This document shows positions 1 through 64,000 of a DNA stretch of 64,000 nucleotides, piece by piece (position 1 is the first letter of the stretch; the number at the start of each line of letters is the position of its first letter). The position numbers were made by a program, and so were the translations under genes. This DNA is from a virus. Taxonomy: Duplodnaviria; Caudoviricetes. The stretch lies in IMG/VR virus record IMGVR_UViG_3300025723_000017, positions 32,001-96,000 of that record. One strand, given 5' to 3'. A model generated the notes under the pieces. It saw nothing but the letters and a program-made list of their open reading frames with translations, was not told the origin of the DNA and did no database searches.

Positions 1-612
1 ACAAGAACCACTAATGATGAGTACTCTACCCCACTTAATATTGAATGCCAAGGGATAGATATACTTGATAAATTACCTGTTGCAATGTCTTACCCTAACA
101 TTACCTATCAAAAAACTGATTTTGAAGGTACAATTTATACATCTAAAGATAAATTCGATGTATTATGGTGTCATGATGCTTTTCAATATGCAGTCAACCC
201 ACTACAAACTTTAATAAATTGGAGAGATATTACTACCGACGGCGCAATGTTAGCACTTGCACTGCCGCAGACTACCAATTATTATCGAAAAGAATTAGAC
301 TTTACATTAAGTAACGGATGTTATTATCATCATACTATTGTAAGTCTTATTCATATGTTAGCTGTTGCTGGATGGGATTGCAAAGCGGGATTTTTTAAAA
401 AAAGTATATCTGATAATTGGTTGCACGCCATTGTATATAAAAGCAATCAAGGTCCATTTGATCCAAAAACAACAACTTGGTATGATTTAGTAGATGCTAA
501 ACTATTACCTGAATGGGCTGACCGTTCAATTTTATCCAGGGGAATATTGCATCAAAAGGATTTAGTTCTTCCGTGGTTAGACAAAGGATTGTATAGAATG
601 GCATCTCAGTAA
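1..612 (+). CDS. 5'-truncated class I SAM-methyltransferase-like protein
   Basis: Frame is open from base 1; 'FDVLWCHDAFQY..NP..L..W...G.ML' resembles a methyltransferase C-terminal half. Confidence 0.45.
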   Translation, partial: TRTTNDEYSTPLNIECQGIDILDKLPVAMSYPNITYQKTDFEGTIYTSKDKFDVLWCHDAFQYAVNPLQTLINWRDITTDGAMLALALPQTTNYYRKELDFTLSNGCYYHHTIVSLIHMLAVAGWDCKAGFFKKSISDNWLHAIVYKSNQGPFDPKTTTWYDLVDAKLLPEWADRSILSRGILHQKDLVLPWLDKGLYRMASQ

Positions 613-620
613 TATTTCTT

Positions 621-642
621 AGCCCTATTAGTAGGGCTTTTT
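621..642 (+). terminator. intrinsic terminator
   Basis: AGCCCTA-TTAG-TAGGGCT hairpin followed by T run. Confidence 0.75.
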
Positions 643-643
643 G

Positions 644-672
644 TTGACATTTAATTCAAATGCAAGTATAAT
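644..672 (+). promoter_or_regulatory. sigma70 promoter
   Basis: TTGACA-17-TATAAT perfect consensus. Confidence 0.85.
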
Positions 673-700
673 TTGAACATATTAAACAAATGGAGTTAGA

Positions 701-877
701 ATGAATACTAATGATATAGTTTATGTCACTTATACTGCCTATGAAAAAGGCAGTCCTAATGTTGTCAGTGAAGGTGTAATCCCATTGCATGGATGTACAA
801 CTTGGCAAGCCGAGCAAACGGTCAAAGCAATGTTTAGCACATTGGATGTTAGCATTCGTTCTTCGTCTAGAGTTTAA
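701..877 (+). CDS. 58-aa hypothetical protein (not in ORF track)
   Basis: GGAG SD, MNTNDIVYVTY...SSSRV*, directly downstream of consensus promoter. Confidence 0.7.
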   Translation: MNTNDIVYVTYTAYEKGSPNVVSEGVIPLHGCTTWQAEQTVKAMFSTLDVSIRSSSRV

Positions 878-950
878 ATTTAATATTTCGATTGATTAAA
901 AAATATTTTGAAATTATAATATTACTTTACAAATAGTTAGGAGCTATAGT

Positions 951-1961
951 ATGTCGAGTGTACTAATCAAAAAAGGTATTTATCGTGGTATGTCTATTGA
1001 AAATCAAACTCTACCTTTAGTTAGAGGATATACTGCTGGAGCAAAAAATAATTATATTACTGTTAACAGTAATGGATTGTTTGGCAATGCGTTTGATATT
1101 GTCCGTGTCAAAGTTGACAGTACAGATGACTTTGTCATCATTCCCACAGAATCAGAATTAATTTCAACTACCTCATCTATTGCAGTTGAATCTGATGATG
1201 AGATTATGGATCGAATTGAACAGAGATTTGAAATCCTACAACAAATGACTCGAGCAATCATTTCAGGTGATGTACGTGCAATGATTGTAACTGGCCCGCC
1301 TGGTGTGGGTAAAAGTTATGGTGTAGAATATGAATTAGAAAAATATGGTTTATTTGAACATATTTCTAGACGAAAAATTAAGTATGAAGTTATCAAAGGT
1401 GCCATGTCTCCCATTGGATTGTATTGTACTTTGTATAAAAATTCTGATCCAAATAATGTATTGGTATTCGATGATTGCGATAGTGTATTCCAGGACGAAT
1501 TGGCGTTGAACATTCTCAAAGCTGCATTAGATTCAGGCAAAAAACGTAGAATTCATTGGAATTCAGATTCATCTATGCTACGTCGAGAAGGTGTGCCAGA
1601 CTGTTTTGATTTTAAAGGTGGTGCTATTTTTATCACTAACTTAAAATTTGATCACTTAAAATCTAAACGTATGCAGGATCACTTGGAAGCATTACAATCA
1701 CGCTGTCACTTTTTGGATTTGACACTGGATACAATGCGTGATAAATTTTTACGCATCAAACAGATTTTTCGCCAAGGGCAATTATTCAATGATTATGAAC
1801 TTACTAAAGAAACTGGTGAAGAGATCTTGGCATTTATGGATGCTAACAAGAATCAGTTACGTGAAATGAGTTTGCGTATGGCTTTGAAATTAGCCGACTT
1901 AACCAAAGTATCTGAAACAAACTGGAAAGCATTAGCAGTTTCAACTTGTATGAAAATTTAG
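951..1961 (+). CDS. AAA+ ATPase
   Basis: Walker A GPPGVGKS, Walker B VLVFDD, sensor ITN, arginine finger ALQSR. Confidence 0.85.
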   Translation: MSSVLIKKGIYRGMSIENQTLPLVRGYTAGAKNNYITVNSNGLFGNAFDIVRVKVDSTDDFVIIPTESELISTTSSIAVESDDEIMDRIEQRFEILQQMTRAIISGDVRAMIVTGPPGVGKSYGVEYELEKYGLFEHISRRKIKYEVIKGAMSPIGLYCTLYKNSDPNNVLVFDDCDSVFQDELALNILKAALDSGKKRRIHWNSDSSMLRREGVPDCFDFKGGAIFITNLKFDHLKSKRMQDHLEALQSRCHFLDLTLDTMRDKFLRIKQIFRQGQLFNDYELTKETGEEILAFMDANKNQLREMSLRMALKLADLTKVSETNWKALAVSTCMKI

Positions 1962-1969
1962 TCATGTTT

Positions 1970-2060
1970 TATAAATATTGCTAAGTATTTGTATAGCTCC
2001 TGCATCGTCCTAACTACGATGCATTTTACCAGGCACCTGTAAAATGGTGCCTGTTTTTTT
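1970..2060 (+). ncRNA. candidate late small RNA ending in an intrinsic terminator
   Basis: TATAAATA at 1970, hairpin 2001-2023, terminator CAGGCACC/GGTGCCTG + T run at 2030-2060. Confidence 0.35.
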
Positions 2061-2094
2061 GACTTTGCAGAGTCAAATATGTTACTATATCTGT

Positions 2095-3555
2095 ATGAAA
2101 ACTGCAACAATAATAATTAAAGATGAAGTAAATATTAAAATTGAAGGACTTGATCTTGACGCACGCAAGAAATTAGTTAGTACATTTAAATATGATGTAC
2201 CAGGTGCTAGGTATCAACCATCAGTTAGATTAGGGCGTTGGGATGGCAAAGTTGCTTATTTTCAACTAGGCGGAAGCACATATACTAACTTGCTACCAGA
2301 AATCGTGCCTATACTAGAAAATTTTAATTATGATTTTTTGATTGATGATCAACGAGAATATCAAACAAATTTCACATTCGAGCGTGTAACTGAAGATACA
2401 TTTGCACATATTAACTGGGCAGATGGTCATCCGATGGCAGGGCAACCAATTAAATTGCGTGACTATCAAGTTGAAATTGTCAACAATTTTTTAGAAAATC
2501 CTCAGGCTATTCAGGAAATTGCCACTGGTGCAGGTAAAACTATTATGACAGCGGCATTAAGCCAACGTTGCGAAGCACACGGCCGTACTGTTGTAATTGT
2601 ACCCAATAAATCACTCGTTACACAAACAGAAAAAGACTATCGAGGCTTGGGATTAGATGTTGGTGTTTACTTTGGTGATAGGAAAGACATAGGAAAAACC
2701 CATACAATATGTACTTGGCAAAGTCTAAATATACTATTAAAAAATACAAAAAATCACGAAGCAGACATAACAATACATGAATTTTTAGAGAATGTAGTAT
2801 GTATAATGGTTGACGAGGTACACATGGCCAAGGCCGATGCTCTTAAGACATTATTAACTGGAGTGATGAGTCGTATCCCAATTCGTTGGGGACTGACTGG
2901 CACAGTACCTAAAGAAGCATTTGAATTTCAAGCACTAAAATGTAGTTTGGGTGCAGTCATTAATCAATTATCTGCTAGTGAATTGCAAGACAGAGGTGTA
3001 TTGGCACAATGTCATGTAAATATAGTACAGCTGGTCGACCACGCAGAATTTGCAAATTATCAAAGCGAATTAAAATTTTTATTAGAAGATAGTAAACGTT
3101 TAGAAACAATATCCAAATTGGTTGCTAATGTAAACCAAACAGGAAATACATTAGTATTAGTGGATCGTGTTGCAGCAGGGCACGCATTAGTAGCTCTGTT
3201 AGGTGATCGTGCTGTATTTGTATCAGGTGCAACAAAAGGAACAAAACGCGATGAAGAATATGCAGAAGTTGCAATCAGTGATGATAAGATTATTGTGGCT
3301 ACCTATGGTGTTGCCGCTGTGGGTATTAATATCCCTAGGATTTTTAATTTGGTTCTTGTTGAACCCGGAAAGAGCTTTGTCCGCGTTATTCAAAGCATTG
3401 GGCGTGGCATAAGAAAAGCTGAAGATAAAGATCATGTACAAATTTGGGATATCACCAGTACTTGTAAGTTTGCTAAAAGACATTTAACTAAGAGAAAAGT
3501 TTTCTATCGCGACGCCAATTATCCGTTTACACAAGAGAAGTTGGAATGGAAATAA
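2095..3555 (+). CDS. uvsW: UvsW-like superfamily 2 helicase
   Basis: LRDYQ, ATGAGKT, DEVH, GLTGT, QSIGRGIR motifs; RLGRWDGK N-terminal region; start moved to MKTA downstream of terminator. Confidence 0.85.
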   Translation: MKTATIIIKDEVNIKIEGLDLDARKKLVSTFKYDVPGARYQPSVRLGRWDGKVAYFQLGGSTYTNLLPEIVPILENFNYDFLIDDQREYQTNFTFERVTEDTFAHINWADGHPMAGQPIKLRDYQVEIVNNFLENPQAIQEIATGAGKTIMTAALSQRCEAHGRTVVIVPNKSLVTQTEKDYRGLGLDVGVYFGDRKDIGKTHTICTWQSLNILLKNTKNHEADITIHEFLENVVCIMVDEVHMAKADALKTLLTGVMSRIPIRWGLTGTVPKEAFEFQALKCSLGAVINQLSASELQDRGVLAQCHVNIVQLVDHAEFANYQSELKFLLEDSKRLETISKLVANVNQTGNTLVLVDRVAAGHALVALLGDRAVFVSGATKGTKRDEEYAEVAISDDKIIVATYGVAAVGINIPRIFNLVLVEPGKSFVRVIQSIGRGIRKAEDKDHVQIWDITSTCKFAKRHLTKRKVFYRDANYPFTQEKLEWK

Positions 3556-3610
3556 AGTGGTTGCTATACGTCGACATATACTTTATAATATCACTACACG
3601 GAGAAATAAA

Positions 3611-4111
3611 ATTAGAATTTTAACACTTGACAATGAACCTTATGACTTAGATCATTTACCTGACGAAATAGATGATATGCGATTTAGTATTTTAGACAAT
3701 TCTAATCCGCAAGACCCTGACTATCACTACATACCATTAATATTTTTGGAAAGTTTTAATAGTCCTGCGTTAGTTTTACAAATAGGCAAATATAAAATTC
3801 GAATGCCAGTTGATTGGCAATTGCTTATTGGTGATCCGGATGCTGGAGACTTAGAAGTTATACCGTTATCAGCTCTTAACGATAGAGGTTTCAAAGCGTT
3901 TCAATTTAATCCCTTGTCTAGTTTTAGACCAAGTTTTTTGGACGTTGAAATTTTAGATGTATATCAGGATGTAGCATGGTACGCTCCAAAACTTAAAAAT
4001 GGACAGTTATTGTGTATTCCATTAGGGGAAGGTAGTAAACCTGAGTGCGTATATTTTGTTAAAGATATTAGTCGCACTTGTGAAATAGTTAATTACAGCA
4101 AGTCCTTTTAA
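3611..4111 (+). CDS. hypothetical protein, probable ATT start
   Basis: Promoter at 3561-3589 lies inside the GTG-started ORF; GGAG SD 7 nt before in-frame ATT. Confidence 0.6.
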   Translation: MRILTLDNEPYDLDHLPDEIDDMRFSILDNSNPQDPDYHYIPLIFLESFNSPALVLQIGKYKIRMPVDWQLLIGDPDAGDLEVIPLSALNDRGFKAFQFNPLSSFRPSFLDVEILDVYQDVAWYAPKLKNGQLLCIPLGEGSKPECVYFVKDISRTCEIVNYSKSF

Positions 4112-4112
4112 T

Positions 4113-4331
4113 ATGGCAAATATTTTCGAACAATATAATCCAGATGAAGAACCCATTAAACCTAATCGCATAGCCGTTAAAGAAAAAATGGTTATTGATT
4201 TAGAAAGCATGGTTAGAAATCTTCAAGCTGCAAATGAAAAAAATGTAAGAATTATTAATAAAATGGAACGCGACATTGTACGTCTCAAAGATCAAATTAG
4301 CCAATTAGCAGGTGCAATTAAACGTGGATAA
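4113..4331 (+). CDS. coiled-coil hypothetical protein
   Basis: Tightly packed ORF with heptad pattern. Confidence 0.7.
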   Translation: MANIFEQYNPDEEPIKPNRIAVKEKMVIDLESMVRNLQAANEKNVRIINKMERDIVRLKDQISQLAGAIKRG

Positions 4332-4764
4332 ACTTAGTATTGCAAATGAAATGGCATGTTTTGATCGTAAAGATCGTAAATTTTACGATAATCTTACTGA
4401 TGAAGAGCGTAAAAAATTTAGCAATTATCTAATGATTCGCTGGGGTAGTAGTGTGCAAGGAAGTTCTGAATTACAAGAATATTATCTAATTGCCACTAAT
4501 GAAAGATTGAATAAACATTTCTTTGACATTAATAAGCATCCTAAGTTACAATGGTTATGTTCTACTACAGTAAGTCCTGATATGGGAACGTATCGACACA
4601 ATTGGATTTCTAATAAGAAAAAGGATATTGCATCTGGTGGCATTACAAAACAATTAATTGAACTATTTCCCAATTTAAAAAATGACGAAATTGAACTAAT
4701 GGCTAAAATTAATACTAAGAAAGACATTGATAATTATTTAAAAGAATTGGGTCGTGACAAGTGA
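4324..4764 (+). CDS. possible clamp-loader small subunit (gp62-like)
   Basis: Size, 'YLMIRW', 'KLQW', 'HNWI..KK' pattern reminiscent of gp62-type proteins; replication context. Confidence 0.4.
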   Translation: MDKLSIANEMACFDRKDRKFYDNLTDEERKKFSNYLMIRWGSSVQGSSELQEYYLIATNERLNKHFFDINKHPKLQWLCSTTVSPDMGTYRHNWISNKKKDIASGGITKQLIELFPNLKNDEIELMAKINTKKDIDNYLKELGRDK

Positions 4765-5435
4765 GTTATATCTGTCAATATTGTAAAAAAAACTTTGTAA
4801 AAGAATCTAGTTTGACTGTGCATTCTTGTGAACCAAGACGCAGGCGACAGGAAAAAGATGAAATAGGAGTACGATTAGGTTTCCATGCATACTTGAAATT
4901 TTATGAATTGACACAAGGATCATCTAAATTAAAGACATATGATAATTTTTGTGAAAGCCCTTACTATAAAGCATTTGTAAAATTTGGTAGATATTGCGCA
5001 AACACTCGTGTTATTAATCCAGCTCGATTCACAGAATGGATATTAAAACAAAACAAAAAATTAGACTATTGGTGCAGTGATAAGTTATACGAAGAATATC
5101 TTTTATTTTATCTCAAAGTTGAAACAATGGAAGATGCACTGACTAGGGCCATTGAACATGCAATAACTTGGGGAGAAGAAAAGGATTCTCCGCCTAACGG
5201 ATATTTGCGCTATGGTAATCATAATGCTATTGCACAAGCTATATTAACGGGCAAAATCAGTCCGTGGGTATTATATAATTGTGAATCTGGACAAAAATTT
5301 TTAGCACAGTTAAATACTGAACATCAATCTATGATATGGCCATATATTGATCCTGATGTATGGAATAAAAAATTGAAAGAAGATCCAGCCAATCGTGCAG
5401 CAGCACAAGAATTACTTAAGAGAGCCGGCTGGTAA
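4761..5435 (+). CDS. N-terminal zinc-finger protein
   Basis: CQYC...H.C motif. Confidence 0.65.
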   Translation: MSYICQYCKKNFVKESSLTVHSCEPRRRRQEKDEIGVRLGFHAYLKFYELTQGSSKLKTYDNFCESPYYKAFVKFGRYCANTRVINPARFTEWILKQNKKLDYWCSDKLYEEYLLFYLKVETMEDALTRAIEHAITWGEEKDSPPNGYLRYGNHNAIAQAILTGKISPWVLYNCESGQKFLAQLNTEHQSMIWPYIDPDVWNKKLKEDPANRAAAQELLKRAGW

Positions 5436-6034
5436 TGAGCGCAGATGTTGATTTAGATTTAGCTGATAGAGAACAAGTTCTAAAACTTATTAGAGCAATT
5501 CCGGCGTGTCAACTTAATCAAGGACAAGTTAGAAGACATAATTCAGGCATTTATGTAACTGACATTCCTTATGATCCATTGAATCAATGTGCAGCAATAG
5601 ACTACGAAACTGCCGAAAAACGCGGATATTTTAAGATAGATTTATTGAATATGTCGGTATATCAACTTATAAAATCTCAACAACACTATGATGAGTTATT
5701 GGGTAAGGAACCTGATTGGCAACGTCTTTGGACTGATGTTCAATGGGCTAAACAAATTGTTCATATAGGTAACTATACTGATTTATTGGCAAAGATGAAG
5801 CCGGATTCCATCACACGTATGGCAGCATTTATAGCTATTATACGTCCAGGTAAAGCACATTTGCAAAATCGACCATGGAAGGAAGTTTTTGATTCAGTAT
5901 GGGATGGTGATGCTAGTCTTGGGTTTGTGTTCAAACATTCGCATTCGATTTCCTATGCGGCACTTGTTGCGCTACATATGAATCTCTTAGACGAAAAAAC
6001 AGTTACTAGTCCGGCATCCGGCGTACAAGAGTAA
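5435..6034 (+). CDS. minimal DnaE/Pol III alpha-like polymerase core
   Basis: DVDLD, RHNSG, GYFKIDLL, IIRPG, FKHSHSISYA in the order of the DnaE motifs. Confidence 0.75.
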   Translation: MSADVDLDLADREQVLKLIRAIPACQLNQGQVRRHNSGIYVTDIPYDPLNQCAAIDYETAEKRGYFKIDLLNMSVYQLIKSQQHYDELLGKEPDWQRLWTDVQWAKQIVHIGNYTDLLAKMKPDSITRMAAFIAIIRPGKAHLQNRPWKEVFDSVWDGDASLGFVFKHSHSISYAALVALHMNLLDEKTVTSPASGVQE

Positions 6035-6410
6035 TGGATTTTCTTTTGGATTTCTTACGGGCTATTTCAGCTAAACTACATGCTGGTCCATGTATTATTT
6101 CTAAATCTTTATTGGCAAACGTTCTAGTATAACCTCTAAATGGTTCCCATTCCTGTTTAAGAAATATGTTAATGGGAATGCTTCTATTGCTTTCCCACCA
6201 CCAAACATTAGCTAATTCTAAAAATAATTTTTTAGCTTCTATATTGACTATGCTGCCAAAATCGTACATGGTGGTGATAGCATCATCGCGGTTCTGAATT
6301 ATCCCTACATATTCTTGGGAAGCATACACACACAGCGTTATAAACGGATATTTTTCGCTTAATTGATTAAAAATTTCTTTATTCATTGAATGGCAGTTAT
6401 CATATAGCAA
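6006..6410 (-). CDS. hypothetical protein
   Basis: ORF with TAAATA-type site at its 5' end on the minus strand. Confidence 0.7.
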   Translation of the reverse strand: MLYDNCHSMNKEIFNQLSEKYPFITLCVYASQEYVGIIQNRDDAITTMYDFGSIVNIEAKKLFLELANVWWWESNRSIPINIFLKQEWEPFRGYTRTFANKDLEIIHGPACSLAEIARKKSKRKSITLVRRMPD

Positions 6411-6456
6411 TATTTATGTTCCAAAAATAAGTTGTAAAATATCACTAAATACTGGT

Positions 6457-7605
6457 ATGTATTCAACCACTGCTTATCTTTATCAGCAACGAACAACCGT
6501 GCTATTGCTCGACAGCAGTGGGCAATATTTCACAATGAGGTACAATCCAGTGTACGCTAAAAAACTAACTTTAAATTTAGGAGTCGATAATGTACTCTTA
6601 TTTTCCTTTGTTAACCAAGATGAAAAACCAGTTAACGTAAACGGCTGCACCTTTACATTTCGTATCACTGATACACAGGGCACAAATTTATTACTACAAG
6701 AACCAATGACCATACTTAATGCAGCTACTGGTCAAGTAAAAGTTTATGTTCCTGCTGCTGATACATTGGAATTAATTGCACAACCTGCTAGTTATTCCAT
6801 TACTGTTCAAAGTGGTAATCTAAATCAAGCAGTATTTACAAATTCTCAAGCTGGTGCCCGTGCTCCTATAGACCTCGTTAATTCAGTATTTCCACAATTT
6901 ATACCTTCAATTCCTTGCACCATACCAACTACTAGTTTAAGTTCGCAAGCACAATTAGATGGCACAGCATACCAAAACTATCCTGGGTGGGCTGGTAATT
7001 GGTATTATGGTGGTAATGGAAGTAATTTTTTCAATAATTATCAAAATACAGAATTCCATTCGAGTTTTATCCAACCTCGTAATTATGTAACTACAATTCA
7101 ATTGGATTTGATCGGATATACAGGTACTATCAAAGCACAATGGGCACAAAATTATGAGAGTATTTGGTACAATGTTACTGAATCCACTACTTATCTGAAC
7201 AAAACTGGCACCATTTATATGAACGTATTAGGGTGGTATCCGTTATTACGTTTATGTTTTAACAACAGTATATTTTCTACACCAAATCCTCCTGGGGTAC
7301 CAGCTTCGGCCTATGCGGTATGTACTGACGGTGTATTGACTGATGTAGTATTACAAAATGGCGGGTCAGGATACTTAGCTCCGCCTAAAGTTGATATTTT
7401 AGGGAACGGGTCAGGTGCGATAGTCACAGCTAACATTGGTGGAAACGGTACAGTTACTGGGTTTAACATTATCAGTGGTGGATCAGGATATTGGCCGATA
7501 CCATCAGGTGGTGTGAATCCATCTGCGTATCCGGTGCCGCCAGCTAGTCAAGGTGCATTTCCGATTATATCAACTGGCTATGCTACAAACATTCTTTACC
7601 GTTAA
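6457..7605 (+). CDS. virion structural protein (BppU-like N-terminus, GGSGY repeats)
   Basis: 'KPVNVNGCTFTF','AATGQVKV' and two 'GGSGY' tail-type repeats; late promoter upstream. Confidence 0.6.
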   Translation: MYSTTAYLYQQRTTVLLLDSSGQYFTMRYNPVYAKKLTLNLGVDNVLLFSFVNQDEKPVNVNGCTFTFRITDTQGTNLLLQEPMTILNAATGQVKVYVPAADTLELIAQPASYSITVQSGNLNQAVFTNSQAGARAPIDLVNSVFPQFIPSIPCTIPTTSLSSQAQLDGTAYQNYPGWAGNWYYGGNGSNFFNNYQNTEFHSSFIQPRNYVTTIQLDLIGYTGTIKAQWAQNYESIWYNVTESTTYLNKTGTIYMNVLGWYPLLRLCFNNSIFSTPNPPGVPASAYAVCTDGVLTDVVLQNGGSGYLAPPKVDILGNGSGAIVTANIGGNGTVTGFNIISGGSGYWPIPSGGVNPSAYPVPPASQGAFPIISTGYATNILYR

Positions 7606-7642
7606 ATTTGAATTAGCATAGAACAATCTGCTAAAATATAGT

Positions 7643-7732
7643 ATGAATTACTATGTATATCTGTATCTGCGTAAAAACGATCTAACACCTTACTATGTTG
7701 GTAAAGGCAAAGGCTCGCGAGCATATGATTGA
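7643..7732 (+). pseudogene. 29-codon remnant of a GIY-YIG homing endonuclease
   Basis: MNYYVYLYLRKNDLTPYYVGKGKGSRAYD*. Confidence 0.75.
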
Positions 7733-8714
7733 TATCTTGTCTTTTTTGCCAGCTAAACGTAAACAAACATCAAGCGGGTGGTGGAGTTTTTGCGCGCCGT
7801 GTTGCATACATAACGGAGATAGTCAGGATCGACGTATGCGTGGCGGACTCAAAGTCAACGCAGATGGATGGAGTTATCATTGTTTTAATTGTAATTTTAC
7901 AGCCAGTTTTGTATTAGGACGCAATCTTTCTATTAAGGCTCGTAAATTATTATCGTGGGTTAATGTTCCGCAAGAAGAAATCGAACGTGTTAATCTAGAA
8001 AGTATGAAGCATCGATCTATGGAAGGATTGATTCACGATCGTAATCAAACAGCTGAGGCATTATTAGGAATTCATTTCAAAGAAAGTGCTTTGCCGCCGA
8101 GTTCGATTCTATTGGATAATCAAGATCATGCTAAGGAGCTAGATTATTTAAAATCTAGACATATTCCAACAGATTATCCTTTTTTAGTTCGAACAGAAAA
8201 TGTCGGGATACACTGGTCACGGCCTCACATTATAATCCCATTTACATATAAGAATATTATAGTAGGACATACTAATAGATTTTTAGATAATAAAACTCCC
8301 AAATACATAAATTCTATACAATCTGGATATGTATTCGGTACTGATTTACAACAGACTGACTGGCAATATGTAATTGTAGTCGAAGGAGTGTTTGACGCAT
8401 TAAGCATCAATGGACTAGCAGTTATGCACAGCACAATTAATGATGCACAAGTCAGGCTAATAAGAAATTTAGGAAAAGAAATAATCGTAGTTCCAGATCA
8501 AGATTTGGCTGGTATGGAATTAGTAGATCGTGCAATAGAATTAGGATGGGCAGTTAGTATTCCTGATTGGCCTGACAATGTTAAAGATGTAAATGATGCA
8601 GTAATAAAAATTGGCAGGATTGCAACACTGCTAACTATATTGCAATCTAGAGAAACTAGTAAAATTAAAATTGAATTGAGGAAAAGACAACTTGTTAAAC
8701 GATTACGGCATTGA
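7725..8714 (+). CDS. DNA primase
   Basis: Zn-binding CxxC...HCFNC, PKY, TOPRIM EGVFD, DQD, KDVND. Confidence 0.9.
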   Translation: MIDILSFLPAKRKQTSSGWWSFCAPCCIHNGDSQDRRMRGGLKVNADGWSYHCFNCNFTASFVLGRNLSIKARKLLSWVNVPQEEIERVNLESMKHRSMEGLIHDRNQTAEALLGIHFKESALPPSSILLDNQDHAKELDYLKSRHIPTDYPFLVRTENVGIHWSRPHIIIPFTYKNIIVGHTNRFLDNKTPKYINSIQSGYVFGTDLQQTDWQYVIVVEGVFDALSINGLAVMHSTINDAQVRLIRNLGKEIIVVPDQDLAGMELVDRAIELGWAVSIPDWPDNVKDVNDAVIKIGRIATLLTILQSRETSKIKIELRKRQLVKRLRH

Positions 8715-10086
8715 CACACAACGATTATTTTTAGAGATGATGTTACACGACGCAGAATCATTTGTACGTGTGCAAAACATTTATAATCCAGAAAATTTTG
8801 ATCGAAGCATTAAACCAGCGGCTGAATTTATTAAAAAACACTACGAAGATTATAGTTCATTGCCTATACTGGCACAAGTATCAGCTGCGTCTGGAGTAAA
8901 ACTTACAGAAATTCCTGAATTACCCGATGGTAGTTTGAATTGGTTTATGGAGGAATTTGAAAAATTTACACAGCGGCAGGAATTGGAACGTGCTATTCTT
9001 AAGTCTGCAGACTTATTAGAAAAAGGTGAATTTGGGCCTGTTGAAAAATTAATCAAAGATGCAGTACAGATTAGTTTACAAAAGGACATGGGAACAGATT
9101 ATTTTTCTAATCCTAAAGAACGCAATGACAAATATTTTAATAGTGGGGGACAAGTCAGTACAGGATGGCCTAGCTTAGATAAAATATTATATGGTGGGTT
9201 TAGTCGCGGTGAATTGAATATTTTTGCTGGTGGATCAGGTTCAGGTAAATCATTGGTTATGATGAATATTGCCATTAGTTGGTTGCAACAGGGACTAAGT
9301 GGTGCATATATTACGCTAGAACTTAGTGAAGAATTAGTAGGTTTAAGAACTGATGCTATGCTTTCAGGCATGTCAACCAAGGACATTAGAAAAGATTTAG
9401 ATACCGCAGAATTAAAAGTTAGGATGTTTGGAAAAAAAGCAGGGCAATATCGAGTCAAAGGATTGCCAGCACAGAGTAATGTCAATGATGTAAGGGCATA
9501 TTTAAAGGAAGTGCAGGTACAAACGGGTATTGCAATTGATTTCGTAATGGTAGATTACTTGGATTTGTTAATGCCAGTTTCGGCTAAAGTTAGTCCAAAT
9601 GATTTATTTGTTAAAGACAAATATGTATCGGAAGAATTACGTAACTTGGCTAAGGAATTGAATATATTATTTGTCACAGCAAGTCAATTGAATCGTTCAG
9701 CTGTAGAAGAAATTGAGTTTGACCACAGTCATATTTCAGGTGGTATTAGTAAAATTAACACAGCAGATAATGTATTTGGTATTTTTACAAGTCGAGCTAT
9801 GAAAGAACGTGGGCGTTATCAATTACAATGTATGAAAACACGTACTAGTAATGGAACTGGGCAAAAAGTTGAGCTAGAATACAATGTAGAAACTATGAGA
9901 ATTACTGACTTACCAGAAGAAGCAAGCCCAGTAAGTTCATTTAAACGTCCTAATGTATTAGATAATATAAAAACACAAAGTCGAGTAGTTGACGGTACAT
10001 CGATGTCGTCAGAAACTGGAAAAATTACAGCCGAAGTGCAAAGTAATAAATTAAAATCTATGTTAGCGCAAATTAAAAGTGTATAA
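8692..10086 (+). CDS. DnaB-like replicative helicase (gp41-like)
   Basis: GGSGSGKS, TLE, VDYLDL, TASQLNR. Confidence 0.92.
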   Translation: MLNDYGIDTQRLFLEMMLHDAESFVRVQNIYNPENFDRSIKPAAEFIKKHYEDYSSLPILAQVSAASGVKLTEIPELPDGSLNWFMEEFEKFTQRQELERAILKSADLLEKGEFGPVEKLIKDAVQISLQKDMGTDYFSNPKERNDKYFNSGGQVSTGWPSLDKILYGGFSRGELNIFAGGSGSGKSLVMMNIAISWLQQGLSGAYITLELSEELVGLRTDAMLSGMSTKDIRKDLDTAELKVRMFGKKAGQYRVKGLPAQSNVNDVRAYLKEVQVQTGIAIDFVMVDYLDLLMPVSAKVSPNDLFVKDKYVSEELRNLAKELNILFVTASQLNRSAVEEIEFDHSHISGGISKINTADNVFGIFTSRAMKERGRYQLQCMKTRTSNGTGQKVELEYNVETMRITDLPEEASPVSSFKRPNVLDNIKTQSRVVDGTSMSSETGKITAEVQSNKLKSMLAQIKSV

Positions 10087-10139
10087 TTTAGGGCCTGATA
10101 TTTAAAAATCCAATAAATAATAAAAAGGTTCTGGCAAAG

Positions 10140-10388
10140 ATGCAAAAGAAAACTCGTAGTTTATTAGAAGAATTAGATTCTATGTATGTTGCACGTGATC
10201 AACGACATATAATCGAAAATCGAGCCAGTAATATAATCACTTCGGCTATTCGTTTATTAGAACAAATAGACGAATCCTATACCCCCGAGCAAGCAGAAAA
10301 TCTTACACGAAAATTAATTAATGCAATTAAAATGCGTGATCCGGGTAAATTTACTCGCACTGTGAGGAAAACTGATGCAAATTCATGA
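10140..10388 (+). CDS. hypothetical protein
   Basis: ORF after TAAATA site. Confidence 0.7.
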   Translation: MQKKTRSLLEELDSMYVARDQRHIIENRASNIITSAIRLLEQIDESYTPEQAENLTRKLINAIKMRDPGKFTRTVRKTDANS

Positions 10389-11472
10389 AATAACTAAAGG
10401 GCCTCAACGTACTGACGAGGGTATTCTCGACAAGGTTAAAGCGGGTGTAAATGCTGTTAAAACTGGATATAATAAAACTAGTGATAAAGTAGATGCAATT
10501 ACACAAAAAATTGGTAATAATGCTCGTGATGCACAATGGAATAATACACAAGATAAAATAAATCGACAAGCTGCTGCTGCGGCTAAACGATTGCATAAGC
10601 AAGGATTTAGTGTCAATAATGTAGATCAAAAAGGAAATCTTGTAGCTCCATTGCCAAGAGCAAGTACTCCAAAGAATGTAGCTGCACAAAAAGCTGCGGC
10701 TGTTGCTGCACAAAAACAGCTTCTACAACAATTTTTGCAGTCATTTGTTGGCCCACAACAGCCAGCAGCAAATGTAAATACTGCGGCCACTCCAAAGGGT
10801 ACAGTATATACACCAAATACTGCTAATACCAATGCATTAACACCAGGACAGGCTAATCAACAAACTGCTGTACAACAAATGAAAGCAACTAATTCGTCTA
10901 ACATTCAACAAAGTAATGCCGATAATCAACTCAGAGCTGCATATCGTGCAGCAATTGCCAAACCAGGATTTAACAGAACTCTAGCAGATAAAAATGCTAT
11001 AAAAGCTGCTACTGCACGTGGTATCAAAGAAGATCAGGAATTAACAAATGGGCAACATCTTGACATACAAAGAGATTTTCCTAATTGGATTAGTAAACAA
11101 ATTCCTGGTTTAGCCAAAGCAGAAAAAAATCCAGAAGTAAAGCAACAATTAGATCAAGAATTAGCGGCCATGGTTGCTGCAAAATCTAATATACAAGCAT
11201 TATCTGCGGCATTTGAAAAATATGTTTCAATTGCAAAATCTGCAATTGCTAAAATAGATACAAGCAATGTAAATAGTAATCCTTTAGGCAGCACAAATGT
11301 ACCTGGGTATGCATCGAGAAATCTTGCATTTGTGGCTAAAAATTTAGGAGTAGATCCATCGGCATTGCAAAAGATACAGAATAAAATATATCAAAATAAA
11401 GAATCGGTACGTCCTGTAGACACTGGATCGCCAACAATGAATACCATAATCAAAGCCATGAAACCAAAATGA
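10375..11472 (+). CDS. Ala/Gln/Asn-rich probable internal head protein
   Basis: MQIHEI start, low-complexity composition, late operon. Confidence 0.5.
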   Translation: MQIHEITKGPQRTDEGILDKVKAGVNAVKTGYNKTSDKVDAITQKIGNNARDAQWNNTQDKINRQAAAAAKRLHKQGFSVNNVDQKGNLVAPLPRASTPKNVAAQKAAAVAAQKQLLQQFLQSFVGPQQPAANVNTAATPKGTVYTPNTANTNALTPGQANQQTAVQQMKATNSSNIQQSNADNQLRAAYRAAIAKPGFNRTLADKNAIKAATARGIKEDQELTNGQHLDIQRDFPNWISKQIPGLAKAEKNPEVKQQLDQELAAMVAAKSNIQALSAAFEKYVSIAKSAIAKIDTSNVNSNPLGSTNVPGYASRNLAFVAKNLGVDPSALQKIQNKIYQNKESVRPVDTGSPTMNTIIKAMKPK

Positions 11473-13037
11473 AATTATTAAAAGAAAATGATGGTATGTT
11501 CAAAGATAATGATGGACAAATGGACACACAGCGTATAAATCAAACTGACATTAAGACAACAGTAGATTGGCTTGAACAAATGATTGACTTAGATTTATTA
11601 GATACTATAGAAAATAATGGTGATAGCAGTTTAAGTAAATTAGAATTATGTATAGATTCAAATAAGTTATCTCCAGATCAGTTGATTGCTGAACTAACAC
11701 AATGGTGTAATAGTCATGATCTCAAAGCTAGAGAATATGTAAAAAATTCAGGTTCAAAGATTTATTTTAAGACCCCAATCAACGGAAATCCAAACAACGG
11801 ATATATACAAACTAATTTCAGTTTTGCGAAATCTAACGAAACACACACTGAATCAGAAGTACACTTTTTATCTAGATTAAGAGATCGTATAGTTAATCAA
11901 GGTATGTTAAAATTAATTGAGTCGGATGAAGTTAAAATTAATGGCGGTAAAGCAAAAGGTATAGAGCATATCGAAGATTTAGTATTTAGAAAAGGAACAT
12001 CTGGAATTAAAGATGCATTAATGCATATTAAACATTTAGCATCTGATACTAAAAATTCCGCCACTATTAAATGGGATGGTAAACCAGCAATTATATTTGG
12101 TAGAAATCAAGATGGTGAGTTTATATTAACTGATGTCAGTGGATTTAAAGCTAAAGATTATGACGGATTGTTCACTAGTCTAGTACGTATTAGAGAACAT
12201 TTAACCCATCGAGATAGTAATGCACCTGGTATTGCACATCGTGTTGAACAACTTGGTCCTATATACGACATATTATGGCCCATGTTGGAACAAGCGGTTC
12301 CTGCAAATTTTAAAGGATACATTCAAGGCGACTTATTGTATACTAATACCCCAGAAGAAGAATCAGGTGCTATGGTTTTTAAACCAAATACCATAGAATA
12401 TAACATTCCAGTTAATACCAAATTAGGTGAGGAAATTGCCAATAGTCAAGTAGGCATCGCTGTGCATACTTATTATAAAGATCATGACAGCAATAAAGAG
12501 CCAATTTTTGATGTAAAATTACTTACTGTTCCTGGGTTGCTACTAATCAAACCTATACGTCCAGTTGAAAACGTCAAACCTAAAGATGCTAAATTAATTA
12601 AAGAATTGAGAAGTATACTAACTGCATACGGGGATTCACTTGATACCTTGTTTAATCCAGCAGAACTTAGACAATTACAAATTAGTGATTTACCAAAATT
12701 ATGTATAGACTATATTAACAGTTTAATTAATGACGAATCTGAAGTTGGATTCGACATAGATACATTGATACCAAAATTTGGAAATTGGCTAATGAATAAT
12801 ACCAGTCGAAGAAAATATAAAAATATTGTAGAATATTTACAAAGTCCACGATCTAATGCAGAAGGCATGAGTGCGGCATTTACTGCATTTGTATTATTAC
12901 ATGATATTAAGCTAGATTTATTGCAACAATTAGATAGACAAAACCCCGGTCAAGAGGGTTGGGTAATTGCTACACCTGGTGGATTATGTAAACTTGTCAA
13001 CAGATTCAAATTTACACGTAACAATCAAAAAAAATAA
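11469..13037 (+). CDS. degenerate NTase-like N-terminus fused to DUF6267-like (ligase-like KWDG) domain
   Basis: 'IEHIED','TIKWDGKPAIIFG','IQGDLLY','EGWV','KLVNR..F'. Confidence 0.6.
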   Translation: MKLLKENDGMFKDNDGQMDTQRINQTDIKTTVDWLEQMIDLDLLDTIENNGDSSLSKLELCIDSNKLSPDQLIAELTQWCNSHDLKAREYVKNSGSKIYFKTPINGNPNNGYIQTNFSFAKSNETHTESEVHFLSRLRDRIVNQGMLKLIESDEVKINGGKAKGIEHIEDLVFRKGTSGIKDALMHIKHLASDTKNSATIKWDGKPAIIFGRNQDGEFILTDVSGFKAKDYDGLFTSLVRIREHLTHRDSNAPGIAHRVEQLGPIYDILWPMLEQAVPANFKGYIQGDLLYTNTPEEESGAMVFKPNTIEYNIPVNTKLGEEIANSQVGIAVHTYYKDHDSNKEPIFDVKLLTVPGLLLIKPIRPVENVKPKDAKLIKELRSILTAYGDSLDTLFNPAELRQLQISDLPKLCIDYINSLINDESEVGFDIDTLIPKFGNWLMNNTSRRKYKNIVEYLQSPRSNAEGMSAAFTAFVLLHDIKLDLLQQLDRQNPGQEGWVIATPGGLCKLVNRFKFTRNNQKK

Positions 13038-13127
13038 CCTACAAATTTAAACCAAAACTGCACTTTTTTATCATTTAACTAAATACAAGTAGGACCTTTG
13101 AGTCCATAAACTTAGGAGATTTAAAAA

Positions 13128-13577
13128 ATGGCACAGATTCCATTAGTAAACGGCGGTTCGCAACCAGTATTCGCTATTGATACACTCAATGGCCCACAAT
13201 TATCAGCTAACACAACATATAGCCCAGCTGGTACACCAGTACAAATGGCAGGTCCAAAACTGGACTTTTTCGGTATTGGTTTAGGTAACTCAGCTTTTAA
13301 TCAAGCTGGTGTTAACGGTGCAGTTCAGTTGATTCTTCAAACAATTCAACAAACAGCTACAGTAGCAATGTATCAAGTTGACAACACAAATAACACTGTT
13401 GACTTCAGCGTTGCAATTTACCCAACAGCAGCTTATACAGCTTCAACATTACAAGCAGCTATCCAGGGTTTAGGTAACATTTATAACTCAACAGCTAATA
13501 CATATTGTAACGTAGCTGCTGCTACTGTTACCAATGTTGGTTTCCGTTTAGCTTCAACAGCTACATCAGCTAGCTAA
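13128..13577 (+). CDS. highly expressed virion structural protein
   Basis: Late promoter, strong AGGAG, biased codons, Ala/Thr-rich, terminator follows. Confidence 0.6.
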   Translation: MAQIPLVNGGSQPVFAIDTLNGPQLSANTTYSPAGTPVQMAGPKLDFFGIGLGNSAFNQAGVNGAVQLILQTIQQTATVAMYQVDNTNNTVDFSVAIYPTAAYTASTLQAAIQGLGNIYNSTANTYCNVAAATVTNVGFRLASTATSAS

Positions 13578-13601
13578 TTTTAAAGGCAACTTTAAGACAC
13601 T

Positions 13602-13623
13602 AACCCGCTTCGGCGGGTTTTTT
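13602..13623 (+). terminator. intrinsic terminator
   Basis: AACCCGC-TTCG-GCGGGTT + T run. Confidence 0.9.
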
Positions 13624-13660
13624 GTTGACATCATATAATAATTAGTTAAATACACACATA

Positions 13661-13906
13661 ATGATGGTCAGCAAAATAACAGAATTAACAATTTTTGAAA
13701 GCCCAGACGGCGGACGCACAGTGTACGCACGTAAACCTGGGCATAACCAACGCGAAATGTTTTCTCGAGATGAGCTTAGAGAGAAAGAAACAGCTGAATA
13801 TGAACGTTGGCTTAATGTTTTTAATGCTAGACGTACTAATACTGCATTAGATGAGCTTTGTAAGCAAGCTGAGATATTATATGAATTATCTAAGAAATCA
13901 GAATGA
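13661..13906 (+). CDS. hypothetical protein
   Basis: 'IFESPDGGRTVYAR' phage-type motif. Confidence 0.7.
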   Translation: MMVSKITELTIFESPDGGRTVYARKPGHNQREMFSRDELREKETAEYERWLNVFNARRTNTALDELCKQAEILYELSKKSE

Positions 13907-14316
13907 GATTTTCCTGCAAAACACTATTCGATATTACTGCAACAGGTGTCACTGGGCATTATAAATCAGCACGGGTTCCATTCAAAGACTTGTCAGGAAA
14001 AATGATAGAAGATGAAAAATCCTGGAATCATGCGAGAAATCAGCAGCGTAATTGGGAAACATTGACTCAGTTGATAGGATTGCGAACTCAAATAGCTAAA
14101 ATGAGTAATCCAGTTAAGTCCAATATTACATGGAGTTTTGACTTTGAAGTAGATACTCCTTACGTATTTGGACCTGAAAATAATCCCACTGAAATGCTTT
14201 TGTCTGATTGTATTGGTGTACCAATGTTAATAGGATTAGAAAATGTAAAAACTTTATTGCCTTTTTTGATAGTCGAAGGTATTGATCAAAACATATGGTT
14301 TGGAACTTTAGACTAA
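13903..14316 (+). CDS. hypothetical protein
   Basis: ATGA overlap with upstream gene. Confidence 0.7.
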   Translation: MRFSCKTLFDITATGVTGHYKSARVPFKDLSGKMIEDEKSWNHARNQQRNWETLTQLIGLRTQIAKMSNPVKSNITWSFDFEVDTPYVFGPENNPTEMLLSDCIGVPMLIGLENVKTLLPFLIVEGIDQNIWFGTLD

Positions 14317-14335
14317 ATAGTGTAAAGGAATCGCT

Positions 14336-14599
14336 ATGATCGAAACTACTGATATTGAAAAAAAGAGCCTAGAAGCGCATGTTGAGTTATGCGCTGAACG
14401 TTATAATGCCGTAGATACCAAATTAGTTACCTTAGATGATAAAATCAGTCATTTATGCTCAGAGATTGCAGAAGTTAAAACTAGTCTGTCAAAATTAAAT
14501 GAAAAAAATACTGATCGTTTAATTACATGGGGAGTTTCAATCATCGGAGTTATGGCATTGATTATAGGATTTTTTATAGAGCACTACGTTGTAAAATAA
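14336..14599 (+). CDS. coiled-coil protein with C-terminal TM helix
   Basis: Heptads then hydrophobic segment; SD AAGGA. Confidence 0.7.
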   Translation: MIETTDIEKKSLEAHVELCAERYNAVDTKLVTLDDKISHLCSEIAEVKTSLSKLNEKNTDRLITWGVSIIGVMALIIGFFIEHYVVK

Positions 14600-15093
14600 T
14601 GAACGAAATTTTATTTGACAAATTATTCCGTAAGGAATTTCCGGAAATGACATCCAATCTTATTTTTCAAAATGAGAATGGAGAATATGAAGTTTTTGGT
14701 CGTTTCATTATCAAAAAAGAAAAAAATCTGTGTCGAGTATACTGTTCAGATACAGAAAAAGGTGTTTTTAGCAGTACAAAATCAGCATTAAGTTGGTGCA
14801 TTGCCATTAAATTTTATCAATATAACTTAGCTCGTGATATATTAAATTTAGATAATAAATTAACATCACTAAGCAATGATATAAATGCAAGAGCTAATAT
14901 TGCAGATCAAAGCAAAAATCTAGATTTCCAAGAAACTGTGGAAATCAAATTAGAAAATAAAATTATCCATAAAAAGCAAATGGAACAACAATTAAATAAA
15001 TGTATCAATTACGCTAAATACTATCAACAAAAAGGATTTAATAATGAAACTGTTCGAACTGGCATCAACTACGCCATCAAAACAAGCCGCTAA
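14599..15093 (+). CDS. hypothetical protein
   Basis: TAATG coupling to upstream gene. Confidence 0.65.
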   Translation: MNEILFDKLFRKEFPEMTSNLIFQNENGEYEVFGRFIIKKEKNLCRVYCSDTEKGVFSSTKSALSWCIAIKFYQYNLARDILNLDNKLTSLSNDINARANIADQSKNLDFQETVEIKLENKIIHKKQMEQQLNKCINYAKYYQQKGFNNETVRTGINYAIKTSR

Positions 15094-15994
15094 AGTATTC
15101 GAAAGTTACTTTGGTGATACCATCAATGTCGATGTGATTTCTCCGCGTCAAGCACGCATGATGTTAAACAAAGTATCCAAATTAGTAAATGAACATCGTG
15201 CTACACCTGATTTTCATCATAGTGAGCAGAATCCAACTTATCTAAAATTGATGATGATGGAGCGTGTACTAAAAGCTAAAGTTAATGAAACTCCTACTGT
15301 AGCTGTAGGTTCAACTGCTGGGGCTACTAATAATCAACAACAATCCACTACAGGTATGCCTCCAGTTAATCCTACGGTAGCCGCTGGCGATGCTGCTAAA
15401 AAACAACAACAGCAAGCACAAGTCAACAGCATTAGCGATCCTAAACTCAAAGCCGCAATGCAAAAGGCTACGCAAGGACAAACATTGAATCCAATGGATC
15501 AACAAATGGTTGCACAAGCAGCATTGCAAACAGAAAGTAAATCAATGCGTCGTCAATTGTATCGTTTGTTACGCGAATCTGAAGTACAACAAGCGCAAGT
15601 TGTTCTTGCCGCACAAGCTATGGTTGATGAAATCCAAACCATGTTAGAAGAAACTACAAAGATGCAATTCAAAGATTTACCAGGGTTAGTCAGTGAAATG
15701 AAAAACCAATACGGTGTTGATCGTGCAATGCAATTCAATACAGATGCGGTAGCAGCAATTAGCGCATTGGTTCAAAGCATTCAAACTGCTAAACAACAAA
15801 TGGATCAAGCATTAGGTGTAGTGACTGGGCAGGCTTCTCCTGTAATGCCAGGTGAAGAGCCAGGTGAAGAATCAATGGATGAATTACCATTACCAGGCGA
15901 TGAACCTGATTTAGATACCGATGCAGGAATGGAAGAATTACCTCCCGAAGAACCTGAAATGAATGGTGCTGGTCTAGGCCGTACTAAACGCTAA
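15044..15994 (+). CDS. probable head scaffold/internal protein
   Basis: MKLFE start, internal L.E sites, acidic Pro-rich tail. Confidence 0.5.
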   Translation: MKLFELASTTPSKQAAKVFESYFGDTINVDVISPRQARMMLNKVSKLVNEHRATPDFHHSEQNPTYLKLMMMERVLKAKVNETPTVAVGSTAGATNNQQQSTTGMPPVNPTVAAGDAAKKQQQQAQVNSISDPKLKAAMQKATQGQTLNPMDQQMVAQAALQTESKSMRRQLYRLLRESEVQQAQVVLAAQAMVDEIQTMLEETTKMQFKDLPGLVSEMKNQYGVDRAMQFNTDAVAAISALVQSIQTAKQQMDQALGVVTGQASPVMPGEEPGEESMDELPLPGDEPDLDTDAGMEELPPEEPEMNGAGLGRTKR

Positions 15995-16350
15995 TGTTAA
16001 TATTTGAAGTAGAAAATTCTGAGCCAGTAGATACTGCCAAATTAATGGCATTGGTAAATCTATTGGCTGGCAGAGCTAACGATACCGATTCAACTAAACA
16101 AATATCTTTAGCTGCATTTGCTAATGCAGCGAAAAAGATAGGTATCAATATTAGCGGAAACGAGGAAGAAATCAGTAATTTGATCGATAATCCTCCTTTG
16201 AGTAATTTATTGTTACCATACGAGCCAGGATCAAATGTAATTAAATTTAAGGGCAATAATGATCCAGGTGATCAAACAATGCCAGTAAATCAAGCCGAAC
16301 AAATAGTAGCAGCTAATGCCAAGTCTGCTATGAAAAATTTTGGTAAATAA
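15994..16350 (+). CDS. hypothetical late protein
   Basis: TAATG coupling, MLIFE start. Confidence 0.65.
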   Translation: MLIFEVENSEPVDTAKLMALVNLLAGRANDTDSTKQISLAAFANAAKKIGINISGNEEEISNLIDNPPLSNLLLPYEPGSNVIKFKGNNDPGDQTMPVNQAEQIVAANAKSAMKNFGK

Positions 16351-16417
16351 TCAAATATCTTGATTTTTCATACTAAACTAAATACAATCAATATACAGTT
16401 CATCTAAGAGGTCTATT

Positions 16418-16753
16418 ATGGCAAAGAAAAAATTTATTTTATCATTGATTTTAGCATTTACTGCCACCTCATCATTGGCTCAATATCACAGTGGACATAC
16501 GTATCATGGTCCAGTAGTCGTTAATCGTTATTATGGACATGGCGGATGCTATGGCTGTGGTATCGGTGCTGCAATTGTAGGTGGTACTATTATTGGATCT
16601 GTCTTATCACGACCTTACTATGCTCCTGCTCCGATTATTGTTACTCCACCCCCGATAGTGTATACAACCCCAGATGTTCCGTACGGATATCATTGGCAAA
16701 CCATGTTAGATTCTACATGTAATTGTTATCGAAATGTGTTGGTTCCCAATTAA
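16418..16753 (+). CDS. exported Gly/Pro/Tyr-rich small protein
   Basis: Signal peptide, glycine-zipper-like segment. Confidence 0.65.
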   Translation: MAKKKFILSLILAFTATSSLAQYHSGHTYHGPVVVNRYYGHGGCYGCGIGAAIVGGTIIGSVLSRPYYAPAPIIVTPPPIVYTTPDVPYGYHWQTMLDSTCNCYRNVLVPN

Positions 16754-16800
16754 TATTATACAGCGATAGTAGAATTTTTTTATAGTATAAATACTATACT

Positions 16801-17628
16801 ATGAAAAAAATACTATTACTTTTGACATTATTGCTTACAAACACAGTGGCTATGGCCCAACTGTCTACATCTGCCGTGCCTCTTCCGCCAGATATCGCTG
16901 CAATTAAAAAACGAAATGTTTTAGTTGTAGCAATGACTAAGCAAGATTCCCCTCCCTTTTACAGCGGTGATGCAGAACATCTACAGGGATTAGATGTTGA
17001 TATTGCCAAAAGCATAGCACATATATTAAATGTACCTGTTGAATTTCGTCGAGATGCAGCTAGTTTTGCCGATGTTGCTGAACAAGTACGAGATGGTCGT
17101 GCCGACATAGCTGTCAGTAAATTATCTATTACCCCGCCAAGATTACAAACATTAAGATTTAGTGTTCCTTATCTACGTCTTAAACAGGCTATGATAGTTA
17201 ATCGCTTATGGTTAAGCAAAAATTTAGACGGCAGAGAACCTTATGAAGCAATAAGAAATTTTAATGGTCGTTTGAGTTTTATCAAAAACAGCAGCTATGA
17301 AACATTTGCAAAAATTAATTTTCCCAATGCCGAGTACAACTCCGAAGTAAATTGGGGGAAAATTGTAGAAGATGTAATGTCTGGACGTAGTGCTGGTGCA
17401 TATCGAGATGAGTTTGAAATGAAAAAAATCAGTTTCGAAAAACCAGATGCAGCACTTAGTACTAAAGTAATCACTATAAGCGATGCTGTCGATGATATTG
17501 CAGTAGCAGTTAATTACCAATCGCCGCAATTACTGGCTATAATTGACTATGTTATTACTAATCAATATAGCAACATTAATGTTAAAAAATTAATGGATCG
17601 TTATAAATCAGAAATTTCAAAGAAATAA
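16801..17628 (+). CDS. periplasmic amino-acid-binding protein (SBP family 3)
   Basis: Signal peptide; 'PPF','GLDVDIA','GRADIAVS.LSIT..R....FS.PY'. Confidence 0.9.
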   Translation: MKKILLLLTLLLTNTVAMAQLSTSAVPLPPDIAAIKKRNVLVVAMTKQDSPPFYSGDAEHLQGLDVDIAKSIAHILNVPVEFRRDAASFADVAEQVRDGRADIAVSKLSITPPRLQTLRFSVPYLRLKQAMIVNRLWLSKNLDGREPYEAIRNFNGRLSFIKNSSYETFAKINFPNAEYNSEVNWGKIVEDVMSGRSAGAYRDEFEMKKISFEKPDAALSTKVITISDAVDDIAVAVNYQSPQLLAIIDYVITNQYSNINVKKLMDRYKSEISKK

Positions 17629-17643
17629 TCGGGATAAATCATA

Positions 17644-18936
17644 ATGTCATATTTAAAAAGTTTTTTAACGAGTCCATGGACCATATTAGGTTCTATTATA
17701 TTAGGGGTACTGACGGGAATTTATACTCCTGAGTTTGCAGTAAATTTTGAACCTGTTGGCGGTATCTATATTAGCTTATTAAAAGTTGTTGTATTGCCAT
17801 TCTTATTTGCTACTATTATGGTAGGTGTAATTAATCTACTGCAAAAAGAAGGCAGTCAGACTATGATTAAGCGTATCATTTTGGGATTCCTAGCAAGTAT
17901 GTTTCTTTCCTCGCTGATAGGAGTGGGTACAGTGGTTATTACAGGAAGCGAAATGACCACTGAAAAGAAAATACAATTGGGAGCATTGGTTAATAATAAA
18001 GATCAATCTTCGGACATGAATATTACATTGCACGAACCTATGCCTGTAACTGAAAAAGTTAATCCAATGGCAGTAGCCGATAAATTTATTCCTGAAAATA
18101 TTTTTGCCACATTGGATCGCGGAGAAAGTTTAAAGATTGTTATATTTTGTTTAATATTTGGTATTGCATTAGGCAGTATCAAATCCCCAGGACAGCGTAT
18201 TATAGTGGATATATTCCAAAGTGTACAACTAGCTAGTATCAGTATTTTCAAATTCTTAAACTATGGATTACCATTTGCTCTATTGGCTATGATTAGCGCA
18301 CAAGTAGCCAAAGTAGGCGTAGGTATATTTGGCACAATGATAGAATTTATCTATCAGCAGTTTATTGGCGGCATGTTAATCGTTATTGTAGGAACACTAG
18401 TAATTTGGGTAAGAGCTGGTGGCAGTATTATGAATGTAATAAGAGAAACCAAAGAAACGTTGATTGTTGCAGTAAGCTCACGCAGTAGTTTGGCATGTAT
18501 TCCTTATGCACAAGAAGCACTGTCTAGATTACAATTTGACAAATCTGGAGTTGAACTTACGGTTCCATTAAGTTTTACTGTTAATCGAGTTGGTAGTGTA
18601 TTGTATTATGCTATTGCGACTGTTTTCATTGCCAATATATATGATACTCCAATGACAATTGGAACCTTAATGGTGGTATTATTTGGCAGTATATTAGCTG
18701 GATTAGCCAGTGCTGGTACTACTGGTATACTAACAGTGGCTACTGTGGCTGTTGTTTGCGATTTATTAAAATTGCCGAGCGAGGCAGTGCTAGTACTATT
18801 GATAGCCGTTGACCCATTGATGGATATGATTCGTACTGCAAGTCATGTACATGGTAATGTTGCAGTGACTGCATTTGTATGTGATAAGGAAAAACAAGAT
18901 GAGCGAAATCAAACAATTCCTACTCAATCTACTTGA
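17644..18936 (+). CDS. dicarboxylate/amino acid:cation symporter (DAACS/GltP family)
   Basis: Multi-TM; 'LLKVVVLP','FIPENIF','SSRSS','DPLMDMIRT'. Confidence 0.9.
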   Translation: MSYLKSFLTSPWTILGSIILGVLTGIYTPEFAVNFEPVGGIYISLLKVVVLPFLFATIMVGVINLLQKEGSQTMIKRIILGFLASMFLSSLIGVGTVVITGSEMTTEKKIQLGALVNNKDQSSDMNITLHEPMPVTEKVNPMAVADKFIPENIFATLDRGESLKIVIFCLIFGIALGSIKSPGQRIIVDIFQSVQLASISIFKFLNYGLPFALLAMISAQVAKVGVGIFGTMIEFIYQQFIGGMLIVIVGTLVIWVRAGGSIMNVIRETKETLIVAVSSRSSLACIPYAQEALSRLQFDKSGVELTVPLSFTVNRVGSVLYYAIATVFIANIYDTPMTIGTLMVVLFGSILAGLASAGTTGILTVATVAVVCDLLKLPSEAVLVLLIAVDPLMDMIRTASHVHGNVAVTAFVCDKEKQDERNQTIPTQST

Positions 18937-19507
18937 ATGGATAGGACATAGTCCTTTTAGATTATTTACAGTAATATTATTGTGTTTCTTAACCTTTATT
19001 GGGTGGGTCGGATATACCGAAAAAGATAAATTCATGGAAAGCTATCGCGCCCAACAGGCATTGCCGCACATGAATGGTAAGTATGAAGAAGCGTCTAATT
19101 TTATAATCAAGAATAGTCAAGCAGAGTTAATTGCTATTTACGAAGTTAACACACTATTAAACACACGCAAGTTGATATATTTTACCACACGTAGTGGTGG
19201 GCAGGACACCACTAGGTATGGATCAGATGTTGGACTACTGACAAAAGATTATGACAATAATAATGATGTCATTTCCATGATGTCAGGTAAAGTTCCTTGT
19301 CAAACTTATGAACGTCCGCAAAGTTTTATGGGATTCGTGTATGTAGAGCATGGAGTAAAGTATATGTGCAGAATCAGTGTACCGACAGAACCTGGCACAT
19401 TCATAGGACAAATTTCAGTAGGTTGGAAAGAAATTCCCAGTAAACATGATATTGAAGTTGGACAAACTGTAATGTCAGTCGCCAGCGGTATATTGTATAA
19501 AAAATGA
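18899..19507 (+). CDS. single-TM protein with periplasmic domain (T4 holin T-like topology)
   Basis: SD TAAGGA; amphipathic N-terminus, one TM helix, ~160-aa domain with two Cys. Confidence 0.4.
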   Translation: MSEIKQFLLNLLEWIGHSPFRLFTVILLCFLTFIGWVGYTEKDKFMESYRAQQALPHMNGKYEEASNFIIKNSQAELIAIYEVNTLLNTRKLIYFTTRSGGQDTTRYGSDVGLLTKDYDNNNDVISMMSGKVPCQTYERPQSFMGFVYVEHGVKYMCRISVPTEPGTFIGQISVGWKEIPSKHDIEVGQTVMSVASGILYKK

Positions 19508-20190
19508 AACGGCTAGGCGTATTGGGTGGGATGGGACCAGCGGCTAGTGCAGAATTTCTTGTAAGATTGACTGAACAAACTCCAGCAGGATGTGATCAGG
19601 AACATATTCCTGTTGTGGTATGGAGTGATCCAACTGTGCCAGATCGCAGCACTAGTTTGATTAATCAAGATGATCAGCCTTGGCCTAAACTCTGTCAGGG
19701 TATGCTAGGATTAAAAGCGGCCGAATGTGATCATATAGTAATTCCCTGTAACACAGCACATTTTTGGTATGATCGAATGATGGAATTTGGTATACCGATT
19801 ACACATATTGTAGATAGTGTAGCTGATGAATTAAAGTCTCAAAATATAAAAGGTACCATTGGTATATTAGGAACTCGTGCCACCATGCGGTTGGGTCTGT
19901 ATGATCAAAGACTCACCGCAATGGGATGGGATTGTATAACTCCCACTGTAGAAGAAATAGAAAACTATGTGCAGCCTGGTATAGATTTAATTAAAGCTAA
20001 TCAATTCGAAATAGCTCATGGATTGTTTGTTACAGTTATCGAATCTTTAATTAATCGAGGGGCATCAGCAATAATTTTAGGCTGCACTGAAATTCCATTG
20101 GTTGTTAAAGAAACACAATATCATAGTATTAGTTTAATAAATAGCATTGACAGTTTAGTTAAATCGACTATTAATAAATTCAAAGGATAA
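19504..20190 (+). CDS. aspartate/amino-acid racemase
   Basis: GGMGPAAS, PDR, IPCNTAH, LGCTEIP with both catalytic Cys. Confidence 0.93.
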   Translation: MKRLGVLGGMGPAASAEFLVRLTEQTPAGCDQEHIPVVVWSDPTVPDRSTSLINQDDQPWPKLCQGMLGLKAAECDHIVIPCNTAHFWYDRMMEFGIPITHIVDSVADELKSQNIKGTIGILGTRATMRLGLYDQRLTAMGWDCITPTVEEIENYVQPGIDLIKANQFEIAHGLFVTVIESLINRGASAIILGCTEIPLVVKETQYHSISLINSIDSLVKSTINKFKG

Positions 20191-20193
20191 ATT

Positions 20194-20391
20194 ATGTTGA
20201 CATTTGTAAAATCATTAGTTATACTAGCAGTATTAGTAGGCACATACCATGGTATGTCATGGGCAATTGACAAAAAAGCCGATGAAAAAGCATTATCTAT
20301 GATAATGACTGAATATCAAACAAGTGCTCGCGAAGATGCAAGAGATCAGGCAATGAAAGCAATCGTAGATTCATATGTAGCTAAAAAATAA
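20194..20391 (+). CDS. small membrane-anchored protein
   Basis: SD AAGGA, N-terminal hydrophobic helix. Confidence 0.65.
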   Translation: MLTFVKSLVILAVLVGTYHGMSWAIDKKADEKALSMIMTEYQTSAREDARDQAMKAIVDSYVAKK

Positions 20392-21833
20392 TGGCCTATT
20401 CAGATAAAGTTTTAGATCATTATGAAAATCCTCGCAATGTGGGTTCATTTGCCAAAGACGATGCTGATGTTGGCACAGGCATGGTAGGAGCTCCTGCGTG
20501 TGGAGATGTAATGAAGTTACAGATAAAGGTATCAGATGGCGTTATTACAGATGCAAAGTTTAAGACCTACGGATGTTTAACTAGTAATACCCCTGTTAAT
20601 ACTCCAACATGCGTTAAAAAAATCAAAGATTTAAATATCGGAGATGAGGTACTGGCTTGGGATGGCAATCGCATTGTTAATCAAAAAATAAGAGATATAA
20701 TCAAACATTCAGTTGATATCAGTGATTTGTTGGTAGTTTCATTCCAACGAGAAACAAGTAGAAAAAATATCAATCCCGGCACCTTTTCGTTGATTTGTAC
20801 CAAAGAACACATATTTTGGAATGCCGATAATAATCCTGTAGAAGCACAACAACTACAGGTGGGGCAAGAATTATATGAAATAACCGAACATGAGTTAAGA
20901 ATTCTTACCAACAATAGACATCGAACAGAAATTAAACAGAAAAATAGCGCAAGAATGAAAAAATGGAACACCGAATTTGATCATTCTGTATTGCCACAGA
21001 ATCAACCCGGATATGTATGTAAGAACCCAGAAGCTAAAAAGCAACGCTCCAGTGCTGCTTCAATTAAAAACTGGCAAGATCCTAGTTATATTGAAAAGTG
21101 GCAACAAGGAATGGCACAACGAGATTGGTCTAAACCTACTAGTATTGAAAAAAAATATATTGATTTATTTGAAGAAAATAATGTAGCGGCAAGATGGAGT
21201 GCTGGAACAATATGGATTCAAACCACATCAGGCCCCGCAAGTCCGGATTTTATTGTTCCCGGCAAGAAAAAATGTATAGAAGTTTATACAAAGAAAATGC
21301 CAAAGTTTATGCAAGATAGATCAGAAGAATCGGATTATGTCCAAAAAAGAAGTCAACAACTTGCAACAGCAGGATACGATTCATTATTTTTGTCAGTAGA
21401 AGAAATTGAACAGGCACTGCCTAAGGTACAGAATTTTATACATAATGGCATGAAAATTATCGATATTTCTCCAATCACACATCATAATCAACTACGAGGA
21501 TGTGAGCGTGATGACAAAAATGTTGTAGTATATGATTTAAAATTAGAGGATGGTGCCCATGTATTTTTTACAAATAGAGTCGGCTCACACAACTGCGGAT
21601 CAGCAATCGCAAGTAGTTCTTTGGTCACTGAATGGGTCAAAGGAAAATCTCTCGAAGCTGCTGGATGTATTAGAAATAGCGACATTGCCCAAGAACTGGC
21701 ACTTCCACCAGTCAAAATCCACTGTTCAATCCTTGCCGAAGATGCAATTAAAGCAGCAATAGCTGATTATAGAAACAAACATGAAACTACCAATAGTTCG
21801 ATGGCCAGATCCAGTACTACTGACACCATGTAA
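20391..21833 (+). CDS. iscU: Fe-S scaffold IscU interrupted by an intein
   Basis: MAYSDKVLDHYENPRN, APACGD, FKTYG|CGSAIASSS, LPPVKIHC. Confidence 0.95.
   Translation: MAYSDKVLDHYENPRNVGSFAKDDADVGTGMVGAPACGDVMKLQIKVSDGVITDAKFKTYGCLTSNTPVNTPTCVKKIKDLNIGDEVLAWDGNRIVNQKIRDIIKHSVDISDLLVVSFQRETSRKNINPGTFSLICTKEHIFWNADNNPVEAQQLQVGQELYEITEHELRILTNNRHRTEIKQKNSARMKKWNTEFDHSVLPQNQPGYVCKNPEAKKQRSSAASIKNWQDPSYIEKWQQGMAQRDWSKPTSIEKKYIDLFEENNVAARWSAGTIWIQTTSGPASPDFIVPGKKKCIEVYTKKMPKFMQDRSEESDYVQKRSQQLATAGYDSLFLSVEEIEQALPKVQNFIHNGMKIIDISPITHHNQLRGCERDDKNVVVYDLKLEDGAHVFFTNRVGSHNCGSAIASSSLVTEWVKGKSLEAAGCIRNSDIAQELALPPVKIHCSILAEDAIKAAIADYRNKHETTNSSMARSSTTDTM
20574..21593 (+). mobile_element. 340-aa intein with Vsr/DUF559-like endonuclease domain
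   Basis: Starts CL, block B CTKEH, block F VYDL, ends SHN before Cys; internal 'PTSIE','PDF','IEV'. Confidence 0.93.
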
Positions 21834-22275
21834 CACTTGGTTCTTTGACACGTTGACGGAACCTAATATAGAACAAGATCTCATCGATACATTGTTAGGT
21901 GAAAGTGCATTGGGACTAGCAGCAAATCAAGTGGGCATTCCTTATCGAGTATTGGCTATGAATGTACAAGCAGGTGAGTTTGCTGGACAACAGATAGTCA
22001 TGTATAACCCCGTTATTGATTCTGTCTCGACCGATCTATGGGAGCATAGCGAGGGTTGTTTGAGTTTTCCCGGAGTATGGTTATCTATCTCTCGTCCTAA
22101 TTCCGTTGATGCCAGTTGGCAAGACCAGGCGGGGATATCACATTCATCAACCTTTACGGGAATGGATGCCCGATGTTTCCTACATGAAATGGAACATTTA
22201 GATGGGCATGTATTCAAAGAACATGTAAGTGATCTGAAATTTACTCGAGCATTAACAAAAGCGAGGAAGAAATAA
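21781..22275 (+). CDS. def: peptide deformylase
   Basis: GLAANQVG, EGCLS, HEMEH. Confidence 0.95.
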   Translation: MKLPIVRWPDPVLLTPCNTWFFDTLTEPNIEQDLIDTLLGESALGLAANQVGIPYRVLAMNVQAGEFAGQQIVMYNPVIDSVSTDLWEHSEGCLSFPGVWLSISRPNSVDASWQDQAGISHSSTFTGMDARCFLHEMEHLDGHVFKEHVSDLKFTRALTKARKK

Positions 22276-22502
22276 TGGGATTAGGCCCATCGGTTTGTCA
22301 GCATTGCCAGGTGATTGCTGAATACGAGCACAATGATATCGCACCCTTTCATCGCACTTGGTGTAAATACTGTGGTGAGACAGATATAACAGATTATTCA
22401 GGCTTGAATGATGAGCGTTGGGAAATGCTGGAAGATAATAGACGCCGACTTGAACGATTTCATAACTTTGTAAAAGGTATAGACAATGATAACAATAACT
22501 GA
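22275..22502 (+). CDS. small zinc-ribbon protein
   Basis: Two CxxC motifs. Confidence 0.6.
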   Translation: MGLGPSVCQHCQVIAEYEHNDIAPFHRTWCKYCGETDITDYSGLNDERWEMLEDNRRRLERFHNFVKGIDNDNNN

Positions 22503-22812
22503 AACAGCAGCAAAAAAAATCGTAGCTAACATAGCCAAGCGTGGGGCAGGTATTGGAATTCATGTTGGTGTAAAGACTACAGGATGCTCGGGACTGGCCT
22601 ATGTATTAGAATACTTGGATCATGCACCTGTTACTAGAGATTGGTTCCGTTATGAAAATGCCGGGGCTACGGTTTGGATTGCAGGAAGAGATCACGTATA
22701 CTTAGATGGATTAGAAATTGACTATGTACGTCGAGGACTCAACGAAGGCTTTGAGTTCCGGAATCCTCGGGAAAAGGCTCGCTGCGGATGTGGTGAATCG
22801 TTTACAATCTAA
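22486..22812 (+). CDS. iscA: Fe-S carrier IscA
   Basis: TTGCSGLAY, CGCGESF. Confidence 0.95.
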   Translation: MITITETAAKKIVANIAKRGAGIGIHVGVKTTGCSGLAYVLEYLDHAPVTRDWFRYENAGATVWIAGRDHVYLDGLEIDYVRRGLNEGFEFRNPREKARCGCGESFTI

Positions 22813-22851
22813 AAGGTTGTTTTATATCAACTGGTTTGCTATACTTGATTA

Positions 22852-23571
22852 ATGTATACACCTAAATTTGACTATAAAAATCTATCACGAACTACTGATG
22901 AAGCAGGAAAGCGATTATATAGCACTCCCGACGGACGACGAGTTCCATCAGTCACTACAATTCTTTCCGCGACACAACCAGAAGAAAAAAAACAAGCATT
23001 ACAAAATTGGCGTAAATCAGTTGGAGTTGACCGTGCGCAAGCTATTACTACAGAGGCTGCTAATCGAGGTACTAGGATGCACAAATATCTCGAAGATTAT
23101 ATTCGCAATGGAGTAATAAGTGATCGTGGATCTAATCCCTATAGTTGGGCAAGTCATAGAATGGCACAAACTGTAATCGAAGATGGGCTCAAAAATGTTA
23201 ACGAAATATGGGGTGTAGAAATACCCTTATATTTCCCTCAATTATATGCTGGTACTACTGACGGATGTGGTATACACATGGGAGACGAAAGTATTCTTGA
23301 TTATAAACAAACAAATAAACCTAAAAAAATAGAGTGGATCGAAGATTACTACTTACAGTTGGTAGCGTATGCTTTAGCGCATAATGAAGTTTATGGAACA
23401 AATATACGTAAAGGAGTGATTTTGATGTGTGTCAAGCCTCCTGTAGATCCTAATACTATGGAACCAACTGAACGTCCTCAATATCAGGAATTTATCTTGA
23501 AACCTGAAGATTTCTCTCATTGGGAACAAGAATGGTGGAAACGATTAGAACTCTACTACACGAATAGCTAA
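22852..23571 (+). CDS. PD-(D/E)XK exonuclease
   Basis: PSVTTIL, RGT.MH, YAGTTD, DYK, QL.AY. Confidence 0.85.
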   Translation: MYTPKFDYKNLSRTTDEAGKRLYSTPDGRRVPSVTTILSATQPEEKKQALQNWRKSVGVDRAQAITTEAANRGTRMHKYLEDYIRNGVISDRGSNPYSWASHRMAQTVIEDGLKNVNEIWGVEIPLYFPQLYAGTTDGCGIHMGDESILDYKQTNKPKKIEWIEDYYLQLVAYALAHNEVYGTNIRKGVILMCVKPPVDPNTMEPTERPQYQEFILKPEDFSHWEQEWWKRLELYYTNS

Positions 23572-23597
23572 ATACTTAATATTAAGGAATCAAGTAA

Positions 23598-25418
23598 ATG
23601 GCCATTGTCCAAATTTCACAAATCACGAATCGACTAGGATTAAATGCAGATTTACCGCAACTTGCGGGGGCTGAACTAGGTTGGTCCACTGACACCCGTC
23701 AACTCTATATCGGCAATGGCACTTTATCAGAGGGTGCACCTGTTATTGGCAATACTGAGATTTTAACAGAATTTTCTGACATTTTAAATATAGCTGCTAG
23801 TTATACTTATAAAGGCACCGCAGCTGGTTATACTGTACAAACTGGACCAACTCCTAGCACTCCGGTTAAATTAAGTTTACAAAATTGGATGGATCAGTTT
23901 GCATCTGTTTTAGATTTTGGTGCAGTTGGAGATGGGTTGACTGATGATACCGCTGCTATTAATCGTGCATTAAATCAATTATATTGTCAACAATCTAATC
24001 CACAGATTCGAAGAAATTTATTTTTTCCCGCGGGAGTATATGCAGTTTCTAGTCCAATTAATATTCCCCCGTATGCCACCTTGTACGGCGAAGGATCAAA
24101 TAGTTCCATCATAAGAATGATAGCATCAGGAGGAACCGGAACTTGCGTGGCACAAACCGCAGATAGTTTGCAACAAACTGGGTCTAATATCGGAAATGGT
24201 AGTGCGATCCCGCCTCAACATATTACTATTAGTACTATGGGATTTCAAAGTTTAGACAATACAAAAAATATATTTTTAGTTGATTCTGCCACCAGCACTA
24301 CATTTGACAATGTAGGATTTTTTGGACCAGGTAGTACCAGTACATTAACTGTTGCTACATTAAATACCTCTAGTGTAGCTTTTGTAATATCGAATGGATT
24401 TAAAATAGAAGATATAATACTTGATAATTGTAGATTTTTTGGAACAGTTTATGGGGTTTCTGATAATGTTTCTACAAAAGGTGTTACAGTTACAAATAGT
24501 AATTTTAATACATTATATCAAGGTGTTAATGTAACGAATGGAGCAACAGGAACACGTATTACTAATAATATATTTGATAATATTTATGAATATGGTATTT
24601 TATTTGGTACTGTATCCCTTAATGTAAGCGGATATAATATATTTTATGATGTCGCAAATCATTTTCTAGGTACAACATCGCCGCAGCAAGCAGTAATATT
24701 AATCGAGGGCAATAATAATGCCAGTGTTGGAGACATGTTTCAACGCTCAGATTTATATGCAGAACAATATCCTCGAGTATATTTAACTGATACAGTTAGT
24801 ATCGCAACAACTAATGGATCTCAATTACAATTAGGTAATAAAACAGTTGAGTCAGGTGTAGCAGTTGAATTACAAACTGGACATGCTACCCCAACAACAT
24901 TATTCACTGTTGATAATTCTATATTTTGGCAACAAGCAGTAAGTTTCAAAATAGATTATTCAATAATATTAGGAGCTGGTCAATTTAGAACCGGAGTATT
25001 ATTTGTAGCTAGTTCAGAACGTGGCGGCACAATATTGCCCATAACAGGTGCATCAGGCGACGGTACTACCGTGACTTTAACATTTACTACCCAACCTACT
25101 GCACCATTCGCTATAGGCAGTGTAATTTCAATTGACGGAATTTATCCACTTGATTATAACGAAACATACGCTACCGTTACATCATGTACTACATCTACAG
25201 TAAGTTATGCTAGTGTTGCGACTGATGCATACGTTAGCGGTGGACAAGTAAGTTTAAATAATCTCAACTATAGTGATGACTATGTTGAAAACAGTGATAC
25301 TGGAATTGTATTGACTGTTTCTCAAATAGGAACTGTAGTATCAGTACAATATACTTCACTAGCAGCAACGAATGCTGGACAAATGAGTTATTCTATTAGT
25401 TATTTTAATGTGGCATAA
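23598..25418 (+). CDS. tailspike/fibre with pectate-lyase-like beta-helix
   Basis: N-terminal 'LAGAELGW..DTRQLYIGNG'; 'DFGAVGDGLTDDTAAI..A','FFPAGVY'. Confidence 0.8.
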   Translation: MAIVQISQITNRLGLNADLPQLAGAELGWSTDTRQLYIGNGTLSEGAPVIGNTEILTEFSDILNIAASYTYKGTAAGYTVQTGPTPSTPVKLSLQNWMDQFASVLDFGAVGDGLTDDTAAINRALNQLYCQQSNPQIRRNLFFPAGVYAVSSPINIPPYATLYGEGSNSSIIRMIASGGTGTCVAQTADSLQQTGSNIGNGSAIPPQHITISTMGFQSLDNTKNIFLVDSATSTTFDNVGFFGPGSTSTLTVATLNTSSVAFVISNGFKIEDIILDNCRFFGTVYGVSDNVSTKGVTVTNSNFNTLYQGVNVTNGATGTRITNNIFDNIYEYGILFGTVSLNVSGYNIFYDVANHFLGTTSPQQAVILIEGNNNASVGDMFQRSDLYAEQYPRVYLTDTVSIATTNGSQLQLGNKTVESGVAVELQTGHATPTTLFTVDNSIFWQQAVSFKIDYSIILGAGQFRTGVLFVASSERGGTILPITGASGDGTTVTLTFTTQPTAPFAIGSVISIDGIYPLDYNETYATVTSCTTSTVSYASVATDAYVSGGQVSLNNLNYSDDYVENSDTGIVLTVSQIGTVVSVQYTSLAATNAGQMSYSISYFNVA

Positions 25419-25818
25419 AGATTTTAATGATCGACTAAAATCCTGGTCGGCCTTACGTACAGAAATTCAAACTATCCCATTAGAGCAAGCTCTCTATATG
25501 ATTAACGATTGGTGGCATCAAGCACCATGGACTGGATATTATCTACATTGGGATGACCGGGAAACATGGCCTGACCCTTGGCAACTTTTGAGCGATAACA
25601 TTTATTGTGATGTTGCTCGTGGGCTGGGAATACTGTATACTGTAACTTTAACGCAACATAAAGAGTTGACTTCTGCAGAGTTGGTTTTGACTGAAGATAG
25701 TCGTAATTTAGTGTTAATTAACAAAGGAAAATATACGCTTAATTGGGACAAAGAAGTTATGGTAAATACTCCATTATCAAAAAAAGTGAGACATTGTTTT
25801 ATAAAGTCTGGGTTGTAA
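25408..25818 (+). CDS. hypothetical protein
   Basis: Trp-rich ORF overlapping upstream gene. Confidence 0.7.
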   Translation: MWHKDFNDRLKSWSALRTEIQTIPLEQALYMINDWWHQAPWTGYYLHWDDRETWPDPWQLLSDNIYCDVARGLGILYTVTLTQHKELTSAELVLTEDSRNLVLINKGKYTLNWDKEVMVNTPLSKKVRHCFIKSGL

Positions 25819-25859
25819 TAGTATCATAAGTAGTACACAAAATAAAAAAAGAGAAATAA

Positions 25860-28187
25860 ATGACTCAAATTACAGTTGTAAAAAGAGGCGGAAATAAAGA
25901 ACCGCTACAAATTGAAAAATGGCAAGCTCAAGTAGCAAAGGTTTGTAAAGGCATAGCTGATGTAAGTCAATCAATGGTGGAAATTAAAGCACAATTGCAT
26001 TTTTATGATGGAATTACTACTGAGGAAATTGATGGGATTACACTTAGGGCTATTGTAGATCTTATTGATACTGAAACAAATCCTGATGTAGGCCATACCA
26101 ACTACCAGTATGTTGCTGGTAAACAAAGATTGTCAATGCTAAGAAAAGATGTGTATGGGTCATATGATCCACCTGCACTTTATGAAATTGTAAAGAAAAA
26201 TGTTGCAGTAGGTTTATATACCCCAGAACTTCTTGAATGGTATACAGAAGATGATTGGAATCGTATGAATGATATGATTGATCATTCTAAAGATGAGCAA
26301 TATGGGTATGCGGCCATTGAACAACTTATTGAAAAATATCTAGTCCGTAATCGTGCTACAAAGGAGATCTATGAAACTCCTCAAGTTAGATACATGGTGG
26401 CCGCGGCCACAGTCTTCCATCGAGAAGAACCTAATACAGTCCGTATGCGCTACATTAAAGAATACTACAATGCGGCAAGTGATGGCTTATTCACTCTTGC
26501 CACTCCTGTGCTTGCAGGCCTTGGGACTCCTACTAAACAGTTTTCATCTTGTGTTCTTATCCGCAGTGACGACAATCTCGATAGCATCTTTGCTTCCGGC
26601 GAGATGATGGCCAAGTATGCCGCCAAACGTGCAGGCATTGGGCTGGAAGTTGGTCGTTTACGTCCATTAGGCAGTCCTATACGTGGCGGTGAAGTAATGC
26701 ACACTGGTATGATACCATTTCTTAAAAAATGGTTTGGCGATCTGCGTTCGTGTTCGCAAGGAGGTATTCGTAATGCTTCGGCTACGATTTTCTACCCCAT
26801 TTGGCATTACCAATTCGATGATCTTATTGTTCTTAAAAACAATCAAGGTACAGATGAGACACGAGTAAGATTTATGGATTATGGAGTTGTGTTATCTGCA
26901 TTTTTCTGGCGTAGATTTAAGAACAAAGAAAATATTACTTTCTTTGATCCCAATGAAGTGCCTGACTTATACGAAGCATTCTACAAAGATACTGAATTAT
27001 TCGAAAAATTGTATGTAAAGTATGAAAAACGTAAAGACTTACGTACTAAAACAATGGCAGCTGAAGATGTATTCAAAGGCGGCATATTAAAAGAGCGCAC
27101 AGATACTGGACGCATTTATCTTGTGTTTATCGACAACGTACAGAATCAAGGTCCATTTGATCCTGAATACCACACCATTTATCAGAGTAATCTTTGCTGT
27201 GAAATTCTCCTTCCTACTAAATCCTTTAAACGTCTGGATGATGACGCTGGCCGTATTGCTTTGTGTACGCTTGGTAGTATTAACTGGGGATCTTTCCGTA
27301 ACCCAGAGGACATGCGGCGTGCTTGCCGTATTCTTCAGCGTAGCCTGTGCAATATACTTGACTACCAAGATTTTCTAAGTATTCAATCTAAATTAAGTAA
27401 TGACGAAATCCAACCATTAGGTATTGGTATTACAAATTTAGCCTACTGGCATGCTAAACGCGGGTTGAAGTATGGCGACGCTGATGCATTACAAGAAGTT
27501 AAATCTTGGATGGAACACCAAGCATTTTATCTTACAGAAGCTACTGTAGAGTTGGCTAAGGAACGTGGTAAATGCTTAGATTCAGATCGTACTCGATATG
27601 GACAAGGCGTATTTCCTTGGGAATTACGTGCCCGTGGCGTTAATGATCTAGCTGACTTTACTCCAGAACTTGACTGGGAAACCTTGCGCACTAATATGAA
27701 AGAATATGGGGTCCGTAATGCTACATTAATGGCAGTGGCACCTGTAGAGTCAAGCAGTGTGGTGATTAATAGCACTAATGGAATTGAAATGCCTATGAGT
27801 TTGATCACAGTTAAAGAATCAAAAGCAGGGTCACTGGTACAAGTTGTTCCGGAATATAACAATTTAAAAGTTCGTAAAAACTATCAATTGATGTGGGATC
27901 AAAAAGATTGTAGTGGATATCTAAAAACTGCTGCAATATTGGCAGCTTTTGTGGATCAATCTATTTCAACTAATACTTTTTATAATCCAGCACACTTTGC
28001 AGATCGTAAAGTACCAACTACATTGATTGCTAAGAATTTGATGAATTTCTGGTATTGGGGCGGAAAAACTCTGTATTACTCACTCATAAACAAACAGGGT
28101 AGTAAAGGACAAGATGCCGAAGAAACTAAACTTGAAATAATTGATTTTAGTGAAGAAGAAGAGGATTGCATCGCCTGTAAACTTTAA
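25860..28187 (+). CDS. nrdA: class Ia ribonucleotide reductase alpha with ATP cone
   Basis: VVKR ATP cone, SSCVL, SNLCCEI, LCTL, TLYY, C-terminal CxxC. Confidence 0.97.
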   Translation: MTQITVVKRGGNKEPLQIEKWQAQVAKVCKGIADVSQSMVEIKAQLHFYDGITTEEIDGITLRAIVDLIDTETNPDVGHTNYQYVAGKQRLSMLRKDVYGSYDPPALYEIVKKNVAVGLYTPELLEWYTEDDWNRMNDMIDHSKDEQYGYAAIEQLIEKYLVRNRATKEIYETPQVRYMVAAATVFHREEPNTVRMRYIKEYYNAASDGLFTLATPVLAGLGTPTKQFSSCVLIRSDDNLDSIFASGEMMAKYAAKRAGIGLEVGRLRPLGSPIRGGEVMHTGMIPFLKKWFGDLRSCSQGGIRNASATIFYPIWHYQFDDLIVLKNNQGTDETRVRFMDYGVVLSAFFWRRFKNKENITFFDPNEVPDLYEAFYKDTELFEKLYVKYEKRKDLRTKTMAAEDVFKGGILKERTDTGRIYLVFIDNVQNQGPFDPEYHTIYQSNLCCEILLPTKSFKRLDDDAGRIALCTLGSINWGSFRNPEDMRRACRILQRSLCNILDYQDFLSIQSKLSNDEIQPLGIGITNLAYWHAKRGLKYGDADALQEVKSWMEHQAFYLTEATVELAKERGKCLDSDRTRYGQGVFPWELRARGVNDLADFTPELDWETLRTNMKEYGVRNATLMAVAPVESSSVVINSTNGIEMPMSLITVKESKAGSLVQVVPEYNNLKVRKNYQLMWDQKDCSGYLKTAAILAAFVDQSISTNTFYNPAHFADRKVPTTLIAKNLMNFWYWGGKTLYYSLINKQGSKGQDAEETKLEIIDFSEEEEDCIACKL

Positions 28188-28196
28188 GGATAGATA

Positions 28197-28817
28197 ATGT
28201 TAGAAACTATATGTGAAGTATTAGAAGACGCATACAAGCGTAATTGGATTACCAGTAGAGATGGCAATGTAAGTATTCGTCATCACGACCGGGATCATTT
28301 TTATATTACACCTAGTGGTGTACGTAAGCAGACCTTACAACCTGATCAGTTCAAAAAGATCAGTATACACGGACTGCTATGGCAAGAAGAATATTATACT
28401 GACATCAGTTCTAATCTAAAGCCCAGTGGAGAAATACCTTTACACTTTGGGTTACAGCGCAACATGGGACAACATCATGAAGAAGTTCGTGTAGTCGTGC
28501 ATGTTCATCCTACTTACTGTATTGCTGCTATGCACGCTGGAATTGATCTAAGTACTATTTGCGACGCATTTCCTGAACTTAACCGATATACTCGTGTAGC
28601 ACCAAATGTAGGAGATGTGGCACCAATTAGTCAGGAACTGGCAAATGAATGCTTTAAAAATTTGAAATTAGACAAGCATGGTAACATTGACTATGACATT
28701 GTAGGCATTAAAGGGCATGGAGTAGTTGCAATTGATACGAACCCATGGCGAGCATATGAACATATCGAACGCTTGGAACATATTTGTAAGATTGTGTTAG
28801 CCAGTGGAAAATATTAA
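28197..28817 (+). CDS. class II aldolase/adducin family protein
   Basis: DGNVS, ITPSG, PSGE..LH, VVHVH, GHG. Confidence 0.9.
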   Translation: MLETICEVLEDAYKRNWITSRDGNVSIRHHDRDHFYITPSGVRKQTLQPDQFKKISIHGLLWQEEYYTDISSNLKPSGEIPLHFGLQRNMGQHHEEVRVVVHVHPTYCIAAMHAGIDLSTICDAFPELNRYTRVAPNVGDVAPISQELANECFKNLKLDKHGNIDYDIVGIKGHGVVAIDTNPWRAYEHIERLEHICKIVLASGKY

Positions 28818-29046
28818 ATTTGCGTGGTGGCCAACACGAGTAACAAGTGGTAAGTGTGTATGGCTAACAAAATATATATTACATCAACAGTTATATGATG
28901 ACTCAACCGGACGTCCACCGATAAATAGTTTATATTTTGTATGGACCGAAACACTTCAAGAAAAAACTTGGAGATTATTAAAAGAACAAATGGTTCACAA
29001 CAGAAATATCTGGAATGAACCGGTACTAACACAACAAGATTTATGA
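28804..29046 (+). CDS. hypothetical protein
   Basis: 'FAWWP..V.SGK.VWL' phage-type motif. Confidence 0.6.
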   Translation: MENIKFAWWPTRVTSGKCVWLTKYILHQQLYDDSTGRPPINSLYFVWTETLQEKTWRLLKEQMVHNRNIWNEPVLTQQDL

Positions 29047-29067
29047 AAACTATATGAGAGTTAAATT

Positions 29068-30171
29068 ATGAGTAAAGAACAATATAATTTGAAGAATAAA
29101 ACTGACTATCTTAGTCGTAAGATGTTTCTAGATCCCGCCGGCCCAGTTACTGTACAACGGTTCGAAGAAGTGAAATACAATAAGTTAACAAAATTCGATG
29201 CCGAAGCTCGTGGATTCTTTTGGGTGCCGGAAGAAATTAGTTTAACCAAAGATGCAGGTGATTTTAAAGAAGCAAGTAATACAGTAAAACATATTTTTAC
29301 CAGTAATTTATTAAGACAAACTGCATTGGATAGTTTACAAGGTCGTGGCCCAACACAAGTATTTACACCAGTATGCAGTATACCTGAACTAGAAGCGTTG
29401 ATGTATAACTGGGGATTTTTCGAAACAAATATTCACAGTCGATCATATAGCCATATCATTCGTAATATTTACAATGTGCCTAAAGATGAGTTTAATAAAA
29501 TTCATGAAACAAAAGAAATCATTGAGATGGCATCGAGTATCGGAAAATACTATGATGAATTACATCGTCTCAATTGTATCAAAGAACTAGAGATCAGTGG
29601 GTTAACTGAACAAACTCATATTAATGCTATATGGTTAGCACTTAATGCCAGCTATGGATTAGAAGCGTTTCGTTTTATGGTATCATTCGCTACAAGTTTA
29701 GCCATGGTGGAAAATCGTATCTTTATTGGTAACGGTAATATTATCAGCTTGATTCTACAAGACGAAATTCTACACAAAGAATGGACAGGTTGGATTATCA
29801 ATCAAGTTGTTAAAGAAGATCCGCGGTTTGCTCGTGCTAAACAGGAATGTGAAGCAGAAGTTTATCAGATGTATTTAGATGTTATACAAGAGGAGAAACG
29901 ATGGGCTGACTATTTGTTTAATCAAGGTCCAGTAATTGGACTCAATGCTAACATTCTAAAGGACTTTGTTGATTATACTGCAATGATTTCACTGAAAGAG
30001 ATTGGTATTAAGTATCAAAATTCTGCACCCAAAACTACACCAATCCCATGGTTCAACAAACATGTCAATGTAAGCAATAAACAATCTGCGTTACAGGAAA
30101 CCGAATCAACAAATTATGTAATCGGTGTTATGGGCGATACTTTAGACTATACTGCACTGCCTGATTTATAA
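29068..30171 (+). CDS. nrdB: ribonucleotide reductase beta
   Basis: FFW.PEE, LDSLQ, E..IHSRSY, DE..H, QE.E..Y. Confidence 0.97.
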   Translation: MSKEQYNLKNKTDYLSRKMFLDPAGPVTVQRFEEVKYNKLTKFDAEARGFFWVPEEISLTKDAGDFKEASNTVKHIFTSNLLRQTALDSLQGRGPTQVFTPVCSIPELEALMYNWGFFETNIHSRSYSHIIRNIYNVPKDEFNKIHETKEIIEMASSIGKYYDELHRLNCIKELEISGLTEQTHINAIWLALNASYGLEAFRFMVSFATSLAMVENRIFIGNGNIISLILQDEILHKEWTGWIINQVVKEDPRFARAKQECEAEVYQMYLDVIQEEKRWADYLFNQGPVIGLNANILKDFVDYTAMISLKEIGIKYQNSAPKTTPIPWFNKHVNVSNKQSALQETESTNYVIGVMGDTLDYTALPDL

Positions 30172-30173
30172 AA

Positions 30174-30332
30174 TTAAATTCTTACAGTAGTCCATTTAGC
30201 ATCAAATTTTTTGCCTTTAGCTTTATGTTTTACAATTTTGCGGAATTCTTCTTTACGTAATTCCGCAATTTTGTTGTCATCATGTTCTAAACAGGCTTGG
30301 TAAAGTCTAGTAATTAATTTTTTTTGTTTCAT
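30174..30332 (-). CDS. 52-aa basic protein (not in ORF track)
   Basis: GGAG SD, TAAATA upstream, [11 protein letters not shown]...WTTVRI*. Confidence 0.7.
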
Positions 30333-30386
30333 ATCTTCTCCATGTAATAAAATTGTAATAAAAGTATTTAGTATATAAAAATAAAA

Positions 30387-31262
30387 TTAGATTACAGTCA
30401 AATGTTCTTGTATTAGTTGTATTGCTCGTTCTTTGTCGGCTCCCTTTGGGGTTCCAATTTCGCCTGATTTGACTGATATCATGGAACGAAATAATCCTTT
30501 GATACGGGCAAAACTACGGGGATTTTTAATTTTAGTTTTAATTTCTGAAACAAAATTTTCAAAGTTATCTGTTATATGATATCCAGACAATAGATACAAC
30601 ACATGTGTGAAATGAGTAGATGTCCAGATTATTTCCCGACTAATTTGATTAAAAGTGCCTGCTGCATACCGCACTCGTCTTAACTGTAGTTCACTACTGG
30701 ATAAATTAAATTCATATTCCTCATCTGGACCTAACTTATCCGGACCAAATGGAAGCTGCAATCTTATAAAAAGCTCTTCGATGGGATTTTCCAATGTAGC
30801 AACTTTGACTAATCCCAGTATCAAGCCTTGCATTGGTGCCGTCAGATTTAAAAACTTTATTTTAAAATCAGCCTCCTCGCCACTAGTCGCAATAATATTA
30901 TCTATTTGTGCAGAATAACCCAATTTGGAATCATAATATCTTACCGTTACAATTTCACCTGAATTATATGTGCGTCGATCTAGATATTTAGGATTACTAA
31001 AGGGTATAATAACATCTACTGGTTGATTGTTAAAAAACTCAACCAGTGACTTTTTAAGAGTTGTTTTGGTCAATTTGGTGCGAAAACACACAACTAAATC
31101 CATATCGCCAAATGTTTCTTTATCTAAATCTGAATTATAGCTGCCGGTTGGTGCCATGTAATACGGCTCAGAAAACTGCTTAATAAGATAAAAATAGCTT
31201 GTCATAAACTGTTGGAAATCTTTTCGACTTCTAATACGGTCTGCGCCTGCTACCCCACTCAT
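30387..31262 (-). CDS. Pol-beta superfamily nucleotidyltransferase
   Basis: TGS...GDMDLVV and downstream QID. Confidence 0.7.
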   Translation of the reverse strand: MSGVAGADRIRSRKDFQQFMTSYFYLIKQFSEPYYMAPTGSYNSDLDKETFGDMDLVVCFRTKLTKTTLKKSLVEFFNNQPVDVIIPFSNPKYLDRRTYNSGEIVTVRYYDSKLGYSAQIDNIIATSGEEADFKIKFLNLTAPMQGLILGLVKVATLENPIEELFIRLQLPFGPDKLGPDEEYEFNLSSSELQLRRVRYAAGTFNQISREIIWTSTHFTHVLYLLSGYHITDNFENFVSEIKTKIKNPRSFARIKGLFRSMISVKSGEIGTPKGADKERAIQLIQEHLTVI

Positions 31263-31645
31263 AGCAACTCCTCAGATTTTTCAAAAGCTATAATCGCTGG
31301 TAGTATCAATATAGCTCGTTGATCACCTAATGCCGTCAACACGCGAACTTGATTTATTGGTAATGATAGATAATCAGCCGATTCGGGCCAGACAATTAAG
31401 GCTAATATGGCAGAACATGCCACAGAATAAACTGTCGACGTATATACCGCAGAAGCCGCGTTTAAAGCCTCTCGTACAATGAATTTAAATTCGACTGCAT
31501 TTCTGGCTGCCTCATGACGTGCATCCCAAGTAGTTTTGTTAATCACATCCCACGCCGCACTCAAGTTGGCTAGATTGGGTTTTAGATCGGCTAAGATTCG
31601 ATCTATATGTGCGGCATTGGGTAGGTGACTCCAAGCTGTGGTCAT
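31259..31645 (-). CDS. Ala-rich hypothetical protein
   Basis: ATGA overlaps on both sides; AAWD/AAR motifs. Confidence 0.7.
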   Translation of the reverse strand: MTTAWSHLPNAAHIDRILADLKPNLANLSAAWDVINKTTWDARHEAARNAVEFKFIVREALNAASAVYTSTVYSVACSAILALIVWPESADYLSLPINQVRVLTALGDQRAILILPAIIAFEKSEELL

Positions 31646-32586
31646 AATGCCGCCCTCAACTTAGAATCTTCTGGCAAAAACTTACCAGTCAATTGCAATC
31701 GATCTCGTCTATCTAACCATTCTGCTTGTAAGTCATCAGGAATATCAGCACGGGTGTGATCCAAAATTTCAAAATAGATATCAATCATTCGGTCATAATC
31801 AGCTGTTGAAAGTTGATATTGTAACAGAGTATTGAGTTTGTAATAATCTTCAGCGATACTACGTGTAATATCAACCCCAAGTCTTTGGTTGAGAATTGTT
31901 AGGGCCTGATCTGGTTCAGTAGCCAACATCATTTTACTGATCCTATCTTTAACACCAACTCCATGACTGAATGATAATCCAGCGACACGAAACGCCGATA
32001 ACATTAGTTGTGTACGATGTAATCCTTTGACATTCGAATCTGTACAATATTCTGCCGAATAGTATGAGAACCTTAACCAATCCAAATCTCCCACCATCCA
32101 ATCAATTTGCACGCCTGCATCAATGTCATTTAACTGTGCATCTTTTTGTGGAAATAGAGTAAACATTCCGCCTACGTCTACTTTCTTTTCATTGCAATGT
32201 ATACTAGTAGCATTTTTATTGATATATTTGGTCAAATGAATCAGGAACGCCTTAATACGTAATTGATCGTCTGTAGAAGTGATCGCCCTGCGTTTAAGTT
32301 TATTAAAAGTAATAGATACTTCTGATGGATCAATGTTCCATTGCGCTACTGCATTGTCTGACAAATCTTTATCTAATATAGTTGAAGGGGCAACCCCCAA
32401 ATCGATATCACCTGACTGGGGCTTCTTGCCAGTAGATCCTAGTGATTCAAATTGAATATTATTAAAAATATCTGCTTTATTTGGAAACAATTCACACAAT
32501 TCAGAAAAATATGCAGACAATGTTGGCTTGATATTTTCTCTTAAAATTGGGGTTGTTTTACCAGTAAAGACATTGCCGCCCATCAT
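31642..32586 (-). CDS. Pol-beta superfamily nucleotidyltransferase
   Basis: GGNVF, LGSTGKK..SGDIDL, VQIDWM. Confidence 0.75.
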   Translation of the reverse strand: MMGGNVFTGKTTPILRENIKPTLSAYFSELCELFPNKADIFNNIQFESLGSTGKKPQSGDIDLGVAPSTILDKDLSDNAVAQWNIDPSEVSITFNKLKRRAITSTDDQLRIKAFLIHLTKYINKNATSIHCNEKKVDVGGMFTLFPQKDAQLNDIDAGVQIDWMVGDLDWLRFSYYSAEYCTDSNVKGLHRTQLMLSAFRVAGLSFSHGVGVKDRISKMMLATEPDQALTILNQRLGVDITRSIAEDYYKLNTLLQYQLSTADYDRMIDIYFEILDHTRADIPDDLQAEWLDRRDRLQLTGKFLPEDSKLRAAL

Positions 32587-32612
32587 AAACTCCTAAAATT
32601 CGTATTATACAT

Positions 32613-32641
32613 ATTATAAATGATAATTAATATTACGTCAA
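32613..32641 (-). promoter_or_regulatory. sigma70 promoter for the NTase operon
   Basis: TTGACG-17-TATAAT on minus strand. Confidence 0.75.
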
Positions 32642-32708
32642 TATTTGAGTGTAGCATATTTGCAACGCACTAAATATCATGCTAAAATACAAAATTATAG
32701 GAAATAAT

Positions 32709-32936
32709 ATGTCAACAGCAATAGTATGGTCAAAAGATGGATGTCCATTTTGTGATCAAGCAAAATCATTATTAAAAATAAAAGGTATTGAATTTGAAGA
32801 ACGCAATGTTTCTCAAGATTGGACCAAAGAACAGTTATTAGAAGCTGTGCCAACGGCTACAACTGTACCACAAATCTTCCTAGATGATGCTTACATAGGC
32901 GGATTTACAGAATTACGCAAACATTTGCAAGGGTAA
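32709..32936 (+). CDS. glutaredoxin
   Basis: CPFC, TVPQIF, IGGF. Confidence 0.95.
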   Translation: MSTAIVWSKDGCPFCDQAKSLLKIKGIEFEERNVSQDWTKEQLLEAVPTATTVPQIFLDDAYIGGFTELRKHLQG

Positions 32937-32937
32937 T

Positions 32938-33240
32938 ATGAACATAGAAAAAGACACAGTATATACATTTAAGTTAAGCAATGCTGACGAAATTGTTTGT
33001 AAAGTAGTTGAGATTACAGATGATTCATACATTGTATCAAGTCCATTGAGTGCAGTGCCTACTGAGAAAGGGGTACAGCTTATTTTTACTATTTTCACAG
33101 GCGATCCGCGTGAAAATGTGACTATAAATAAAGCTACAGTGGCAATGGTCTGCACTACACGAGATGAAGTTAAAGATCATTACCTTGAAGCTACAACAGG
33201 TATTAAACCTATTCGTAAGCCTTCAATCATAATGGGATAA
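32938..33240 (+). CDS. Sm-like-fold hypothetical protein
   Basis: 'FKLSNADEIVC', beta-rich pattern, 'HY...TTGI'. Confidence 0.55.
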   Translation: MNIEKDTVYTFKLSNADEIVCKVVEITDDSYIVSSPLSAVPTEKGVQLIFTIFTGDPRENVTINKATVAMVCTTRDEVKDHYLEATTGIKPIRKPSIIMG

Positions 33241-33243
33241 TAT

Positions 33244-33522
33244 ATGGCAGGCGGCGTGGTAAGAGTTACAGATCCAAATTCATGTGGTGGATTTCCAGTC
33301 AATGGAGTTCCTTCTGTGCGTGTTAACGGAGTACCTATTGTAGTCAGTGGAACTTTAGTCACTCCGCATGTTAATTACCATTCCCCTCACACATCTGCGC
33401 ATACTATATCAGGTAGTCCTAATGTTAGAGCGGGTGGTATTCCTATAGTAACTGCCTCAGATTTTGACTCATGCGGACATCCTAGAGTTAATGCCAGCCC
33501 TAATGTTAGAGTAGGGTCATAA
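33244..33522 (+). CDS. PAAR spike-tip protein
   Basis: 'V.VNG.P','H..PH','GS.NV','D.CGH'. Confidence 0.9.
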   Translation: MAGGVVRVTDPNSCGGFPVNGVPSVRVNGVPIVVSGTLVTPHVNYHSPHTSAHTISGSPNVRAGGIPIVTASDFDSCGHPRVNASPNVRVGS

Positions 33523-34518
33523 ATGGCCCAGTCTGCTAGTTTATTAACTCCTTTTCAATTAACTGTTACTGATAGTTTATTACATAACGTAGGCATATCA
33601 GTTAATGCTGCATTTGTAACTGCCGAAGCTACCTTTAATTCTTTACCTTATGTAACCGCATTAAATTCAGCTATAGCTGCCTCTGGTGCTGTACCTGAAT
33701 TATCTAAGCCCATTTTTCTTCAATTGTATAATATAGGGGTAGGTAATTGTTCTACCTTAGGTGATAGCATACCTGTACATTCGGGAAATAATGTATATCC
33801 CAATAATATTTTATTTTCAAATTTGTTACTGGACACAGCATATTCTTATATGGGGCAAGGTGCCACTGGAGGCAATAAAGATTTAAGTATTTTCTGTCAA
33901 GGATTCGGGGCACTTGTCGGTTATAACGGTATTACCAATAATTTTATTAATTCAGCGGTTAACAGCCAAACATATTTAAGCGGAACTTATACCAACGCTG
34001 ATAATATGGTCAGTGGTGGTATTACTAGTGTTAATCTTTGTACTGAACAATGGGGTAATGATCTTGCTAAATTAGGTGGACTAATTGACCTCAGCAATCT
34101 TAGTGAGCTTGGCACTCCACTGGCTTTAGTTAAACAATTAGCCAAAGTTGGCGGTATTACGCCAGATCTTACATTATATTTTTCAAACGCAGGAGTCAGC
34201 TTAGATGTGGTAGTAAATTTATCATCACTGAATCTTACTGCAACTGATGCTGATCAAAAAGCCATGTATAATGCGATGACGCAGATTACTGGAACAGCAT
34301 TAACACAAATATTAAAAATATTAAATGTCACAACTGCCAATATTAACACAATGGCTGATTTACTAAATCCTTATAAAATATTTCCAAATAGTTTCCAGAC
34401 GCTAACATTCACTGGAACAAATGGAGTTAGTCAAAATATTTACTTGAATGCCAGCGGAACTGTCAATGATACTATACAACAGTATTTGCCAAGAATAGCA
34501 GTGAGCACATTATCATGA
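33523..34518 (+). CDS. probable baseplate/structural protein
   Basis: Follows PAAR; composition typical of virion proteins. Confidence 0.5.
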   Translation: MAQSASLLTPFQLTVTDSLLHNVGISVNAAFVTAEATFNSLPYVTALNSAIAASGAVPELSKPIFLQLYNIGVGNCSTLGDSIPVHSGNNVYPNNILFSNLLLDTAYSYMGQGATGGNKDLSIFCQGFGALVGYNGITNNFINSAVNSQTYLSGTYTNADNMVSGGITSVNLCTEQWGNDLAKLGGLIDLSNLSELGTPLALVKQLAKVGGITPDLTLYFSNAGVSLDVVVNLSSLNLTATDADQKAMYNAMTQITGTALTQILKILNVTTANINTMADLLNPYKIFPNSFQTLTFTGTNGVSQNIYLNASGTVNDTIQQYLPRIAVSTLS

Positions 34519-35474
34519 CTGCATTAGATCGTTTAAGTCAAATTATTCCTCCTGCACAAGCTCTAGCTAATAAAGCATTGTCAGTTGCATTACAACAAAT
34601 AACAAATATAGCATCTTTAAACCTGCCACAATTTGCTAATGCTGTTAGTGGGGTACAGACTAATTATGGATTGCCACTAGTTAATTCGCAAACTACCGCG
34701 GTAGATCCAGCAGTGGCACAAAATCTGATTAATACATTAGGAACAGGCTCAGGTCCTAATGGTACACTTACCATAGATGATTCAATGGGGTTGGCAGCTG
34801 GAGTCGTAGTTACTGGTGCGCTAACCAATACAATTACAATACTTAATTCGATGAATTTATCTAATCTAGTTAGTATATACAATGACATAACAGCCACTGC
34901 CACTGGCACGTATGGTCCTCCGACTGGACCAATTACTATTACAACTGGGCCAGCTATTGGAACTTATGATAATATAGACGCAGCATTTGCAGGACAAACA
35001 GCGAATCTAACAAGTAATACTGCCGGAGGAAAAGGGCTTATCCCATCAGTTAATTCAAATGTTATTCCCGCCATTATTACATTATATCCAAGTCAAACCG
35101 CTAATTTAAATACAAATTGGAATAACATGATGACTCAGTTGAATAATGAAAAAACTATTCAAAAGAGTGCTAGTATCCAATTCGCTAATATGACTGCCAG
35201 TAGTAATCCTGCAATATATAGTTTTGTTTTATCCCTACCATATTATGGACAAGACACCATAGCCAATGGAGCTTTTCAATATCTCGAATCAGTGGCCGAT
35301 ACAAGTACTCTCGGCGGACAAACTCTAATTGCAGCGTTGCGCCAAGGACAGTCAAACATCAGTACTTCAGGATTGGTTACTACTAGTAATATACCATTGG
35401 CACCAAACCCCCCTGCACCAACTGCTAATTTAACTGTATCTCAGTATCCATACCCACTACCGCCTGCTAGCTAA
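34515..35474 (+). CDS. probable baseplate/structural protein
   Basis: ATGA coupling; Thr/Asn/Ala-rich. Confidence 0.5.
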   Translation: MTALDRLSQIIPPAQALANKALSVALQQITNIASLNLPQFANAVSGVQTNYGLPLVNSQTTAVDPAVAQNLINTLGTGSGPNGTLTIDDSMGLAAGVVVTGALTNTITILNSMNLSNLVSIYNDITATATGTYGPPTGPITITTGPAIGTYDNIDAAFAGQTANLTSNTAGGKGLIPSVNSNVIPAIITLYPSQTANLNTNWNNMMTQLNNEKTIQKSASIQFANMTASSNPAIYSFVLSLPYYGQDTIANGAFQYLESVADTSTLGGQTLIAALRQGQSNISTSGLVTTSNIPLAPNPPAPTANLTVSQYPYPLPPAS

Positions 35475-35491
35475 TCTAACTAAATAATTGT

Positions 35492-36184
35492 ATGAGAGCA
35501 AAAGAATTTATCACTGAATTGACATTTATGGGAAGTCCATGCACTAAAGATTGTAGTGGACATCGAGCGGGATATGAATGGGGCAAATTAAATGGACAGG
35601 AAGCCGTAACACCTAGTCAAAGTTTTAATAAAGGCACTTATATATCACAAAACTATAAAGAAAGACAACAAGGTGGCGGAAAAGTTAAAGGTCAACTAAG
35701 CCAAAGCCCCAGTGCTATACGTAGACGAGAACAACGTGCGCAGTCTCGACAACCAACTGCTCCTGTAGCCGAAGCAACAGGCGACGCAAGTTTTGATCAA
35801 ATGATGCAAAATATTACAAATCCAAATGCATTAGATGCACATGCTCGAGATGAACGTGTTAGAACTGCTGATCATGAATTTTTACAATTAGGTGATCATA
35901 TATGGGCGCATTTAGAAAAATTAGGTAAGCAAATACTTAATAAACCACAAAGACTTAACTGGTACAACCAATCAATTAAGTCAGGTGATTACGATGCAAT
36001 ATCCGATTGGCTAACACAAGTACTAGGCATCAGCCACGAAATTTTAGAAAAATTAAATCAACTGTGTTATGAATGGGGTCGTCCACTAATAGAATTTGTC
36101 GAATCTGTACAAGAAGGTACCTTTGCACAGGATTATATGCAGCATTGGAAACAATATAAATTACATGCCGAGGGCAGCGATTAA
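35492..36184 (+). CDS. probable internal head protein
   Basis: TAAATA promoter, MRAKEFITE start, CTKDCSGHRAGY motif. Confidence 0.55.
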   Translation: MRAKEFITELTFMGSPCTKDCSGHRAGYEWGKLNGQEAVTPSQSFNKGTYISQNYKERQQGGGKVKGQLSQSPSAIRRREQRAQSRQPTAPVAEATGDASFDQMMQNITNPNALDAHARDERVRTADHEFLQLGDHIWAHLEKLGKQILNKPQRLNWYNQSIKSGDYDAISDWLTQVLGISHEILEKLNQLCYEWGRPLIEFVESVQEGTFAQDYMQHWKQYKLHAEGSD

Positions 36185-36211
36185 GTCGTTGCACACTCAC
36201 AACATTACCAA

Positions 36212-36240
36212 TTGACACTTAATTACCAAATTGCTATAAT
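36212..36240 (+). promoter_or_regulatory. sigma70 promoter
   Basis: TTGACA-17-TATAAT. Confidence 0.85.
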
Positions 36241-36268
36241 TTGATATTATAACAATTTGGGATTTAAC

Positions 36269-36868
36269 ATGGACAACAAATTATTGTCTTATATTGTGTT
36301 TGGTCTAGCCGCAGTTTTTGTAGTTCATACGGAAATACGTATGGATAAAATCGAAGCTCGTATAGAAAGACTTGAATCTCGCGTAGATAAAATCGAACGT
36401 CAATTTGATCGTATCGAACGACAAATGGATCGTATTGAAGAAAAATTAGACGAAATTATCCATATCAAAGAATCGATTGTATATACTCCCAAAGAATTAG
36501 AATGTCTAACTAAAAATATTTACTATGAAGCCGGCATTGAAGATCGTACAGGTAAGTATGCAGTGGCCAATGTTACTGTCAATCGTATGAAGTCAGGTAA
36601 ATGGGGCAAAGATTTATGCAAGGTCGTATATGCACCTAAACAGTTTAGTTGGACGATAAAAAGTCATTTGCCTAAACCCTACAAAGATTTGTGGGAAGAT
36701 TCACAACAGATTGCAGTTGATGTTCTGTCAGGTGCCCGGGTACGCGGGTTAAAGGATAGTTTATTTTATCACGCAAATTATATCAAAGTACCAAATTGGG
36801 CCGATGCAAATGAATATGTTATTACCATCGGTCGACATATTTTTTACAATCGTGCAAAACTAGCTTGA
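36269..36868 (+). CDS. SleB/Hydrolase_2 cell-wall hydrolase with TM anchor and coiled coil
   Basis: CL..NIYYEA, VA.VT.NR, QFSW, FYHA.Y, IGRHIFY. Confidence 0.9.
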   Translation: MDNKLLSYIVFGLAAVFVVHTEIRMDKIEARIERLESRVDKIERQFDRIERQMDRIEEKLDEIIHIKESIVYTPKELECLTKNIYYEAGIEDRTGKYAVANVTVNRMKSGKWGKDLCKVVYAPKQFSWTIKSHLPKPYKDLWEDSQQIAVDVLSGARVRGLKDSLFYHANYIKVPNWADANEYVITIGRHIFYNRAKLA

Positions 36869-36893
36869 CAATTAGTTGTTAGTTAGTTATAAT
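36865..36893 (+). promoter_or_regulatory. sigma70 promoter
   Basis: TTGACA-17-TATAAT. Confidence 0.85.
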
Positions 36894-36923
36894 ATTCATA
36901 TAATTAATCAATCAGGTTGTGTT

Positions 36924-37634
36924 ATGTATAATTTTCAAGCTCGTAGTACACCTTACACATATCGTAAATCAGTGAACAAAAAAATTCCTATTGTAGTTAA
37001 TTTAGTTCCAGCTGACCAAGTGTGGGCCACCGCAGCCTATGCTGACCGCGTTAACGGTGGATTTTACTTTAAAGAAACTCAGTACGAAAACGAAGTTGTT
37101 AAATATGATGCTAATCGCACGATTATAAATCGTCTACTAGACCCTAGCTATATTAATAAAGATATTACAGAAGCAGATTATGAAATGGGCAGACTTGCTC
37201 GTGATTGGCACAAAGGTCGTACATTGATGGCAGCTATTAAACGTCCACTATCTGGCTTTGAATCTAACCTAGCAAAAGCTGCTAGTATGGATGAATTTGC
37301 GCTGGAAGTACATAAATTAGAAATTGCCACCATTGCCAGTCAGATCCGCAGCTACCGTCTTGGTGTAGTGGAAGAAGAAAAGATGTGGGGTACTGATACT
37401 ACGCCGCTAGCTGAGATTGGTGCAAAAGTACAATGTGAAATCGAAGTTATTAAATCAATTTACAGCCCGGCATATGACTGTGTTTTTATTCGCGCACTTA
37501 CGGTTGATACAAAAAAAGTATTACTGTTTACCTACCGTGAACCGTTTGTGGTTGGAACTATAATTACAATCAAAGGCACAGTTAAAGGACATCACCCAGA
37601 CTGTACTCAACTTAATCGTGTAAAGGTGTTATAA
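36924..37634 (+). CDS. hypothetical protein with C-terminal OB-fold-like domain
   Basis: 'IKGTVKGH...TQLNRVK'. Confidence 0.6.
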   Translation: MYNFQARSTPYTYRKSVNKKIPIVVNLVPADQVWATAAYADRVNGGFYFKETQYENEVVKYDANRTIINRLLDPSYINKDITEADYEMGRLARDWHKGRTLMAAIKRPLSGFESNLAKAASMDEFALEVHKLEIATIASQIRSYRLGVVEEEKMWGTDTTPLAEIGAKVQCEIEVIKSIYSPAYDCVFIRALTVDTKKVLLFTYREPFVVGTIITIKGTVKGHHPDCTQLNRVKVL

Positions 37635-38056
37635 TGGGATTAGATCAATACGCTTATGTCGCAACCAACGCTGGTATGCATGAGTCTTACTATTCAGATG
37701 AGAATTATGATAAAGAAGAAGATGATCCAACTAAGATCGCCGAGCCACGTGAATTGGCCTCCTGGCGCAAGCATCCGAATCTTCAGGGCTGGATGGAACG
37801 ACTTTGGGTAGAAAAAAACCCAGGTGCCGATGAAGAGACTGGGTATATGTTTAATGGTGTTGAACTAGAACTTACATGGGAAGACCTTGATAGGTTAGAA
37901 GCTGATGTAATAGCCGGGCAATTGCCTGATACTAAGGGATTCTTTTTTGGAAATAATGCAGACGATTATTATCGAGAATCCGATTTAAAATTTATTAGAG
38001 AAGCCAAAGCAGAAGTTTTTCTTGGACTTCGTGTATTTTACAACTCAAGTTGGTGA
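37634..38056 (+). CDS. acidic phage hypothetical protein
   Basis: MGLDQY, WRKHP.L.GWM, GFFFG, YNSSW. Confidence 0.75.
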   Translation: MGLDQYAYVATNAGMHESYYSDENYDKEEDDPTKIAEPRELASWRKHPNLQGWMERLWVEKNPGADEETGYMFNGVELELTWEDLDRLEADVIAGQLPDTKGFFFGNNADDYYRESDLKFIREAKAEVFLGLRVFYNSSW

Positions 38057-38058
38057 TT

Positions 38059-38361
38059 ATGCATTACGAATTCATCGGATGGAATACAAACGGCAACAGT
38101 GATAAGATCTGGGCAGTTGCCATGCTTTCTGGTACTGTCTATACCCAGTTAAATCATAAATGGATTATAGTATGGGGTCGGCGCGGTAAAAATCTACAGC
38201 ATAAAATAGTAGAGAGTGCCGACTGGGAGATTCGAACTCGAATTAATCAACAATTGCAGTCAGGATATCGAGAAATTAGCTACGATAATGTAGATGGCGT
38301 ATATCCAGGATTATCAGAGGCCTTGGAAAAAGTTTTTACTTGGGCATTATTAAAAATATAA
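38059..38361 (+). CDS. WGR-like domain protein
   Basis: SDKIW, WGRRG, GY. Confidence 0.55.
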   Translation: MHYEFIGWNTNGNSDKIWAVAMLSGTVYTQLNHKWIIVWGRRGKNLQHKIVESADWEIRTRINQQLQSGYREISYDNVDGVYPGLSEALEKVFTWALLKI

Positions 38362-38394
38362 CTGTATTATGACACAACGAGATTACTAAATATT

Positions 38395-39762
38395 ATGAAC
38401 ACACAAATTGATTATAGTGCAACAGGGTTTGAAGGAATTAAATTGGCAGCAGATTGGATCCGTGACCTTGAAAGTGACAACAGTAGATTGCACAAGGAAG
38501 CTGTGATTGAAAAAGCCCTAATGGCAGCAAAATTAGGTTCAACCAATGCACAATGTTTTTTATTCAATTGTTACCAAGCGTACAATCCATATTATGTATT
38601 CGGTGTTAAAAAAATTCCTGAAACTGATGGATTAGTAAATCGACCTAATTCCTGGCCTAAGTTTTGGGCGTTGTTGGAAGGATTGCGTACCCGTAGTCTA
38701 ACTGGGCATGCTGCTCGAGATGCTATTGAGGATGTGAGTCAACTATTTGATTCTGTTGAATGGAATCAATTATGTCGCCGTGTGTTGATTAAAGACTTAC
38801 GATGCGGTATTACCGAACGAACATTGAACAAAATTTTAGGCAAGACTGAATGGGCCATTCCTGTATTTGAATGTCAATTAGCAACGGATTCAAATAAACA
38901 TGTAGCTAAAATGAAAGGTCGTAAACGCTTGGAACAGAAATTAGATGGCGTAAGAGTATTGGCTGTGGTATCTAGTACAGGAGTACGATTGTTTAGTCGT
39001 AATGGTAAACCATTCGACAATTTCCCACATATTGCCAAAGCTATCGACGATTGTTCCTATAATAAAATGCCGGGTACAAGCTATGTATTAGATGGTGAAG
39101 TTATCGGTGCCAGCTTCCAGGCGTTGATGAAACAGGCACAACGCAAAACCAATGTTGACTCTGCTGATATGGTGTATAATGTATTTGATTACATTCCGCT
39201 GGCAGATTTTGAACGAGGTTATTGGAATACACAGCAACACAAACGTTTAGATATATTGGAAAAATTACGTCCTGTATTTGACACTACTGATTGTATTAAC
39301 ATAATGGACGGCATCGAAGTTGACCTTGATACATGTGAGGGTCATAATCAACTAAAACGCTATGCCAATGATGCCGTATTGGCTGGATTTGAAGGCATTA
39401 TGATTAAAGATATTGATGCCCCATATGAATGTAAACGTTCAAGCTTCTGGATGAAATGGAAACCTGTTATCAGTGTAGACTTAAATATAGTTGGATTTGA
39501 AGAAGGAACAGGTCGCAATTTAGGTAGACTTGGTGCTATAATATGTGAAGGTGTTGACGATGGTAGAGATATTAAAGTTAATGTTGGAAGTGGATTATCT
39601 GATGCCGATAGAGATGAATATTGGCTTAACAGGGACACCCTAATGGGTAATGTAGTGGAAGTAGCAGCAGATGCCGTAACTCAAAATCAAGACGGAACGT
39701 ATAGCCTTAGGTTTCCAAGGTTTGTTAGATTCCGAGGATTTGAACCCGGTGAGAAATTATAA
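38395..39762 (+). CDS. lig: ATP-dependent DNA ligase
   Basis: KLDGVR, FSRNG, LDGE, EGIMIK, VGSG, LRFPRF. Confidence 0.95.
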   Translation: MNTQIDYSATGFEGIKLAADWIRDLESDNSRLHKEAVIEKALMAAKLGSTNAQCFLFNCYQAYNPYYVFGVKKIPETDGLVNRPNSWPKFWALLEGLRTRSLTGHAARDAIEDVSQLFDSVEWNQLCRRVLIKDLRCGITERTLNKILGKTEWAIPVFECQLATDSNKHVAKMKGRKRLEQKLDGVRVLAVVSSTGVRLFSRNGKPFDNFPHIAKAIDDCSYNKMPGTSYVLDGEVIGASFQALMKQAQRKTNVDSADMVYNVFDYIPLADFERGYWNTQQHKRLDILEKLRPVFDTTDCINIMDGIEVDLDTCEGHNQLKRYANDAVLAGFEGIMIKDIDAPYECKRSSFWMKWKPVISVDLNIVGFEEGTGRNLGRLGAIICEGVDDGRDIKVNVGSGLSDADRDEYWLNRDTLMGNVVEVAADAVTQNQDGTYSLRFPRFVRFRGFEPGEKL

Positions 39763-39775
39763 AAAGGAAAGTAAA

Positions 39776-39970
39776 ATGACACAAAAATATGAATTTGAAC
39801 TATTACCAGAAATAAAAGATGGCGAGACTTTGATTATTCACGTACCAGTCGGTAATCTGCCTACAGAGGCAGCAGAAGCTTATGTCGAGCAATTTAAAGA
39901 ACGTTTCTTAACAGAAATAGAACATCAATCGACAACTGCAAAATATTTTTTTGTACCAAAACGTAGTTAA
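39776..39970 (+). CDS. hypothetical protein
   Basis: SD AAGGA before ATG. Confidence 0.65.
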   Translation: MTQKYEFELLPEIKDGETLIIHVPVGNLPTEAAEAYVEQFKERFLTEIEHQSTTAKYFFVPKRS

Positions 39971-39986
39971 TCTTAAAGGGAATTAC

Positions 39987-40154
39987 ATGGCTGTGAAATC
40001 GTGGTATTTAACCGTAGTAGAAACCGGCACCAATAAAAAAGTTTTTGATAAACTATTTTTTACCGCCCCAGTAATGAACAAATATATCAAGGAAGAAAAG
40101 ATCCTAGAGAAATATCCTAAACCACAATATTATATTGTGAAGGAAAATTACTAA
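39987..40154 (+). CDS. hypothetical protein
   Basis: SD AAGGG before ATG. Confidence 0.65.
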   Translation: MAVKSWYLTVVETGTNKKVFDKLFFTAPVMNKYIKEEKILEKYPKPQYYIVKENY

Positions 40155-40426
40155 TGAAAGTAAAACGACGAAAATTTAACATTTTCGAACAATTAGAATT
40201 AGCGCATGCCGATGCAACTGCATCAGGTCCAGTAGAAGAATATATACTGACCCCTGAAGAATTTCATGAATTCCAGCTGGATGCAAAGAATCGACCCGGC
40301 ACAAGTTTTCGAGTAGTCAAAGGTCGACCTGGGGATATGTTAGGTGGCGACTGGTATTTTCGCGGTGCTATTATATCAGTAGAAGAATATATTAAACCCA
40401 AGCGCAATGTCAAATCAAAATCATGA
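40154..40426 (+). CDS. hypothetical protein
   Basis: TAATG coupling. Confidence 0.65.
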   Translation: MKVKRRKFNIFEQLELAHADATASGPVEEYILTPEEFHEFQLDAKNRPGTSFRVVKGRPGDMLGGDWYFRGAIISVEEYIKPKRNVKSKS

Positions 40427-40808
40427 TCACGACGAATTAATACGTCATTTGCGTGGTATACAATATGTCGTAATTAATTCCCAGCATGGTGGGTTTGGAC
40501 TTAGTAAAGAAGCTAGATATCTTTATTTACAGCTAGCTGGAATCGATTATACAACTACCTCGAACCGAGATCGTGATACTGAAAATTGGTACGGTCACAG
40601 TATTATAGTAAATGGTTCGCAATGGCATGAAAACGACATTGCTCGAGATGATCCTGCACTAGTAAATGTAGTTCGCCAATTAGGTAGCAAAGCTGATGGT
40701 AGATTTGCTAAACTAAAGATTGTAGAAGTCCCTGCTGGGGTCAAATGGCGCATAGCCGGGTATGACGGCATCGAATGGGTAGAAGAAGTACACAGAACTT
40801 GGAGCTAA
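40407..40808 (+). CDS. phage hypothetical protein
   Basis: 'VVIN..GGFGLS','RDDP.LV','YDG.EWV.E.HRTW'. Confidence 0.75.
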   Translation: MSNQNHDHDELIRHLRGIQYVVINSQHGGFGLSKEARYLYLQLAGIDYTTTSNRDRDTENWYGHSIIVNGSQWHENDIARDDPALVNVVRQLGSKADGRFAKLKIVEVPAGVKWRIAGYDGIEWVEEVHRTWS

Positions 40809-40816
40809 ATAATTAA

Positions 40817-42481
40817 ATGATATTTGGATTAATAACTTTATTTACGGCAATCGCAATCAGTATTTCGGCGGCAATATATTCAATTTTAGGGCTAACTGCC
40901 ATATTTTCTGCTGCCTATTGGCCCATAGTTATACTCGGCGGATCTCTTGAGTTTGGCAAAATTATAACTACATTATGGTTACATAAGTATTGGAAAGAAG
41001 CTGAACTACAATATAAATTATATTTGTCATTTTCAGTATGTGTTTTAATGGTAATGACATCAATGGGTGTATTTGGTTTCTTGTCAAAAGCACATTCAGA
41101 TCAAGCAGTACCAACAGGCGATATCGCAGCTCAAATAGAGTTAATAGATACTAAAATTCAAACTCAACGGGAGAATATCAATGCAGCACGTAAAGTTCTT
41201 ACTCAAATGGATGGCTCAGTTGATGAAGTGTTGTCACGTAGTAAAACCGAACAAGGTGCACGTAATGCCAACACACTTAGACAACAACAAGCCAAAGATC
41301 GTACGAAACTTGCGACTGATATTGGCCAGGCGCAGACTGAAATCGCAAAACTCAATGAACAAAAAGCTGTAATATCTAAGGACTTGCGTAAAGTAGAAGC
41401 TGAAGTTGGTCCAATTAAATATATTGCGGCGTTGATATATGGCGATAACCCTGACACTAATTTACTAGAGAAAGCTGTTCGCTGGGTAATCATATTGATT
41501 GTATCAGTGTTTGACCCACTTGCCATCACATTATTATTAGCTGGTACCAAGGCGTTTGACTGGGAACGTGAAAAAAGAAAAAAGCTAGATGAATCTAAAA
41601 TTGATGCCGATCACTACGATAAATTGATTAAAAATCTTACAGATAACAATAATCAATTGCAACAAGAAAATGCTAATTTAATATCTAGCATTAATAATAT
41701 TGAAACAACGACAGTATCTGATACAGCGCAACAAGACATGTATACAGAATTGAACGAAAAAATTAAAGAATTTTATGCAGACCCCGAAGTTGTTGTTTTT
41801 GAAACTCAAGATCCTGCTACTGCAAAAGGGTCAACGGTAACCAACTTACCAGCGTATGAACCTGATGATGGTCCATTAACTGATGATCAAATTGAACAGA
41901 TTAAAGAACTAGTAAAAAACGAACTACCTGCAGATGAATTGATTGCCAAAGATTCATTATTTCCGGAAGAAATATATGAAGATATAAAACCTTATGGTAA
42001 TGAATTGCAACAACATGCCATGAAAGTTTGGAAAACAAATAACCTAGACAAAACATACAGAGAATATATTGAACAATATAATGCAGGAAAAATAACAGAG
42101 TTACCTTGGGATCATCCAAGTCATGTAGATGGACTTAATTTAAGCGATAGAGATTTGATTACTCTCAAGTTGGGGTTAGAAGCTGACAATGATCCTAATG
42201 TTGGCGAATTAAAAGGATTCGGTGTTGAATTTCCTAAATCTGCAAAGAAAAGTGATATGTTCCTTCGTGTAGATAATTTACCAAGCATGCTTTACAAATA
42301 CAATGGTAGTCAATGGATAAAAGTAAATAAAAATTTAAGTGACAGCTATATATACGATGATGCGTATATCAATCATCTAATTGAAAAAATTGGAACAGGA
42401 GAATATGATCCTGATCTGTTGAGCGATGCTGAACGCGACCGTATTGCATTACAACTCAAGAATACATCTGACCTAGGATAA
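40817..42481 (+). CDS. multi-TM coiled-coil membrane protein
   Basis: Three N-terminal TM segments, long coiled coil, 'VFDPLA' TM segment. Confidence 0.75.
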   Translation: MIFGLITLFTAIAISISAAIYSILGLTAIFSAAYWPIVILGGSLEFGKIITTLWLHKYWKEAELQYKLYLSFSVCVLMVMTSMGVFGFLSKAHSDQAVPTGDIAAQIELIDTKIQTQRENINAARKVLTQMDGSVDEVLSRSKTEQGARNANTLRQQQAKDRTKLATDIGQAQTEIAKLNEQKAVISKDLRKVEAEVGPIKYIAALIYGDNPDTNLLEKAVRWVIILIVSVFDPLAITLLLAGTKAFDWEREKRKKLDESKIDADHYDKLIKNLTDNNNQLQQENANLISSINNIETTTVSDTAQQDMYTELNEKIKEFYADPEVVVFETQDPATAKGSTVTNLPAYEPDDGPLTDDQIEQIKELVKNELPADELIAKDSLFPEEIYEDIKPYGNELQQHAMKVWKTNNLDKTYREYIEQYNAGKITELPWDHPSHVDGLNLSDRDLITLKLGLEADNDPNVGELKGFGVEFPKSAKKSDMFLRVDNLPSMLYKYNGSQWIKVNKNLSDSYIYDDAYINHLIEKIGTGEYDPDLLSDAERDRIALQLKNTSDLG

Positions 42482-42482
42482 T

Positions 42483-43673
42483 ATGACTGAAAAAATTAAT
42501 CACTGCTCATTTTGCGGCAAACATAAAAATTCAGTAGTGAAATTAATAGTTGGACACAATGTTGCTATTTGTAATGGATGTATCGAATTTTGTGACAAAT
42601 TATTAAAAAATAAACAAAGCACAGAAAAATCTGCTACTATGATGGACATACCAAATCCACAAGATATCAAAAATTATTTAGATCAATACGTTGTAGGGCA
42701 AGATAATGCTAAGATAGTGTTATCAGTAGCAATTACTAATCATTACAAACGTATTGGCAATAGTGATAACGAAATCGATAAAGCTAATATTTTAATGGTT
42801 GGTCCTACTGGAACAGGTAAAACTTTGTTGGCTAAAACAGTGGCAGAATATTTAAATGTTCCGTTTGCCATAGCTGATGCTACTACACTAACGGAAGCAG
42901 GGTATGTTGGGGATGATGTTGATTCAGTAATAATGAGACTATATCAAAATGCTGATTCAGATGTTGAAAAAACACAGCGTGGTATTATATTTTTAGACGA
43001 AATAGATAAAATTGCTCGCAAAAGTGAAAGTGCCACTGTTAGTAGAGATGTGTCGGGAGAAGGGGTACAACAGGCTTTACTAAAATTAATCGAAGGCACT
43101 AAAATTAAAATTAGTCCAACTAATTCACGTAGAACTGAAACCACAGTAGAAATTGATACTTCTAATATTTTATTCATTGCCGGGGGTGCATTTGTTGGGC
43201 TCGATAAAATTATAAAAAATCGTGTACGTGGCACTGCGATGGGGTTCGGTGCCGAACTCACTAAAGATGATGCAGATGAAACTGTTAACACTATGCCAGA
43301 TGATTTAGTTAAATATGGTATGATTCCTGAGTTTGTGGGAAGATTTAGTAATTTGGTAAATTTAGAAGAGCTTAGTAAAGATCAACTGATCAGTATTTTA
43401 ACAGAGGTTAAACATAATTATGTAGGGCAATATCAATGGTTGTTTAGTCAAGATGGGGTCGATCTTAATTTTGAAAAAGATTCTCTTAATTTAATTGCTG
43501 AACGCACACTTAAGACTAAAACAGGTGCCCGTGGTTTGCATACGGAATTAGAACGTATACTACTTCCACACATGTTTGATTTGCCAAAATATCGCAAACA
43601 AAGTATATTATCAGTAGCAATTACGTTAAATTTAGTAAATACTCCAGTGACACTTGCACAGGAGAATGAATGA
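42483..43673 (+). CDS. clpX: ClpX unfoldase
   Basis: CSFC Zn domain, [20 protein letters not shown] loop, GARGL. Confidence 0.95.
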
Positions 43674-43891
43674 AACTTTATGGACACACCGTAATCGTCA
43701 GCGATGATAACGTAGAACGAGCATTAAGAAAATTTAAGAAGAAAATTCAAGACTCTGGATTACTCGATGAACTAAGAGCAAGAGAAACTTTTGAAAAACC
43801 CACAACAGAACGTAAACGAAAAAAAGGTGCAGCTAAATCACGTTGGCGCAAGAAACTTCGTTCACAAGAACTTCCAAAAAAATTATATTAA
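43670..43891 (+). CDS. rpsU: ribosomal protein bS21
   Basis: ALRKFKKK...[16 protein letters not shown]. Confidence 0.92.
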
Positions 43892-43944
43892 TTTTGCCAA
43901 ATAATATATATAGTTAATGATTTTACAGTATAATAAATACTGTT

Positions 43945-43996
43945 GTAGGTGCCGATGGTCGGGCTTACACTATGTCACTTCGTTTAATTAAAGGAG
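43945..43996 (+). promoter_or_regulatory. structured 5' leader shared with 53764-53813
   Basis: Hairpin GTAGGTGCCGA-TGG-TCGGGCTTAC then TCGTTTAATTAAAGGAG. Confidence 0.55.
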
Positions 43997-44002
43997 AAAA
44001 CA

Positions 44003-44449
44003 ATGACAAAAATCACTACCATGGATCTCAATCCATTCTATCGTAACTCTATTGGTGTAGATCAATTATTTGATCGTATTTTAAATCAAATGGATCGACA
44101 CAGTAACGACAGCACTAATTATCCCCCATATAACATTATTAAAACAGGCGACAATACTTTTGAAGTTCAAGTAGCAACTGCCGGATTTAATGAGGGAGAG
44201 GTTAATGTAGAAGTTAAAGACAATACTCTTATTGTCAATGGCACAAAACAAGATAAAGAGTTGCCTGAAGGACATGAATATTCATTCAAAGGCATCAGTG
44301 CCCGCAATTTTATACGTACATTTAGCCTAGCTGATTATGTAGAAGTTGTAAGTGCTTCATCGAAAAACGGTATCATAACTATTAAGTTAGTACGTAATAT
44401 TCCAGATGCTCTGCAACCTAAATCAATTGCAATCACATACGAATCATAA
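44003..44449 (+). CDS. Hsp20/IbpA-family small heat-shock protein
   Basis: NYPPYNII, AGF, GIS.R.F.RTF.LA, NGI. Confidence 0.95.
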   Translation: MTKITTMDLNPFYRNSIGVDQLFDRILNQMDRHSNDSTNYPPYNIIKTGDNTFEVQVATAGFNEGEVNVEVKDNTLIVNGTKQDKELPEGHEYSFKGISARNFIRTFSLADYVEVVSASSKNGIITIKLVRNIPDALQPKSIAITYES

Positions 44450-44517
44450 TACAATGTAATTTAGTAAATACAGTACGGGATATGTTGTCCCGTACTTAAC
44501 AATCATAAGGAACTGGT

Positions 44518-44826
44518 ATGTCACAGCAAGATATAATTACAAAAATTGATGTCAATCATGAGCTTAAAGAACCGCCACTATTTAAAGTTATATATTTAAA
44601 TGATAACGGCACAACAATGGAATTTGTAGTTGAATCTTTAATAAAAGTTTTCGACTATAATACTGATACTGCTGTAAAAATTACTCAAGATATACATGAA
44701 GCAGGATCAGCTGTAGTGGCTGTATTGCCTTATGAAATTGCAGAACAAAAAGGTGTCGAAGTTACAATGTCGGCTCGCAGAGTAAACATGCCTTTACAAG
44801 TTAAACTGGAACCCGAAACCGATTAA
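44518..44826 (+). CDS. clpS: ClpS adaptor
   Basis: PP.FKVI.LND..TTMEFVV, IH..G.A, YEIAE. Confidence 0.93.
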   Translation: MSQQDIITKIDVNHELKEPPLFKVIYLNDNGTTMEFVVESLIKVFDYNTDTAVKITQDIHEAGSAVVAVLPYEIAEQKGVEVTMSARRVNMPLQVKLEPETD

Positions 44827-45611
44827 ATTTGTATAGTAATACGTTTTGGATAATACATAGATTGTGAATATAGTGTATCCTCGTTATCACGAGGATTACT
44901 TACATATCTAATTCCATCAATAACAGTATCTATGGGCCTATGATAATGGCCAAAACACCATAATTTTATTTTATTTTCTAGATCCATTGGAAGTACAGTT
45001 TGCATATATCTGTTTCCCATAGTATTAAATTTCCAAGAGTTAATTAATTCTAAATCATGTTGTATAATACTGGGAATAGGTACAGTATGTGTAACTACAA
45101 TTATAGACTTTACATCCTTGTAAGTTTGTAATTTAGAGATACTGTTGTTTATATAGCCAGCATCTCGATATGACACTCCGTGTATGTTTATAGCATCTGT
45201 CTGACTCATATTATCATTATATTGAGCCCATGCCACTGATTGATCTAAATCTAAATGCGGGTCAAAATCATAGCTCCACCATCCATTAGTTGCTATTATA
45301 GCTAGTCCATTCATAATTACAATATTATCTTGCGTATAAATTACATTTTTTATTGGCTTGATAAGTTCAGCTAATTCAGTATAACTTCGATTTAAATTTT
45401 CAATATGATTTTTATGTTCTTCATTTCCATCAATATAAAATACTCCAGTATAAACTTGTCCCAGTTGTTCTAATGTGTCAACTACAAGAGAACGATCTCT
45501 TGCTATATCTCCAGCAACTATACAATATTGTGAAGTTGGTTGCCCCTGCCAATCGAAATCAGGCCAAGTTTCGCGATGCAAATCGCTTATGAGATCAAAA
45601 GTAAAATTCAT
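44823..45611 (-). CDS. calcineurin-like metallophosphoesterase
   Basis: SDLH, AGD, GNEE (GNH His replaced), THT, FGHYH. Confidence 0.85.
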   Translation of the reverse strand: MNFTFDLISDLHRETWPDFDWQGQPTSQYCIVAGDIARDRSLVVDTLEQLGQVYTGVFYIDGNEEHKNHIENLNRSYTELAELIKPIKNVIYTQDNIVIMNGLAIIATNGWWSYDFDPHLDLDQSVAWAQYNDNMSQTDAINIHGVSYRDAGYINNSISKLQTYKDVKSIIVVTHTVPIPSIIQHDLELINSWKFNTMGNRYMQTVLPMDLENKIKLWCFGHYHRPIDTVIDGIRYVSNPRDNEDTLYSQSMYYPKRITIQI

Positions 45612-45674
45612 TTAAGTGTATCTTTTTTGTGGGTGGATGTGTATTCATGATAATTATTTAACAGGAGATACATC

Positions 45675-46028
45675 ATGAATATAATTTTCGGCACCGCAGA
45701 AGCAACAAAAATACAAGAAAAATACATTGTACTTGAGTTAGATATGATAACCATTAAAAGTAGCGATCCTATTAATACATATTGCGTATTAGAAACTGTG
45801 CCACTTGAGGAGTTAGCAGGAGTTGAAATTTTTAAAAAATTACACGCTGATTTAATTTTAAACTATCGAAATCGTAATTGGGATTTTTGTAATCAGGCAC
45901 TAGATCAATTAATAGGACGATGGGGAAAAGAAATTGATTCATTTTATGAAATATTAAAAAATCGTATAGTTAGTTTTAGGGAACAAGAACCAACGGATAA
46001 TTGGACTTATGTAATAGCCAAATCTTAA
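45675..46028 (+). CDS. hypothetical protein
   Basis: AGGAG SD. Confidence 0.7.
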   Translation: MNIIFGTAEATKIQEKYIVLELDMITIKSSDPINTYCVLETVPLEELAGVEIFKKLHADLILNYRNRNWDFCNQALDQLIGRWGKEIDSFYEILKNRIVSFREQEPTDNWTYVIAKS

Positions 46029-46068
46029 CCATTTAACAATAAATACTGTTAACTAAAGGATTTAAAAA

Positions 46069-46653
46069 ATGGCTTTGATAGATACAGTTTTATCCATGAT
46101 AACAAGAAAAAATAAAAATGATATTATGACTCCGCCTGCAAAAGGTAGTCGTAGCGAGCGCGAAGCAAAAATTAAAGATAAAGCAGGTATGGTAATCAAT
46201 GTATTTGCTTTATTGCTGGCAGTCAACACTTATTTTAGTAATGGATATAGCAGCTTAATACTTAACAATACTATCAAAGCCAACGATACTTGGAGTTTCT
46301 ATCAAGCAAAAGCACTAAAACAAACCCTAGCCGAATATGCTCTTGACAGTGCCGTTAAATCTCAGGATCATGTGCGTATTAAAGAATTAACTGCACGTAT
46401 TGAACGATATGAAACGGAACCAGTTGAGGGAAAACGTGATTTAATGGCACATGCTATTAAACTAGAGAATGATCGTGACGAAGCCAAAAAGAAATCACCT
46501 TGGACTAATTATGCATCAACTGCATTTCAATTAAGTATTGTTTTATTATCAGCTAGTATATTAGCTGTTAGTATGACACTATTCTGGGGAAGTTTTGTCG
46601 TGGCAGGAATAGGAGTATTCTTAATGAGTCAGGGAATTTGGTTGTGGTTTTAA
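46069..46653 (+). CDS. DUF4337-like membrane protein
   Basis: 'A.DTWSFYQAK..K', 'FQLSIVL.SASI', three TM segments. Confidence 0.75.
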   Translation: MALIDTVLSMITRKNKNDIMTPPAKGSRSEREAKIKDKAGMVINVFALLLAVNTYFSNGYSSLILNNTIKANDTWSFYQAKALKQTLAEYALDSAVKSQDHVRIKELTARIERYETEPVEGKRDLMAHAIKLENDRDEAKKKSPWTNYASTAFQLSIVLLSASILAVSMTLFWGSFVVAGIGVFLMSQGIWLWF

Positions 46654-46677
46654 GTAGCTGATTAAAAAATTTGCAGT

Positions 46678-47586
46678 TTATTTTTCATTATCGTCTTCGT
46701 CTCTAGAATGAAAGTAACTTTTAATATCTTCTAGTAACTTAGGTTTATTTGCTCTAAGTTTAATTAACCCATTATCCCGATATCCTAGATCTTCGATAGG
46801 ATTAAACTTGTTTTCGCTAAGTATTTTCCAACGCCAGTTATAACCACGATTACTTTTCTTACCATGCCAATTATGATTTATTGTGACTGGTACATACCCT
46901 ACATTTCCAGCTACGCATTCTTCACATTTATCAGCCCACTGCTGTATTGCTGCACTACTATATCCGCCGCTCTTGCTATCTAAACTAGAATCTTTAATTT
47001 GTCTAGTAAGTGCAAATGCCATAAACCAATCACCAGATCCAACAATACCCCAGTCTATTAACCCACCTGTGTGATTTAATGCAGTTCGTGTAGCAGCCCA
47101 TGCTAAGCCTGATCGGCCACGTTTTTTAGGATTCCAATCATTATTGACCCAACGATTTATAAAACTTTTTTCAGTGCTAATGATTTCACCGTCTGGCCCT
47201 AAGTCATTAGCCTGTTCAAACATTTGTACAAACGGATGGTTATCTAATGCATCTATAGTATCTTGGACCCATGTGTCATTATCAAAATGTACATCAGCAT
47301 CAATCCAAGCAATATATTTGGCATCCGCTGGTAAATGATTTATTCCAATATTCAATAAATTTTCTTTATACCAAAGTATTTCATCAGTTGTAAGTTGTAT
47401 ATGGTGGTTACAATCGGCATCAGTTACTGAAAATTTTTGTCCCTCAAAAATAAGTTCTACTGTCCATAGTTCTATATTTTTGAATTGCTTCATGTAGTTT
47501 ACAAAATTATGATATAACCTGTACCTAGATTGATAACCTTCCGGATTAAATACGCAGGTTACGATATACAGCTTATCATTCTTCAA
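46678..47586 (-). CDS. glycosyltransferase (GT-A-like)
   Basis: KENLLNIG, AWIDAD, G.AWA, HNWHG. Confidence 0.7.
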   Translation of the reverse strand: MKNDKLYIVTCVFNPEGYQSRYRLYHNFVNYMKQFKNIELWTVELIFEGQKFSVTDADCNHHIQLTTDEILWYKENLLNIGINHLPADAKYIAWIDADVHFDNDTWVQDTIDALDNHPFVQMFEQANDLGPDGEIISTEKSFINRWVNNDWNPKKRGRSGLAWAATRTALNHTGGLIDWGIVGSGDWFMAFALTRQIKDSSLDSKSGGYSSAAIQQWADKCEECVAGNVGYVPVTINHNWHGKKSNRGYNWRWKILSENKFNPIEDLGYRDNGLIKLRANKPKLLEDIKSYFHSRDEDDNEK

Positions 47587-47752
47587 TTAAATCTCCGTTG
47601 TGCTGACATAGCATTTGTGCATTAAAATATTATTTATATTAATAAAAAAATGAATTAAAAACTGGTTACGAGTTCCAGTGACATTCTATTGGTATGTCCG
47701 ATTGCATTTATTTATTGATATAGCAGTATATTATTATTGCTATTTTATTACA

Positions 47753-48775
47753 CTAGCAGTTCCATTTACGCAACGATTTATTGATGCGGCTATTAGGATC
47801 ATGCGCTGTTTTCGACCCAGTTCGATGTTTCTTCATTCCCTTCATACGAGCACAGAAACTTTTACGACGTTTAGCTGCTTTACTGCCCTTTTTAAGTTTA
47901 CTGGGTTTAGTAGTTACGGCAGTTTGCAATTTCGAACCAGGATGTTCTCGCCGATAACTGGCTACACCTTTTTTGTTTAGCCCACCATTTTTATTTTTGC
48001 CTGATGATTTTTGCCAGGCTGCTGCCTCGGCTAATAATTCCTCATCTGATGCAGATTCTAATAAATCCCAAATTGTATCAGAATCAACTCCTGCTTCTTC
48101 GGCGAGATAATCAACCATGGATTCTATCTGGTCAAATTGCTCATCTTCTGTTACCTGCTTGGGTTTTATATGTTGCTTTTTCATATTAACCGCAATAGCT
48201 GCTTGCTGGGCTGCATTGGCTGCCTCAGTCATTTCGTCGTCGTTAATTAGTTTGTAATTCAGTTTGCTTGCAATATGCGACCATGCTGTTGGATTTTCAT
48301 TATTACCCCCTATAAATAATGCCGGCTTCAGGTTTGGCTCATTTTGCATCAATTGTTCTGTCGTTTGTTTGATAGCCAATTCTAATACACCTTTATACGG
48401 GCCGGTAACAACATCCCATAGGTACACTCCGACATATCCGTCTTCGATTAATGCGTCGCCAATAACAGTTAACTCACCATTCTCGCTTTCTACCCCATCG
48501 CCTCTTAACTGAAATTTACCCTGCGGATATTTTTTCTTAAGAATTTCCAGTAGATTTTGGCAAAAATCTACATTTGATTCTATTTTTTTCGCATTATTAA
48601 CCGCAATAGCTGCTTGCTGGGCTGAGGCGCCGTCTTCCTCTATACTTTCGTTGGGTACACAGTTGTTGACCCTAACTCCACCTTTGATCTTGGTGCCAGT
48701 CTTATGCTTGCCTTTCCAGCAATGTGCATCAAGTCTCTGCTTGATTGCTTCATTTATGAATTCATTCGCTCTCAT
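47753..48775 (-). CDS. modular probable internal head protein (DUF6321-like C-terminus)
   Basis: MRANEFINE; 'CWKG...VNNCVP'; 'GGLN..G','RRKSFCARM','SRINKSLRKWNC'. Confidence 0.65.
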   Translation of the reverse strand: MRANEFINEAIKQRLDAHCWKGKHKTGTKIKGGVRVNNCVPNESIEEDGASAQQAAIAVNNAKKIESNVDFCQNLLEILKKKYPQGKFQLRGDGVESENGELTVIGDALIEDGYVGVYLWDVVTGPYKGVLELAIKQTTEQLMQNEPNLKPALFIGGNNENPTAWSHIASKLNYKLINDDEMTEAANAAQQAAIAVNMKKQHIKPKQVTEDEQFDQIESMVDYLAEEAGVDSDTIWDLLESASDEELLAEAAAWQKSSGKNKNGGLNKKGVASYRREHPGSKLQTAVTTKPSKLKKGSKAAKRRKSFCARMKGMKKHRTGSKTAHDPNSRINKSLRKWNC

Positions 48776-48777
48776 GA

Positions 48778-49035
48778 TTACTGTTGGTTATTTTGTAAAG
48801 CCCCGCATCCCGCAGTCAACCCTAGATCGTGCTGTTCGTGAATCGCCACTGCCATGGAATCGTTCTGTATATCTATCACATTCAAATCGTCCGGAAACGA
48901 ATATGAACTACCGTTTAAATCCAAAGCCAATCCAGCCTGCGCCAATTGAAACATAACCCAATGTAATTTTCTCTCTAAATCGCGCAAAGGTGTTCCTTCT
49001 TCTATGCGCGGATCATGCTTGAAAAAATCATCCAT
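48778..49035 (-). CDS. hypothetical protein
   Basis: AGGAG SD, TAAATA upstream. Confidence 0.7.
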   Translation of the reverse strand: MDDFFKHDPRIEEGTPLRDLERKLHWVMFQLAQAGLALDLNGSSYSFPDDLNVIDIQNDSMAVAIHEQHDLGLTAGCGALQNNQQ

Positions 49036-49099
49036 ATCTATCTCCTATACAAATATTTAGTTATTTTTTTCATAATCTAATTAATGAATAAGTAATAGC

Positions 49100-49660
49100 A
49101 TGAATATACAATGGATTCTTGCTGATAATCTTATTTTAGATCCCGATATTGATATCGATCGAATGAAAAGTGCCGGGGCATTCTGGGGCTCCTGGAAAAC
49201 ATGGCGAGCATATAATACTGATAATGTAGTTTGTCATGATATATCAAAAGCACAGGAATTGATCAAAAGAGCTTTTCAAGCCAACTGCAATTTTTATATC
49301 GCTAACTCAACATATTTGACACTAGGACGTCCGCAAGGAGTTAAGTTATATGAAGGCGACTTCATGGGACACAATGTTAAAAATCAAGATGAATTGGTAG
49401 CTATGAATTTAGCTGCAAGTATTTGTGATGTTGTATTATTAATGGGATTCAATTGGGAAAATCCCCCATCGACTGCTGATAAAATAGAAGAAGTCAAAGC
49501 CAATAATTACTTAGGATTAGTACACCAAGCTATAAAATCAACCCCCCACGTACAGTGGATATTGATAGATCACACTGCTGACATTCGACAAGATCTATTA
49601 ACCTTACCAAATCTTGAGCAAGATACTTTCGAAAACGTTTTGGCTATTCTTGGTAGTTGA
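49100..49660 (+). CDS. hypothetical protein
   Basis: 186-aa ORF, Rossmann-like 'VVLLMGFN'. Confidence 0.65.
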   Translation: MNIQWILADNLILDPDIDIDRMKSAGAFWGSWKTWRAYNTDNVVCHDISKAQELIKRAFQANCNFYIANSTYLTLGRPQGVKLYEGDFMGHNVKNQDELVAMNLAASICDVVLLMGFNWENPPSTADKIEEVKANNYLGLVHQAIKSTPHVQWILIDHTADIRQDLLTLPNLEQDTFENVLAILGS

Positions 49661-49714
49661 CAAATAACAAATAAGACAGTATTATAACATTATGATGACT
49701 AAGGAGGTCTCAAA

Positions 49715-50041
49715 ATGTTTAAAGATATGTTAGCAATTTTAGGCAGTGTTATCTTAGGAGCACTGCTACTTTTCGGTATCAGCTTTGGCGGATATCAAAT
49801 GTACAAATTCCTTGCACCAAAATATCGTGCTGTAGATAATATGGTGTTCAAAGAAAGCGAACAATATAATGATGGTATGATTCGTGATCTGGAAAATCTC
49901 CAGATGGAATATGTCAACGGTGATGCAGATAAAAAACAAGCACTTCGTGCTATTGTATTGCATCGTTTTAGCGTATATCCACAAGATCGTATGCCACCAA
50001 ATCTTCGTAATTTTTATAATCAACTTAAATCAGGATATTAA
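49715..50041 (+). CDS. membrane-anchored protein
   Basis: TTGACA promoter at 49657, AGGAGG SD, N-terminal TM segment. Confidence 0.75.
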   Translation: MFKDMLAILGSVILGALLLFGISFGGYQMYKFLAPKYRAVDNMVFKESEQYNDGMIRDLENLQMEYVNGDADKKQALRAIVLHRFSVYPQDRMPPNLRNFYNQLKSGY

Positions 50042-50043
50042 TC

Positions 50044-50532
50044 ATGGTTGAAACATTTGTGCTTTTTGCATCCACTTGGTTTATTACCTGGCAAGTACTA
50101 GTAGCATTTTGTATCTTTGGCGTGTGGAGTGAACATTGTGAATCTAGAGGATTTGCGGTATTTTGGGCACTTGCTGCTGCTGTATTGGGATTCTTTTACT
50201 TTAAGATGCCACTAATCCAAGTTGCGATGTATGCTGGAGCATATCTAGTAGTTGGAATTGTATGGAGCTTTTATCGTTACAAACGATTTATCGTTGCTAA
50301 GATTGAATCCATGAAGGAAATGAATCATCGAATGGATCGGATTAGTAATTATCATCCAAGTAATATGCTTAACGCCATTGCAGCATGGATCATTATATGG
50401 CCGTTTAGCTTGATCGAAAATCTGTGTGGGGATATAATTAATGGGATCGAAACACTAGTTAAGAAAGTATTCAAAGGTGTGTATAATCGTATTTACGAAA
50501 ATGCAGTCAAACAAATCAACGTTACCGAATAA
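50044..50532 (+). CDS. membrane protein
   Basis: Several TM segments. Confidence 0.75.
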   Translation: MVETFVLFASTWFITWQVLVAFCIFGVWSEHCESRGFAVFWALAAAVLGFFYFKMPLIQVAMYAGAYLVVGIVWSFYRYKRFIVAKIESMKEMNHRMDRISNYHPSNMLNAIAAWIIIWPFSLIENLCGDIINGIETLVKKVFKGVYNRIYENAVKQINVTE

Positions 50533-50542
50533 GGAATTTGAA

Positions 50543-51037
50543 ATGAAATTAAAACTAATTGCAGTATTCTTCATGGCTTTGGTATTAGCCGGATGCGATG
50601 TACAACAACCAAGTGGCACATCGATTGAACGCAAAAAACAAGCAGAATTAAGCCTGCAAGCAATGCAAACAGTGGGTATGCCAGCCATCGTAAACTTTGC
50701 TGAAAAGCGTATGATGAAAGATATCATGGAATTGCGTGATCAAAATGTAGCAACAACAACTTACATTGTTGACATGAACGGAAAACTACACAAGATTTGT
50801 AATTCGGTCGGGTACGGATTACCCTATGCGACCCAATATACCAATCCACAAATGCCACAAAGAACATATGACGGAGGTTCAGTTTATGTACTGCCACAAG
50901 CCGATCCAAACGGCCTATATAGTCCTGCATCGGCGGATGGTACATGGATATTGTGTGTTGATGGCAAAACTGGTAAACCATCCCCTGTGTTTATGGAACC
51001 ACGTGTTATTGTTAGCCCGATTGCAATCGGCGAATAA
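50543..51037 (+). CDS. lipoprotein
   Basis: Lipobox LAGC; SD AAGGA. Confidence 0.8.
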   Translation: MKLKLIAVFFMALVLAGCDVQQPSGTSIERKKQAELSLQAMQTVGMPAIVNFAEKRMMKDIMELRDQNVATTTYIVDMNGKLHKICNSVGYGLPYATQYTNPQMPQRTYDGGSVYVLPQADPNGLYSPASADGTWILCVDGKTGKPSPVFMEPRVIVSPIAIGE

Positions 51038-51060
51038 TGATTGTATAATTAGAAAAGAAC

Positions 51061-51267
51061 TTGCTTACTTTACTTTCTAAACATCCAGTCAACTTAGACC
51101 AGTTGGGAAAAATGGTTAAATATTGTAGACAAACTTTAGGCGAACGTGGCAAGCAATGGGACTATGACGGCGGATTCCGAGTACGATTTAATTTCAAAGA
51201 AGAAAAAGATCGTACTTGGTTTTATTTTATTTTTGCACCTTACTTAGAAGATCCACATGAAAGGTAA
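51061..51267 (+). CDS. small hypothetical protein
   Basis: Resembles the 59309/59808 family. Confidence 0.55.
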   Translation: MLTLLSKHPVNLDQLGKMVKYCRQTLGERGKQWDYDGGFRVRFNFKEEKDRTWFYFIFAPYLEDPHER

Positions 51268-52303
51268 ACTAGGATTCGCTTGTAAATGGATTGATACTCC
51301 AGAACAAGTTAATGGCATTAAAGCAACAGACGATGCTAAGAAGTACAACACAGGTGGAACTACAGTAGCTTGGCTTAGTCGCCAATCTAAAGTAGTTGCT
51401 GAACAAAAGCTATGGGATTTAATGACTCAAAACATTGAGTCAACCTATCAACTAGTTAAAAGGGTAAGTGAATTAGATGAGCAGCTTCGCATGGTTCGTA
51501 TTAGTAGTGATATCCTACCAGTGTATACTCACCGGGATTGGAGTTATTTTTGGTGTCAGTCTGACGTTAGGCATTATGCTGAACAGGCGTTTGCTAAAAT
51601 TGGCATGTTGGCTCGTGAGCGTGGGGTGCGTCTTAGCTTTCATCCTGGCCAGTTCACAGTTTTGGCTTCAGATAGTGAAGACATTGTTTCTAGATCAATA
51701 GAGGAGTTTGAATATCATGCAGACATGGCTAGATGGATGGGCTACGGCCAAAAATTCCAAGACTTTAAAATCAACGTCCACATTGCTGGGCGGCAAGGGC
51801 CAGAAGGAATCAGGCGTGTATTGGGACGCCTTAGCCCCGAAGCCCGTAATACCATTACTATTGAAAACGAAGAAAACGCTTGGGGATTAGATGATTGTCT
51901 TACTATCAGTGATATCGTGCCTATTGTTCTTGACGTCCATCACCATTGGTGTCGTGAGGGCGAATACCTCGCAACTGGGGATGATCGCGTACAACGTGTG
52001 CTGGATAGCTGGCGTGGTGTTAGGCCTACTATGCACTATTCTGTAAGCCGCGAAGATTGGCTTCCTGGACATGACGTAACCACATTACCTGATTACAAAT
52101 CATTATTAGAATCTGGACACAAAAAACAGAAACTTAGGGCGCATAGTGATTTTTATTGGAATCGTGCTGTTAACACTTGGGCTTTGGGATTTTTAGATCA
52201 ATTTGATATCATGTGTGAATCAAAAGGTAAAAATCTATCTAGTTATACATTATATGAGCAAATGAAAAATGGAATGGATCACGCCAGTTTGGCAGTATAT
52301 TAA
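51257..52303 (+). CDS. uvsE: UV-damage endonuclease UVDE
   Basis: GFAC, RISSD, HPGQFTVL, IEN, DVHHH, HSD, E.KGK. Confidence 0.93.
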   Translation: MKGKLGFACKWIDTPEQVNGIKATDDAKKYNTGGTTVAWLSRQSKVVAEQKLWDLMTQNIESTYQLVKRVSELDEQLRMVRISSDILPVYTHRDWSYFWCQSDVRHYAEQAFAKIGMLARERGVRLSFHPGQFTVLASDSEDIVSRSIEEFEYHADMARWMGYGQKFQDFKINVHIAGRQGPEGIRRVLGRLSPEARNTITIENEENAWGLDDCLTISDIVPIVLDVHHHWCREGEYLATGDDRVQRVLDSWRGVRPTMHYSVSREDWLPGHDVTTLPDYKSLLESGHKKQKLRAHSDFYWNRAVNTWALGFLDQFDIMCESKGKNLSSYTLYEQMKNGMDHASLAVY

Positions 52304-52559
52304 ACAAGATTGGAACAGTAATCGAACGAGATTTCTCGCGGAAGTATTTGCTTGGACCTGTTCTGTAGTTAGTGCTCTGATATTTGCTTTTACTGCGCCT
52401 AATATTCCTATTGTACCACTTTATATGATTTTTATTAGCGGGTGTTGCGCAAGTGGATGGGCATGTTGGACCAGACGGAGCTTCGGTCTAATGGCAAACT
52501 CCGTCTTTTTGGTCACTATTGATTCAATTGGATTAATTCGTATGCTGATTATTCAGTAG
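52269..52559 (+). CDS. small membrane protein
   Basis: Three TM segments. Confidence 0.7.
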   Translation: MEWITPVWQYIKQDWNSNRTRFLAEVFAWTCSVVSALIFAFTAPNIPIVPLYMIFISGCCASGWACWTRRSFGLMANSVFLVTIDSIGLIRMLIIQ

Positions 52560-52830
52560 TTTTCTTAGCACGTTTTGTAGCTGGTTTCTTTTCAGACGGA
52601 GCTTTTTTTGCAGCCGTCTTTTTTACGGATGACTTTTTAGCTTTTGTCACTGCTGACTTTACTTCAGCAACAGTATCAATACCTAGGTCTGCTGCTTTTG
52701 CAACTACCGCTGGTGCAATAGTAACCTTGACCCCTTCTACTACAATGGGTGGTTCAATCTTATATGGTGCTGCTGGCGTAGTATCTACAGTTTTAATTCC
52801 AAATACACGCTTAATAAATGTTAATAGCAT
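52549..52830 (-). CDS. protein with Lys/Ala-rich histone-like tail
   Basis: AGGAG SD; KKTAAKKAP..KKPA. Confidence 0.7.
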   Translation of the reverse strand: MLLTFIKRVFGIKTVDTTPAAPYKIEPPIVVEGVKVTIAPAVVAKAADLGIDTVAEVKSAVTKAKKSSVKKTAAKKAPSEKKPATKRAKKTTE

Positions 52831-52879
52831 AATGCTCTCCTGTTATATTATATTTAACTCTTTTGACGTATAGTTATAA

Positions 52880-53344
52880 TTATTCTACAATAAAGTAGTT
52901 TGATTTTTGATTATTTTCAAAATAAGGAATGACACGAAGATTATTCTCTACATGGAGACCGCATACCAAAGGATGCCTTAGTGGCACAATATGATCAACG
53001 TGATAGGCAATACCTGTTTCTTTAGTTAGCCTTTTGGCTTCTTTATAAAATTCTTTAATGGCATTTTTATCTGCCCACTTCGGTGTGACAAATGATTTTA
53101 AGTTTATTCCATATCTTGCACAACGCCAGTCATTAGTTGGTTTATTTCCAGATTTCACACTATCAGCATCGATTAATTTTACACCTGGTATTGTCATAGC
53201 TATACCATTTTTCCAATCAGATCTTGGAGGCTTAATAGCTGGCATAGAAGGAAGCATTCCTATACCTCTTTCTTTTTTAATTCTTTTAGGCAATATAGGA
53301 CCAACAAAAGTTCTTTTAAATTTAGCGTATTCTCTACTATTCAT
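52880..53344 (-). CDS. HNH endonuclease
   Basis: TPKWAD, HVDHIVPL, CGLHV..NL, N..K.N. Confidence 0.88.
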   Translation of the reverse strand: MNSREYAKFKRTFVGPILPKRIKKERGIGMLPSMPAIKPPRSDWKNGIAMTIPGVKLIDADSVKSGNKPTNDWRCARYGINLKSFVTPKWADKNAIKEFYKEAKRLTKETGIAYHVDHIVPLRHPLVCGLHVENNLRVIPYFENNQKSNYFIVE

Positions 53345-53390
53345 AAAATTATTTATGTTTATCTTGAAAGAACATAGTATAATTACTAAT

Positions 53391-53408
53391 TATGTGCAGC
53401 CGCACATA
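53391..53408. promoter_or_regulatory. palindromic operator (PhaR-box-like TGC-N4-GCA)
   Basis: TATGTGC-AGCC-GCACATA. Confidence 0.55.
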
Positions 53409-53449
53409 AATAAATACTAGTAGAAGTACTAATATAAGGAAATCACAAA

Positions 53450-53608
53450 ATGAAAACTTTTTTAAAATGGATCACAAGTCTATTCGCAACACCAACTTAC
53501 GGCCAACGTTTAGAAGCGTTCATTGTAAGTAAACACCCGGTTAATCATGCAGATGTTGAGCACTGGGCAAATGCATTTGAACGTGCCACAAGCAAAGGAT
53601 TAGTATAA
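53450..53608 (+). CDS. 52-aa protein, DUF3563-like (not in ORF track)
   Basis: SD TAAGGA; MKTFLKW...LEAFI...ADVEHW..FER. Confidence 0.65.
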   Translation: MKTFLKWITSLFATPTYGQRLEAFIVSKHPVNHADVEHWANAFERATSKGLV

Positions 53609-53697
53609 TGAAAAAATTCTTGAAAAACATTTGGGAAGTATTTGTGGAATCAAGAATGGCAGCTGCCAAAGCTACTATTCGTTACTATAATTATTAA
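53608..53697 (+). CDS. 29-aa amphipathic peptide
   Basis: TAATG coupling; MKKFLKNIWEVFVESR. Confidence 0.5.
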   Translation: MKKFLKNIWEVFVESRMAAAKATIRYYNY

Positions 53698-53715
53698 TCA
53701 TATTGTTCAAACTAC

Positions 53716-53744
53716 TTGACAAAAATGTGCAGTTGCAATATAAT
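53716..53744 (+). promoter_or_regulatory. sigma70 promoter with TGC-N4-GCA box in the spacer
   Basis: TTGACA-17-TATAAT containing TGTGCAGTTGCAAT. Confidence 0.75.
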
Positions 53745-53819
53745 ATAAATAAGATAGAGAACAGTTAGTGCCGAATGGGTCGGGCTAACATAAAAGCTCG
53801 CTTAATTTAGGAGTTCACT

Positions 53820-54062
53820 ATGGAATTTATGAAAACACTTAATGAAGTACTTGATCCAATTAAAATGATTGATCAAGCTGAAAAAAACATGTCCTACATG
53901 ATTGGATATGTACAACCAAAGGAATTGGCATCTGCACTGACAAAGTTGACAGAAGCTAATGCTAAGTTTGCCAAAACTAATTTAGAAACTTTGAAAACTG
54001 TTGTTGACGTAGTTAAAGATAACACAACAAAGTTTACTAAGAGTTTTGACAAAACTGCCTAA
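53820..54062 (+). CDS. amphipathic helical protein, phasin-like
   Basis: All-helical Ala/Thr/Lys-rich; operator context. Confidence 0.45.
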   Translation: MEFMKTLNEVLDPIKMIDQAEKNMSYMIGYVQPKELASALTKLTEANAKFAKTNLETLKTVVDVVKDNTTKFTKSFDKTA

Positions 54063-54083
54063 TAATTAGTATATCCCTGATAC

Positions 54084-54116
54084 AAAAAGCCCTTATACAA
54101 CAAAGGGCTTTTTTTT
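54084..54116 (+). terminator. intrinsic (bidirectional-type) terminator
   Basis: AAAAAGCCCTT...AAGGGCTTTTTTTT. Confidence 0.85.
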
Positions 54117-54118
54117 GA

Positions 54119-54147
54119 TTGACATTTGGCTTGATTTTGAGTATAAT
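54119..54147 (+). promoter_or_regulatory. sigma70 promoter
   Basis: TTGACA-17-TATAAT. Confidence 0.85.
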
Positions 54148-54192
54148 ATAGTAGTAATAATTTTTTTCCATTAATCAATCAAGGAACTTGAC

Positions 54193-54483
54193 ATGAAATC
54201 AGGTATTTTAATTTTAGCGGTAAGCGTTGCTATTGTGTCTTTGGCAGGATGCAGTTCAACTCCTGAGTATCATGCTGTAACACAGGAATCTGTTGCGGTA
54301 TATGAAAGACATGATTTTAGAGAAATTCAACAACGTGCAAGACTAAAGGCCATGGCACAGGCACGAGCTCGCGGTGCAAGTAGAGTAGAAGCTGAAACTA
54401 TCGGAGCCGATGCAGGTAATCGCGCAGGTGTAGCAGCTTTTGAAGAATTCAATAGTCCACGAAAGTATGCACGCGGAAATTAA
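54193..54483 (+). CDS. lipoprotein
   Basis: Lipobox LAGC. Confidence 0.8.
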   Translation: MKSGILILAVSVAIVSLAGCSSTPEYHAVTQESVAVYERHDFREIQQRARLKAMAQARARGASRVEAETIGADAGNRAGVAAFEEFNSPRKYARGN

Positions 54484-54497
54484 TCAATAAATTTTGG

Positions 54498-54526
54498 TTG
54501 ACATTACGACTATTCGATAGTATAAT
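54498..54526 (+). promoter_or_regulatory. sigma70 promoter
   Basis: TTGACA-17-TATAAT. Confidence 0.85.
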
Positions 54527-54573
54527 GTCTTGTAGTAGTAAAACAATTTTTCACTTAACTATAAAGGTTTATT

Positions 54574-55365
54574 ATGAAACAACGTATTTTAATGTTATTA
54601 ACAGTTGGTGTATTTGCACTAATCACTGGCTGTACATCAGCACCACAAAAACATACTGTATCATATGATACAAAGTCAACTCAAGAAGATGCTACTAGAT
54701 ATAATGACAGTGACGACTCAAGTGAAACTGCATCAGCTGACTCTGAGGCACAGGGTGATAATGCTCGTGGTGCTATTGCTGACCAACGTTTGGCCATGTC
54801 TGAATTTAAGAAAGATGGTGTAAAAATTATTTACGATCTTAAAGGACGTATTGTAGCCATCGAAGTTACGGGCTATGCAGCCACGTGGGGAGGTTCACAT
54901 AATGCAGGACGTGAAGCGTATCGTATCGCTGAACTGGAAGCTAAAAAATCCCTAAATGATTTTATTCATAAAGAAACTATTATTTCCAAAACTTCGGTTG
55001 TTATGATCTCTGAAAATTTAGAACATGCACAAGATAATGTAGATAATAAATTATCCACTAGTAAGAAATCTAAAAACAACGAAGAGAAATCTGTCGACGA
55101 ACTAGTGGCTACAGATGATGACGCACGTAATCGAATTGAGAACGAACAGGTTGATGATCAATCTCAAACACTGCGTAACAATGCGGCACGTATTGCCAAC
55201 CGACTGCGTACCACCATCATTGCATCCAATCGAGGTATTATCTCAGGGCTGTACTATAAAGAAGGTGGCATTATCGATGGTGGCAAAGCTGTCAAGGTTG
55301 TGATGCGTTGGGATAAAAAACATAATTCATCGCGCCTTGAAATTGGCCGTATGATGAATATGTAA
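54574..55365 (+). CDS. lipoprotein (LPP20-like)
   Basis: Lipobox ITGC; 'A..IAELEAK..L..FI'. Confidence 0.65.
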   Translation: MKQRILMLLTVGVFALITGCTSAPQKHTVSYDTKSTQEDATRYNDSDDSSETASADSEAQGDNARGAIADQRLAMSEFKKDGVKIIYDLKGRIVAIEVTGYAATWGGSHNAGREAYRIAELEAKKSLNDFIHKETIISKTSVVMISENLEHAQDNVDNKLSTSKKSKNNEEKSVDELVATDDDARNRIENEQVDDQSQTLRNNAARIANRLRTTIIASNRGIISGLYYKEGGIIDGGKAVKVVMRWDKKHNSSRLEIGRMMNM

Positions 55366-55369
55366 TATC

Positions 55370-56443
55370 ATGTTAAGATACGTTGCATCTTTAGTTCTGG
55401 CTTTACTGACTTCAGTGAGCCAGGCTCAAATATTACCCATAGTAGCACAAGTTCCATTTGGCACAATCGTCACTATTGGACGCTGGCTTACTGAAAATCC
55501 CGATCCAGTTTACTATATAGAAGTTGTGGGTGTGGGCCGTACCGTAGAAGAATCCAAATTAAATGGATTTAGATTGGCAGTGGAACAGGCTGTGGGTTCT
55601 GTACTGGCATCCGAAACAGTGGTAAATGATGCACGGTTAACTCGTGATGAAATTATTTCCTATGCATCCGGATACATAACTCAATTTACTATAGTTGATC
55701 AAACATACGATGCCAATAACGCATCGCGTACAACAATGAAGGTATGGATTAAGAAAAGTATTCTTGCCAATCGTCTGCTACATGAAAGCTCAGCCGCAGG
55801 TGATTTAGAAGGAGCCAAAGCTGCTGTTAATTTGTCATCGTTCCAGTATGAACGAGAGCAAGGGGACAGACTAGTTGGCACTGTGTTAAATGATTTTTAT
55901 CGAATGGGAATGAATATTGAGCTAAAGCCAGCACGTATATCCTTTGATGACGAACGTAACGGCCTAGTGGAAATTCCTTTTCGATTAAGCTGGGATTCTA
56001 AATATATCAATTCACTGTTGGCAGCATATCAAGCCACTGCCCAAAATTCCAGTTACAACCTATGCAGAATCAATTGCAACGGTATCATATCGAATGTCAA
56101 TATATCAGGCATAGTATTGCAGTTTTCCGATGCTGCCAAAGTACAGGCCTTAATTGATGTTATGATATCATCTGAGCCTCAAATTGAACTTACTCTAAGT
56201 TCACTACAGGGTCAAGTGGTGGTTAAACAATGTTTTCATTGGCCTGAATTGGATCATGTGGAAAACGGGCATGTACGTGGTGGGTATTTTGTTACCGTTT
56301 CTCCTATAAGTCCCAATAACGTAGCCGTGAATGGTAATTTTTATATGAATTCTGCGGTTCAAATTAAAACTTCTGCCGAACAATTGAAATTGGCCAGCAA
56401 GGTACAATTGAAATTAGTGCCAGCAGCCAAGTGTTCTGCTTAA
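55370..56443 (+). CDS. exported protein with LPP20/FlgT-N-like domain
   Basis: Signal peptide; 'V.G.G.T.EE....AVEQAVG..L.SET'. Confidence 0.6.
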   Translation: MLRYVASLVLALLTSVSQAQILPIVAQVPFGTIVTIGRWLTENPDPVYYIEVVGVGRTVEESKLNGFRLAVEQAVGSVLASETVVNDARLTRDEIISYASGYITQFTIVDQTYDANNASRTTMKVWIKKSILANRLLHESSAAGDLEGAKAAVNLSSFQYEREQGDRLVGTVLNDFYRMGMNIELKPARISFDDERNGLVEIPFRLSWDSKYINSLLAAYQATAQNSSYNLCRINCNGIISNVNISGIVLQFSDAAKVQALIDVMISSEPQIELTLSSLQGQVVVKQCFHWPELDHVENGHVRGGYFVTVSPISPNNVAVNGNFYMNSAVQIKTSAEQLKLASKVQLKLVPAAKCSA

Positions 56444-56528
56444 ATTTTGTCACATGATATGTGCCATAAATATTTGCTGTTGGCCCGATCTACAGTAAAA
56501 TATATGCAGTTAACCTAGCAGAGCAAAT

Positions 56529-57110
56529 ATGACATCAACTATCTCAGAAGCAGACATCAGTAGCAAAGAACCTGGACAATTATTACAAGATTCGGGTATG
56601 TATGTATTCATGGATGAAGTGAATAATGAAACTATCAAACCCATTGTTGAATGGATACTCTGTGCCAATCATACGGCAAAGAAAAAACGTAAAGAATTAT
56701 TATTGATGATTTGCAGCGAAGGTGGCAGTATGGATCATGCATTTGCCCTAATTGATGTCATGCGTAGCAGCTCCATACCAATTAAAACAGTGGGCTTAGG
56801 TACAATTGCCAGTTCTGGATTGCTGATATTTTTAGCCGGTACTCGGGGTCGTAGAATATTAACTCCCAATACCAGTATATTAAGTCATCAATATTCAGCA
56901 TATACCGAAGGCAAACACCACGAATTATTTTCCATAGCCAAAGAATTTAATTTAGCCAATGAACGTATGGTGGAACATTATCGTGAAACTACAGGTTTAG
57001 ATGAAGCCACTATTAAATCGCAACTACTGCCCACTAGTGATGTTTGGCTTACAGCAGAAGAAGCATTGGCCTTGGGCATTTGCGACTACATAAGTGACCT
57101 TAAAAAATAA
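56529..57110 (+). CDS. divergent ClpP-family protease
   Basis: SEGGS, IASSG (Ser), SHQ (His), SDVWL (Asp), AEEA..LG..D. Confidence 0.88.
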   Translation: MTSTISEADISSKEPGQLLQDSGMYVFMDEVNNETIKPIVEWILCANHTAKKKRKELLLMICSEGGSMDHAFALIDVMRSSSIPIKTVGLGTIASSGLLIFLAGTRGRRILTPNTSILSHQYSAYTEGKHHELFSIAKEFNLANERMVEHYRETTGLDEATIKSQLLPTSDVWLTAEEALALGICDYISDLKK

Positions 57111-57120
57111 TAAATAACTA

Positions 57121-58545
57121 ATGCGTTATTATGAATTCCGTTATCTAATAGAAGGTTATCCACAAGCACAAGCTGCTTTTATACAAGCAGGTGCCGACAC
57201 AGCCTCTGTACAAAAAACTATAGCCGACTTCAAACAATTAGTTACACGCAATCAAATAAAAGACATTAATCAAAAGAACATAGACTGGTGGGCAAAACAA
57301 GGTTGGGATAAGTTTAGCCAATTTGTCAATCAAGCAGCAGCCGTACCCAGTAAATCTCAAATTGAAAAAAAGAAATTACCCGGACAAAGTATTAATTTAG
57401 TTGATAATGCTCAATGGTTTATAGTAATTCCACTTGATAAAGATGCCAGTTGTTTTCATGGGAAAAATTCAGATTGGTGTACTACAAAAGTACATCAAAG
57501 TTATTTTGAACAATATTTTTATAATAGACAAGTAACTCTAATATATTGCTTTAATAAATCAACCGGCGGTATGTGGGCCATAGCCGTACATAAAGACACA
57601 GATAAATTCGAAATGTTTGATCAGAAAGATAGAAGTTTAACAGTAGATGAATTTAAACGACAAACCGGGTTAGATCCTGCTCAACTACGTGATATGGCCT
57701 TAGGTGATGTACATCAACCTAAAGTACAAGCCACACGTGATAAATGGAAAGATTCCAAAGCATTGACTAATAAATTATTGAATGACTTACCAGAAAAAAC
57801 TAGATCATCTGAGATAGAAAAACAATTGCTATATAATAAATCTAGAAATGAATGCCTGAAGTATATTCGCAAGATCGGATCAATTGATTCTAATGATTTT
57901 CCATTGGCAATAGAGATAGCAGCAGTTTCACTAGATAGTCATGCAATACAACATATTAAAAATCCAAAACCTATTGTGCAAAAAACAGCAGTTTCACAAT
58001 ATGGTGGAGCAATACAATATATTATCGAAGCTGGTATTACACCCACGGAAGCAGTACAAATAGCAGCAGTTTCAAATGATGGTAGTGCAATAGTTTATAT
58101 TATCGACGCTGGTATTACGCCTAGTGAAGCGGTACAACGGGCAGCAGTTTCACAATATGGTGGAGCAATACTATATATTATCCGCGCTGGTATTACGCCT
58201 AGTGAAGCGGTACAAAAGGCAGCAGTTTCAAATGATGGTAGTGCAATAGTTTATATTATCGACGCTGGTATTACGCCTAGTGAAGCAGTGCAAATAGCAG
58301 CAGTTTCACAATATGGTGGAGCAATACTATATATTATCCGCGCTGGTATTACGCCCACGGAAGCGGTACAAAAAACAGCAGTTTCACAACTTGGTCGTGT
58401 AATACGATATATTATCGACGCTGGGATTAAACCCACGGAAGCAGTACAAATAGCAGCAGTTTCAAATGATGGGCTTGCAATAGAATTTATTATCGACGCT
58501 GGTATTACGCCCAGTAAAGCGGTAAGGCGAGCGTATTACAGCTAG
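57121..58545 (+). CDS. probable head protein with 26-aa helical repeats (DUF4116-like)
   Basis: TAAATA promoter, MRYYEF start, 'ASC..G....WCT', repeats AVS..G.AI.YII.AGITP.EAVQ. Confidence 0.7.
   Translation: MRYYEFRYLIEGYPQAQAAFIQAGADTASVQKTIADFKQLVTRNQIKDINQKNIDWWAKQGWDKFSQFVNQAAAVPSKSQIEKKKLPGQSINLVDNAQWFIVIPLDKDASCFHGKNSDWCTTKVHQSYFEQYFYNRQVTLIYCFNKSTGGMWAIAVHKDTDKFEMFDQKDRSLTVDEFKRQTGLDPAQLRDMALGDVHQPKVQATRDKWKDSKALTNKLLNDLPEKTRSSEIEKQLLYNKSRNECLKYIRKIGSIDSNDFPLAIEIAAVSLDSHAIQHIKNPKPIVQKTAVSQYGGAIQYIIEAGITPTEAVQIAAVSNDGSAIVYIIDAGITPSEAVQRAAVSQYGGAILYIIRAGITPSEAVQKAAVSNDGSAIVYIIDAGITPSEAVQIAAVSQYGGAILYIIRAGITPTEAVQKTAVSQLGRVIRYIIDAGIKPTEAVQIAAVSNDGLAIEFIIDAGITPSKAVRRAYYS
57986..58530 (+). 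repeat. seven 78-bp coding tandem repeats
   Basis: CAGCAGTTTCA...GGTATTACGCC recurs every 78 bp. Confidence 0.9.
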
Positions 58546-58647
58546 TGAAGCAGTAATCCAAGCAGCTGGCAAAAGATAACCATACCGTTTGACAATATAA
58601 TGTAGCCGTGTTACTATAACTTAACATTAACATTATAAGGAAGTTGA

Positions 58648-59244
58648 ATGCCCAGTTTAATCCCCATGGTAGTAGAGCAAACCTCAAAAGGCGAAAGATC
58701 CTACGATATCTATAGTCGGCTATTACGAGACCGTATTGTTATGCTGGATACAGATGTCAATGAAACTAGTGCAAGTCTAGTAGTGGCACAGATGTTATTT
58801 CTCGAAGCCGAAGATCCCGCTGCAGACATCCTATTTTATATTAATTCACCAGGTGGGTCAGTTACAGCGGGCATGGCTATTTACGATACCATGCAGTTTA
58901 TTCAGTGTGACGTTTCAACTATTGTCATGGGACAGGCCTGTAGTATGGGTAGTCTACTGGCACAAGCAGGCACCGCTGGCAAACGTTTAATCCTTCCCCG
59001 CGCTAGACATATGATTCATCAACCATCAGGTGGTGCACGTGGACAAGCTACGGACATGCTGATTCAAGTTAATGAAATTCTCAAGATGAAACGGGAGTTA
59101 ACTGGAATCTACGTGACGCATAATTCTGCAAACAAGACATACAGTGAACTGGAACAGGATATGGAACGGGACAACTTTATGTCAGCCGAAGAAGCTGTGG
59201 CATATGGTCTAGCTGACAAAATTGTTGCCAAACGAGGACAGTAA
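58648..59244 (+). CDS. clpP: ClpP protease
   Basis: [33 protein letters not shown]. Confidence 0.96.
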
Positions 59245-59308
59245 CCTTCTGCGTCTGACTATTGAACTAGAGAACTAAGGCGCGAAGCGCCCTAGCTCCT
59301 GAGCCACA

Positions 59309-59539
59309 ATGAAAAAAGTTTTAATTGATCCCGATAGTTATAAACCCATTAATCCCGGTCGGCTGTCTGAGATGATGACAGATTGGTGTAAACTGCAAAA
59401 TCTAGAATACGGACATGACTATGCCTGGAGTTATCGACCCATATCTCTAAATAACCTTCCTCACATAGTAATGGAATTTCGTTTTTACAACGATGACAGC
59501 AACGTAGCAACCATGTTTGCACTAAAATGGCGTAGATAA
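59309..59539 (+). CDS. small protein, ATMFAL family
   Basis: WCK...DY.W...FRFY.DD...ATMFAL shared with 59808. Confidence 0.7.
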   Translation: MKKVLIDPDSYKPINPGRLSEMMTDWCKLQNLEYGHDYAWSYRPISLNNLPHIVMEFRFYNDDSNVATMFALKWRR

Positions 59540-59760
59540 ATGATAGATAAAGAACTTACGGGAAAGTATACCGACGAAGAAATACAGCAAATAGGCCTAT
59601 GGTTAGATCAGTATATGCCCAATCCGCCCTTATCTCTTAAACAACGATGGAGTGTGGGACATCACTGGATACAAAATGATGAATTCTCCTTCGGCAGATG
59701 GGCATACAGTTTACTGATGATCGAGATGCTACACTATTCGCACTACGCTGGGAAAAATAA
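59540..59760 (+). pseudogene. frameshifted member of the same small-protein family
   Basis: -1 frame from 59701 reads GIQFTDDRDATLFALRWEK*. Confidence 0.6.
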
Positions 59761-59807
59761 CAGTCCAGGATGACAATGAAATCGTGGATTTACCTGGGAG
59801 GGAATAG

Positions 59808-60023
59808 ATGATTATAGTTAAAATACCACATAATGATACTCAGTTACTTGCTACTAAACGTGCCATTAAAATGAGTAATTGGTGTAAGGAAAACGGACTA
59901 GTACATAGTAAGGACTATGATTGGGCATTTAGGAATCTGTCAAATGAAATACACTTTAGATTCTATAGTGATGATCAAAGCCTAGCCACCATGTTTGCAC
60001 TATTATTTAACAAAGGCAGATGA
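59808..60023 (+). CDS. small protein, ATMFAL family
   Basis: Paralog of 59309. Confidence 0.7.
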   Translation: MIIVKIPHNDTQLLATKRAIKMSNWCKENGLVHSKDYDWAFRNLSNEIHFRFYSDDQSLATMFALLFNKGR

Positions 60024-60166
60024 CTAAATTACTGTATCTAGATGATACTGTAAGTATGATTCTATACAGTGTGGAGATAGAAAAATTTGTGGCCAAAATT
60101 TTTTGATCAGCTGATTTAAATCCTGATGAAGTTTTTGACCCCTGGGGTCCTACATAGTGGAAGAAG

Positions 60167-60221
60167 ATTGATTTATACGATCCAGGATTGACAAAATTGA
60201 TTTATACGATCCAGGATTGAC
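60167..60221 (+). repeat. 26-bp direct repeat x2
   Basis: ATTGATTTATACGATCCAGGATTGAC at 60167 and 60196. Confidence 0.9.
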
Positions 60222-60296
60222 GCAAAGCTAGTATACATACAATGTATTGTAGCTAAAAAACAACACCGGGGTGTCCGAAGTTTTTGAAATAGCTAA

Positions 60297-60325
60297 ATTA
60301 TAGCATGTAATTTTATAAAATGCAA
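60297..60325 (-). promoter_or_regulatory. sigma70 promoter (GA-free)
   Basis: TTGCAT-17-TATAAT with extended -10 TG. Confidence 0.7.
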
Positions 60326-60355
60326 GCGCATAAAATGCAAGCGCATAAAATGCAC

Positions 60356-60400
60356 GCTGTAACGCATTAGTACAGCGTAGTGTACATAATGCGTTACAGC
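60356..60400 (-). terminator. long hairpin/terminator after the 61028 gene
   Basis: GCTGTAACGCATTA/TAATGCGTTACAGC 14-bp arms plus inner GTACA/TGTAC. Confidence 0.65.
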
Positions 60401-60413
60401 GTGCTTGCTACGC

Positions 60414-61028
60414 TTACAGCGTGCTTGCTACGCTTACAGTTTGCTTGTTAGCTGTAATGCTAACTAAGTTAGCTAGTGCAATAGTGCGCACTTTTACAGT
60501 ATGTAACACGTTGTTAGCTACGTTGTGCGTTACAGCACTTTGCGCTAGCAGTTTGTTGCGTGCGCTAGCAGTTAAGTATTGTGCTACTTGTAGCTTAGTT
60601 GCTAATTGGCCGTTAATAAAATACATACTGCTAGCGTTGTTAAATATAGCGTATAAGTACAGCGCATTAGTTTGCTTGTGCTTAACTATGCTATGTACGT
60701 TAGTGTGTGTAAAATAGTTACTTTGCGTTGTAAAGTTAGCTACGTTGCTAGCGTTGTTAGCTTCAATATTATTTGCACTTTTTTGTACAGCGTTAGCGTA
60801 AACGTTAGTAAATGCGCTAATGTTGCTAAAAAGTTGCACGTTAGCACTAACTACTTTTTTAATGCTAACTAAGTTGTGTTTTGCGCTAGTAGCTACTTGC
60901 GTAACGTAGCATACGTTAGCAAACGTAGTGCTTTTGTTAGCAAGTAATACTTGTATAGTTTGTGCGCTAATTGTGTTAGCGTTAGCGTGTGCTGTAAGTG
61001 CTTGTTGTGCTTGCTGTAAATTTAACAT
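60414..61028 (-). CDS. early protein nearly lacking D/E/G/P/W
   Basis: 204-aa ORF downstream of three tandem promoters; leader AAGCGTAAACAAAAATG shared with the 61645 gene. Confidence 0.8.
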   Translation of the reverse strand: MLNLQQAQQALTAHANANTISAQTIQVLLANKSTTFANVCYVTQVATSAKHNLVSIKKVVSANVQLFSNISAFTNVYANAVQKSANNIEANNASNVANFTTQSNYFTHTNVHSIVKHKQTNALYLYAIFNNASSMYFINGQLATKLQVAQYLTASARNKLLAQSAVTHNVANNVLHTVKVRTIALANLVSITANKQTVSVASTL

Positions 61029-61075
61029 TTTTGTTTACGCTTATAAAATGTGTTTAAGTTGTTTACTGCAACTAA

Positions 61076-61282
61076 ATTATACTGCTAACTGCGCTAATTT
61101 GCAAGTGCTACTTTGTTGCAAAAAAACAACGCTTGCTAACTGCTGTACTGCTTACTATGCAGTAATTATACTGCTAACTGCGCTAATTTGCAAGTGCTAC
61201 TTTGTTGCAAAAAAACAACGCTTGCTAACTGCTGTACTGCTTACTATGCAGTAATTATACTACTTGCGTAGCTAATACGCAA
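61076..61282 (-). promoter_or_regulatory. three sigma70 promoters at 89-bp period
   Basis: TTGCAA/TTGCGT-17-TATAAT at 61076-61104, 61165-61193, 61254-61282; two identical 89-bp units. Confidence 0.85.
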
Positions 61283-61297
61283 GTAGTATTTTGTAAG

Positions 61298-61645
61298 TTA
61301 TGCGCTAGCAAATAAGCGCAACAATACGCTATTGTTGTCCGTTGTTACAATTTGCGCATTGTAACGCTTTGCAATAATTAGCAAGTTAGTGCATACTTGC
61401 GCTTTAGCTACTTTAACTGCTATAAACTTAGCACGCAAGTTAGTATAAACACGCTTAGTAAAATATTGTGCTTGTACTGCTTGCGCTAGTGCTTGCGCTT
61501 GTGCGTGTTGTTCGTTTGTGTACAAGTGCGCATTTTTTGCATTTTGCGCTTGCACTTGTAACACGCTTATATAACGTGCGTGCTTTACAGCGTTGTTTTT
61601 TGTTGTTAAAACAACGTGCGCTACTGCTTGAGGCTTTTTTTGCAT
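61298..61645 (-). CDS. early basic protein nearly lacking D/E/G/P/W
   Basis: 115-aa ORF downstream of two promoters, same leader as the 61028 gene. Confidence 0.75.
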   Translation of the reverse strand: MQKKPQAVAHVVLTTKNNAVKHARYISVLQVQAQNAKNAHLYTNEQHAQAQALAQAVQAQYFTKRVYTNLRAKFIAVKVAKAQVCTNLLIIAKRYNAQIVTTDNNSVLLRLFASA

Positions 61646-61697
61646 TTTGTTTACGCTTTATAAAATGTTGTTAAGCTACTTGTTTACTGCAAGCTAA

Positions 61698-61817
61698 ATT
61701 ATACTGCTAACTGTGCTAATTTGCAAGTGCTATTTTGTTGCACGTTTACAACACTTGCTAACTGCTGTACTGCTGTACTGCAAGCTAAATTATACTGCGC
61801 ATTGTTTTAATTTGCAA
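61698..61817 (-). promoter_or_regulatory. two sigma70 promoters
   Basis: TTGCAA-17-TATAAT at 61698-61726 and 61789-61817. Confidence 0.85.
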
Positions 61818-61854
61818 GTGCTATTTTGTTGCAAAAAAACAACGTAATTAACGC

Positions 61855-61971
61855 TTGCAATTTAGCGCAAACGACTTTACAATGTAGTTGTTGTTAGCAG
61901 TTAGCAGTTAGCAAGTGTTGTTTTTTTGCAACAAAGTAGTGCTTGCAAGTTAGCGCAAAATGCGTTACAAT
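61855..61971 (+). promoter_or_regulatory. two divergent sigma70 promoters
   Basis: TTGCAA-17-TACAAT at 61855-61883 and 61943-61971. Confidence 0.85.
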
Positions 61972-62002
61972 GTAGTTGTTGTTAACAAAAAGGAGCTGTA
62001 CT

Positions 62003-62233
62003 ATGTTAAATAGCACAAACGTTCGTCGCCTAGGCGAGATGGCGGCAGAATTTGGCCTTGATTCTTTTTTCAGCACAATGCGAGTGTTGCATAATTGCGA
62101 CAACAAAGACCAGCTTAATACGCAGGACGAAGCTGTACTGTATAACATAGCAGAGGAAGCTGTGCAATACGTTGTGCAGTATCAAATGTCAGCACTAAAA
62201 GAAGCTTTAGCAGAACTTAACGCTAAAGTGTAA
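62003..62233 (+). CDS. small early protein, paralog of 62322
   Basis: AGGAG SD; V.RL...A.E.GLD.F...M..L...D.K..L shared. Confidence 0.75.
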   Translation: MLNSTNVRRLGEMAAEFGLDSFFSTMRVLHNCDNKDQLNTQDEAVLYNIAEEAVQYVVQYQMSALKEALAELNAKV

Positions 62234-62244
62234 CAAAAAAGCAC

Positions 62245-62273
62245 TTGCGTTTTAATAGCGCAAGTGCTACAAT
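62245..62273 (+). promoter_or_regulatory. sigma70 promoter (GA-free)
   Basis: TTGCGT-17-TACAAT. Confidence 0.75.
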
Positions 62274-62321
62274 GTAGTTGTTGTGCAGTAAGTAGTTTAA
62301 CTTTTAACAAAAGGATCTACT

Positions 62322-62555
62322 ATGAGCGTAAAACGCCTAGCTGTTTTTGCCCGTGAACGCGGCCTGGATGACTTCTGTGACGTCATGCTGACACTGGACC
62401 AAATGGATCAGAAGGGAGACCTGATGCCAGGAGACCCCATCTTTGATCTGCTCGAGGATGTTAACGAAGAGTTAACACGCTTTATGAGCCTGTACCGAAC
62501 CCGCATGCTCAAACCCGAATACGTGCAGACCTATCCCGAGACTGCACTGGCTTAA
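62322..62555 (+). CDS. small early protein
   Basis: AAGGA SD; terminator follows. Confidence 0.75.
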   Translation: MSVKRLAVFARERGLDDFCDVMLTLDQMDQKGDLMPGDPIFDLLEDVNEELTRFMSLYRTRMLKPEYVQTYPETALA

Positions 62556-62560
62556 ACCAA

Positions 62561-62580
62561 GGGGCTCGGGCCCCGTTTTT
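62561..62580 (+). terminator. intrinsic terminator
   Basis: GGGGC-TCGG-GCCCC + T run; near copy at 62848-62869. Confidence 0.75.
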
Positions 62581-62584
62581 AGGT

Positions 62585-63246
62585 TGAAATCTGCAGGCCA
62601 AATTCTGCAGACCAAATTCTAGGATCAAATTTCTCAGGAGAACTACATGGCTTCAGTAGAAGGCAAGACCGTCAAGGTGGGTGACTACGTTTGTTTTAAA
62701 TCAGACTTTGAGCAAACGGGCAAAATTGTCAAAATTAACGGCAATAACTTGACCCTGTTCAGGGATGACGAGGGGTTTGGCGGCGACTACATTGGCGGCG
62801 AGAACTACACAACGGTACACGCCGCCGACTGTTGGATCGATTAGTCCAGGGGCTCAGGCCCCATTTTTTGTTTATTTTCTTGGCCTCAAAATCTAGGATG
62901 AAATTCTCAGAGTCAAATTCCCAGGGTCAAATTCTTGACCCTCATCTCCATTATCAAATCTGCTAGACCAATCTCTCGTCAGCCTCTGACTCCACAGGCG
63001 AAATTCCCAGGGTCAAATCGTCATGGCGAAGGTCATACACAAGGCCAAATCTTTAACGCTACACGACAGAATCCTAACCTTGACATCACCTCTAGCCGTT
63101 GATGTTGGTCTACGAAGTCTAGTTCTGTCTACGACAGGGTCAAATCGTCTCGCCAATATTAAATCCCTGAAGGGATTTTGTAGAATTGACCTTTGCTGTC
63201 AAAGGTCTCGGCTAATGTCTAAGCCTCTGTTTCGCAGGGTCAAATC
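62585..63246 (+). repeat. dispersed degenerate AGGNYCAAATY repeats
   Basis: Runs at ~13-15-bp period at 62585-62638 and 62884-62941; further CAGGGTCAAAT copies at 63008, 63135, 63235. Confidence 0.65.
62647..62844 (+). CDS. small SH3/KOW-like protein
   Basis: AGGAG SD; 'VKVGDYV.F....GKIVKI'. Confidence 0.7.
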   Translation: MASVEGKTVKVGDYVCFKSDFEQTGKIVKINGNNLTLFRDDEGFGGDYIGGENYTTVHAADCWID

Positions 63247-63453
63247 TTAGACTGAAGTCTGCTGCCTAAGTCTCAGGATAAAGGCTTCGTGTAGCTCGTC
63301 AACTTCTTCCTGCCAAAGATACAGGTCAGTTCTGGGATCGTAGTATTGACCTTCACGTACATCATAGTAAAGAACACGCCCTGTGGCAAAGGCATAGGGA
63401 CCTTCTAATCCCGGGCGAGGTTTGTAAGGCCAAGTTGCAGATTTCTGTCGCAT
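63247..63453 (-). CDS. hypothetical protein
   Basis: 'GLEGP.....GRVLYYD..EG.YYDP.TD' phage-type motif; start uncertain. Confidence 0.7.
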   Translation of the reverse strand: MRQKSATWPYKPRPGLEGPYAFATGRVLYYDVREGQYYDPRTDLYLWQEEVDELHEAFILRLRQQTSV

Positions 63454-63655
63454 AATAAAGTCTCGATATTGAAATTTCAAACGTGTCGTCTAAGACGAAA
63501 AGTCTAAGATTGAAGTCTAAGATTGAAGTCTATTTGGGAAAACATCGCCCTAGGATCGAGGCCACAAGCATAACACCTAGAACTGCCAGTGCAGGATAAG
63601 TTAGATAAAATATCAAGTTTAACACGTTTGTCTCCCCTGCCTGTAGGCTGAGCTG

Positions 63656-63931
63656 TTAACTGTTGATGGTGCGGAAGGGACTGTAAATGTCTTCAACCAA
63701 TCGTTGCTGTGCAGTGGGACTCCACTGGCTGAAATCCTTAACTGACCCAGCCTCAAGATATATTCCTGTCTCCTGCTGCTGTGTATAGTCAGGGTCTTCG
63801 TATACTACTTCGAATGATGTCATTGCGTCAATCCTGGTTAAAATATTATTATACTGTCTGGGCTCCTGTCTGTCAAGCCCAGGTGATTTCGGTACCCTGG
63901 ATGGTGTGATCCAGTCCCTGCTCGATGACAT
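63656..63931 (-). CDS. hypothetical protein
   Basis: ORF ending YSPFRTINS; start uncertain. Confidence 0.5.
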   Translation of the reverse strand: MSSSRDWITPSRVPKSPGLDRQEPRQYNNILTRIDAMTSFEVVYEDPDYTQQQETGIYLEAGSVKDFSQWSPTAQQRLVEDIYSPFRTINS

Positions 63932-64000
63932 AGAGGTCTACGGTATAGCCATTCCGCTTCAATAGTTTAGAGGCCAAATACCATTCGTTACTAGAGGGGC

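Follow-up and report, generated by a model that had tools for sequence, protein, structure and literature searches.

The open reading frame at positions 5435-6034 of the analysed DNA very probably encodes the C-terminal unit (C-unit) of a split minimal Pol III alpha, a putative two-chain auxiliary polymerase of the group 2.2 jumbo phages, which are T4-like phages of the RaK2/PA5oct/Atu_ph07 type. The C-unit comprises the second half of the palm and a reduced fingers domain, and the first half of the palm is encoded by a distant gene of the same genome (N-unit). Each half bears a complementary and invariant part of a Pol-beta-type nucleotidyltransferase site. The stretch of DNA analysed here, referred to as the window, has a length of 64 kb and was taken from an IMG/VR viral contig of 154 kb (bases 32001-96000), the completeness of which is estimated at 45%.

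Results

Sequence motifs and conservation of the C-unit

The reading frame 5435-6034 (plus strand) runs uninterrupted from an ATG start to a TAA stop. The initial annotation had described its 199-aa product as a protein with all three catalytic aspartates and five motifs in the order of DnaE, and both statements held. DVDLD (residues 4-8, nt 5444-5458) contains the first two catalytic carboxylates, which correspond by alignment to D401 and D403 of the E. coli enzyme. RHNSG (residues 34-38, nt 5534-5548) represents the HxxG palm strand, HAAGV in DnaE, and FKIDLL (residues 66-71, nt 5630-5647) carries K67 and the third catalytic carboxylate, D69, the counterparts of E. coli K553 and D555. The two fingers motifs, IIRPG (residues 135-139, nt 5837-5851) and FKHSHSISYA (residues 166-175, nt 5930-5959), correspond to E. 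coli R639-P640-G641 and F756-NKSHSAAYA, respectively. All five motifs lie on the plus strand.

The C-unit matched phrog_11778, a family annotated as 'DNA polymerase', with an E-value of 4e-54, and phrog_405, a full-length DnaE-type profile, with an E-value of 1.2e-5, while its sole Pfam match was a sub-threshold one to the fingers. A single-sequence phmmer search of the PDB gave no match for the C-unit, and the family profile was used instead. With this profile, built from 83 relatives, nine PDB matches were obtained, all of them Pol III alpha (E 3.5e-6 to 1e-4), and the next match followed at E 0.93. In the HMMER alignment to 2hnh_A, KIDLL coincided with E. coli K553-F-D555 (region 551-558), IRPG with R639-P-G641, and FKxSH with F756-N-K-S-H760 (region 739-769). 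The comparison with a full-length metagenomic DnaE by hhalign gave a probability of 91% (E 1e-6). All five motifs also lined up in an E-INS-i alignment with two full-size DnaE proteins, in which DVDLD was aligned to PDFDID and RHNSG to HAGG/HAAG. The resemblance of the C-unit to DnaE is beyond chance.

The spacing between DxD and HxxG is about 27 residues in the C-unit versus about 107 in E. coli, and that between RPG and FxKSH is about 28 versus about 115, with about 87 fingers residues deleted. The C-terminus lies about 25 residues past the FxKSH motif, close to E. coli residue 816, and the protein contains no PHP, thumb, clamp-binding or OB region, much as the initial annotation had stated.

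Conservation was analysed with 83 full-length C-unit representatives, which were 25-62% identical to the 5435-6034 product and had lengths of 183-231 aa (median 196). D4, D6, K67, D69 and P138 were invariant (83/83); D8, H35 and G38 were kept in 82 and R137 in 81 of the 83 proteins, and K167, H170 and A175 were at least 90% conserved. The family contained 359 clusters at 50% identity, and 6418 clusters at 90% identity within the near-length range. The extreme reduction compared with DnaE could be read as the mark of a decaying remnant or pseudo-enzyme. However, this divergent set keeps every catalytic residue unchanged at a stable length, and thousands of intact homologues exist. Decayed aspartates and variable lengths among the homologs, which the initial annotation had named as refuting its reading, were thus not seen. 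We consider a decaying remnant scarcely credible.

Predicted fold of the C-unit

The AlphaFold (AF2) model of the C-unit was obtained with a pLDDT of 94.7 and a pTM of 0.87. When the model was submitted to Foldseek, the top 13 matches were all C-family polymerases. An exhaustive comparison with 48,161 chains by VIA-align likewise placed C-family polymerases in the top seven positions, with Z-scores from 10.1 to 6.2 and 194-197 aligned residues, and the next match had a Z-score of 4.1. These seven included PolC, M. tuberculosis DnaE1, and the Taq and E. coli enzymes. Residues 1-199 of the model span residues 399-816 of E. coli alpha. The fold comparison with DnaE that had been proposed for this protein thus agreed with a C-family polymerase.

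The N-unit, the other half of the palm

When the whole contig was searched in six frames with PF07733 and phrog_405, one further piece was detected besides the C-unit, a 173-aa reading frame on the minus strand at G000:141235-141756 (= L001:1498-2019). This N-unit is located 103 kb from the C-unit, on the opposite strand and outside the 64-kb window. PF07733 matched positions 24-95 with an E-value of 7e-8 in the six-frame search; the N-unit protein itself passed the curated cut-off of this Pfam family (E 6.4e-7) and matched phrog_11127 at E 3e-38. Its nucleotide-binding motif, GVGRGSS, was invariant in 44 of 44 relatives. The AF2 model of the N-unit had a pLDDT of 81.5, and its top seven structural matches were all C-family polymerases (Z 10.2-6.2), with residues 79-173 matching E. 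coli alpha 279-393. Placed side by side, the N-unit and C-unit models cover E. coli alpha 279-816 and meet at 393/399. The search for other DnaE parts in the genome, which the initial annotation had suggested together with a split C-family polymerase, was therefore successful.

N-unit residues 1-78 matched none of the DnaE structures. Conservation of this segment is poor among isolate phages, for which the tblastn alignments begin near residue 72, and the segment may represent an additional domain specific to the lineage. A gene for a GroES/gp31-like co-chaperonin (L001:605-997 = G000:140342-140734; Cpn10, E 1e-5; phrog_931, 'head morphogenesis') belongs to the minus-strand string of the N-unit and lies two genes downstream of it.

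EFLR at the end of the N-unit was aligned by hhalign to FERFLNP of DnaE, just ahead of PDFDID, and MSADVDLD at the start of the C-unit, which begins three residues before DxD, was aligned to SMPDFDID. Trans-splicing of the two units by an intein was considered and rejected: both ends align directly to contiguous DnaE and leave no room for intein fragments, and therefore the halves are not spliced together.

The headline reading of the initial annotation, a miniature polymerase formed by the C-unit alone, has in its favour that the three carboxylates and the KxD lysine are all in one chain and that the AF2 model is compact and confident by itself. However, the C-unit is devoid of the GS nucleotide-binding element and of the first palm part, which are encoded by a separate gene and are invariant in the N-unit. 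Furthermore, the two units co-occur in phages and are fused in a natural protein, as described below. We regard a stand-alone C-unit enzyme as highly improbable, and a polymerase split between two chains as the better description.

Co-occurrence and natural fusion of the halves

The C-unit was found in 96 and the N-unit in 92 phage records, with nearly identical host breakdowns, and the cluster counts in the protein database were 6418 and 6438, respectively. Carriers among the isolated phages are jumbo phages of the RaK2, GAP32, 121Q, PA5oct, Atu_ph07, Phosso, XacN1 and SCTP-2 type. The two genes were in every case separated by tens to hundreds of kb, and in complete phage genomes by about 30-220 kb.

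A representative search identified P0171, a natural metagenomic protein of 375 aa that has phrog_11127 at 8-180 followed by phrog_11778 at 190-374; its source is a single 2.4-kb ENA contig. PF07733 spans the junction of this protein with an E-value of 4.8e-16. In a quick maximum-likelihood tree, which was rooted with two full-size DnaE proteins and contains long branches, the mini C-units formed one clade (SH-aLRT 100). P0171 was placed deep within the split forms, where it grouped with a pair of stand-alone C-units (SH-aLRT 97). This nested position points to a secondary re-fusion of split halves.

A word-indexed search, which is weak evidence, returned no longer forms of the C-unit. Scanning with P0171 gave no match in the viral contigs and only two full-size DnaE in the metagenome contigs. 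On metagenome contig OKRZ01000398.1 (L012:3366-7382), a full-size DnaE is present as two consecutive reading frames with a 66-nt gap, a 382-aa PHP-bearing part and then a 933-aa palm-to-OB part; this reflects either a frameshift or a DnaE split of a different kind.

Gene neighbourhood

The C-unit closes a string of densely packed genes on the plus strand. At the head of this string is a UvsW-type helicase (2044..3555), in which ResIII, DEAD, Helicase_C and UvsW_N domains were detected; its homologues in PA5oct and GAP32 occupy the equivalent position and share 47-48% identity with it. The helicase is followed, all on the plus strand, by a phrog_11279 protein (3557-4111), a 72-aa coiled-coil protein, a 150-aa phrog_11758 protein (4312..4764) that is a conserved neighbour, and a 224-aa protein whose N-terminal part contains a C2H2-like Zn finger (4761..5435; phrog_11058, E 2e-53; weak zf-C2H2). 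The phrog_11058 homologue stands directly upstream of the C-unit in PA5oct and nearby in Phosso and GAP32. The overlaps with the upstream genes that had been noticed initially are present in the sequence: the stop codon of the Zn-finger gene (5433-5435) and the ATG of the C-unit (5435-5437) form TAATG, and the GTG start of the Zn-finger gene and the stop of the 4312-4764 gene form GTGA at 4761-4764.

Directly after the C-unit there are a small convergent gene (6006-6410) and a virion-type protein, and then, on the plus strand, a DNA primase (7695-8714; phrog_47, E 2e-36) and a DnaB/gp41-like helicase (8692-10086; phrog_19, E 4e-72). The order from UvsW through the Zn-finger protein and the C-unit to primase and DnaB is shared with Phosso, PA5oct and GAP32, with protein identities of 24-49%.

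The neighbouring genes were considered as carriers of the missing DnaE parts. The genes 3557-4111, 4312-4764, 4761-5435 and 6006-6410 contained nothing DnaE-like by Pfam, NCBIfam and PHROG, and in the six-frame phrog_405 search of the whole contig only the N- and C-units matched. The 4324 and 4761 products, which the initial annotation had put forward as DnaE partners, are thus conserved neighbours of the C-unit without DnaE similarity. The gp62-like identity that had been given to 4312-4764 was not supported either: this gene had no match as gp62 in Pfam, NCBIfam or PHROG, and PF16790 (Phage_clamp_A) gave none in the contig at E<=10. The sole hint of gp62 was a language-model lead at rank 20, and PF16790 occurs in 11% of the members of that cluster.

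Several other features of the window were recorded. Immediately upstream of the UvsW-type helicase lies the gene of a 336-aa protein (951-1961; phrog_1250, a family of unknown function; weak P-loop/AAA matches), the equivalent position of which is occupied by an epsilon-like exonuclease gene in GAP32. It is preceded by a terminator-like hairpin (621-638) and, directly after this hairpin, a perfect sigma-70 consensus promoter (644-672; TTGACA, 17-nt spacer, TATAAT). The first ATG of the UvsW-type reading frame, at 2044, falls within a hairpin (2030-2053) that is rich in GC and has a T-run, and the true start is probably the second ATG near 2095 (MKTATIII...). A 480-aa NifU/IscU-like reading frame (20391-21833) matched its PHROG in two separated stretches, which is compatible with an intein insertion.

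Searches of the 154-kb contig (about 45% complete) detected no PHP domain (PF02811), no epsilon-type or RNase_T-type exonuclease, and no family B polymerase (PolB), either with PF00136 or by tblastn with the PolB of Phosso. Taken at face value, the lack of PolB matches in these 154 kb could mean that the split enzyme is the only replicative polymerase of this phage. This seems very improbable, because the contig covers less than half of the genome by the above estimate, relatives with both halves carry PolB, as in Phosso with its 1013-aa PolB, and a 370-residue core without clamp binding is unlikely to serve as the sole replicase of a genome of about 340 kb. As the contig is only about 45% complete, the companion PolB of this phage is assumed from the relatives, and the split enzyme is treated below as an auxiliary polymerase.

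Discussion

A proposed two-chain polymerase beside the family B replicase

No intein is present to join the two chains, and therefore a non-covalent association of the N- and C-chains, which would rebuild one Pol-beta-type nucleotidyltransferase active site, is most likely. In such a heterodimer, the N-unit would supply the first half of the palm with the nucleotide-binding GVGRGSS, and the C-unit the metal-binding D4, D6 and D69, the lysine of KxD, and a shortened fingers domain containing RPG and FxKSH. The reconstituted enzyme would catalyse metal-dependent, template-directed nucleotidyl transfer. It would be small, template-dependent and auxiliary to the phage family B polymerase, and probably distributive, since low processivity is expected from the loss of the thumb, clamp-binding, HhH and OB parts. 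Primer extension, gap filling and recombination-dependent synthesis are plausible roles, and the position of the gene beside primase, helicase and UvsW agrees with primer extension or with synthesis linked to recombination. Synthesis on a template is not certain, however, because the parts that hold the primer-template in DnaE, namely the thumb and much of the fingers, are missing.

The same losses could be taken to mean that the N- and C-units form a repurposed nucleotidyltransferase, the second alternative of the initial annotation, in which the Pol-beta-type chemistry is used without copying a template. Such an enzyme might serve in tailing of DNA or RNA ends, in production of a nucleotide signal, or in modification of protein or DNA. 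In addition to the absent thumb, clamp-binding, HhH and OB parts and the deletion in the fingers, the presence of PolB, which already serves replication in these phages, speaks for this explanation. On the other hand, the RPG and FxKSH motifs are kept with at least 90% conservation, and the fingers, where these motifs reside in DnaE, are regarded as the template-DNA-binding part (Iyer et al. 2021, PMC7824862). The gene also lies within a conserved replication string adjoining primase, DnaB and UvsW. From these considerations, a repurposed transferase appears rather unlikely, and we favour the template-dependent auxiliary polymerase.

A more specific version of the auxiliary polymerase can be imagined, in which the mini Pol III is dedicated to primer extension or recombination restart, is held on DNA by its neighbours, and hands over to the family B replicase. 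The phrog_11058 Zn-finger protein and the phrog_11758 and phrog_11279 proteins would then take the place of the thumb and clamp-binding parts. This proposal is speculative, and we think it possible but not probable. If it is true, these phages would possess a two-polymerase replisome composed of a bacterial-type and an archaeo-eukaryotic-type enzyme.

Significance of the split mini Pol III

The split mini Pol III has a total of about 370 residues and is, to our knowledge, the smallest C-family polymerase core, with an active site to which two polypeptides contribute. Should it be active, it would define the minimal unit for catalysis in the family of bacterial replicases, and the phages would run C-family and B-family polymerases together. 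It is very common in environmental jumbo phages, with more than 6000 protein clusters for each half. In the literature searched, we found no biochemical study of any member. The precise mapping of the junction and the natural single-chain fusion P0171 may be useful for such work. In GenBank, the N-unit has long been labelled 'DNA polymerase III alpha subunit', and the C-unit is mostly 'hypothetical' or, in RefSeq, 'DNA polymerase'. The arrangement itself has already been published (Iyer et al. 2021, PMC7824862), and the present copy is a further example that is qualitatively nothing new.

Comparison with known systems

A minimal Pol III alpha specific to phages has been recognised by sequence analysis in the group 2.2 jumbo phages RaK2, GAP32, 121Q, PA5oct and Atu_ph07 (Iyer et al. 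2021, Viruses 13:63; PMC7824862). It consists of two proteins encoded by distant genes, the N-terminal one binding NTP and the C-terminal one binding Mg and template, lacks the other Pol III domains, and accompanies a family B polymerase, with which, as the authors suggested, it may cooperate on one strand or in repair (PMC7824862). The present pair resembles this system in its two families (phrog_11127 and phrog_11778), in the split just ahead of DxD, in the distance between the genes, and in the T4-like replication neighbourhood. A C-unit of the expected size (about 190-200 aa) with the DxD, KxD and fingers motifs is present, and an N-unit with GRGS is encoded far away in the same genome; no PHP and no extra phrog_405 match were found in the 154 kb of the approximately 45% complete contig. 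The C-unit is 32-42% identical to those of PA5oct, Phosso, Atu_ph07 and GAP32. Unlike the published cases, it comes from a fragment of an uncultured phage, of which the closest isolate shows 42% identity, and no family B polymerase is found on this incomplete contig. The 103 kb between the halves exceed the 34-44 kb of GAP32 and PA5oct but fall short of the distance in Phosso, about 224 kb.

With the cellular enzymes DnaE and PolC (2HNH, 5FKU, 2HPI, 5LEW and 3F2B), the split enzyme shares the Pol-beta-type palm with the DxD and KxD carboxylates, the GS motif, the RPG and FNKSH fingers motifs, and a structural match of Z 6-10 over both halves. In contrast to these enzymes, the three-carboxylate palm is divided between two chains of about 370 residues in total, instead of 1100-1450 in one chain. 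The PHP domain, absent from both units, is missing along with the thumb, clamp-binding, HhH, OB and tau-binding parts and the deleted portion of the fingers.

The split DnaE of cyanobacteria is also encoded by two distant genes, but it is divided at another site and employs a split intein, which the phage proteins do not have. Replisomes with two polymerases are found in Firmicutes (DnaE and PolC) and in eukaryotes (Pol alpha with Pol delta/epsilon). By analogy, the phage would encode a second, smaller polymerase beside the primase and helicase, alongside the main replicase. The comparison is an analogy only, and a primer hand-off would be hypothetical for the split mini Pol III.

Follow-up and report, generated by a model that had tools for sequence, protein, structure and literature searches.

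In a large tailed phage, the iscU gene is interrupted by a 340-residue insert that is very probably a genuine class-1 intein, placed directly before the cluster-ligand cysteine Cys63 and carrying, in frame, a predicted Vsr-like homing endonuclease. Splicing itself we infer from the conserved catalytic residues and the predicted fold. The gene lies in a 64,000-nucleotide stretch of DNA (here called the window) corresponding to bases 32001-96000 of a 154-kb IMG/VR virus record with a CheckV completeness of 45%. The genes of the window belong to the part of a large tailed phage genome that serves replication and nucleotide metabolism, with helicases, a DnaB-like helicase, a ligase, and NrdA/NrdB. 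Within this region, iscU is set amid auxiliary metabolic genes (window 16801-20190 and 21781-22812). Upstream are genes for a family-3 solute-binding protein, a sodium:dicarboxylate symporter, a single-pass membrane protein, and an Asp/Glu racemase, while peptide deformylase and IscA genes are downstream. The gene order iscU-(pdf)-iscA-exonuclease-tail recurs in ∼70 IMG/VR loci.

The interrupted gene is a plus-strand open reading frame (ORF) at 20391-21833 that encodes a 480-aa protein, an IscU with a 340-aa insert. Its parts, together with the neighboring iscA gene, are as follows (intein residues are numbered from the first residue of the insert).

20391 to 20573, plus strand: IscU N-extein, aa 1-61, with ligands Cys37 and Asp39; ends in FKTYG, with Gly at position -1; TIGR01999/NifU_N matched at residues 2-65.
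20574 to 20879, plus strand: predicted N-terminal Hint lobe of the intein, intein aa 1-102, with Cys1 and block B T76xxH79 (protein T137, H140); assigned by AlphaFold2 and Foldseek.
20880 to 21128, plus strand: helical linker, intein aa 103-185, with a W-x-D-P-x-Y-x-E-K-W motif common to free-standing relatives; helices in the models.
21129 to 21443, plus strand: predicted Vsr-like (EDxHD-related) nuclease core, intein aa 186-290, with E192, P224-D225-F226, K232/K233, E236, Y238, and D248-R249 (E253, D286, K293/294, E297, Y299, and D309-R310 in protein numbering); assigned by VIA-align, Foldseek, and profile comparison.
21444 to 21593, plus strand: predicted C-terminal Hint lobe of the intein, intein aa 291-340, with block F VYDL (D382) and block G ending in GSHN (His400, Asn401).
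21594 to 21833, plus strand: IscU C-extein, aa 402-480 plus stop, with +1 Cys402 equivalent to Cys63 and His444-Cys445 equivalent to the E. coli His105-Cys106 ligand pair.
22486 to 22812, plus strand: IscA/HesB-type Fe-S carrier gene (Pfam Fe-S_biosyn, 3e-14), a conserved partner of iscU in this phage group, outside the intein.

Both junctions are sharply defined. On the N-terminal side (FKTYG/CLTSNTP, where the slash marks the junction), residues 1 to 61 end in FKTYG and residue 62 (nt 20574) opens CLTSNTP. On the C-terminal side (GSHN/CGSAIASSS), residues 399 to 401 are SHN, ending at nt 21593, and residue 402 opens CGSAIASSS. The class-1 intein thus spans 20574-21593, and joining the exteins (61 + 79 residues) gives a 140-aa IscU. 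The exteins of the ORF are matched by TIGR01999 (IscU; 202.8 bits against a cutoff of 192.4) and by Pfam NifU_N (2e-47), in each case as two stretches flanking the insert. When the joined exteins were aligned with the intein-less 123-aa IscU of phage C48C1, the junction region aligned with zero gaps. Alignment to E. coli IscU chains (2L4X and 3LVL) equates the +1 cysteine, Cys402, with Cys63, and the IscU ligand set of Cys37, Asp39, Cys63 (C402), and His105-Cys106 (H444-C445) is complete in the window protein. A first-pass annotation of this DNA had placed an intein at exactly these coordinates, at the ligand Cys63, and had predicted a restored 140-aa IscU; coordinates, junctions, and product were all borne out. 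The 16-aa C-terminal tail of IscU overlaps the start of the deformylase gene (21781).

The same insert was found in at least 148 protein clusters in a search of 5.8 billion proteins, in every case within IscU, at identities from 100% down to 62%. Conservation was counted over 113 full-length cluster representatives (62-100% identity). Cys1 (C62), T137, H140, D382, H400, N401, and the +1 residue C402 are invariant in 113/113 of them, and the IscU ligands, C37 and D39 among them, are kept in 112-113/113, as is G61. With no variation in any splicing residue and at least 148 clusters showing the arrangement, the pattern is not a product of chance. Inteins at the same site also occur in more distant IscU proteins (P0122, P0128, and P0129), where identity falls as low as 32%. 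The contigs that carry the insert reach 353 kb, some of them exceeding 300 kb, and the element is common in metagenomic contigs rather than rare. Among 50,697 deposited phage genomes, a megablast search with 15 kb around the gene returned no match, and tblastn returned intein-less iscU only, which leaves the element without a cultured relative among them.

Pfam Hint models match the intein only below their cutoffs; thus, the assignment is carried by fold evidence together with the catalytic residues. An AlphaFold2 model of the intein (pLDDT 88) contains two Hint lobes (residues 1-102 and 291-340), for which the best Foldseek matches are the solved inteins gp41-1 (6RIZ/6QAZ), MchDnaB-1, Msm DnaB, TvoVMA, and RecA, with a probability of 1.00. 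A phmmer search of the intein against PDB sequences gave chance matches alone; the fold was instead assigned with AlphaFold2 and VIA-align together with a profile of the family. The contrary reading, that the insert does not splice or that the gene is dead and iscU a pseudogene, is highly improbable. It could draw on the related allele of locus L008 (L008:4001-5434), which has an in-frame TGA in its C-extein, but the window gene has an open frame of 480 codons and none of its catalytic residues varies among the relatives; exteins and intein are both under purifying selection, and the arrangement is found in the clusters counted above. The TGA of L008 replaces the Trp codon of VTEW, the remainder of that gene being intact, and is either a nonsense mutation or a sequencing error.

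Because Hint domains swamped Foldseek searches with the whole intein, the nuclease domain was modeled on its own. The resulting AlphaFold2 model (pLDDT 89.6) shows intein residues 186-290 as an alpha-beta-beta-beta-alpha-beta core. The best VIA-align match among 48,161 chains was 3R3P, the catalytic domain of I-Bth0305I (Z 10.9, rmsd 2.8, 92/98 residues), followed by the DUF559-like 3HRL (Z 9.5) and E. coli Vsr (1CW0, Z 8.9). Foldseek also ranked 3R3P first for the core. A profile built from the nuclease core and 37 free-standing relatives matched 3R3P at an E value of 5.9e-6, with GKKxCIEV of the family aligned with GKKLAIEV. These results uphold the first-pass description of the endonuclease as Vsr/DUF559-like and not LAGLIDADG. 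A LAGLIDADG assignment of the central domain was rejected because no such family appeared in Pfam/NCBIfam scans and the fold is Vsr-like; an HNH assignment was excluded by the same scans and by the structural alignment. The free-standing relatives (∼200-330 aa) carry NUMOD3 repeats, a typical feature of phage homing endonucleases, before the same core (down to E 8e-14) and show weak DUF559/Vsr matches. The intein linker aligns with the segment downstream of the NUMOD3 repeats in these homologues, with no Pfam NUMOD3 match for the linker itself. From this alignment and the models, the helical linker (intein aa 103-185) is probably the DNA-binding module of the endonuclease.

Residue conservation in the core indicates both kinship with the EDxHD family and a departure from it. 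A set comprising E253, P285-D286-F287, K293/K294, E297, Y299, and D309-R310 is invariant in 112-113/113 representatives; R320 is conserved as well, and the E, PDF, K, and E of the set are also invariant in the 37 free-standing relatives. The metal-binding Asp of EDxHD enzymes (Vsr D51, I-Bth D196) corresponds to D286 in PDF, and the Glu at the position of Vsr Phe62 corresponds to E297 in IEV, both invariant. The presumed general base, a His (Vsr H69, I-Bth H213), has no counterpart in the intein, as IEVNGVYWH of I-Bth0305I aligns with IEVYTKKMP, and at the position of the second EDxHD Asp (Vsr D97, I-Bth D222) the aligned residue is variable (Q/N/T/K), with no conserved acid. With the His and the second Asp missing, the chemistry of the intein nuclease is not transferable from the characterized I-Bth0305I. 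The invariant D309-R310 may substitute for the missing residues. By sequence and predicted fold, the nuclease is a relative of the EDxHD family whose membership is partial. Nei-Gojobori estimates from eight DNA sequences gave dN/dS of ∼0.09-0.15 across all parts of the intein, with the lowest dN and a dN/dS of ∼0.09 in the nuclease core; dS is saturated, so these ratios are rough.

Mobility was addressed through the distribution of the intein among related loci. Among the best 80 IMG/VR loci, seven carry the intein and ∼71 lack it, nearly all in the iscU-(pdf)-iscA-exonuclease-tail synteny. A tree of the extein-only IscU (128 columns) is poorly resolved and does not force multiple gains; the flanking genes were used instead. 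On the exonuclease-plus-IscA tree (343 columns), the five loci with the intein require a minimum of three changes across branches with good support, and forcing them into a single clade costs 102.7 log-likelihood units (AU p 4.2e-5). Here, the intein-bearing locus L004 is sister to the intein-less L037 with support of 100/99. By its flanks and exteins the window is nearest to L008 (exonuclease, 88%; tail, 92%; exteins, 88%), whereas its intein is nearest to those of L003 and L004 (83-85%) and has an identity of just 69-74% with the L008 intein. A derivative with the nuclease cleanly deleted is present in locus L084 (2312-3163), where a 283-aa IscU retains the same intein as a 155-aa mini-intein. 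This locus is on contig JANZYY010000012.1 of a metagenome-assembled genome (MAG) labeled Fischerella sp.; because its neighbors are iscA, an exonuclease, and a tail protein, we regard the contig as phage DNA binned into a cyanobacterial MAG. Such a nuclease-less intein is what a homing cycle is expected to yield at its decay stage. Given the patchy distribution, the discordance between intein and flanks, and the nuclease-less derivative, the intein probably still moves between co-infecting related phages. Ordinary mosaic recombination around iscU, without endonuclease action, could yield part of the discordance.

Homing had been proposed in the first-pass annotation for both phage and host iscU alleles. 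The phage half of that proposal is supported by the patchy distribution and the conflict between intein and flank similarities. The host half is not: a scan of 185,579 prokaryotic species genomes (one genome per species), which reaches close relatives only, gave two loci, both binned into MAGs, namely, the phage-like contig of L084 and L083, a 2.1-kb contig without context. Among close relatives in these genomes, we see no sign that the intein lineage has settled in cellular iscU.

Two further features of the alleles were recorded. At the +1 Cys codon (window 21594-21596; loci L003-L082), TGT is used in 6/7 intein-bearing alleles and TGC in the window, while TGC is used in 55/71 empty alleles; these counts ignore relatedness, and the bias may be a trace of co-conversion. 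In L005 and L006 (4001-4087), a 29-aa fragment of the IscU N-terminus type is situated ∼750 nt upstream of the complete intein-bearing iscU and may be a remnant of duplication or recombination.

In the mechanism that we propose, with the splicing steps taken over from the established intein pathway, translation would yield a 480-aa precursor without a cluster site, in which 340 residues part Cys63 from Cys37 and Asp39. Cys1 would undergo an N-S acyl shift, the thiol of the +1 Cys (later a cluster ligand) would attack the thioester, and Asn401 would cyclize, releasing the 140-aa IscU and a free 340-aa intein. Either the free intein or the precursor would then act as a site-specific DNase on the intein-less iscU of co-infecting related phages. 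The predicted target is the coding sequence of the invariant FKTYG/CGSAIASS; in the 71 empty alleles, the first and second codon positions of the stretch encoding DA(K/R)FKTYG/CGSAIASS are fixed. Repair from the intein-bearing copy would spread the element. We infer splicing, DNA cleavage, and the cleavage target alike from sequences and models. Since many close relatives with the same synteny lack the intein, it is dispensable for phage IscU function, and the best reading is that of a selfish passenger rather than of a regulator that the phage needs.

An alternative account of the nuclease domain holds that it no longer cuts and has been kept as a structural or DNA-binding module, the intein passing mostly by vertical descent and being now and then precisely lost or transferred through general recombination. 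The missing His general base and second Asp of EDxHD enzymes would fit this account, as would the nuclease-less derivatives with intact splice sites (L084 and, in the proteins described below, P0133 and P0134) and the compatibility of the extein tree, taken alone, with a single gain. These points are outweighed in our view, and we consider a dead nuclease quite unlikely. E253, D286, K293/294, E297, Y299, D309, and R310 are invariant across the 113 representatives; the E, PDF, K, and E remain invariant in the 37 free-standing relatives; and the core has a dN/dS of ∼0.09, rough as that ratio is. Intein and flank similarities are also discordant, and monophyly of the intein-bearing loci is rejected on the flank tree.

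The same combination of Hint domain and Vsr-like nuclease, at 22-30% identity over the full intein, is present in other metagenomic proteins. By far the commonest other hosts are QueE-type radical SAM enzymes (P0139, P0141, P0146, P0152, P0155, P0163, P0165-P0167, P0174, P0177, P0186, P0197, P0208, P0221, P0235, P0242, and P0244), in which the insertion falls between CxxxCxx and CDT, which makes the third Cys of the 4Fe-4S CxxxCxxC motif the +1 residue. Further sister inteins occur in NrdD (P0144) and in an RfbH-like aminotransferase (P0147). These QueE, NrdD, and RfbH-like sister inteins share the architecture of the IscU intein but differ from it in host protein and target site; we found no published description of them. 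Some IscU alleles (P0112, P0133, P0134, and P0189) contain a second intein, a mini-intein of ∼150 aa inserted before the ligand Cys37 (GAPA/C...HN/CGDVM). In these double-intein proteins, the Cys63-site intein is full length in P0112 and nuclease-less in P0133 and P0134. The exteins of P0133 and P0134 are mitochondrial ISCU-like, with an N-terminal extension and, in P0133, a PPVKLHCSML motif; P0134 matches human and yeast ISCU with slightly higher scores than it does bacterial IscU. Judging from these sequences, P0133 and P0134 may come from a eukaryote or a giant virus. That inteins recur at cluster cysteines is striking, yet it is expected of Cys-dependent homing inteins, as such elements need a +1 nucleophile and an invariant DNA target.

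This recurrence bears on a further reading, raised as a possibility in the first-pass annotation, in which the intein is a conditional-splicing switch. Cys1, the +1 Cys, and possibly Cys37, His444, and Cys445 would bind Zn or Fe or form a disulfide, and mature IscU would be released under certain redox or metal states only. Inhibition by Zn or by disulfides is known for some inteins of the Cys1/Cys+1 type, and the intein of mycobacterial SufB has reportedly been studied as stress sensitive. In the IscU precursor, the +1 nucleophile doubles as a metal ligand, Cys1 and the +1 Cys adjoin a metal site, and none of the remaining ligands is missing; constraint on the intein is as strong as that on IscU, a tight conservation that is also compatible with a recruited function. 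Sister inteins at the third Cys of the QueE CxxxCxxC motif and the second intein at Cys37 of other IscU alleles would likewise suit a switch. Against it, many close relatives of the same synteny have no intein, a conserved Cys in an invariant motif is an ideal landing site for any Cys-dependent homing intein, and we found no sequence feature specific to sensing. That phage IscU splices in response to the redox or metal state inside the infected cell, and that the same intein lineage does likewise at the QueE cluster Cys, is a reading that we hold to be unlikely, although such gating would be compatible with mobility. If it were true, the phage would free active scaffold only at times favorable to Fe-S assembly. 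The reading as a mobile, selfish intein remains the one that we prefer.

Several known systems resemble parts of this element. I-Bth0305I is an EDxHD homing endonuclease (PDB 3R3P; Taylor et al. 2011, PMC3239194). It shares with the IscU intein the fold (Z 10.9), sequence homology (E 5.9e-6), the Asp (D196/D286), and the Glu of the IEV strand, as well as an N-terminal helical part that in the intein is probably DNA binding, a phage-borne location, and an association with inteins or introns. Both the EDxHD Asp and the Glu that stands invariant where Vsr has Phe62 are described in PMC2677866 and PMC3239194. Unlike I-Bth0305I, the IscU intein is without equivalents of His213 and Asp222 and has the signature E...PDF...KKxIEVY...DRS...R. 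Vsr-like endonucleases have been described as separate ORFs between the halves of split inteins, with an in-frame fusion drawn as the hypothetical step IIa/IIIa (Dassa et al. 2009, PMC2677866). A 2025 preprint on actinophage inteins has Vsr-like endonucleases only in antisense orientation and states that other intein-associated cases are unknown. In published cases, the Vsr-like nuclease is a separate ORF in a split intein, a group I intron enzyme, a free-standing gene, or an antisense gene in actinophage inteins, whereas in the IscU intein the nuclease is fused in frame within a contiguous intein. Such an in-frame Vsr-like nuclease in an intein has apparently not been described in print.

The splicing domain also has close counterparts. 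gp41-1 and the other "fractured gene" inteins provide the best structural match and come from uncultivated phages with Vsr-like endonucleases nearby, but gp41-1 is a naturally split mini-intein in a helicase, whereas the IscU intein is contiguous and has its nuclease in frame. The Mycobacterium tuberculosis SufB (Pps1) intein is likewise of class 1, with Cys1 and Cys+1, and interrupts an Fe-S cluster assembly protein, although that host protein belongs to the SUF system and is not the IscU scaffold. We take the SufB intein to have a LAGLIDADG-type endonuclease region, to reside on a bacterial chromosome, and not to be placed at a scaffold cluster-ligand Cys. It serves as the reference case for the question of whether splicing responds to stress; the kinetics of SufB splicing are treated in PMC8891592. 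The first-pass annotation had named no earlier example in IscU, in keeping with our searches: no published IscU intein was found in the full-text literature on inteins with IscU, NifU, or iron-sulfur scaffold, and NCBIfam release 20 holds intein "exception" models for RtcB, RecA, and the Rv2578c radical SAM protein and none for an intein-containing IscU.

Taken at the strengths given above, these results add IscU to the proteins that host inteins, in some alleles at both N-terminal ligand cysteines. They also point to a natural and widespread Vsr-like homing endonuclease inside a contiguous intein, the architecture predicted by Dassa et al. (2009). The His-less nuclease would represent a new branch of a homing endonuclease family with very few characterized members. 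With a metal ligand as its splice-junction nucleophile, the 480-aa precursor offers a compact test case for the regulation of inteins at cofactor sites. For the biology of the phages, the intein chiefly signals that large uncultivated phages with Fe-S assembly genes often co-infect and exchange genes.

Follow-up and report, generated by a model that had tools for sequence, protein, structure and literature searches.

An early phage locus nearly free of GA, GG, TC and CC dinucleotides points to possible concealment from a dinucleotide-specific reader

What could lead a phage to keep functional DNA almost free of four common dinucleotides? The question is raised by a 64,000-nt stretch of the Caudoviricetes record IMGVR_UViG_3300025723_000017 (hereafter, the window), which contains a 1.7-kb island at 60287-61991 that is poor in GR (GA or GG) and in YC (TC or CC) alike. 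Between positions 60289 and 61990 (1702 bp; A 451, C 290, G 345, T 616), only nine such dinucleotides occur (GA 2, GG 2, TC 3 and CC 2), against ~316 expected from base composition (GA 91, GG 70, TC 105 and CC 49). They fall at six loci—60608/60610, 60763, 61338/61339, 61512, 61630/61632 and 61873—and codon phase assigns five of these to Gly140 and Glu89 of one gene (ORF204) and to Asp103, Glu45 and Pro5 of another (ORF115), with the remaining locus inside a promoter spacer. Other steps are still common (AG 94, CT 130, AA 163, TT 237 and CG 75), GC is threefold enriched (181), and the GC content of 37% is the same as that of the genome. The edges are sharp: the final outside GA stands at 60286 and the next GG at 61992, the latter within AAGGAG, the ribosome site for the first gene on the plus strand. 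The initial annotation had counted nine dinucleotides at the same loci against roughly 300 expected, had called the edges sharp and had placed five of the six loci at G/E/D/E/P codons; our analysis agrees on every point. The island region is also repeat-rich, and its proteins are high in Q, A, N and T.

A sliding-window analysis sets the island far apart from every other stretch of the 154-kb contig. The four dinucleotides average 35.7 ± 8.3 per 200-bp window over the whole 154,059-bp contig, with counts of 8 to 12 at the two island edges and a minimum of 11 beyond the island and the sequence directly flanking it. The seven longest gaps without GA, GG, TC or CC (575, 322, 241, 173, 153, 119 and 118 bp) all lie within the island; the next-longest, of 100 bp, coincides with an adjacent intergenic promoter at 62213-62313, and every other gap in the contig measures 69 bp or less. 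A C-to-T hypermutation footprint was rejected as the origin of this pattern, as the GC content is unchanged and GC rather than TT/AA is enriched. Searching the island and its flanks by megablast and blastn against 50,697 phage records returned zero matches.

The island carries two genes, both on the minus strand, and homology, simulation and structure modeling indicate that they encode real, conserved proteins. ORF204 (60414..61028) is written in a 15-letter alphabet, with one Gly, one Glu, no Asp, Pro or Trp and a net charge of +12; at 204 aa, it exceeds every ORF found in 1000 Markov simulations (maximum 151 aa). It shares 53% identity with the product of positions 7216-7797 of the related locus L005 and has 307 homologues, falling into 162 clusters at 50% identity. 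The AlphaFold2 model has a pLDDT of 94.9, and its structural neighbours are small β-barrels of the YaeO/Rof, Hfq/Sm and WYL types. Neither Pfam nor PHROGs gave a match for ORF204 or for its homologues of normal composition, and the family is a large, uncharacterised phage family. ORF115 (61298..61645) contains one Pro, one Glu and one Asp, has a net charge of +13 and matches L005:5932-6264 at 53% identity (E 2e-20); its small family counts eight homologues in the database and two more copies among related loci. Its model (pLDDT 76) comprises two helices and a small α/β unit; Pfam gave no match, and PHROGs only a marginal one to phrog_7986, a family of unknown function (E 0.0096). Additionally, a sequence profile search of the PDB found nothing, a BFVD search found uncharacterised phage proteins only, and the best ESM Atlas score (0.76) was to a viral hypothetical protein.

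Signals predicted to drive and end expression of these genes obey the same ban. Three tandem sigma70-type promoters (TTGCAA or TTGCGT-N17-TATAAT), identified by motif and repeats, precede ORF204 on the minus strand at 61104-61076, 61193-61165 and 61282-61254, in a region containing a perfect 89-bp tandem duplication (61075-61163 and 61164-61252), and two more precede ORF115 at 61726-61698 and 61817-61789. Two tandem plus-strand copies (TTGCAA-N17-TACAAT; 61855-61883 and 61943-61971) are predicted to serve the unpurged gene at 62003-62233. Seven sites show 9-10 of 12 hexamer matches, all with 17-bp spacers, and the promoter family recurs at 61104, 61193, 61282, 61726, 61817, 61855, 61943 and 62245. 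The last of these (TTGCGT-N17-TACAAT, 62245-62273) belongs to the 100-bp GR/YC-free module at 62213..62313, which sits between two plus-strand genes of normal composition. Under the ban, the -35 hexamer reads TTGCAA where the consensus has TTGACA. The divergent spacer at 61783-61890 (108 bp) likewise complies, with the GA at 61873 as its sole exception, and no mapped promoter transcribes it. A further promoter-like site (TTGCAT-N17-TATAAT) at the left edge of the island (60297..60325, minus strand) faces outward.

The tandem promoters would yield leaders of 40 to ~220 nt without a Shine-Dalgarno site. The A-rich leader of ORF204 (61029..61075, minus strand) is predicted to be unstructured (-2.4 kcal/mol, not better than shuffles); AAGCGTAAAC precedes its ATG, and the same motif precedes ORF115 (61646-61670). 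Among fully purged genes in relatives, 24 of 26 lack GGAG, GAGG and AGGA and carry AAGTAGTAA or AAGYGTAA instead. At the other end, the ORF204 message closes with a long predicted stem-loop (60336..60418, minus strand; -51.2 kcal/mol, z -5.9) that lacks all four dinucleotides and leads into a U-rich tail, and a 14-bp hairpin (61257..61289, minus strand; -19.7 kcal/mol, z -4.8) lies directly 3' of ORF115, overlapping the third ORF204 promoter. A bidirectional terminator at 60250-60285 was considered and rejected, as that sequence does not fold. The initial annotation had proposed an immediate-early zone, and the sigma70-type promoters and the two real genes fit functional early DNA. In the same genome, ~50 other early units, with consensus TTGACA-N17-TATAAT promoters and their genes, contain the four dinucleotides at normal frequency. 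Middle and late genes likewise have a normal composition.

The island might have been private to this contig, an eventuality that the initial annotation had left standing; we found instead that the purge recurs in homologous genes from independent metagenomes (37-49% GC), and the island is therefore not an assembly artefact. In a set of 24 related giant-phage loci from IMG/VR, the ORF204 homologue ranges from 0/0, through partially purged, to normal. In L005, the homologues of the two genes occupy an island each (5849-6308 and 7157-7861), with ~850 bp of normal DNA between them, and in relatives the purge typically extends 30-90 bp upstream of the -35 element. The comparison shows that the ban applies to whole transcription units, from promoter to terminator, one gene at a time. 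Four loci related through a neighbouring 474-aa protein (L001-L004) had no island within 10 kb. Several related contigs (L018, L028, L029, L016 and L019) start or stop in or near the ORF204 homologue, which could reflect genome ends or, equally, assembly breaks.

Sorting the genes of the 24 loci by strand uncovers a rule. In 24 genes only the sense strand is free of YC, 32 are free of both YC and GR, and two are free of GR only, the latter being probably spurious ORFs. Over the 56 purged genes, sense-strand YC occurs 92 times against 1888 expected, with exact zeros in 29 genes, and the polarity of YC avoidance tracks gene orientation. A near-absolute exclusion of TC/CC from the message strand is thus shown to be universal across relatives, whereas GA/GG is excluded outright from some genes and only in part from acidic ones. 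The YC-only genes use Asp, Glu and Gly codons at normal frequency (0.20) and Pro at 0.001; synonymous YC is cut ~40-fold or more, and avoidable GR only 1.6- to 5.5-fold (Gly GGR, 25% vs 41%; Arg codons with GR, 10% vs 55%). Their G|R codon junctions stand at 0.29 vs 0.58, compared with 0.01 vs 0.58 under the full ban, where Ser, Arg, Leu, Ile, Thr, Ala, Val and Phe are written with permitted codons only. A third gene in the window's own genome follows the YC-only pattern (YC 0/25.6, GR 38/50, observed/expected). Fully purged genes contain 22.6% C vs 17.2% G, with purines at 55% vs 54% in controls, while in YC-only genes G is above C. GA and GG are depleted alike, with ratios of 0.04 and 0.02 in fully purged genes and 0.73 and 0.54 in YC-only genes. 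Bidirectional transcription was rejected as the cause of the two-strand ban, since no convincing inward plus-strand promoter was found; moreover, antisense RNA would be expected to end at the hairpins with T-runs that the island carries on its plus strand.

The cost of the ban is five amino acids—Asp, Glu, Gly, Pro and Trp—stripped from proteins. Distant members of the ORF204 family have a normal composition, with 15-25% D/E/G/P/W, whereas close members have a median of three such residues per 200 aa, and conserved columns have been recoded (D to N or A; G to N, S or A; P to A; E to Q). The K+R content of recoded proteins is halved, partially offsetting the lost acidic residues. On the ORF204 family tree, the recoded state requires ~12 changes. 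Recoding is shown to have occurred several times, and the ORF204 and ORF115 proteins to descend from normally composed ancestors. Avoidance of UV or oxidative damage was rejected as a motive, TT being kept and the per-site gain falling far below the cost of five amino acids. We also assign practically no credence to the idea that nothing reads the nucleic acid and that the pattern is a by-product of odd protein composition, repeats or faulty assembly. The repeat-rich setting and the Q/A/N/T-rich proteins would suit such an explanation; however, the ban extends to leaders, promoters, terminators and codon junctions (grounds on which protein composition was rejected as the main driver), it recurs in independent metagenomes, and the same protein family exists with normal composition.

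Functional early DNA kept free of GR and YC by selection implies that something reads those steps, and to this extent the interpretation given in the initial annotation stands. We judge the chances to be about even that the island comprises two early 'stealth' transcription units hidden from one or more local expression factors, and we lean slightly towards a reader that acts at the level of the transcript in some way. In such a scheme, host sigma70 RNA polymerase would fire from the five tandem strong promoters into ORF204 and ORF115, and selection would have rewritten promoters, leaders, codons, codon junctions and terminators until G-purine was absent from either strand. The ban would then conceal the genes from factors acting locally on expression, most likely on the nascent single-stranded transcript, and the products of purged genes would be first responders, required before the phage disarms the reader. 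Because the divergent spacer without a mapped promoter, the -35 hexamers and upstream DNA are purged as well, a pure RNA reader would need read-through or additional promoters.

For the YC half, the best named reader would be the termination factor Rho, whose primary clefts take exactly 5'-UC/CC and which kills long, poorly translated leaders like those predicted here. The Rho primary site binds 5'-YC, with up to six CC/UC engaged per transcript (PMC12360218, PMC13323073), and T4 early transcripts are limited by Rho (PMC2988021). The island resembles documented Rho avoidance in that UC/CC is shunned on the message strand of transcripts ascribed to the host polymerase, as seen in the 56 purged genes, and in that selection on nucleotide content shapes codon and amino-acid use (PMC13323073, PMC12360218). 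However, known Rho avoidance takes the form of a purine bias of the coding strand under runaway transcription (PMC13323073), whereas here we find a near-total ban, limited to a few transcription units, that includes promoter DNA and GA/GG and removes five amino acids from proteins. The island also keeps C, in AC and GC, and the excess of C over G in fully purged genes is unlike a simple Rho-avoiding composition, with its purine-rich, G-above-C coding strand. Since Rho binds several YC cooperatively, it would not by itself demand the complete absence of YC seen in 29 of 56 genes. Were Rho the sole reader, leftover YC should pile up near 3' ends, but its distribution over successive fifths of gene length is 22, 25, 15, 17 and 13. 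Furthermore, the ~50 unpurged early units are equally visible to Rho, which accounts neither for the GA/GG half nor for purged promoter DNA, so that a second reader is needed for GR. Rho as the YC reader is, in our view, a possibility on the doubtful side.

A second reader of GR would likely be aimed at the purine core of ribosome-binding sites, as struck by mRNA-directed attacks; CmdT, which ADP-ribosylates GA, and T4 RegB, which cuts GGAG, would exemplify such an attack, and it would explain the loss of Shine-Dalgarno sites in purged genes. CmdT modifies GA in single-stranded mRNA (PMC11618068). Like the island's presumed reader, the CmdTAC system attacks mRNA at a specific dinucleotide, blocking translation and striking Shine-Dalgarno sites (PMC11618068), and it would select for GA-free messages devoid of them. 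Unlike what the island calls for, CmdT accounts for GA only and not for GG, TC or CC—message-strand GA avoidance is present but not GA-specific, GG being equally depleted—and it fires late, upon a capsid protein trigger, whereas the purged genes are early. A reader that is still undescribed is at least as likely as Rho. In its fullest form, which we advance tentatively and short of an even chance, an undescribed host or phage factor would abort expression at YC, with a second mode at GR, on the nascent transcript or template, and giant phages would answer with stealth first-responder genes, recasting entire folded proteins in a natural alphabet of 15 letters.

The initial annotation had offered two specific mechanisms, and both are weakened by the comparison across genes and relatives. 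One was that the phage hypermodifies G or C and must leave its first genes unmodified. Recast for transcription, G-purine on the template strand or promoter would carry a chemical mark, which could be phage-made (such as 7-deazaguanine) or a host-inflicted base adduct, that causes host RNA polymerase to stall or go astray; the handful of early genes that the phage cannot do without would then lack GR on the template strand, and on both strands where the protein allows. A single rule, no G-purine, would cover both halves of the ban and predict the observed asymmetry between a strict template strand and a graded non-template strand. It would also account for purged promoter DNA, -35 hexamers and a divergent spacer without a mapped promoter, and single-hit blocks would explain exact zeros. 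The DpdA system of phage CAjan, which places preQ0 at GA and GGC (PMC7544227), is similar in targeting G-purine on both DNA strands, although GGC is not all GG. Most early units of the island's own phage are nevertheless unpurged, with ~50 consensus promoters and their genes rich in GR/YC. The PF01702 profile (TGT/DpdA) found no hit in the window's contig or in seven related records, which are 23-62% complete by CheckV save for one complete 363-kb genome whose own ORF204 homologue is unpurged, and QueC (PF06508) was absent from the window's contig. Similarly, searches of five related, mostly fragmentary records for a ThyA-like hydroxymethylase, for C5 and N4/N6 methyltransferases and for cytidine/dCMP deaminases found none, apart from an ordinary ThyA in one relative. 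Major-groove modifications such as the glucosyl-hmC of T4 are read by host polymerase without trouble, and we know of no phage with 7-deazaguanine modification that keeps modification-free early genes. We therefore regard a DNA mark as unlikely.

The other mechanism held that first-entering DNA avoids host targets, i.e., restriction sites, Dnd/Ssp motifs, DarT sites or CRISPR PAMs. GA, GG, TC and CC occur in many such motifs, and the contig breaks in or near the ORF204 homologue could mark genome ends as readily as assembly breaks. The purge, however, proceeds per gene with normal DNA in between rather than as a contiguous zone, and in many genes it is strand-specific; DNA cut anywhere kills the phage, so that clearing 1% of the genome would be of no help. 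Many palindromic sites are also still possible: GCGC, AGCT and TGCA are plentiful in the island, and CTGCAG and others are permitted. Avoidance of palindromic motifs irrespective of strand did not emerge, the ban operating at the dinucleotide level per transcription unit in a contig that is itself a fragment, and we consider such evasion very improbable. A shut-off factor of the phage itself, made or injected, would silence host messages and ordinary early phage messages through an RNase, an RNA-modifying enzyme or an Alc-like terminator acting at these dinucleotides, while the purged genes must stay on. T4 has factors of both kinds that sort early units by short sequence features: RegB cuts GGAG in early mRNAs, and Alc terminates transcription at frequent discrete sites on unmodified DNA (PMC2988021). 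The restriction of the purge to a small subset of early units and its variation between related phages are what a phage-encoded factor would produce. Yet neither RegB nor Alc has YC specificity, no homologue of either and no other candidate gene was identified here, and middle and late genes of normal composition would need some other protection; we hold this explanation to be distinctly unlikely.

Concealment of early units from a local reader, the reading that we prefer, rests on an exceptionally clean selective signature: within single genes, four dinucleotides are banned completely, and the pressure is strong enough to replace Shine-Dalgarno sites, alter the -35 consensus and strip five amino acids from conserved proteins with a predicted fold. 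Our literature searches turned up no earlier account of phage genes free of GR and YC. The signature implies a dinucleotide-specific reader of early phage expression in many aquatic bacteria, and the purged genes point to likely counter-measures against it. If Rho is that reader, the island would surpass every known case in which Rho has shaped coding sequence, and ORF204 would become a candidate anti-Rho protein; if not, a new immunity or shut-off mechanism awaits discovery. Vertebrate RNA viruses avoid CpG and UpA, which are read by ZAP and RNase L, and an undescribed reader would make the island a prokaryotic counterpart of ZAP and CpG. In both settings, a virus would drop a dinucleotide that a host factor reads on viral RNA; unlike the genome-wide, statistical avoidance seen in eukaryotic viruses, the ban described here is absolute, gene-local and protein-altering, and it occurs in phages. 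Moreover, the recoded family offers a natural experiment in proteins predicted to fold from reduced amino-acid alphabets, and the rule itself provides a simple flag for candidate first-responder genes in uncultured phage genomes. Finally, a transporter of the phage gives a 69% match to a Burkholderiales MAG, a weak hint as to the host.

The dinucleotides GA and GG (together GR) and TC and CC (YC) are almost absent from window 60289-61990: base composition predicts 91, 70, 105 and 49 of them, respectively, and 2, 2, 3 and 2 occur. All of the remaining twelve dinucleotides occur in this island, the GC dinucleotide is enriched three-fold, and the overall G+C content is 37%, as in the genome. The source IMG/VR contig (154,059 bp) has a CheckV completeness of 45% and is therefore a fragment of a giant phage; along its whole length, 200-bp windows hold 35.7 +/- 8.3 of the four dinucleotides, the minimum is 11 once the island and its two edges are excluded, and the seven longest runs without any of them (118-575 bp) all lie within the island. 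All nine exceptions mapped to the six loci named in the initial annotation, and codon phase confirmed its placement of five of these at Gly, Glu, Asp or Pro codons—Gly140 and Glu89 in ORF204 (204 aa, minus strand), and Pro5, Glu45 and Asp103 in ORF115 (115 aa, minus strand)—with the remaining locus in a promoter spacer.

Both ORFs are real genes. ORF204 exceeds the longest ORF (151 aa) obtained when the island was simulated 1000 times by a first-order Markov model, and homologues of both were found in L005, a giant-phage contig with a GC content of 47% (ORF204, 53% identical, E 3e-47; ORF115, 53% identical, E 2e-20), where the two genes occupy two distinct GR/YC-free islands with ~850 bp of ordinary genes between them. 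The uncharacterised ORF204 family, for which no Pfam or PHROG model was found, is large: a word-indexed search returned 307 proteins, and an exhaustive one 162 clusters (50% identity). The residues D, E, G, P and W number a median of 3 per 200 aa in close family members and make up 15-25% of distant ones (27-45% identity). At conserved columns, Asp is recoded to Asn or Ala, Gly to Asn, Ser or Ala, Pro to Ala and Glu to Gln, and the sole Gly retained in the window's ORF204 is the most conserved Gly position of the family. Lys plus Arg is halved in recoded members, a partial offset to the acidic loss, with a net charge of +10 vs +2 in normal members. The recoded state takes ~12 changes on the maximum-likelihood tree vs 29 with shuffled labels, and is clustered on the tree, yet with several origins. 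The AlphaFold2 model of ORF204, a protein built from a 15-letter alphabet, has a pLDDT of 94.9.

Five tandem predicted promoters from a single family (TTGCAA/TTGCGT-N17-TATAAT) lie on the minus strand, two upstream of ORF115 (61298-61645) and three upstream of ORF204 (60414-61028), the latter region including an 89-bp perfect tandem duplication. A Shine-Dalgarno site is missing from both genes, since the dinucleotide ban makes one impossible, and they share one unstructured A-rich leader with AAGCGTAAAC at its end, before the ATG. In fully purged genes, AAGTAGTAA, AAGTGTAA or AAGCGTAAAC stands in place of the Shine-Dalgarno site (window 61029-61048 and 61646-61665, and 5' of the ATG in related loci L013, L014, L017 and L027); these motifs resemble AAGGAGG with a pyrimidine for the second G of each GG, and may serve, weakly, as a replacement ribosome site. 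At its 3' end, the ORF204 message carries a stem-loop that is very stable (-51 kcal/mol, z -5.9) and free of the four dinucleotides, and a 14-bp hairpin lies 3' of ORF115. At the right edge of the island, two predicted plus-strand promoters (TTGCAA-N17-TACAAT) drive genes of normal composition, which begin at 62003 after an ordinary AAGGAG; the ban is kept, with 1 exception, in the spacer separating the divergent start points (61783-61890, 108 bp), and also in the next intergenic promoter module (62213-62313). Additionally, promoter-like plus-strand sequences directed away from the gene were seen opposite the conserved leaders of ORF204 (TTAACA-16-TAAAAT, window 61022-61049) and ORF115 (TTTGCA-16-TAAAAT, window 61639-61666), plus-strand hairpins with T-runs lie at window 61091-61108, 61180-61197 and 61257-61294, and a 29-bp direct repeat, AAGATTGATTTATACGATCCAGGATTGAC, occurs in 2 copies immediately left of the island (window 60164-60221), both ending in TTGAC.

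The purge recurs across related phages. Among 24 loci from IMG/VR, on contigs of at most 363 kb with 37-49% GC, the ORF204 homologue lacks all four dinucleotides in L012, L013, L014, L015 and L027, is nearly free of them in ten further loci, is purged in part in L008, L021 and L022, and is near-normal in L007, L010, L023, L025 and L026. The unit of purge among neighbouring small early genes is the single transcription unit. In these loci, TC/CC is missing from the sense strand alone in 24 genes, most of which encode acidic proteins and keep GGAG ribosome sites; 32 ORFs, some probably spurious, lack both dinucleotide pairs, and 2, probably spurious, lack only GA/GG. Sense YC totals 92 observed vs 1888 expected in 56 purged genes, and is zero in 29. 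A third purged gene of the same genome lies ~5.5 kb right of the island, beyond the window (genome 99174-99500, i.e., window coordinate 67174-67500, minus strand), and encodes a 108-aa acidic protein; its YC count is 0 vs 25.6 expected and its GA/GG normal (38 vs 50 expected), with a TTGCAA-N17-TATAAT promoter as in the island, a distal TTGACT promoter and a GGAG ribosome site. Partly purged genes lie nearby (genome 98475-99081 and 99735-99965). Six fully purged single-gene units are arrayed over 3.6 kb at L017:7800-11400, each with a common promoter, a 5' hairpin and tandem terminators, and are separated by short ban-breaking elements (GCGCGGG ... GCGCGCCCC ... GGGGC). The ORF204 homologue also sits at or near contig ends (L018:2-409, L028:3-200, L029:3-200, L016:835-1434, L019, L010), positions that may mark physical ends of the genome or points where the assembly broke at repeats or unusual composition. 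No paper describing genes purged of GR/YC was found in a literature search.

The two halves of the ban differ by strand. In YC-only genes, synonymous YC is nearly eliminated (NYC codons 4/1166; Y|C junctions 0.004 vs 0.16 in controls) and Pro falls to 0.001 vs 0.042, while Asp/Glu/Gly codon frequency is 0.20 vs 0.18 and avoidable GR is down merely 1.6- to 5.5-fold (Gly GGR 25% vs 41%; G|R junctions 0.29 vs 0.58; Arg codons containing GR 10% vs 55%). In fully purged genes, avoidable GR is eliminated (Arg codons with GR 0/72; G|R junctions 0.01). Thus, at equal synonymous cost, per-site selection is far stronger on sense YC than on sense GR in YC-only genes, and equal in fully purged ones; the effect is therefore tied to transcription polarity, which argues against an orientation-blind reader of duplex DNA.

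The broad proposal of the initial annotation, escape from a GR/YC-directed reader, stands. Its first mechanism, in which the host polymerase would require early DNA free of the phage's hypermodification, is opposed by unpurged promoter units and by negative searches for modification genes. About 50 near-consensus TTGACA-N17-TATAAT promoters of the same genome, mostly right of the window, precede micro-protein arrays, and the four dinucleotides abound in them and in the first 100 bp transcribed from each. The suggested check for dpdA, queC and cytosine-modification genes returned none in the records searched, all but one of them fragments: TGT/DpdA was absent from 8 related records and QueC from the window's own contig, and five related records lacked C5 and N4/N6 methyltransferases, a ThyA of the hydroxymethylase type and a cytidine/dCMP deaminase. 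Its second mechanism, evasion of host targets by first-entering DNA, is highly improbable: it would need a contiguous leading zone, and the purge instead runs gene by gene, often strand-specifically; for DNA-level targets, cuts elsewhere in the genome would remain lethal.

A gene-local ban is selectable only by gene-local harm, i.e., transcription that terminates early, a message that is cut or modified, or a template that is blocked. We slightly favour a reader acting at the transcript level, whatever its kind, at about even chances or just above. For the YC half, Rho would read the transcripts of purged units, a tentative identification that we rate well below even. The primary binding clefts of Rho accept 5'-YC, up to six CC/UC per transcript (PMC12360218; PMC13323073), making Rho the sole known reader with an exactly matching dinucleotide; Rho limits T4 early transcripts (PMC2988021), and the tandem promoters here predict long leaders without Shine-Dalgarno sites. 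A second reader is required for the GA/GG half: CmdT ADP-ribosylates GA of single-stranded mRNA, striking Shine-Dalgarno sites (PMC11618068), and T4 RegB cuts GGAG (PMC2988021), so the purine core of a ribosome site can be attacked. However, the ban extends to DNA without a mapped transcribing promoter (-35 hexamers, spacers and the divergent spacer) and, in the majority of related units, continues for 30-90 bp on the 5' side of the -35, which fits transcript-level or Rho reading poorly, as does the excess of C over G in fully purged genes. Moreover, the exact zeros exceed what a cooperative binder such as Rho requires, and no enrichment of residual YC was found at the 3' ends of purged genes. 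A mark on template-strand G-purine would cover all of these misfits, together with the GA/GG half, by a single rule, but no supporting gene was found and it conflicts with the unpurged early units, leaving it unlikely; a phage shut-off factor is rated marginally lower still.

The ~50 unpurged promoters noted above are near-identical consensus sigma70 modules (TTGACAATT...TCAA...TATAAT), found from window 63876 onward as far as genome position 120 kb, for the most part outside the window. The gene of a 430-aa phage symporter (window 17644-18936) shares 69% identity with one on L030, a 105-kb contig belonging to a Burkholderiales MAG from Kiruna, either hinting at the host or reflecting a phage contig binned into that MAG. 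A 474-aa protein (window 57121-58545) matches phrog_17056 and DUF4116, its C-terminal half holding approximately eight 33-aa repeats (AVSQYGGAI.YII.AGITPSEAVQ). Finally, ClpP (window 58648-59244) and ClpX (42483-43673) are phage-encoded, as is a NifU/IscU scaffold (20391-21833) split by a Hint (intein) domain.

Follow-up and report, generated by a model that had tools for sequence, protein, structure and literature searches.

A promoter battery in a phage genome belongs to a wider feature that avoids the dinucleotides GA, GG, TC and CC

Background

Clustered strong sigma70 promoters are a known property of the early regions with which phages take over their hosts, as in promoters A1-A3 with gene 0.3/Ocr of T7, the pre-early/first-step-transfer region of T5 and the early promoters of T4. 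The locus described here resembles these regions in its near-consensus host-type promoters, its small genes of unknown or anti-defence function and its arrangement of one promoter per gene. However, none of them is reported to use a restricted set of dinucleotides, and the island described here is placed on a fragment without defined ends.

The removal of target sites from nucleic acids has precedents as well. ACA-less genes are immune to MazF, and motif-less mRNAs escape sequence-specific endoribonucleases. The logic is the same, in that all copies of a target are removed from what must survive. Known site avoidance concerns motifs of 3-8 nt and synonymous changes, whereas here the avoidance covers four dinucleotides and entire transcription units, for which five amino acids, the -35 consensus and the Shine-Dalgarno sequence are given up. 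Target-site avoidance is thus already known, but not at such a scale, and we found no published description of the phenomenon in the full-text literature on phage, early genes and dinucleotide avoidance.

To our knowledge, the dPreQ0 system of Escherichia phage CAjan is the only documented one that reads nearly the same short step on both strands of phage DNA. Its DpdA-dependent 7-deazaguanine modification reads G followed by A, or GGC, on both strands and is a precedent for an enzyme reading GR (GA or GG) on DNA (PMC7544227). Under modification of the CAjan type, GR-free DNA would be a modification-free zone. The system nevertheless differs from the present case: CAjan has a DpdA, for which we found no counterpart in the present record or four relatives, its enzyme reads only GGC among the GG steps whereas all GG are avoided here, and its genome has no GR-free genes or islands. 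There is no evidence that bases of this type hinder host RNA polymerase (RNAP).

Rho, a universal bacterial factor, binds YC (TC or CC) dinucleotides through its primary binding site (PMC5314796) and drives sense-strand composition, including the purine bias of coding strands (PMC13323073). The resemblance is that the factor reads YC in nascent RNA, that sense strands evolve to escape it and that the three special genes described below are YC-free on their sense strands. Known Rho avoidance is a statistical bias rather than zero tolerance, and it spares GR in mRNA, promoters and untranscribed DNA, all of which are constrained here.

Results

We analysed a stretch of 64,000 nt (the window) from a 154-kb phage record. 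The original prediction described nine promoters, six leftward and three rightward, each with an exact 17-bp spacer. All nine were recovered at their positions, seven of them also in a separate promoter scan (Table 1), and their consensus is TTGC(A/G)(A/T)-N17-TA(T/C)AAT. Measured against the sigma70 pattern of 16-18 bp spacing and near-consensus hexamers, the -35 elements agree at 4-5 of six bases and the -10 elements at 5-6 of six. Judged by these motifs, the nine sites are sigma70-type promoters, of the kind read by host RNAP. They cannot be counted as independent sites: one 89-nt module accounts for four of them, with two copies that stand in tandem and are 100% identical, and the rightward modules are copies in inverted orientation, with 75-93% complementarity. 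Diverged copies of the module never gained GA, GG, TC or CC. The promoters are directed at two conserved protein genes and at a pair of small paralogues, and each leftward unit is closed by a predicted terminator. A hairpin just left of the leftmost promoter, followed by a T run, probably terminates the leftward units and marks where the island ends on the left.

Table 1. Features of the locus, in window coordinates; promoters are predicted from their hexamers and spacing
Feature	Position	Strand	Remarks
GC hairpin ACACC-CC-GGTGT, then T run	60255..60273	-	read from the sequence; unlisted by the scan
GR/YC-free island	60276..61992	none	step counts compared with genome mean 0.179
Promoter TTGCAT-17-TATAAT	60297..60325	-	~30 nt before the probable terminator hairpin
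ORF1 (P0001, 204 aa)	60414..61028	-	conserved alpha/beta protein; leader without GGAG
Two identical tandem 89-nt promoter modules	61075..61252	-	TTGCAA-17-TATAAT at 61104-61076 and 61193-61165; serve ORF1
Promoter TTGCGT-17-TATAAT	61254..61282	-	within a perfect hairpin-forming palindrome; third promoter of ORF1
ORF2 (P0002, 115 aa)	61298..61645	-	second GR/YC-free gene; same leader type as ORF1
Promoter TTGCAA-17-TATAAT	61698..61726	-	proximal promoter of ORF2
Promoter TTGCAA-17-TATAAT	61789..61817	-	distal promoter of ORF2
Promoter TTGCAA-17-TACAAT	61855..61883	+	divergent; first rightward promoter
Promoter TTGCAA-17-TACAAT	61943..61971	+	second rightward promoter; AAGGAG Shine-Dalgarno sequence of gene 62003 lies 32 nt downstream
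Gene for 76-aa acidic protein	62003..62233	+	ordinary composition, ordinary Shine-Dalgarno sequence
GR/YC-free 100-nt promoter module	62214..62313	+	TTGCGT-17-TACAAT at 62245-62273; between two ordinary genes
Gene for 77-aa paralogue of the 62003-62233 product	62322..62555	+	33% identity, ordinary composition

The expectation that TTGACA is the usual -35 element elsewhere was borne out by approximately 50 ordinary early promoters of the form TTGAC(A/T)-N17-TATAAT in the adjoining region of the same genome, just outside the window; within the window, N17 sites with TTGACA and with TTGCAA number nine each. Because of these ~50 promoters the nine do not form an exceptional battery, and at ~4.5 per kb they are only about two times as dense as the promoters of the early region next to them.

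The real feature extends beyond the promoters: ribosome sites, terminators and both conserved protein genes avoid GA, GG, TC and CC as well. In the 1.72-kb island we counted 11 such steps against ~307 expected from the genome mean step density, and no other stretch of this kind occurs within the 154-kb record. The leftover steps lie at 60609 (GGCC), 60763 (TC), 61338 (TCC), 61512 (TC), 61631 (GAGG) and 61873 (GA). The G+C content stays at 0.37; the enriched steps are GC (2.4-fold), CG and GT, not AA/TT, and TT/AA are not depleted either. The island consists of two multi-promoter cassettes with their ORFs. It is rich in repeats. Neither the island nor 20 kb of the window showed DNA similarity to known phages. 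The clean 100-nt module that stands between two ordinary genes has about the length of one RNAP footprint.

The rule reaches promoters (from about -60 or further upstream), leaders, synonymous sites, codon junctions and terminators. At synonymous codons and codon junctions, with the proteins kept the same, 3 and 5 steps were observed where 49.4 ± 5.8 and 29.7 ± 4.6 were expected, and the non-coding DNA of the island has 3 steps in 754, compared with 16.6% elsewhere. All Ser codons are AGY. In 9 kb of pooled genes, counts by codon position were 98/3/1 for GA, 6/2/4 for TC and 9/9/4 for CC, and avoidance at free sites was strand-symmetric. A G|G junction occurred before only 1 of 669 codons starting with GC or GT, and the leftover G|G junctions precede GA codons. 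Leaders are of the UAAG type, with (U)AAG-Y in place of GGAG; that of ORF1 carries UAAGCGUA. The cost to the proteins is that D, E, G, P and W are given up. The rule governs codon choice, junctions, leaders and non-coding DNA alike, which means that selection acts at the level of the nucleic acid. The original prediction had argued for selection over mutational erosion, and this view is upheld by the enrichment of GC, CG and GT at a G+C of 0.37, by the avoidance at synonymous sites and junctions and by the cleanness of diverged copies.

Several more general causes were considered and rejected. A codon-level or tRNA-level cause is ruled out by the compliance of codon junctions and non-coding DNA. 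Avoidance of UV dipyrimidines is ruled out by the undepleted TT/AA and by a unit, described below, that retains YC on its template strand, and general restriction-site avoidance by palindromes present in the island (AGCT, GCGC, CTAG, TGCA, GTAC). When we checked the DpdA target motif, GA plus GGC, GA was fully avoided at free sites, but the GGC specificity of the CAjan type was not seen: GG is avoided whatever the next base.

ORF1 encodes a real protein, with more than 300 homologue clusters and a confident fold (AF2 pLDDT 88.6). It contains 0 D, 1 E, 1 G, 0 P and 0 W, and its family, P0001, is nearly without these five residues, although homologues of normal composition also occur. The best solved match in a fold search was 6jie_A, the Rho inhibitor YaeO/Rof (Z 6.7, rmsd 2.3 over 69 residues), followed by WYL and Hfq/Sm barrels at Z 5-6, all of them under the noise guide of Z 8. 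Foldseek against the PDB returned nothing for ORF1, the BFVD structure search returned uncharacterised phage proteins only, and the ESM Atlas gave nothing usable for the island proteins. ORF1, ORF2 and their neighbours matched no Pfam or PHROG family. A homologue of ORF2 was found within the L020 island.

A third special gene, 99174-99500, lies outside the window and lacks TC and CC on its sense strand only. Its unit, 99099-99608, contains no TC or CC over its 510 nt, whereas its synonymous sites carry about the expected number of GR steps (12 versus 11.1), and the YC-free tract begins at the predicted transcription start of the upstream promoter. One genome thus holds a graded series: promoter modules are clean on both strands, 99174-99500 on the template strand only, and ORF1 and ORF2 on both strands. 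The special genes form an all-or-none class, as 3 of 265 ORFs are near zero (sense-strand YC 0.002, 0.006 and 0.000) and the other 262 have at least 0.03; the continuum of YC depletion across early genes that general Rho pressure would produce was not seen among the 265.

Related phages carry islands of 0.6-8 kb, one per record. Strict islands are carried by long contigs (255-343 kb), and islands are internal in contigs of 326 kb and 90 kb. In the relative L026, GR is confined to the stretches that run from a terminator to about -100 of the next promoter, and ~60-110 nt upstream of the -35 element are clean though untranscribed. In the relative G001, sense-strand CC is relaxed and TC is not. 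Orthologues at 50-70% identity remain clean. The changes forced on the family tree imply no fewer than 11 gains or losses of the island state; the rule is conserved, and repeatedly relaxed, over a large phage clade.

We searched for genes that could mark DNA. TGT/DpdA (PF01702) had no match in the record (G000, 154 kb) or in four relatives (G001, 326 kb; G002, 362 kb, complete; G003; G004), whereas all control genomes were positive, and C5 and N4/N6 methylases were likewise absent from G000-G004; this set comprises one complete genome and four fragments, and the searches cover known enzyme types. Among the listed matches of a Pfam census of 101 larger ORFs (25 of 29 matched families) there was no modification gene and none of FolE, QueD, QueE and QueC, the preQ0 families being covered through the census rather than by individual profiles. 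A RegB-like GGAG nuclease gave no PF10715 match, and its control was silent too. Two candidates were set aside: a GT4 glycosyltransferase (genome 134129-135193) as mark-maker, which is generic and showed no link to DNA, and DarT1 as a G-directed host enzyme, for which no consensus motif is known (PMC11543638). The GA-specific modification of virion DNA put forward in the original prediction may still exist, and the GA-free -35 element behind it is real; against it stand the lack of DpdA/TGT and methylase genes in the record and four relatives, the retention of TTGACA by most early promoters and the absence of islands from CAjan.

Discussion

Our preferred reading, which we hold tentatively, is that the promoters belong to privileged early transcription units kept free of the duplex step 5'-GR-3'/5'-YC-3'. 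A factor active at the start of infection would read the two-base step, a single hit would knock out a transcription unit, and the clean units would be written to offer it no site. In the form that we prefer, the DNA would carry a covalent mark or lesion, placed either at the G of GR or at the opposite C of YC, which would block host sigma70 RNAP at the promoter, where both strands matter, and on the template strand. The mark could come from the phage itself, which would then modify its DNA partially, or from a defence enzyme of the host. This form would account for the graded series of promoter, template strand and both strands. The clean-gene products (the P0001 family with its putative Sm/WYL-like barrel, P0002 and an acidic 108-aa protein) could be the first counter-measures.

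Four observations weigh against a DNA mark. Some 50 ordinary early units elsewhere in this phage use TTGACA and GGAG, carry GR in their spacers and are normal in GR content; therefore a mark cannot block RNAP at most sites, and either it is sparse or those units act later. No gene for such a mark was found in G000-G004, and CAjan, which is modified at GA and GGC, has no GR-free genes. A template-blocking mark would also leave unexplained why ORF1 and ORF2 give up Asp, Glu and Gly to keep their non-template strand clean.

Stated more broadly, there is perhaps an even chance that many aquatic phages, including the giant myophage clade studied here, face an unrecognised GR/YC reader on DNA or nascent RNA, one hit of which kills a unit, and that their first genes are lipograms in a 15-letter amino-acid alphabet from promoter to terminator. 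If true, the reader could prove to be either a host defence or a phage DNA mark of a new kind, and the series of graded forms, from the promoter alone through one strand to both strands, would chart how the factor works. In genes that hundreds of phage lineages have conserved, a rule on dinucleotides takes precedence over the -35 consensus, the Shine-Dalgarno sequence, the design of terminators and the use of five amino acids. Such a rule suggests that a strong, as yet unnamed agent exerts selection just as infection begins, and its sequence signature offers a way to trace that agent. The rule also marks the most privileged early proteins of the phage, candidate anti-defence or takeover factors of no known family. 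The islands offer natural cases of proteins that fold without Asp, Glu, Gly, Pro and Trp, initiation signals that need no Shine-Dalgarno sequence, and strong promoters and terminators that make do with 12 of the 16 dinucleotides.

The reader might act on RNA instead. Each Rho primary binding site holds one YC dinucleotide, so a transcript without UC or CC could not load Rho and would be read to its end without an antiterminator; ORF1 itself might be an anti-Rho factor, given its best solved match to YaeO/Rof and then to Hfq/Sm barrels. Sense-strand YC is essentially zero in all three special genes, the unit 99099-99608 obeys the YC rule alone from its predicted transcription start, and a universal factor fits the wide spread of the phenomenon. 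Yet we think Rho evasion unlikely as the cause, and it explains only part of the pattern. At synonymous sites the mRNA strand avoids GA no less strictly than TC, and the Shine-Dalgarno sequence is sacrificed along with Asp, Glu and Gly, although Rho does not read GR. Limitation to the transcribed strand and region is seen in 99099-99608 but not in ORF1 and ORF2, in the promoter modules, one of which is clean on both strands between YC-containing genes, or in the untranscribed DNA upstream of the -35 element in L026. Rho needs several YC, so that a few should be tolerable, whereas the class here is all-or-none, and G001 relaxes CC but not TC. P0001 also lacks the acidic residues for Rof-style RNA mimicry, and its match falls under Z 8. 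A YC-specific host (or phage) enzyme acting on nucleic acid opened or made by transcription is improbable too. In this reading a cytosine deaminase, ADP-ribosyltransferase, nickase or RNase would hit the displaced strand, the template and/or the mRNA, inhibitor genes would have to carry no target sites, and the rest would be rescued once the inhibitor is made. Such an enzyme would require no phage modification genes, in keeping with their absence from our searches, and would account for single-hit, all-or-none avoidance, for sense-strand YC as the strictest rule with Pro least retained, for the involvement of both strands in those units that are transcribed most heavily, for the tolerated ordinary early genes and for lability across hosts. 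We know, however, of no bacterial anti-phage enzyme with YC/GR dinucleotide specificity; unmelted DNA upstream of the -35 element is also clean, damage to the other early genes would be inherited, and the G-directed DarT1 shows no consensus motif (PMC11543638).

In the original prediction, the dense battery traps host RNAP and helps to pull in the DNA, while its -35 elements escape a GA-specific virion modification. The promoters are indeed near-consensus, tandem and divergent with a GA-free -35, and GR-specific DNA modification exists in other phages. We nevertheless consider this model very unlikely, and its immediate-early trap found no support, as the promoters drive conserved genes with leaders and a terminator, the adjoining ~50 TTGACA promoters are their equals at about half the density, the record has no defined ends, islands elsewhere are internal and modification genes were not found in the searched records. 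Protection from guanine oxidation, with GR-free templates lacking hole traps and GGGG/CCCC in untranscribed spacers serving as sinks, strikes us as similarly far-fetched. In DNA charge transport, oxidation occurs most easily at the 5' G of GG and GA, which matches the avoided set and calls for no enzyme gene; G-run elements lie just outside the L026 cassettes and at the left border here, and the phage is aquatic and carries UvdE. Against this, the main UV target, TT/AA, is undepleted, 8-oxoG is only a weak block to RNAP, the avoidance of GA is as strict as that of GG though GA is a much shallower trap, and lability between close relatives is hard to fit. We give almost no credence to an absence of function, that is, to low-complexity DNA grown from GR-free repeats or to a mutational footprint such as deaminase erosion; the homologue clusters and the avoidance at synonymous sites already refute it in practice. 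Repeats do abound in the island, but ORF1 is found in its many homologue clusters and folds confidently, G+C is unchanged with GC steps increased, and diverged module copies and distant orthologues are still clean.

A GR/YC-depleted island and its promoters

We scanned the whole record for the dinucleotide steps GA, GG, TC and CC (GR/YC, or forbidden steps). Window positions 60276-61992, henceforth referred to as the island, contain 11 occurrences, whereas the genome mean (0.179) predicts ~307, and no other part of the 154 kb approaches this depletion. The G+C content of the island is normal (0.37), and GC, CG and GT steps are enriched. Thus, C-to-T or G-to-A mutational erosion is excluded. 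DNA free of GR/YC is referred to as clean.

Features in and around the island (window coordinates)
Feature	Coordinates	Strand or direction	Description
Two 29-bp direct repeats (AAGATTGATTTATACGATCCAGGATTGAC)	60164-60221		Just beyond the left border of the island
Probable terminator hairpin			Left border of the island
ORF1	60414-61028	minus	204 aa; three tandem promoters upstream
ORF2	61298-61645	minus	115 aa; two tandem promoters upstream
Two divergent promoters		rightward	Run up to the AAGGAG Shine-Dalgarno of ordinary gene 62003-62233
Third promoter	62214-62313 (its own 100-nt clean zone)	rightward	Between ordinary genes 62003-62233 and 62322-62555
Paralogue of gene 62003-62233	62322-62555		Next downstream
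Short direct repeats (G/A)GNCAAAT(C/T)	62560-63530		Intergenic, packed with ggtcaaatc, ggccaaatt, gatcaaatt, gtcaaattc
Bidirectional terminators GGGGCTC(G/A)GGCCCC	62561-62574; 62849-62862		Between the short direct repeats

The original prediction described nine sigma70 promoters at 60297-62273 with a GA-free -35, and suggested that they form an immediate-early RNA polymerase trap that may aid DNA entry. All nine are present, with exact 17-bp spacing and a -35 of TTGCAA, TTGCAT or TTGCGT. Their sequences are not independent, since one 89-nt module accounts for four of them (including an identical tandem pair) and the rightward modules repeat leftward ones in inverted orientation. The GA-free -35 is real but is only one symptom of the much larger GR/YC rule over the island. 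The battery is not exceptional for this genome, given ~50 near-identical units in the neighbouring early region (window 63848-63876 and stretches L011 and L012 beyond the window, genome 95.8-120 kb) with one TTGAC(A/T)-N17-TATAAT promoter per small gene, and we found no support for a polymerase trap. Common to these ~50 ordinary promoters are a conserved TCAAT in the spacer and the leader AGCAGTACAGTAAACAAACAGGAGC. The TCAAT and the -35 form an imperfect palindrome, possibly an operator.

The constraint acts on nucleic acid

To predict how many forbidden steps each gene should contain, we back-translated both proteins using the codon frequencies of this phage. ORF1 and ORF2 contain 3 and 5 steps, compared with 49.4 ± 5.8 and 29.7 ± 4.6 predicted. 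Every serine codon is AGY, and neither gene uses TTC, ATC, GTC, ACC, GCC or CTC. In the non-coding DNA of the island (754 nt), 3 forbidden steps occur, versus 16.6% in other intergenic DNA. The constraint acts on nucleic acid.

We counted the remaining steps at codon positions 1-2, at positions 2-3 and at junctions in 9 kb of clean genes pooled from this locus and seven related ones. The respective counts are 98, 3 and 1 for GA, almost all of it in Asp/Glu codons, 6, 2 and 4 for TC, and 9, 9 and 4 for CC. A G|G junction precedes 1 of 669 codons starting with GC or GT and 15 of 95 GA codons. The rule is therefore strand-symmetric wherever it is costless. Where it costs residues, Asp/Glu are the most often retained and Pro is the least. 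In the leaders, (U)AAG plus a pyrimidine, 8-13 nt ahead of the AUG, takes the place of GGAG and is presumably the longest Shine-Dalgarno complement that the rule permits.

Two further biases of the island genes (60414-61645) are not demanded by the GR/YC rule. The AT step is halved, and NAC is preferred over NAT (AAC 24:4, CAC 5:2 and TAC 5:2 in ORF1), opposite to the genome (Asn 428:1411).

ORF1 and ORF2 are genes. Homologues of ORF1 form >300 clusters (~200 aa, 57-99% identity, on contigs of up to 343 kb), and the family alignment has 30-38 invariant columns. Some homologues have ordinary composition, e.g., L033:5995-6609 and L021:5989-6600 in related phages, and an ORF2 homologue lies within another phage's island. 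Across 122 proteins (120 listed homologues, ORF1 and ORF2), D makes up 0.9% of residues, E 0.6%, G 0.3%, P 0.2% and W 0%. AlphaFold gave a confident alpha/beta model of the ORF1 product (pLDDT 88.6, pTM 0.82). Its top match among solved structures is the Rho inhibitor YaeO/Rof (Z 6.7), followed by WYL domains (PafBC/BrxR/CapW/DriD) and Hfq; these matches, all scoring below the noise guide, suggest a nucleic-acid- or Rho-binding small Sm-like barrel.

Clean DNA elsewhere in this genome and in related phages

Besides the island, this record has a single 210-nt clean promoter stretch (genome 99428-99637). The minus-strand unit at genome 99099-99608 (L011:5099-5608, beyond the window) has no TC or CC on its sense strand across 510 nt; sense-strand GR at synonymous sites is normal (12 versus 11.1 ± 2.5 expected). 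Its gene has a GGAG Shine-Dalgarno, and the clean TTGCAA-17-TATAAT promoter that drives it lies behind one with TTGACT. The product is acidic (108 aa, 18 Asp, no Pro) and may be a DNA mimic or act against restriction. Only 3 of 265 ORFs have near-zero sense-strand YC, namely this gene, ORF1 and ORF2; all others are at ≥0.03. One genome therefore shows three grades, with units clean in the promoter alone, on the sense strand (i.e., with a GR-free template) or on both strands.

Islands of 0.6 to ~8 kb occur in related IMG/VR loci, and whole-record scans found one island per record in this genome and three related phages (G001, 326 kb; G003; G004). G001 is relaxed, with CC back and GA/TC still near zero. 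In the 8-kb island of related locus L026, each gene forms a cassette in which a TTGCAT-17-TATAAT promoter is followed by a conserved leader, and both the ORF and its A6-hairpin-T7 terminator are clean. GGGG/CCCC elements are restricted to the stretch from the terminator to about -100 of the following promoter. The gap after each cassette holds a repeated spacer element, GCGCGGG...GCGCGCCCC...CCCCGC...GGGGCAC (5060-5300, 5650-5880, 6530-6720 and 7110-7340), and these elements are the only GR-containing DNA in the island. The family tree places normal composition on basal branches and a large, mostly clean clade at the crown. It forces at least 11 state changes, with longer branches for relaxed forms, although composition may distort the tree.

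Possible readers of the step

We commit only to a general mechanism in which privileged early units lack target sites. Ranked first, though tentatively, is a DNA-level mark at GR/YC, which would block promoter binding and template reading. GR-directed modification by the phage itself has a precedent in DpdA of Escherichia phage CAjan, which modifies GA and GGC (PMC7544227). However, searches of the five records G000-G004, four of which are fragments, turned up no TGT and no C5 or N4/N6 methylase, and CAjan itself lacks clean genes. GR also occurs throughout the ~50 ordinary early units, which argues against the phage's own modification.

Evasion of Rho at the RNA level explains part of the pattern only. 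Rho reads YC in RNA (PMC5314796) and can shape sense-strand composition (PMC13323073), and the closest solved structure to the ORF1 product is a Rho inhibitor, but only at Z 6.7. Rho leaves unexplained why GR is avoided in the mRNA strand, why promoters and upstream DNA are clean, why tolerance is zero and why CC returned ahead of TC. Avoidance of guanine oxidation matches the GG/GA set but fits little else. An enzyme specific for YC, acting either on DNA opened by transcription or on RNA, would match single-hit logic and require no phage genes, although we know of no enzyme with this specificity. DarT1 shows no consensus motif (PMC11543638).

Phage and genome layout

The record, an IMG/VR entry from an uncultured phage (154,059 bp, window at bases 32001-96000), is 45% complete according to CheckV. 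It encodes a long tail sheath protein whose nearest relatives, at 40-43% identity, are in Agrobacterium phage Atu_ph07, Sinorhizobium phage Phosso and Pseudomonas phage PA5oct. Together with ribonucleotide reductase, helicases, primase, ClpX, two ClpP, UvdE, ligase and peptide deformylase, this gene content identifies it as a large myophage of the jumbo T4-like assemblage. Large plus-strand genes extend to genome position 92 kb, the island feature occupies 92.3-94.0 kb, and ~40 kb of small genes with one promoter each follow. The two ClpP paralogues lie on either side of a 474-aa protein without assigned function (window 56529-59244), and genes for ClpX, UvdE, HSP20 and the ATP-dependent ligase are at other places in the window. 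A DAACS-type symporter gene (window 17644-18936) has 69% identity to a gene on the 105-kb contig CAIQHG010000029.1 of a lake Burkholderiales MAG. This similarity hints only weakly at habitat or host; alternatively, the contig may be a mis-binned phage contig.
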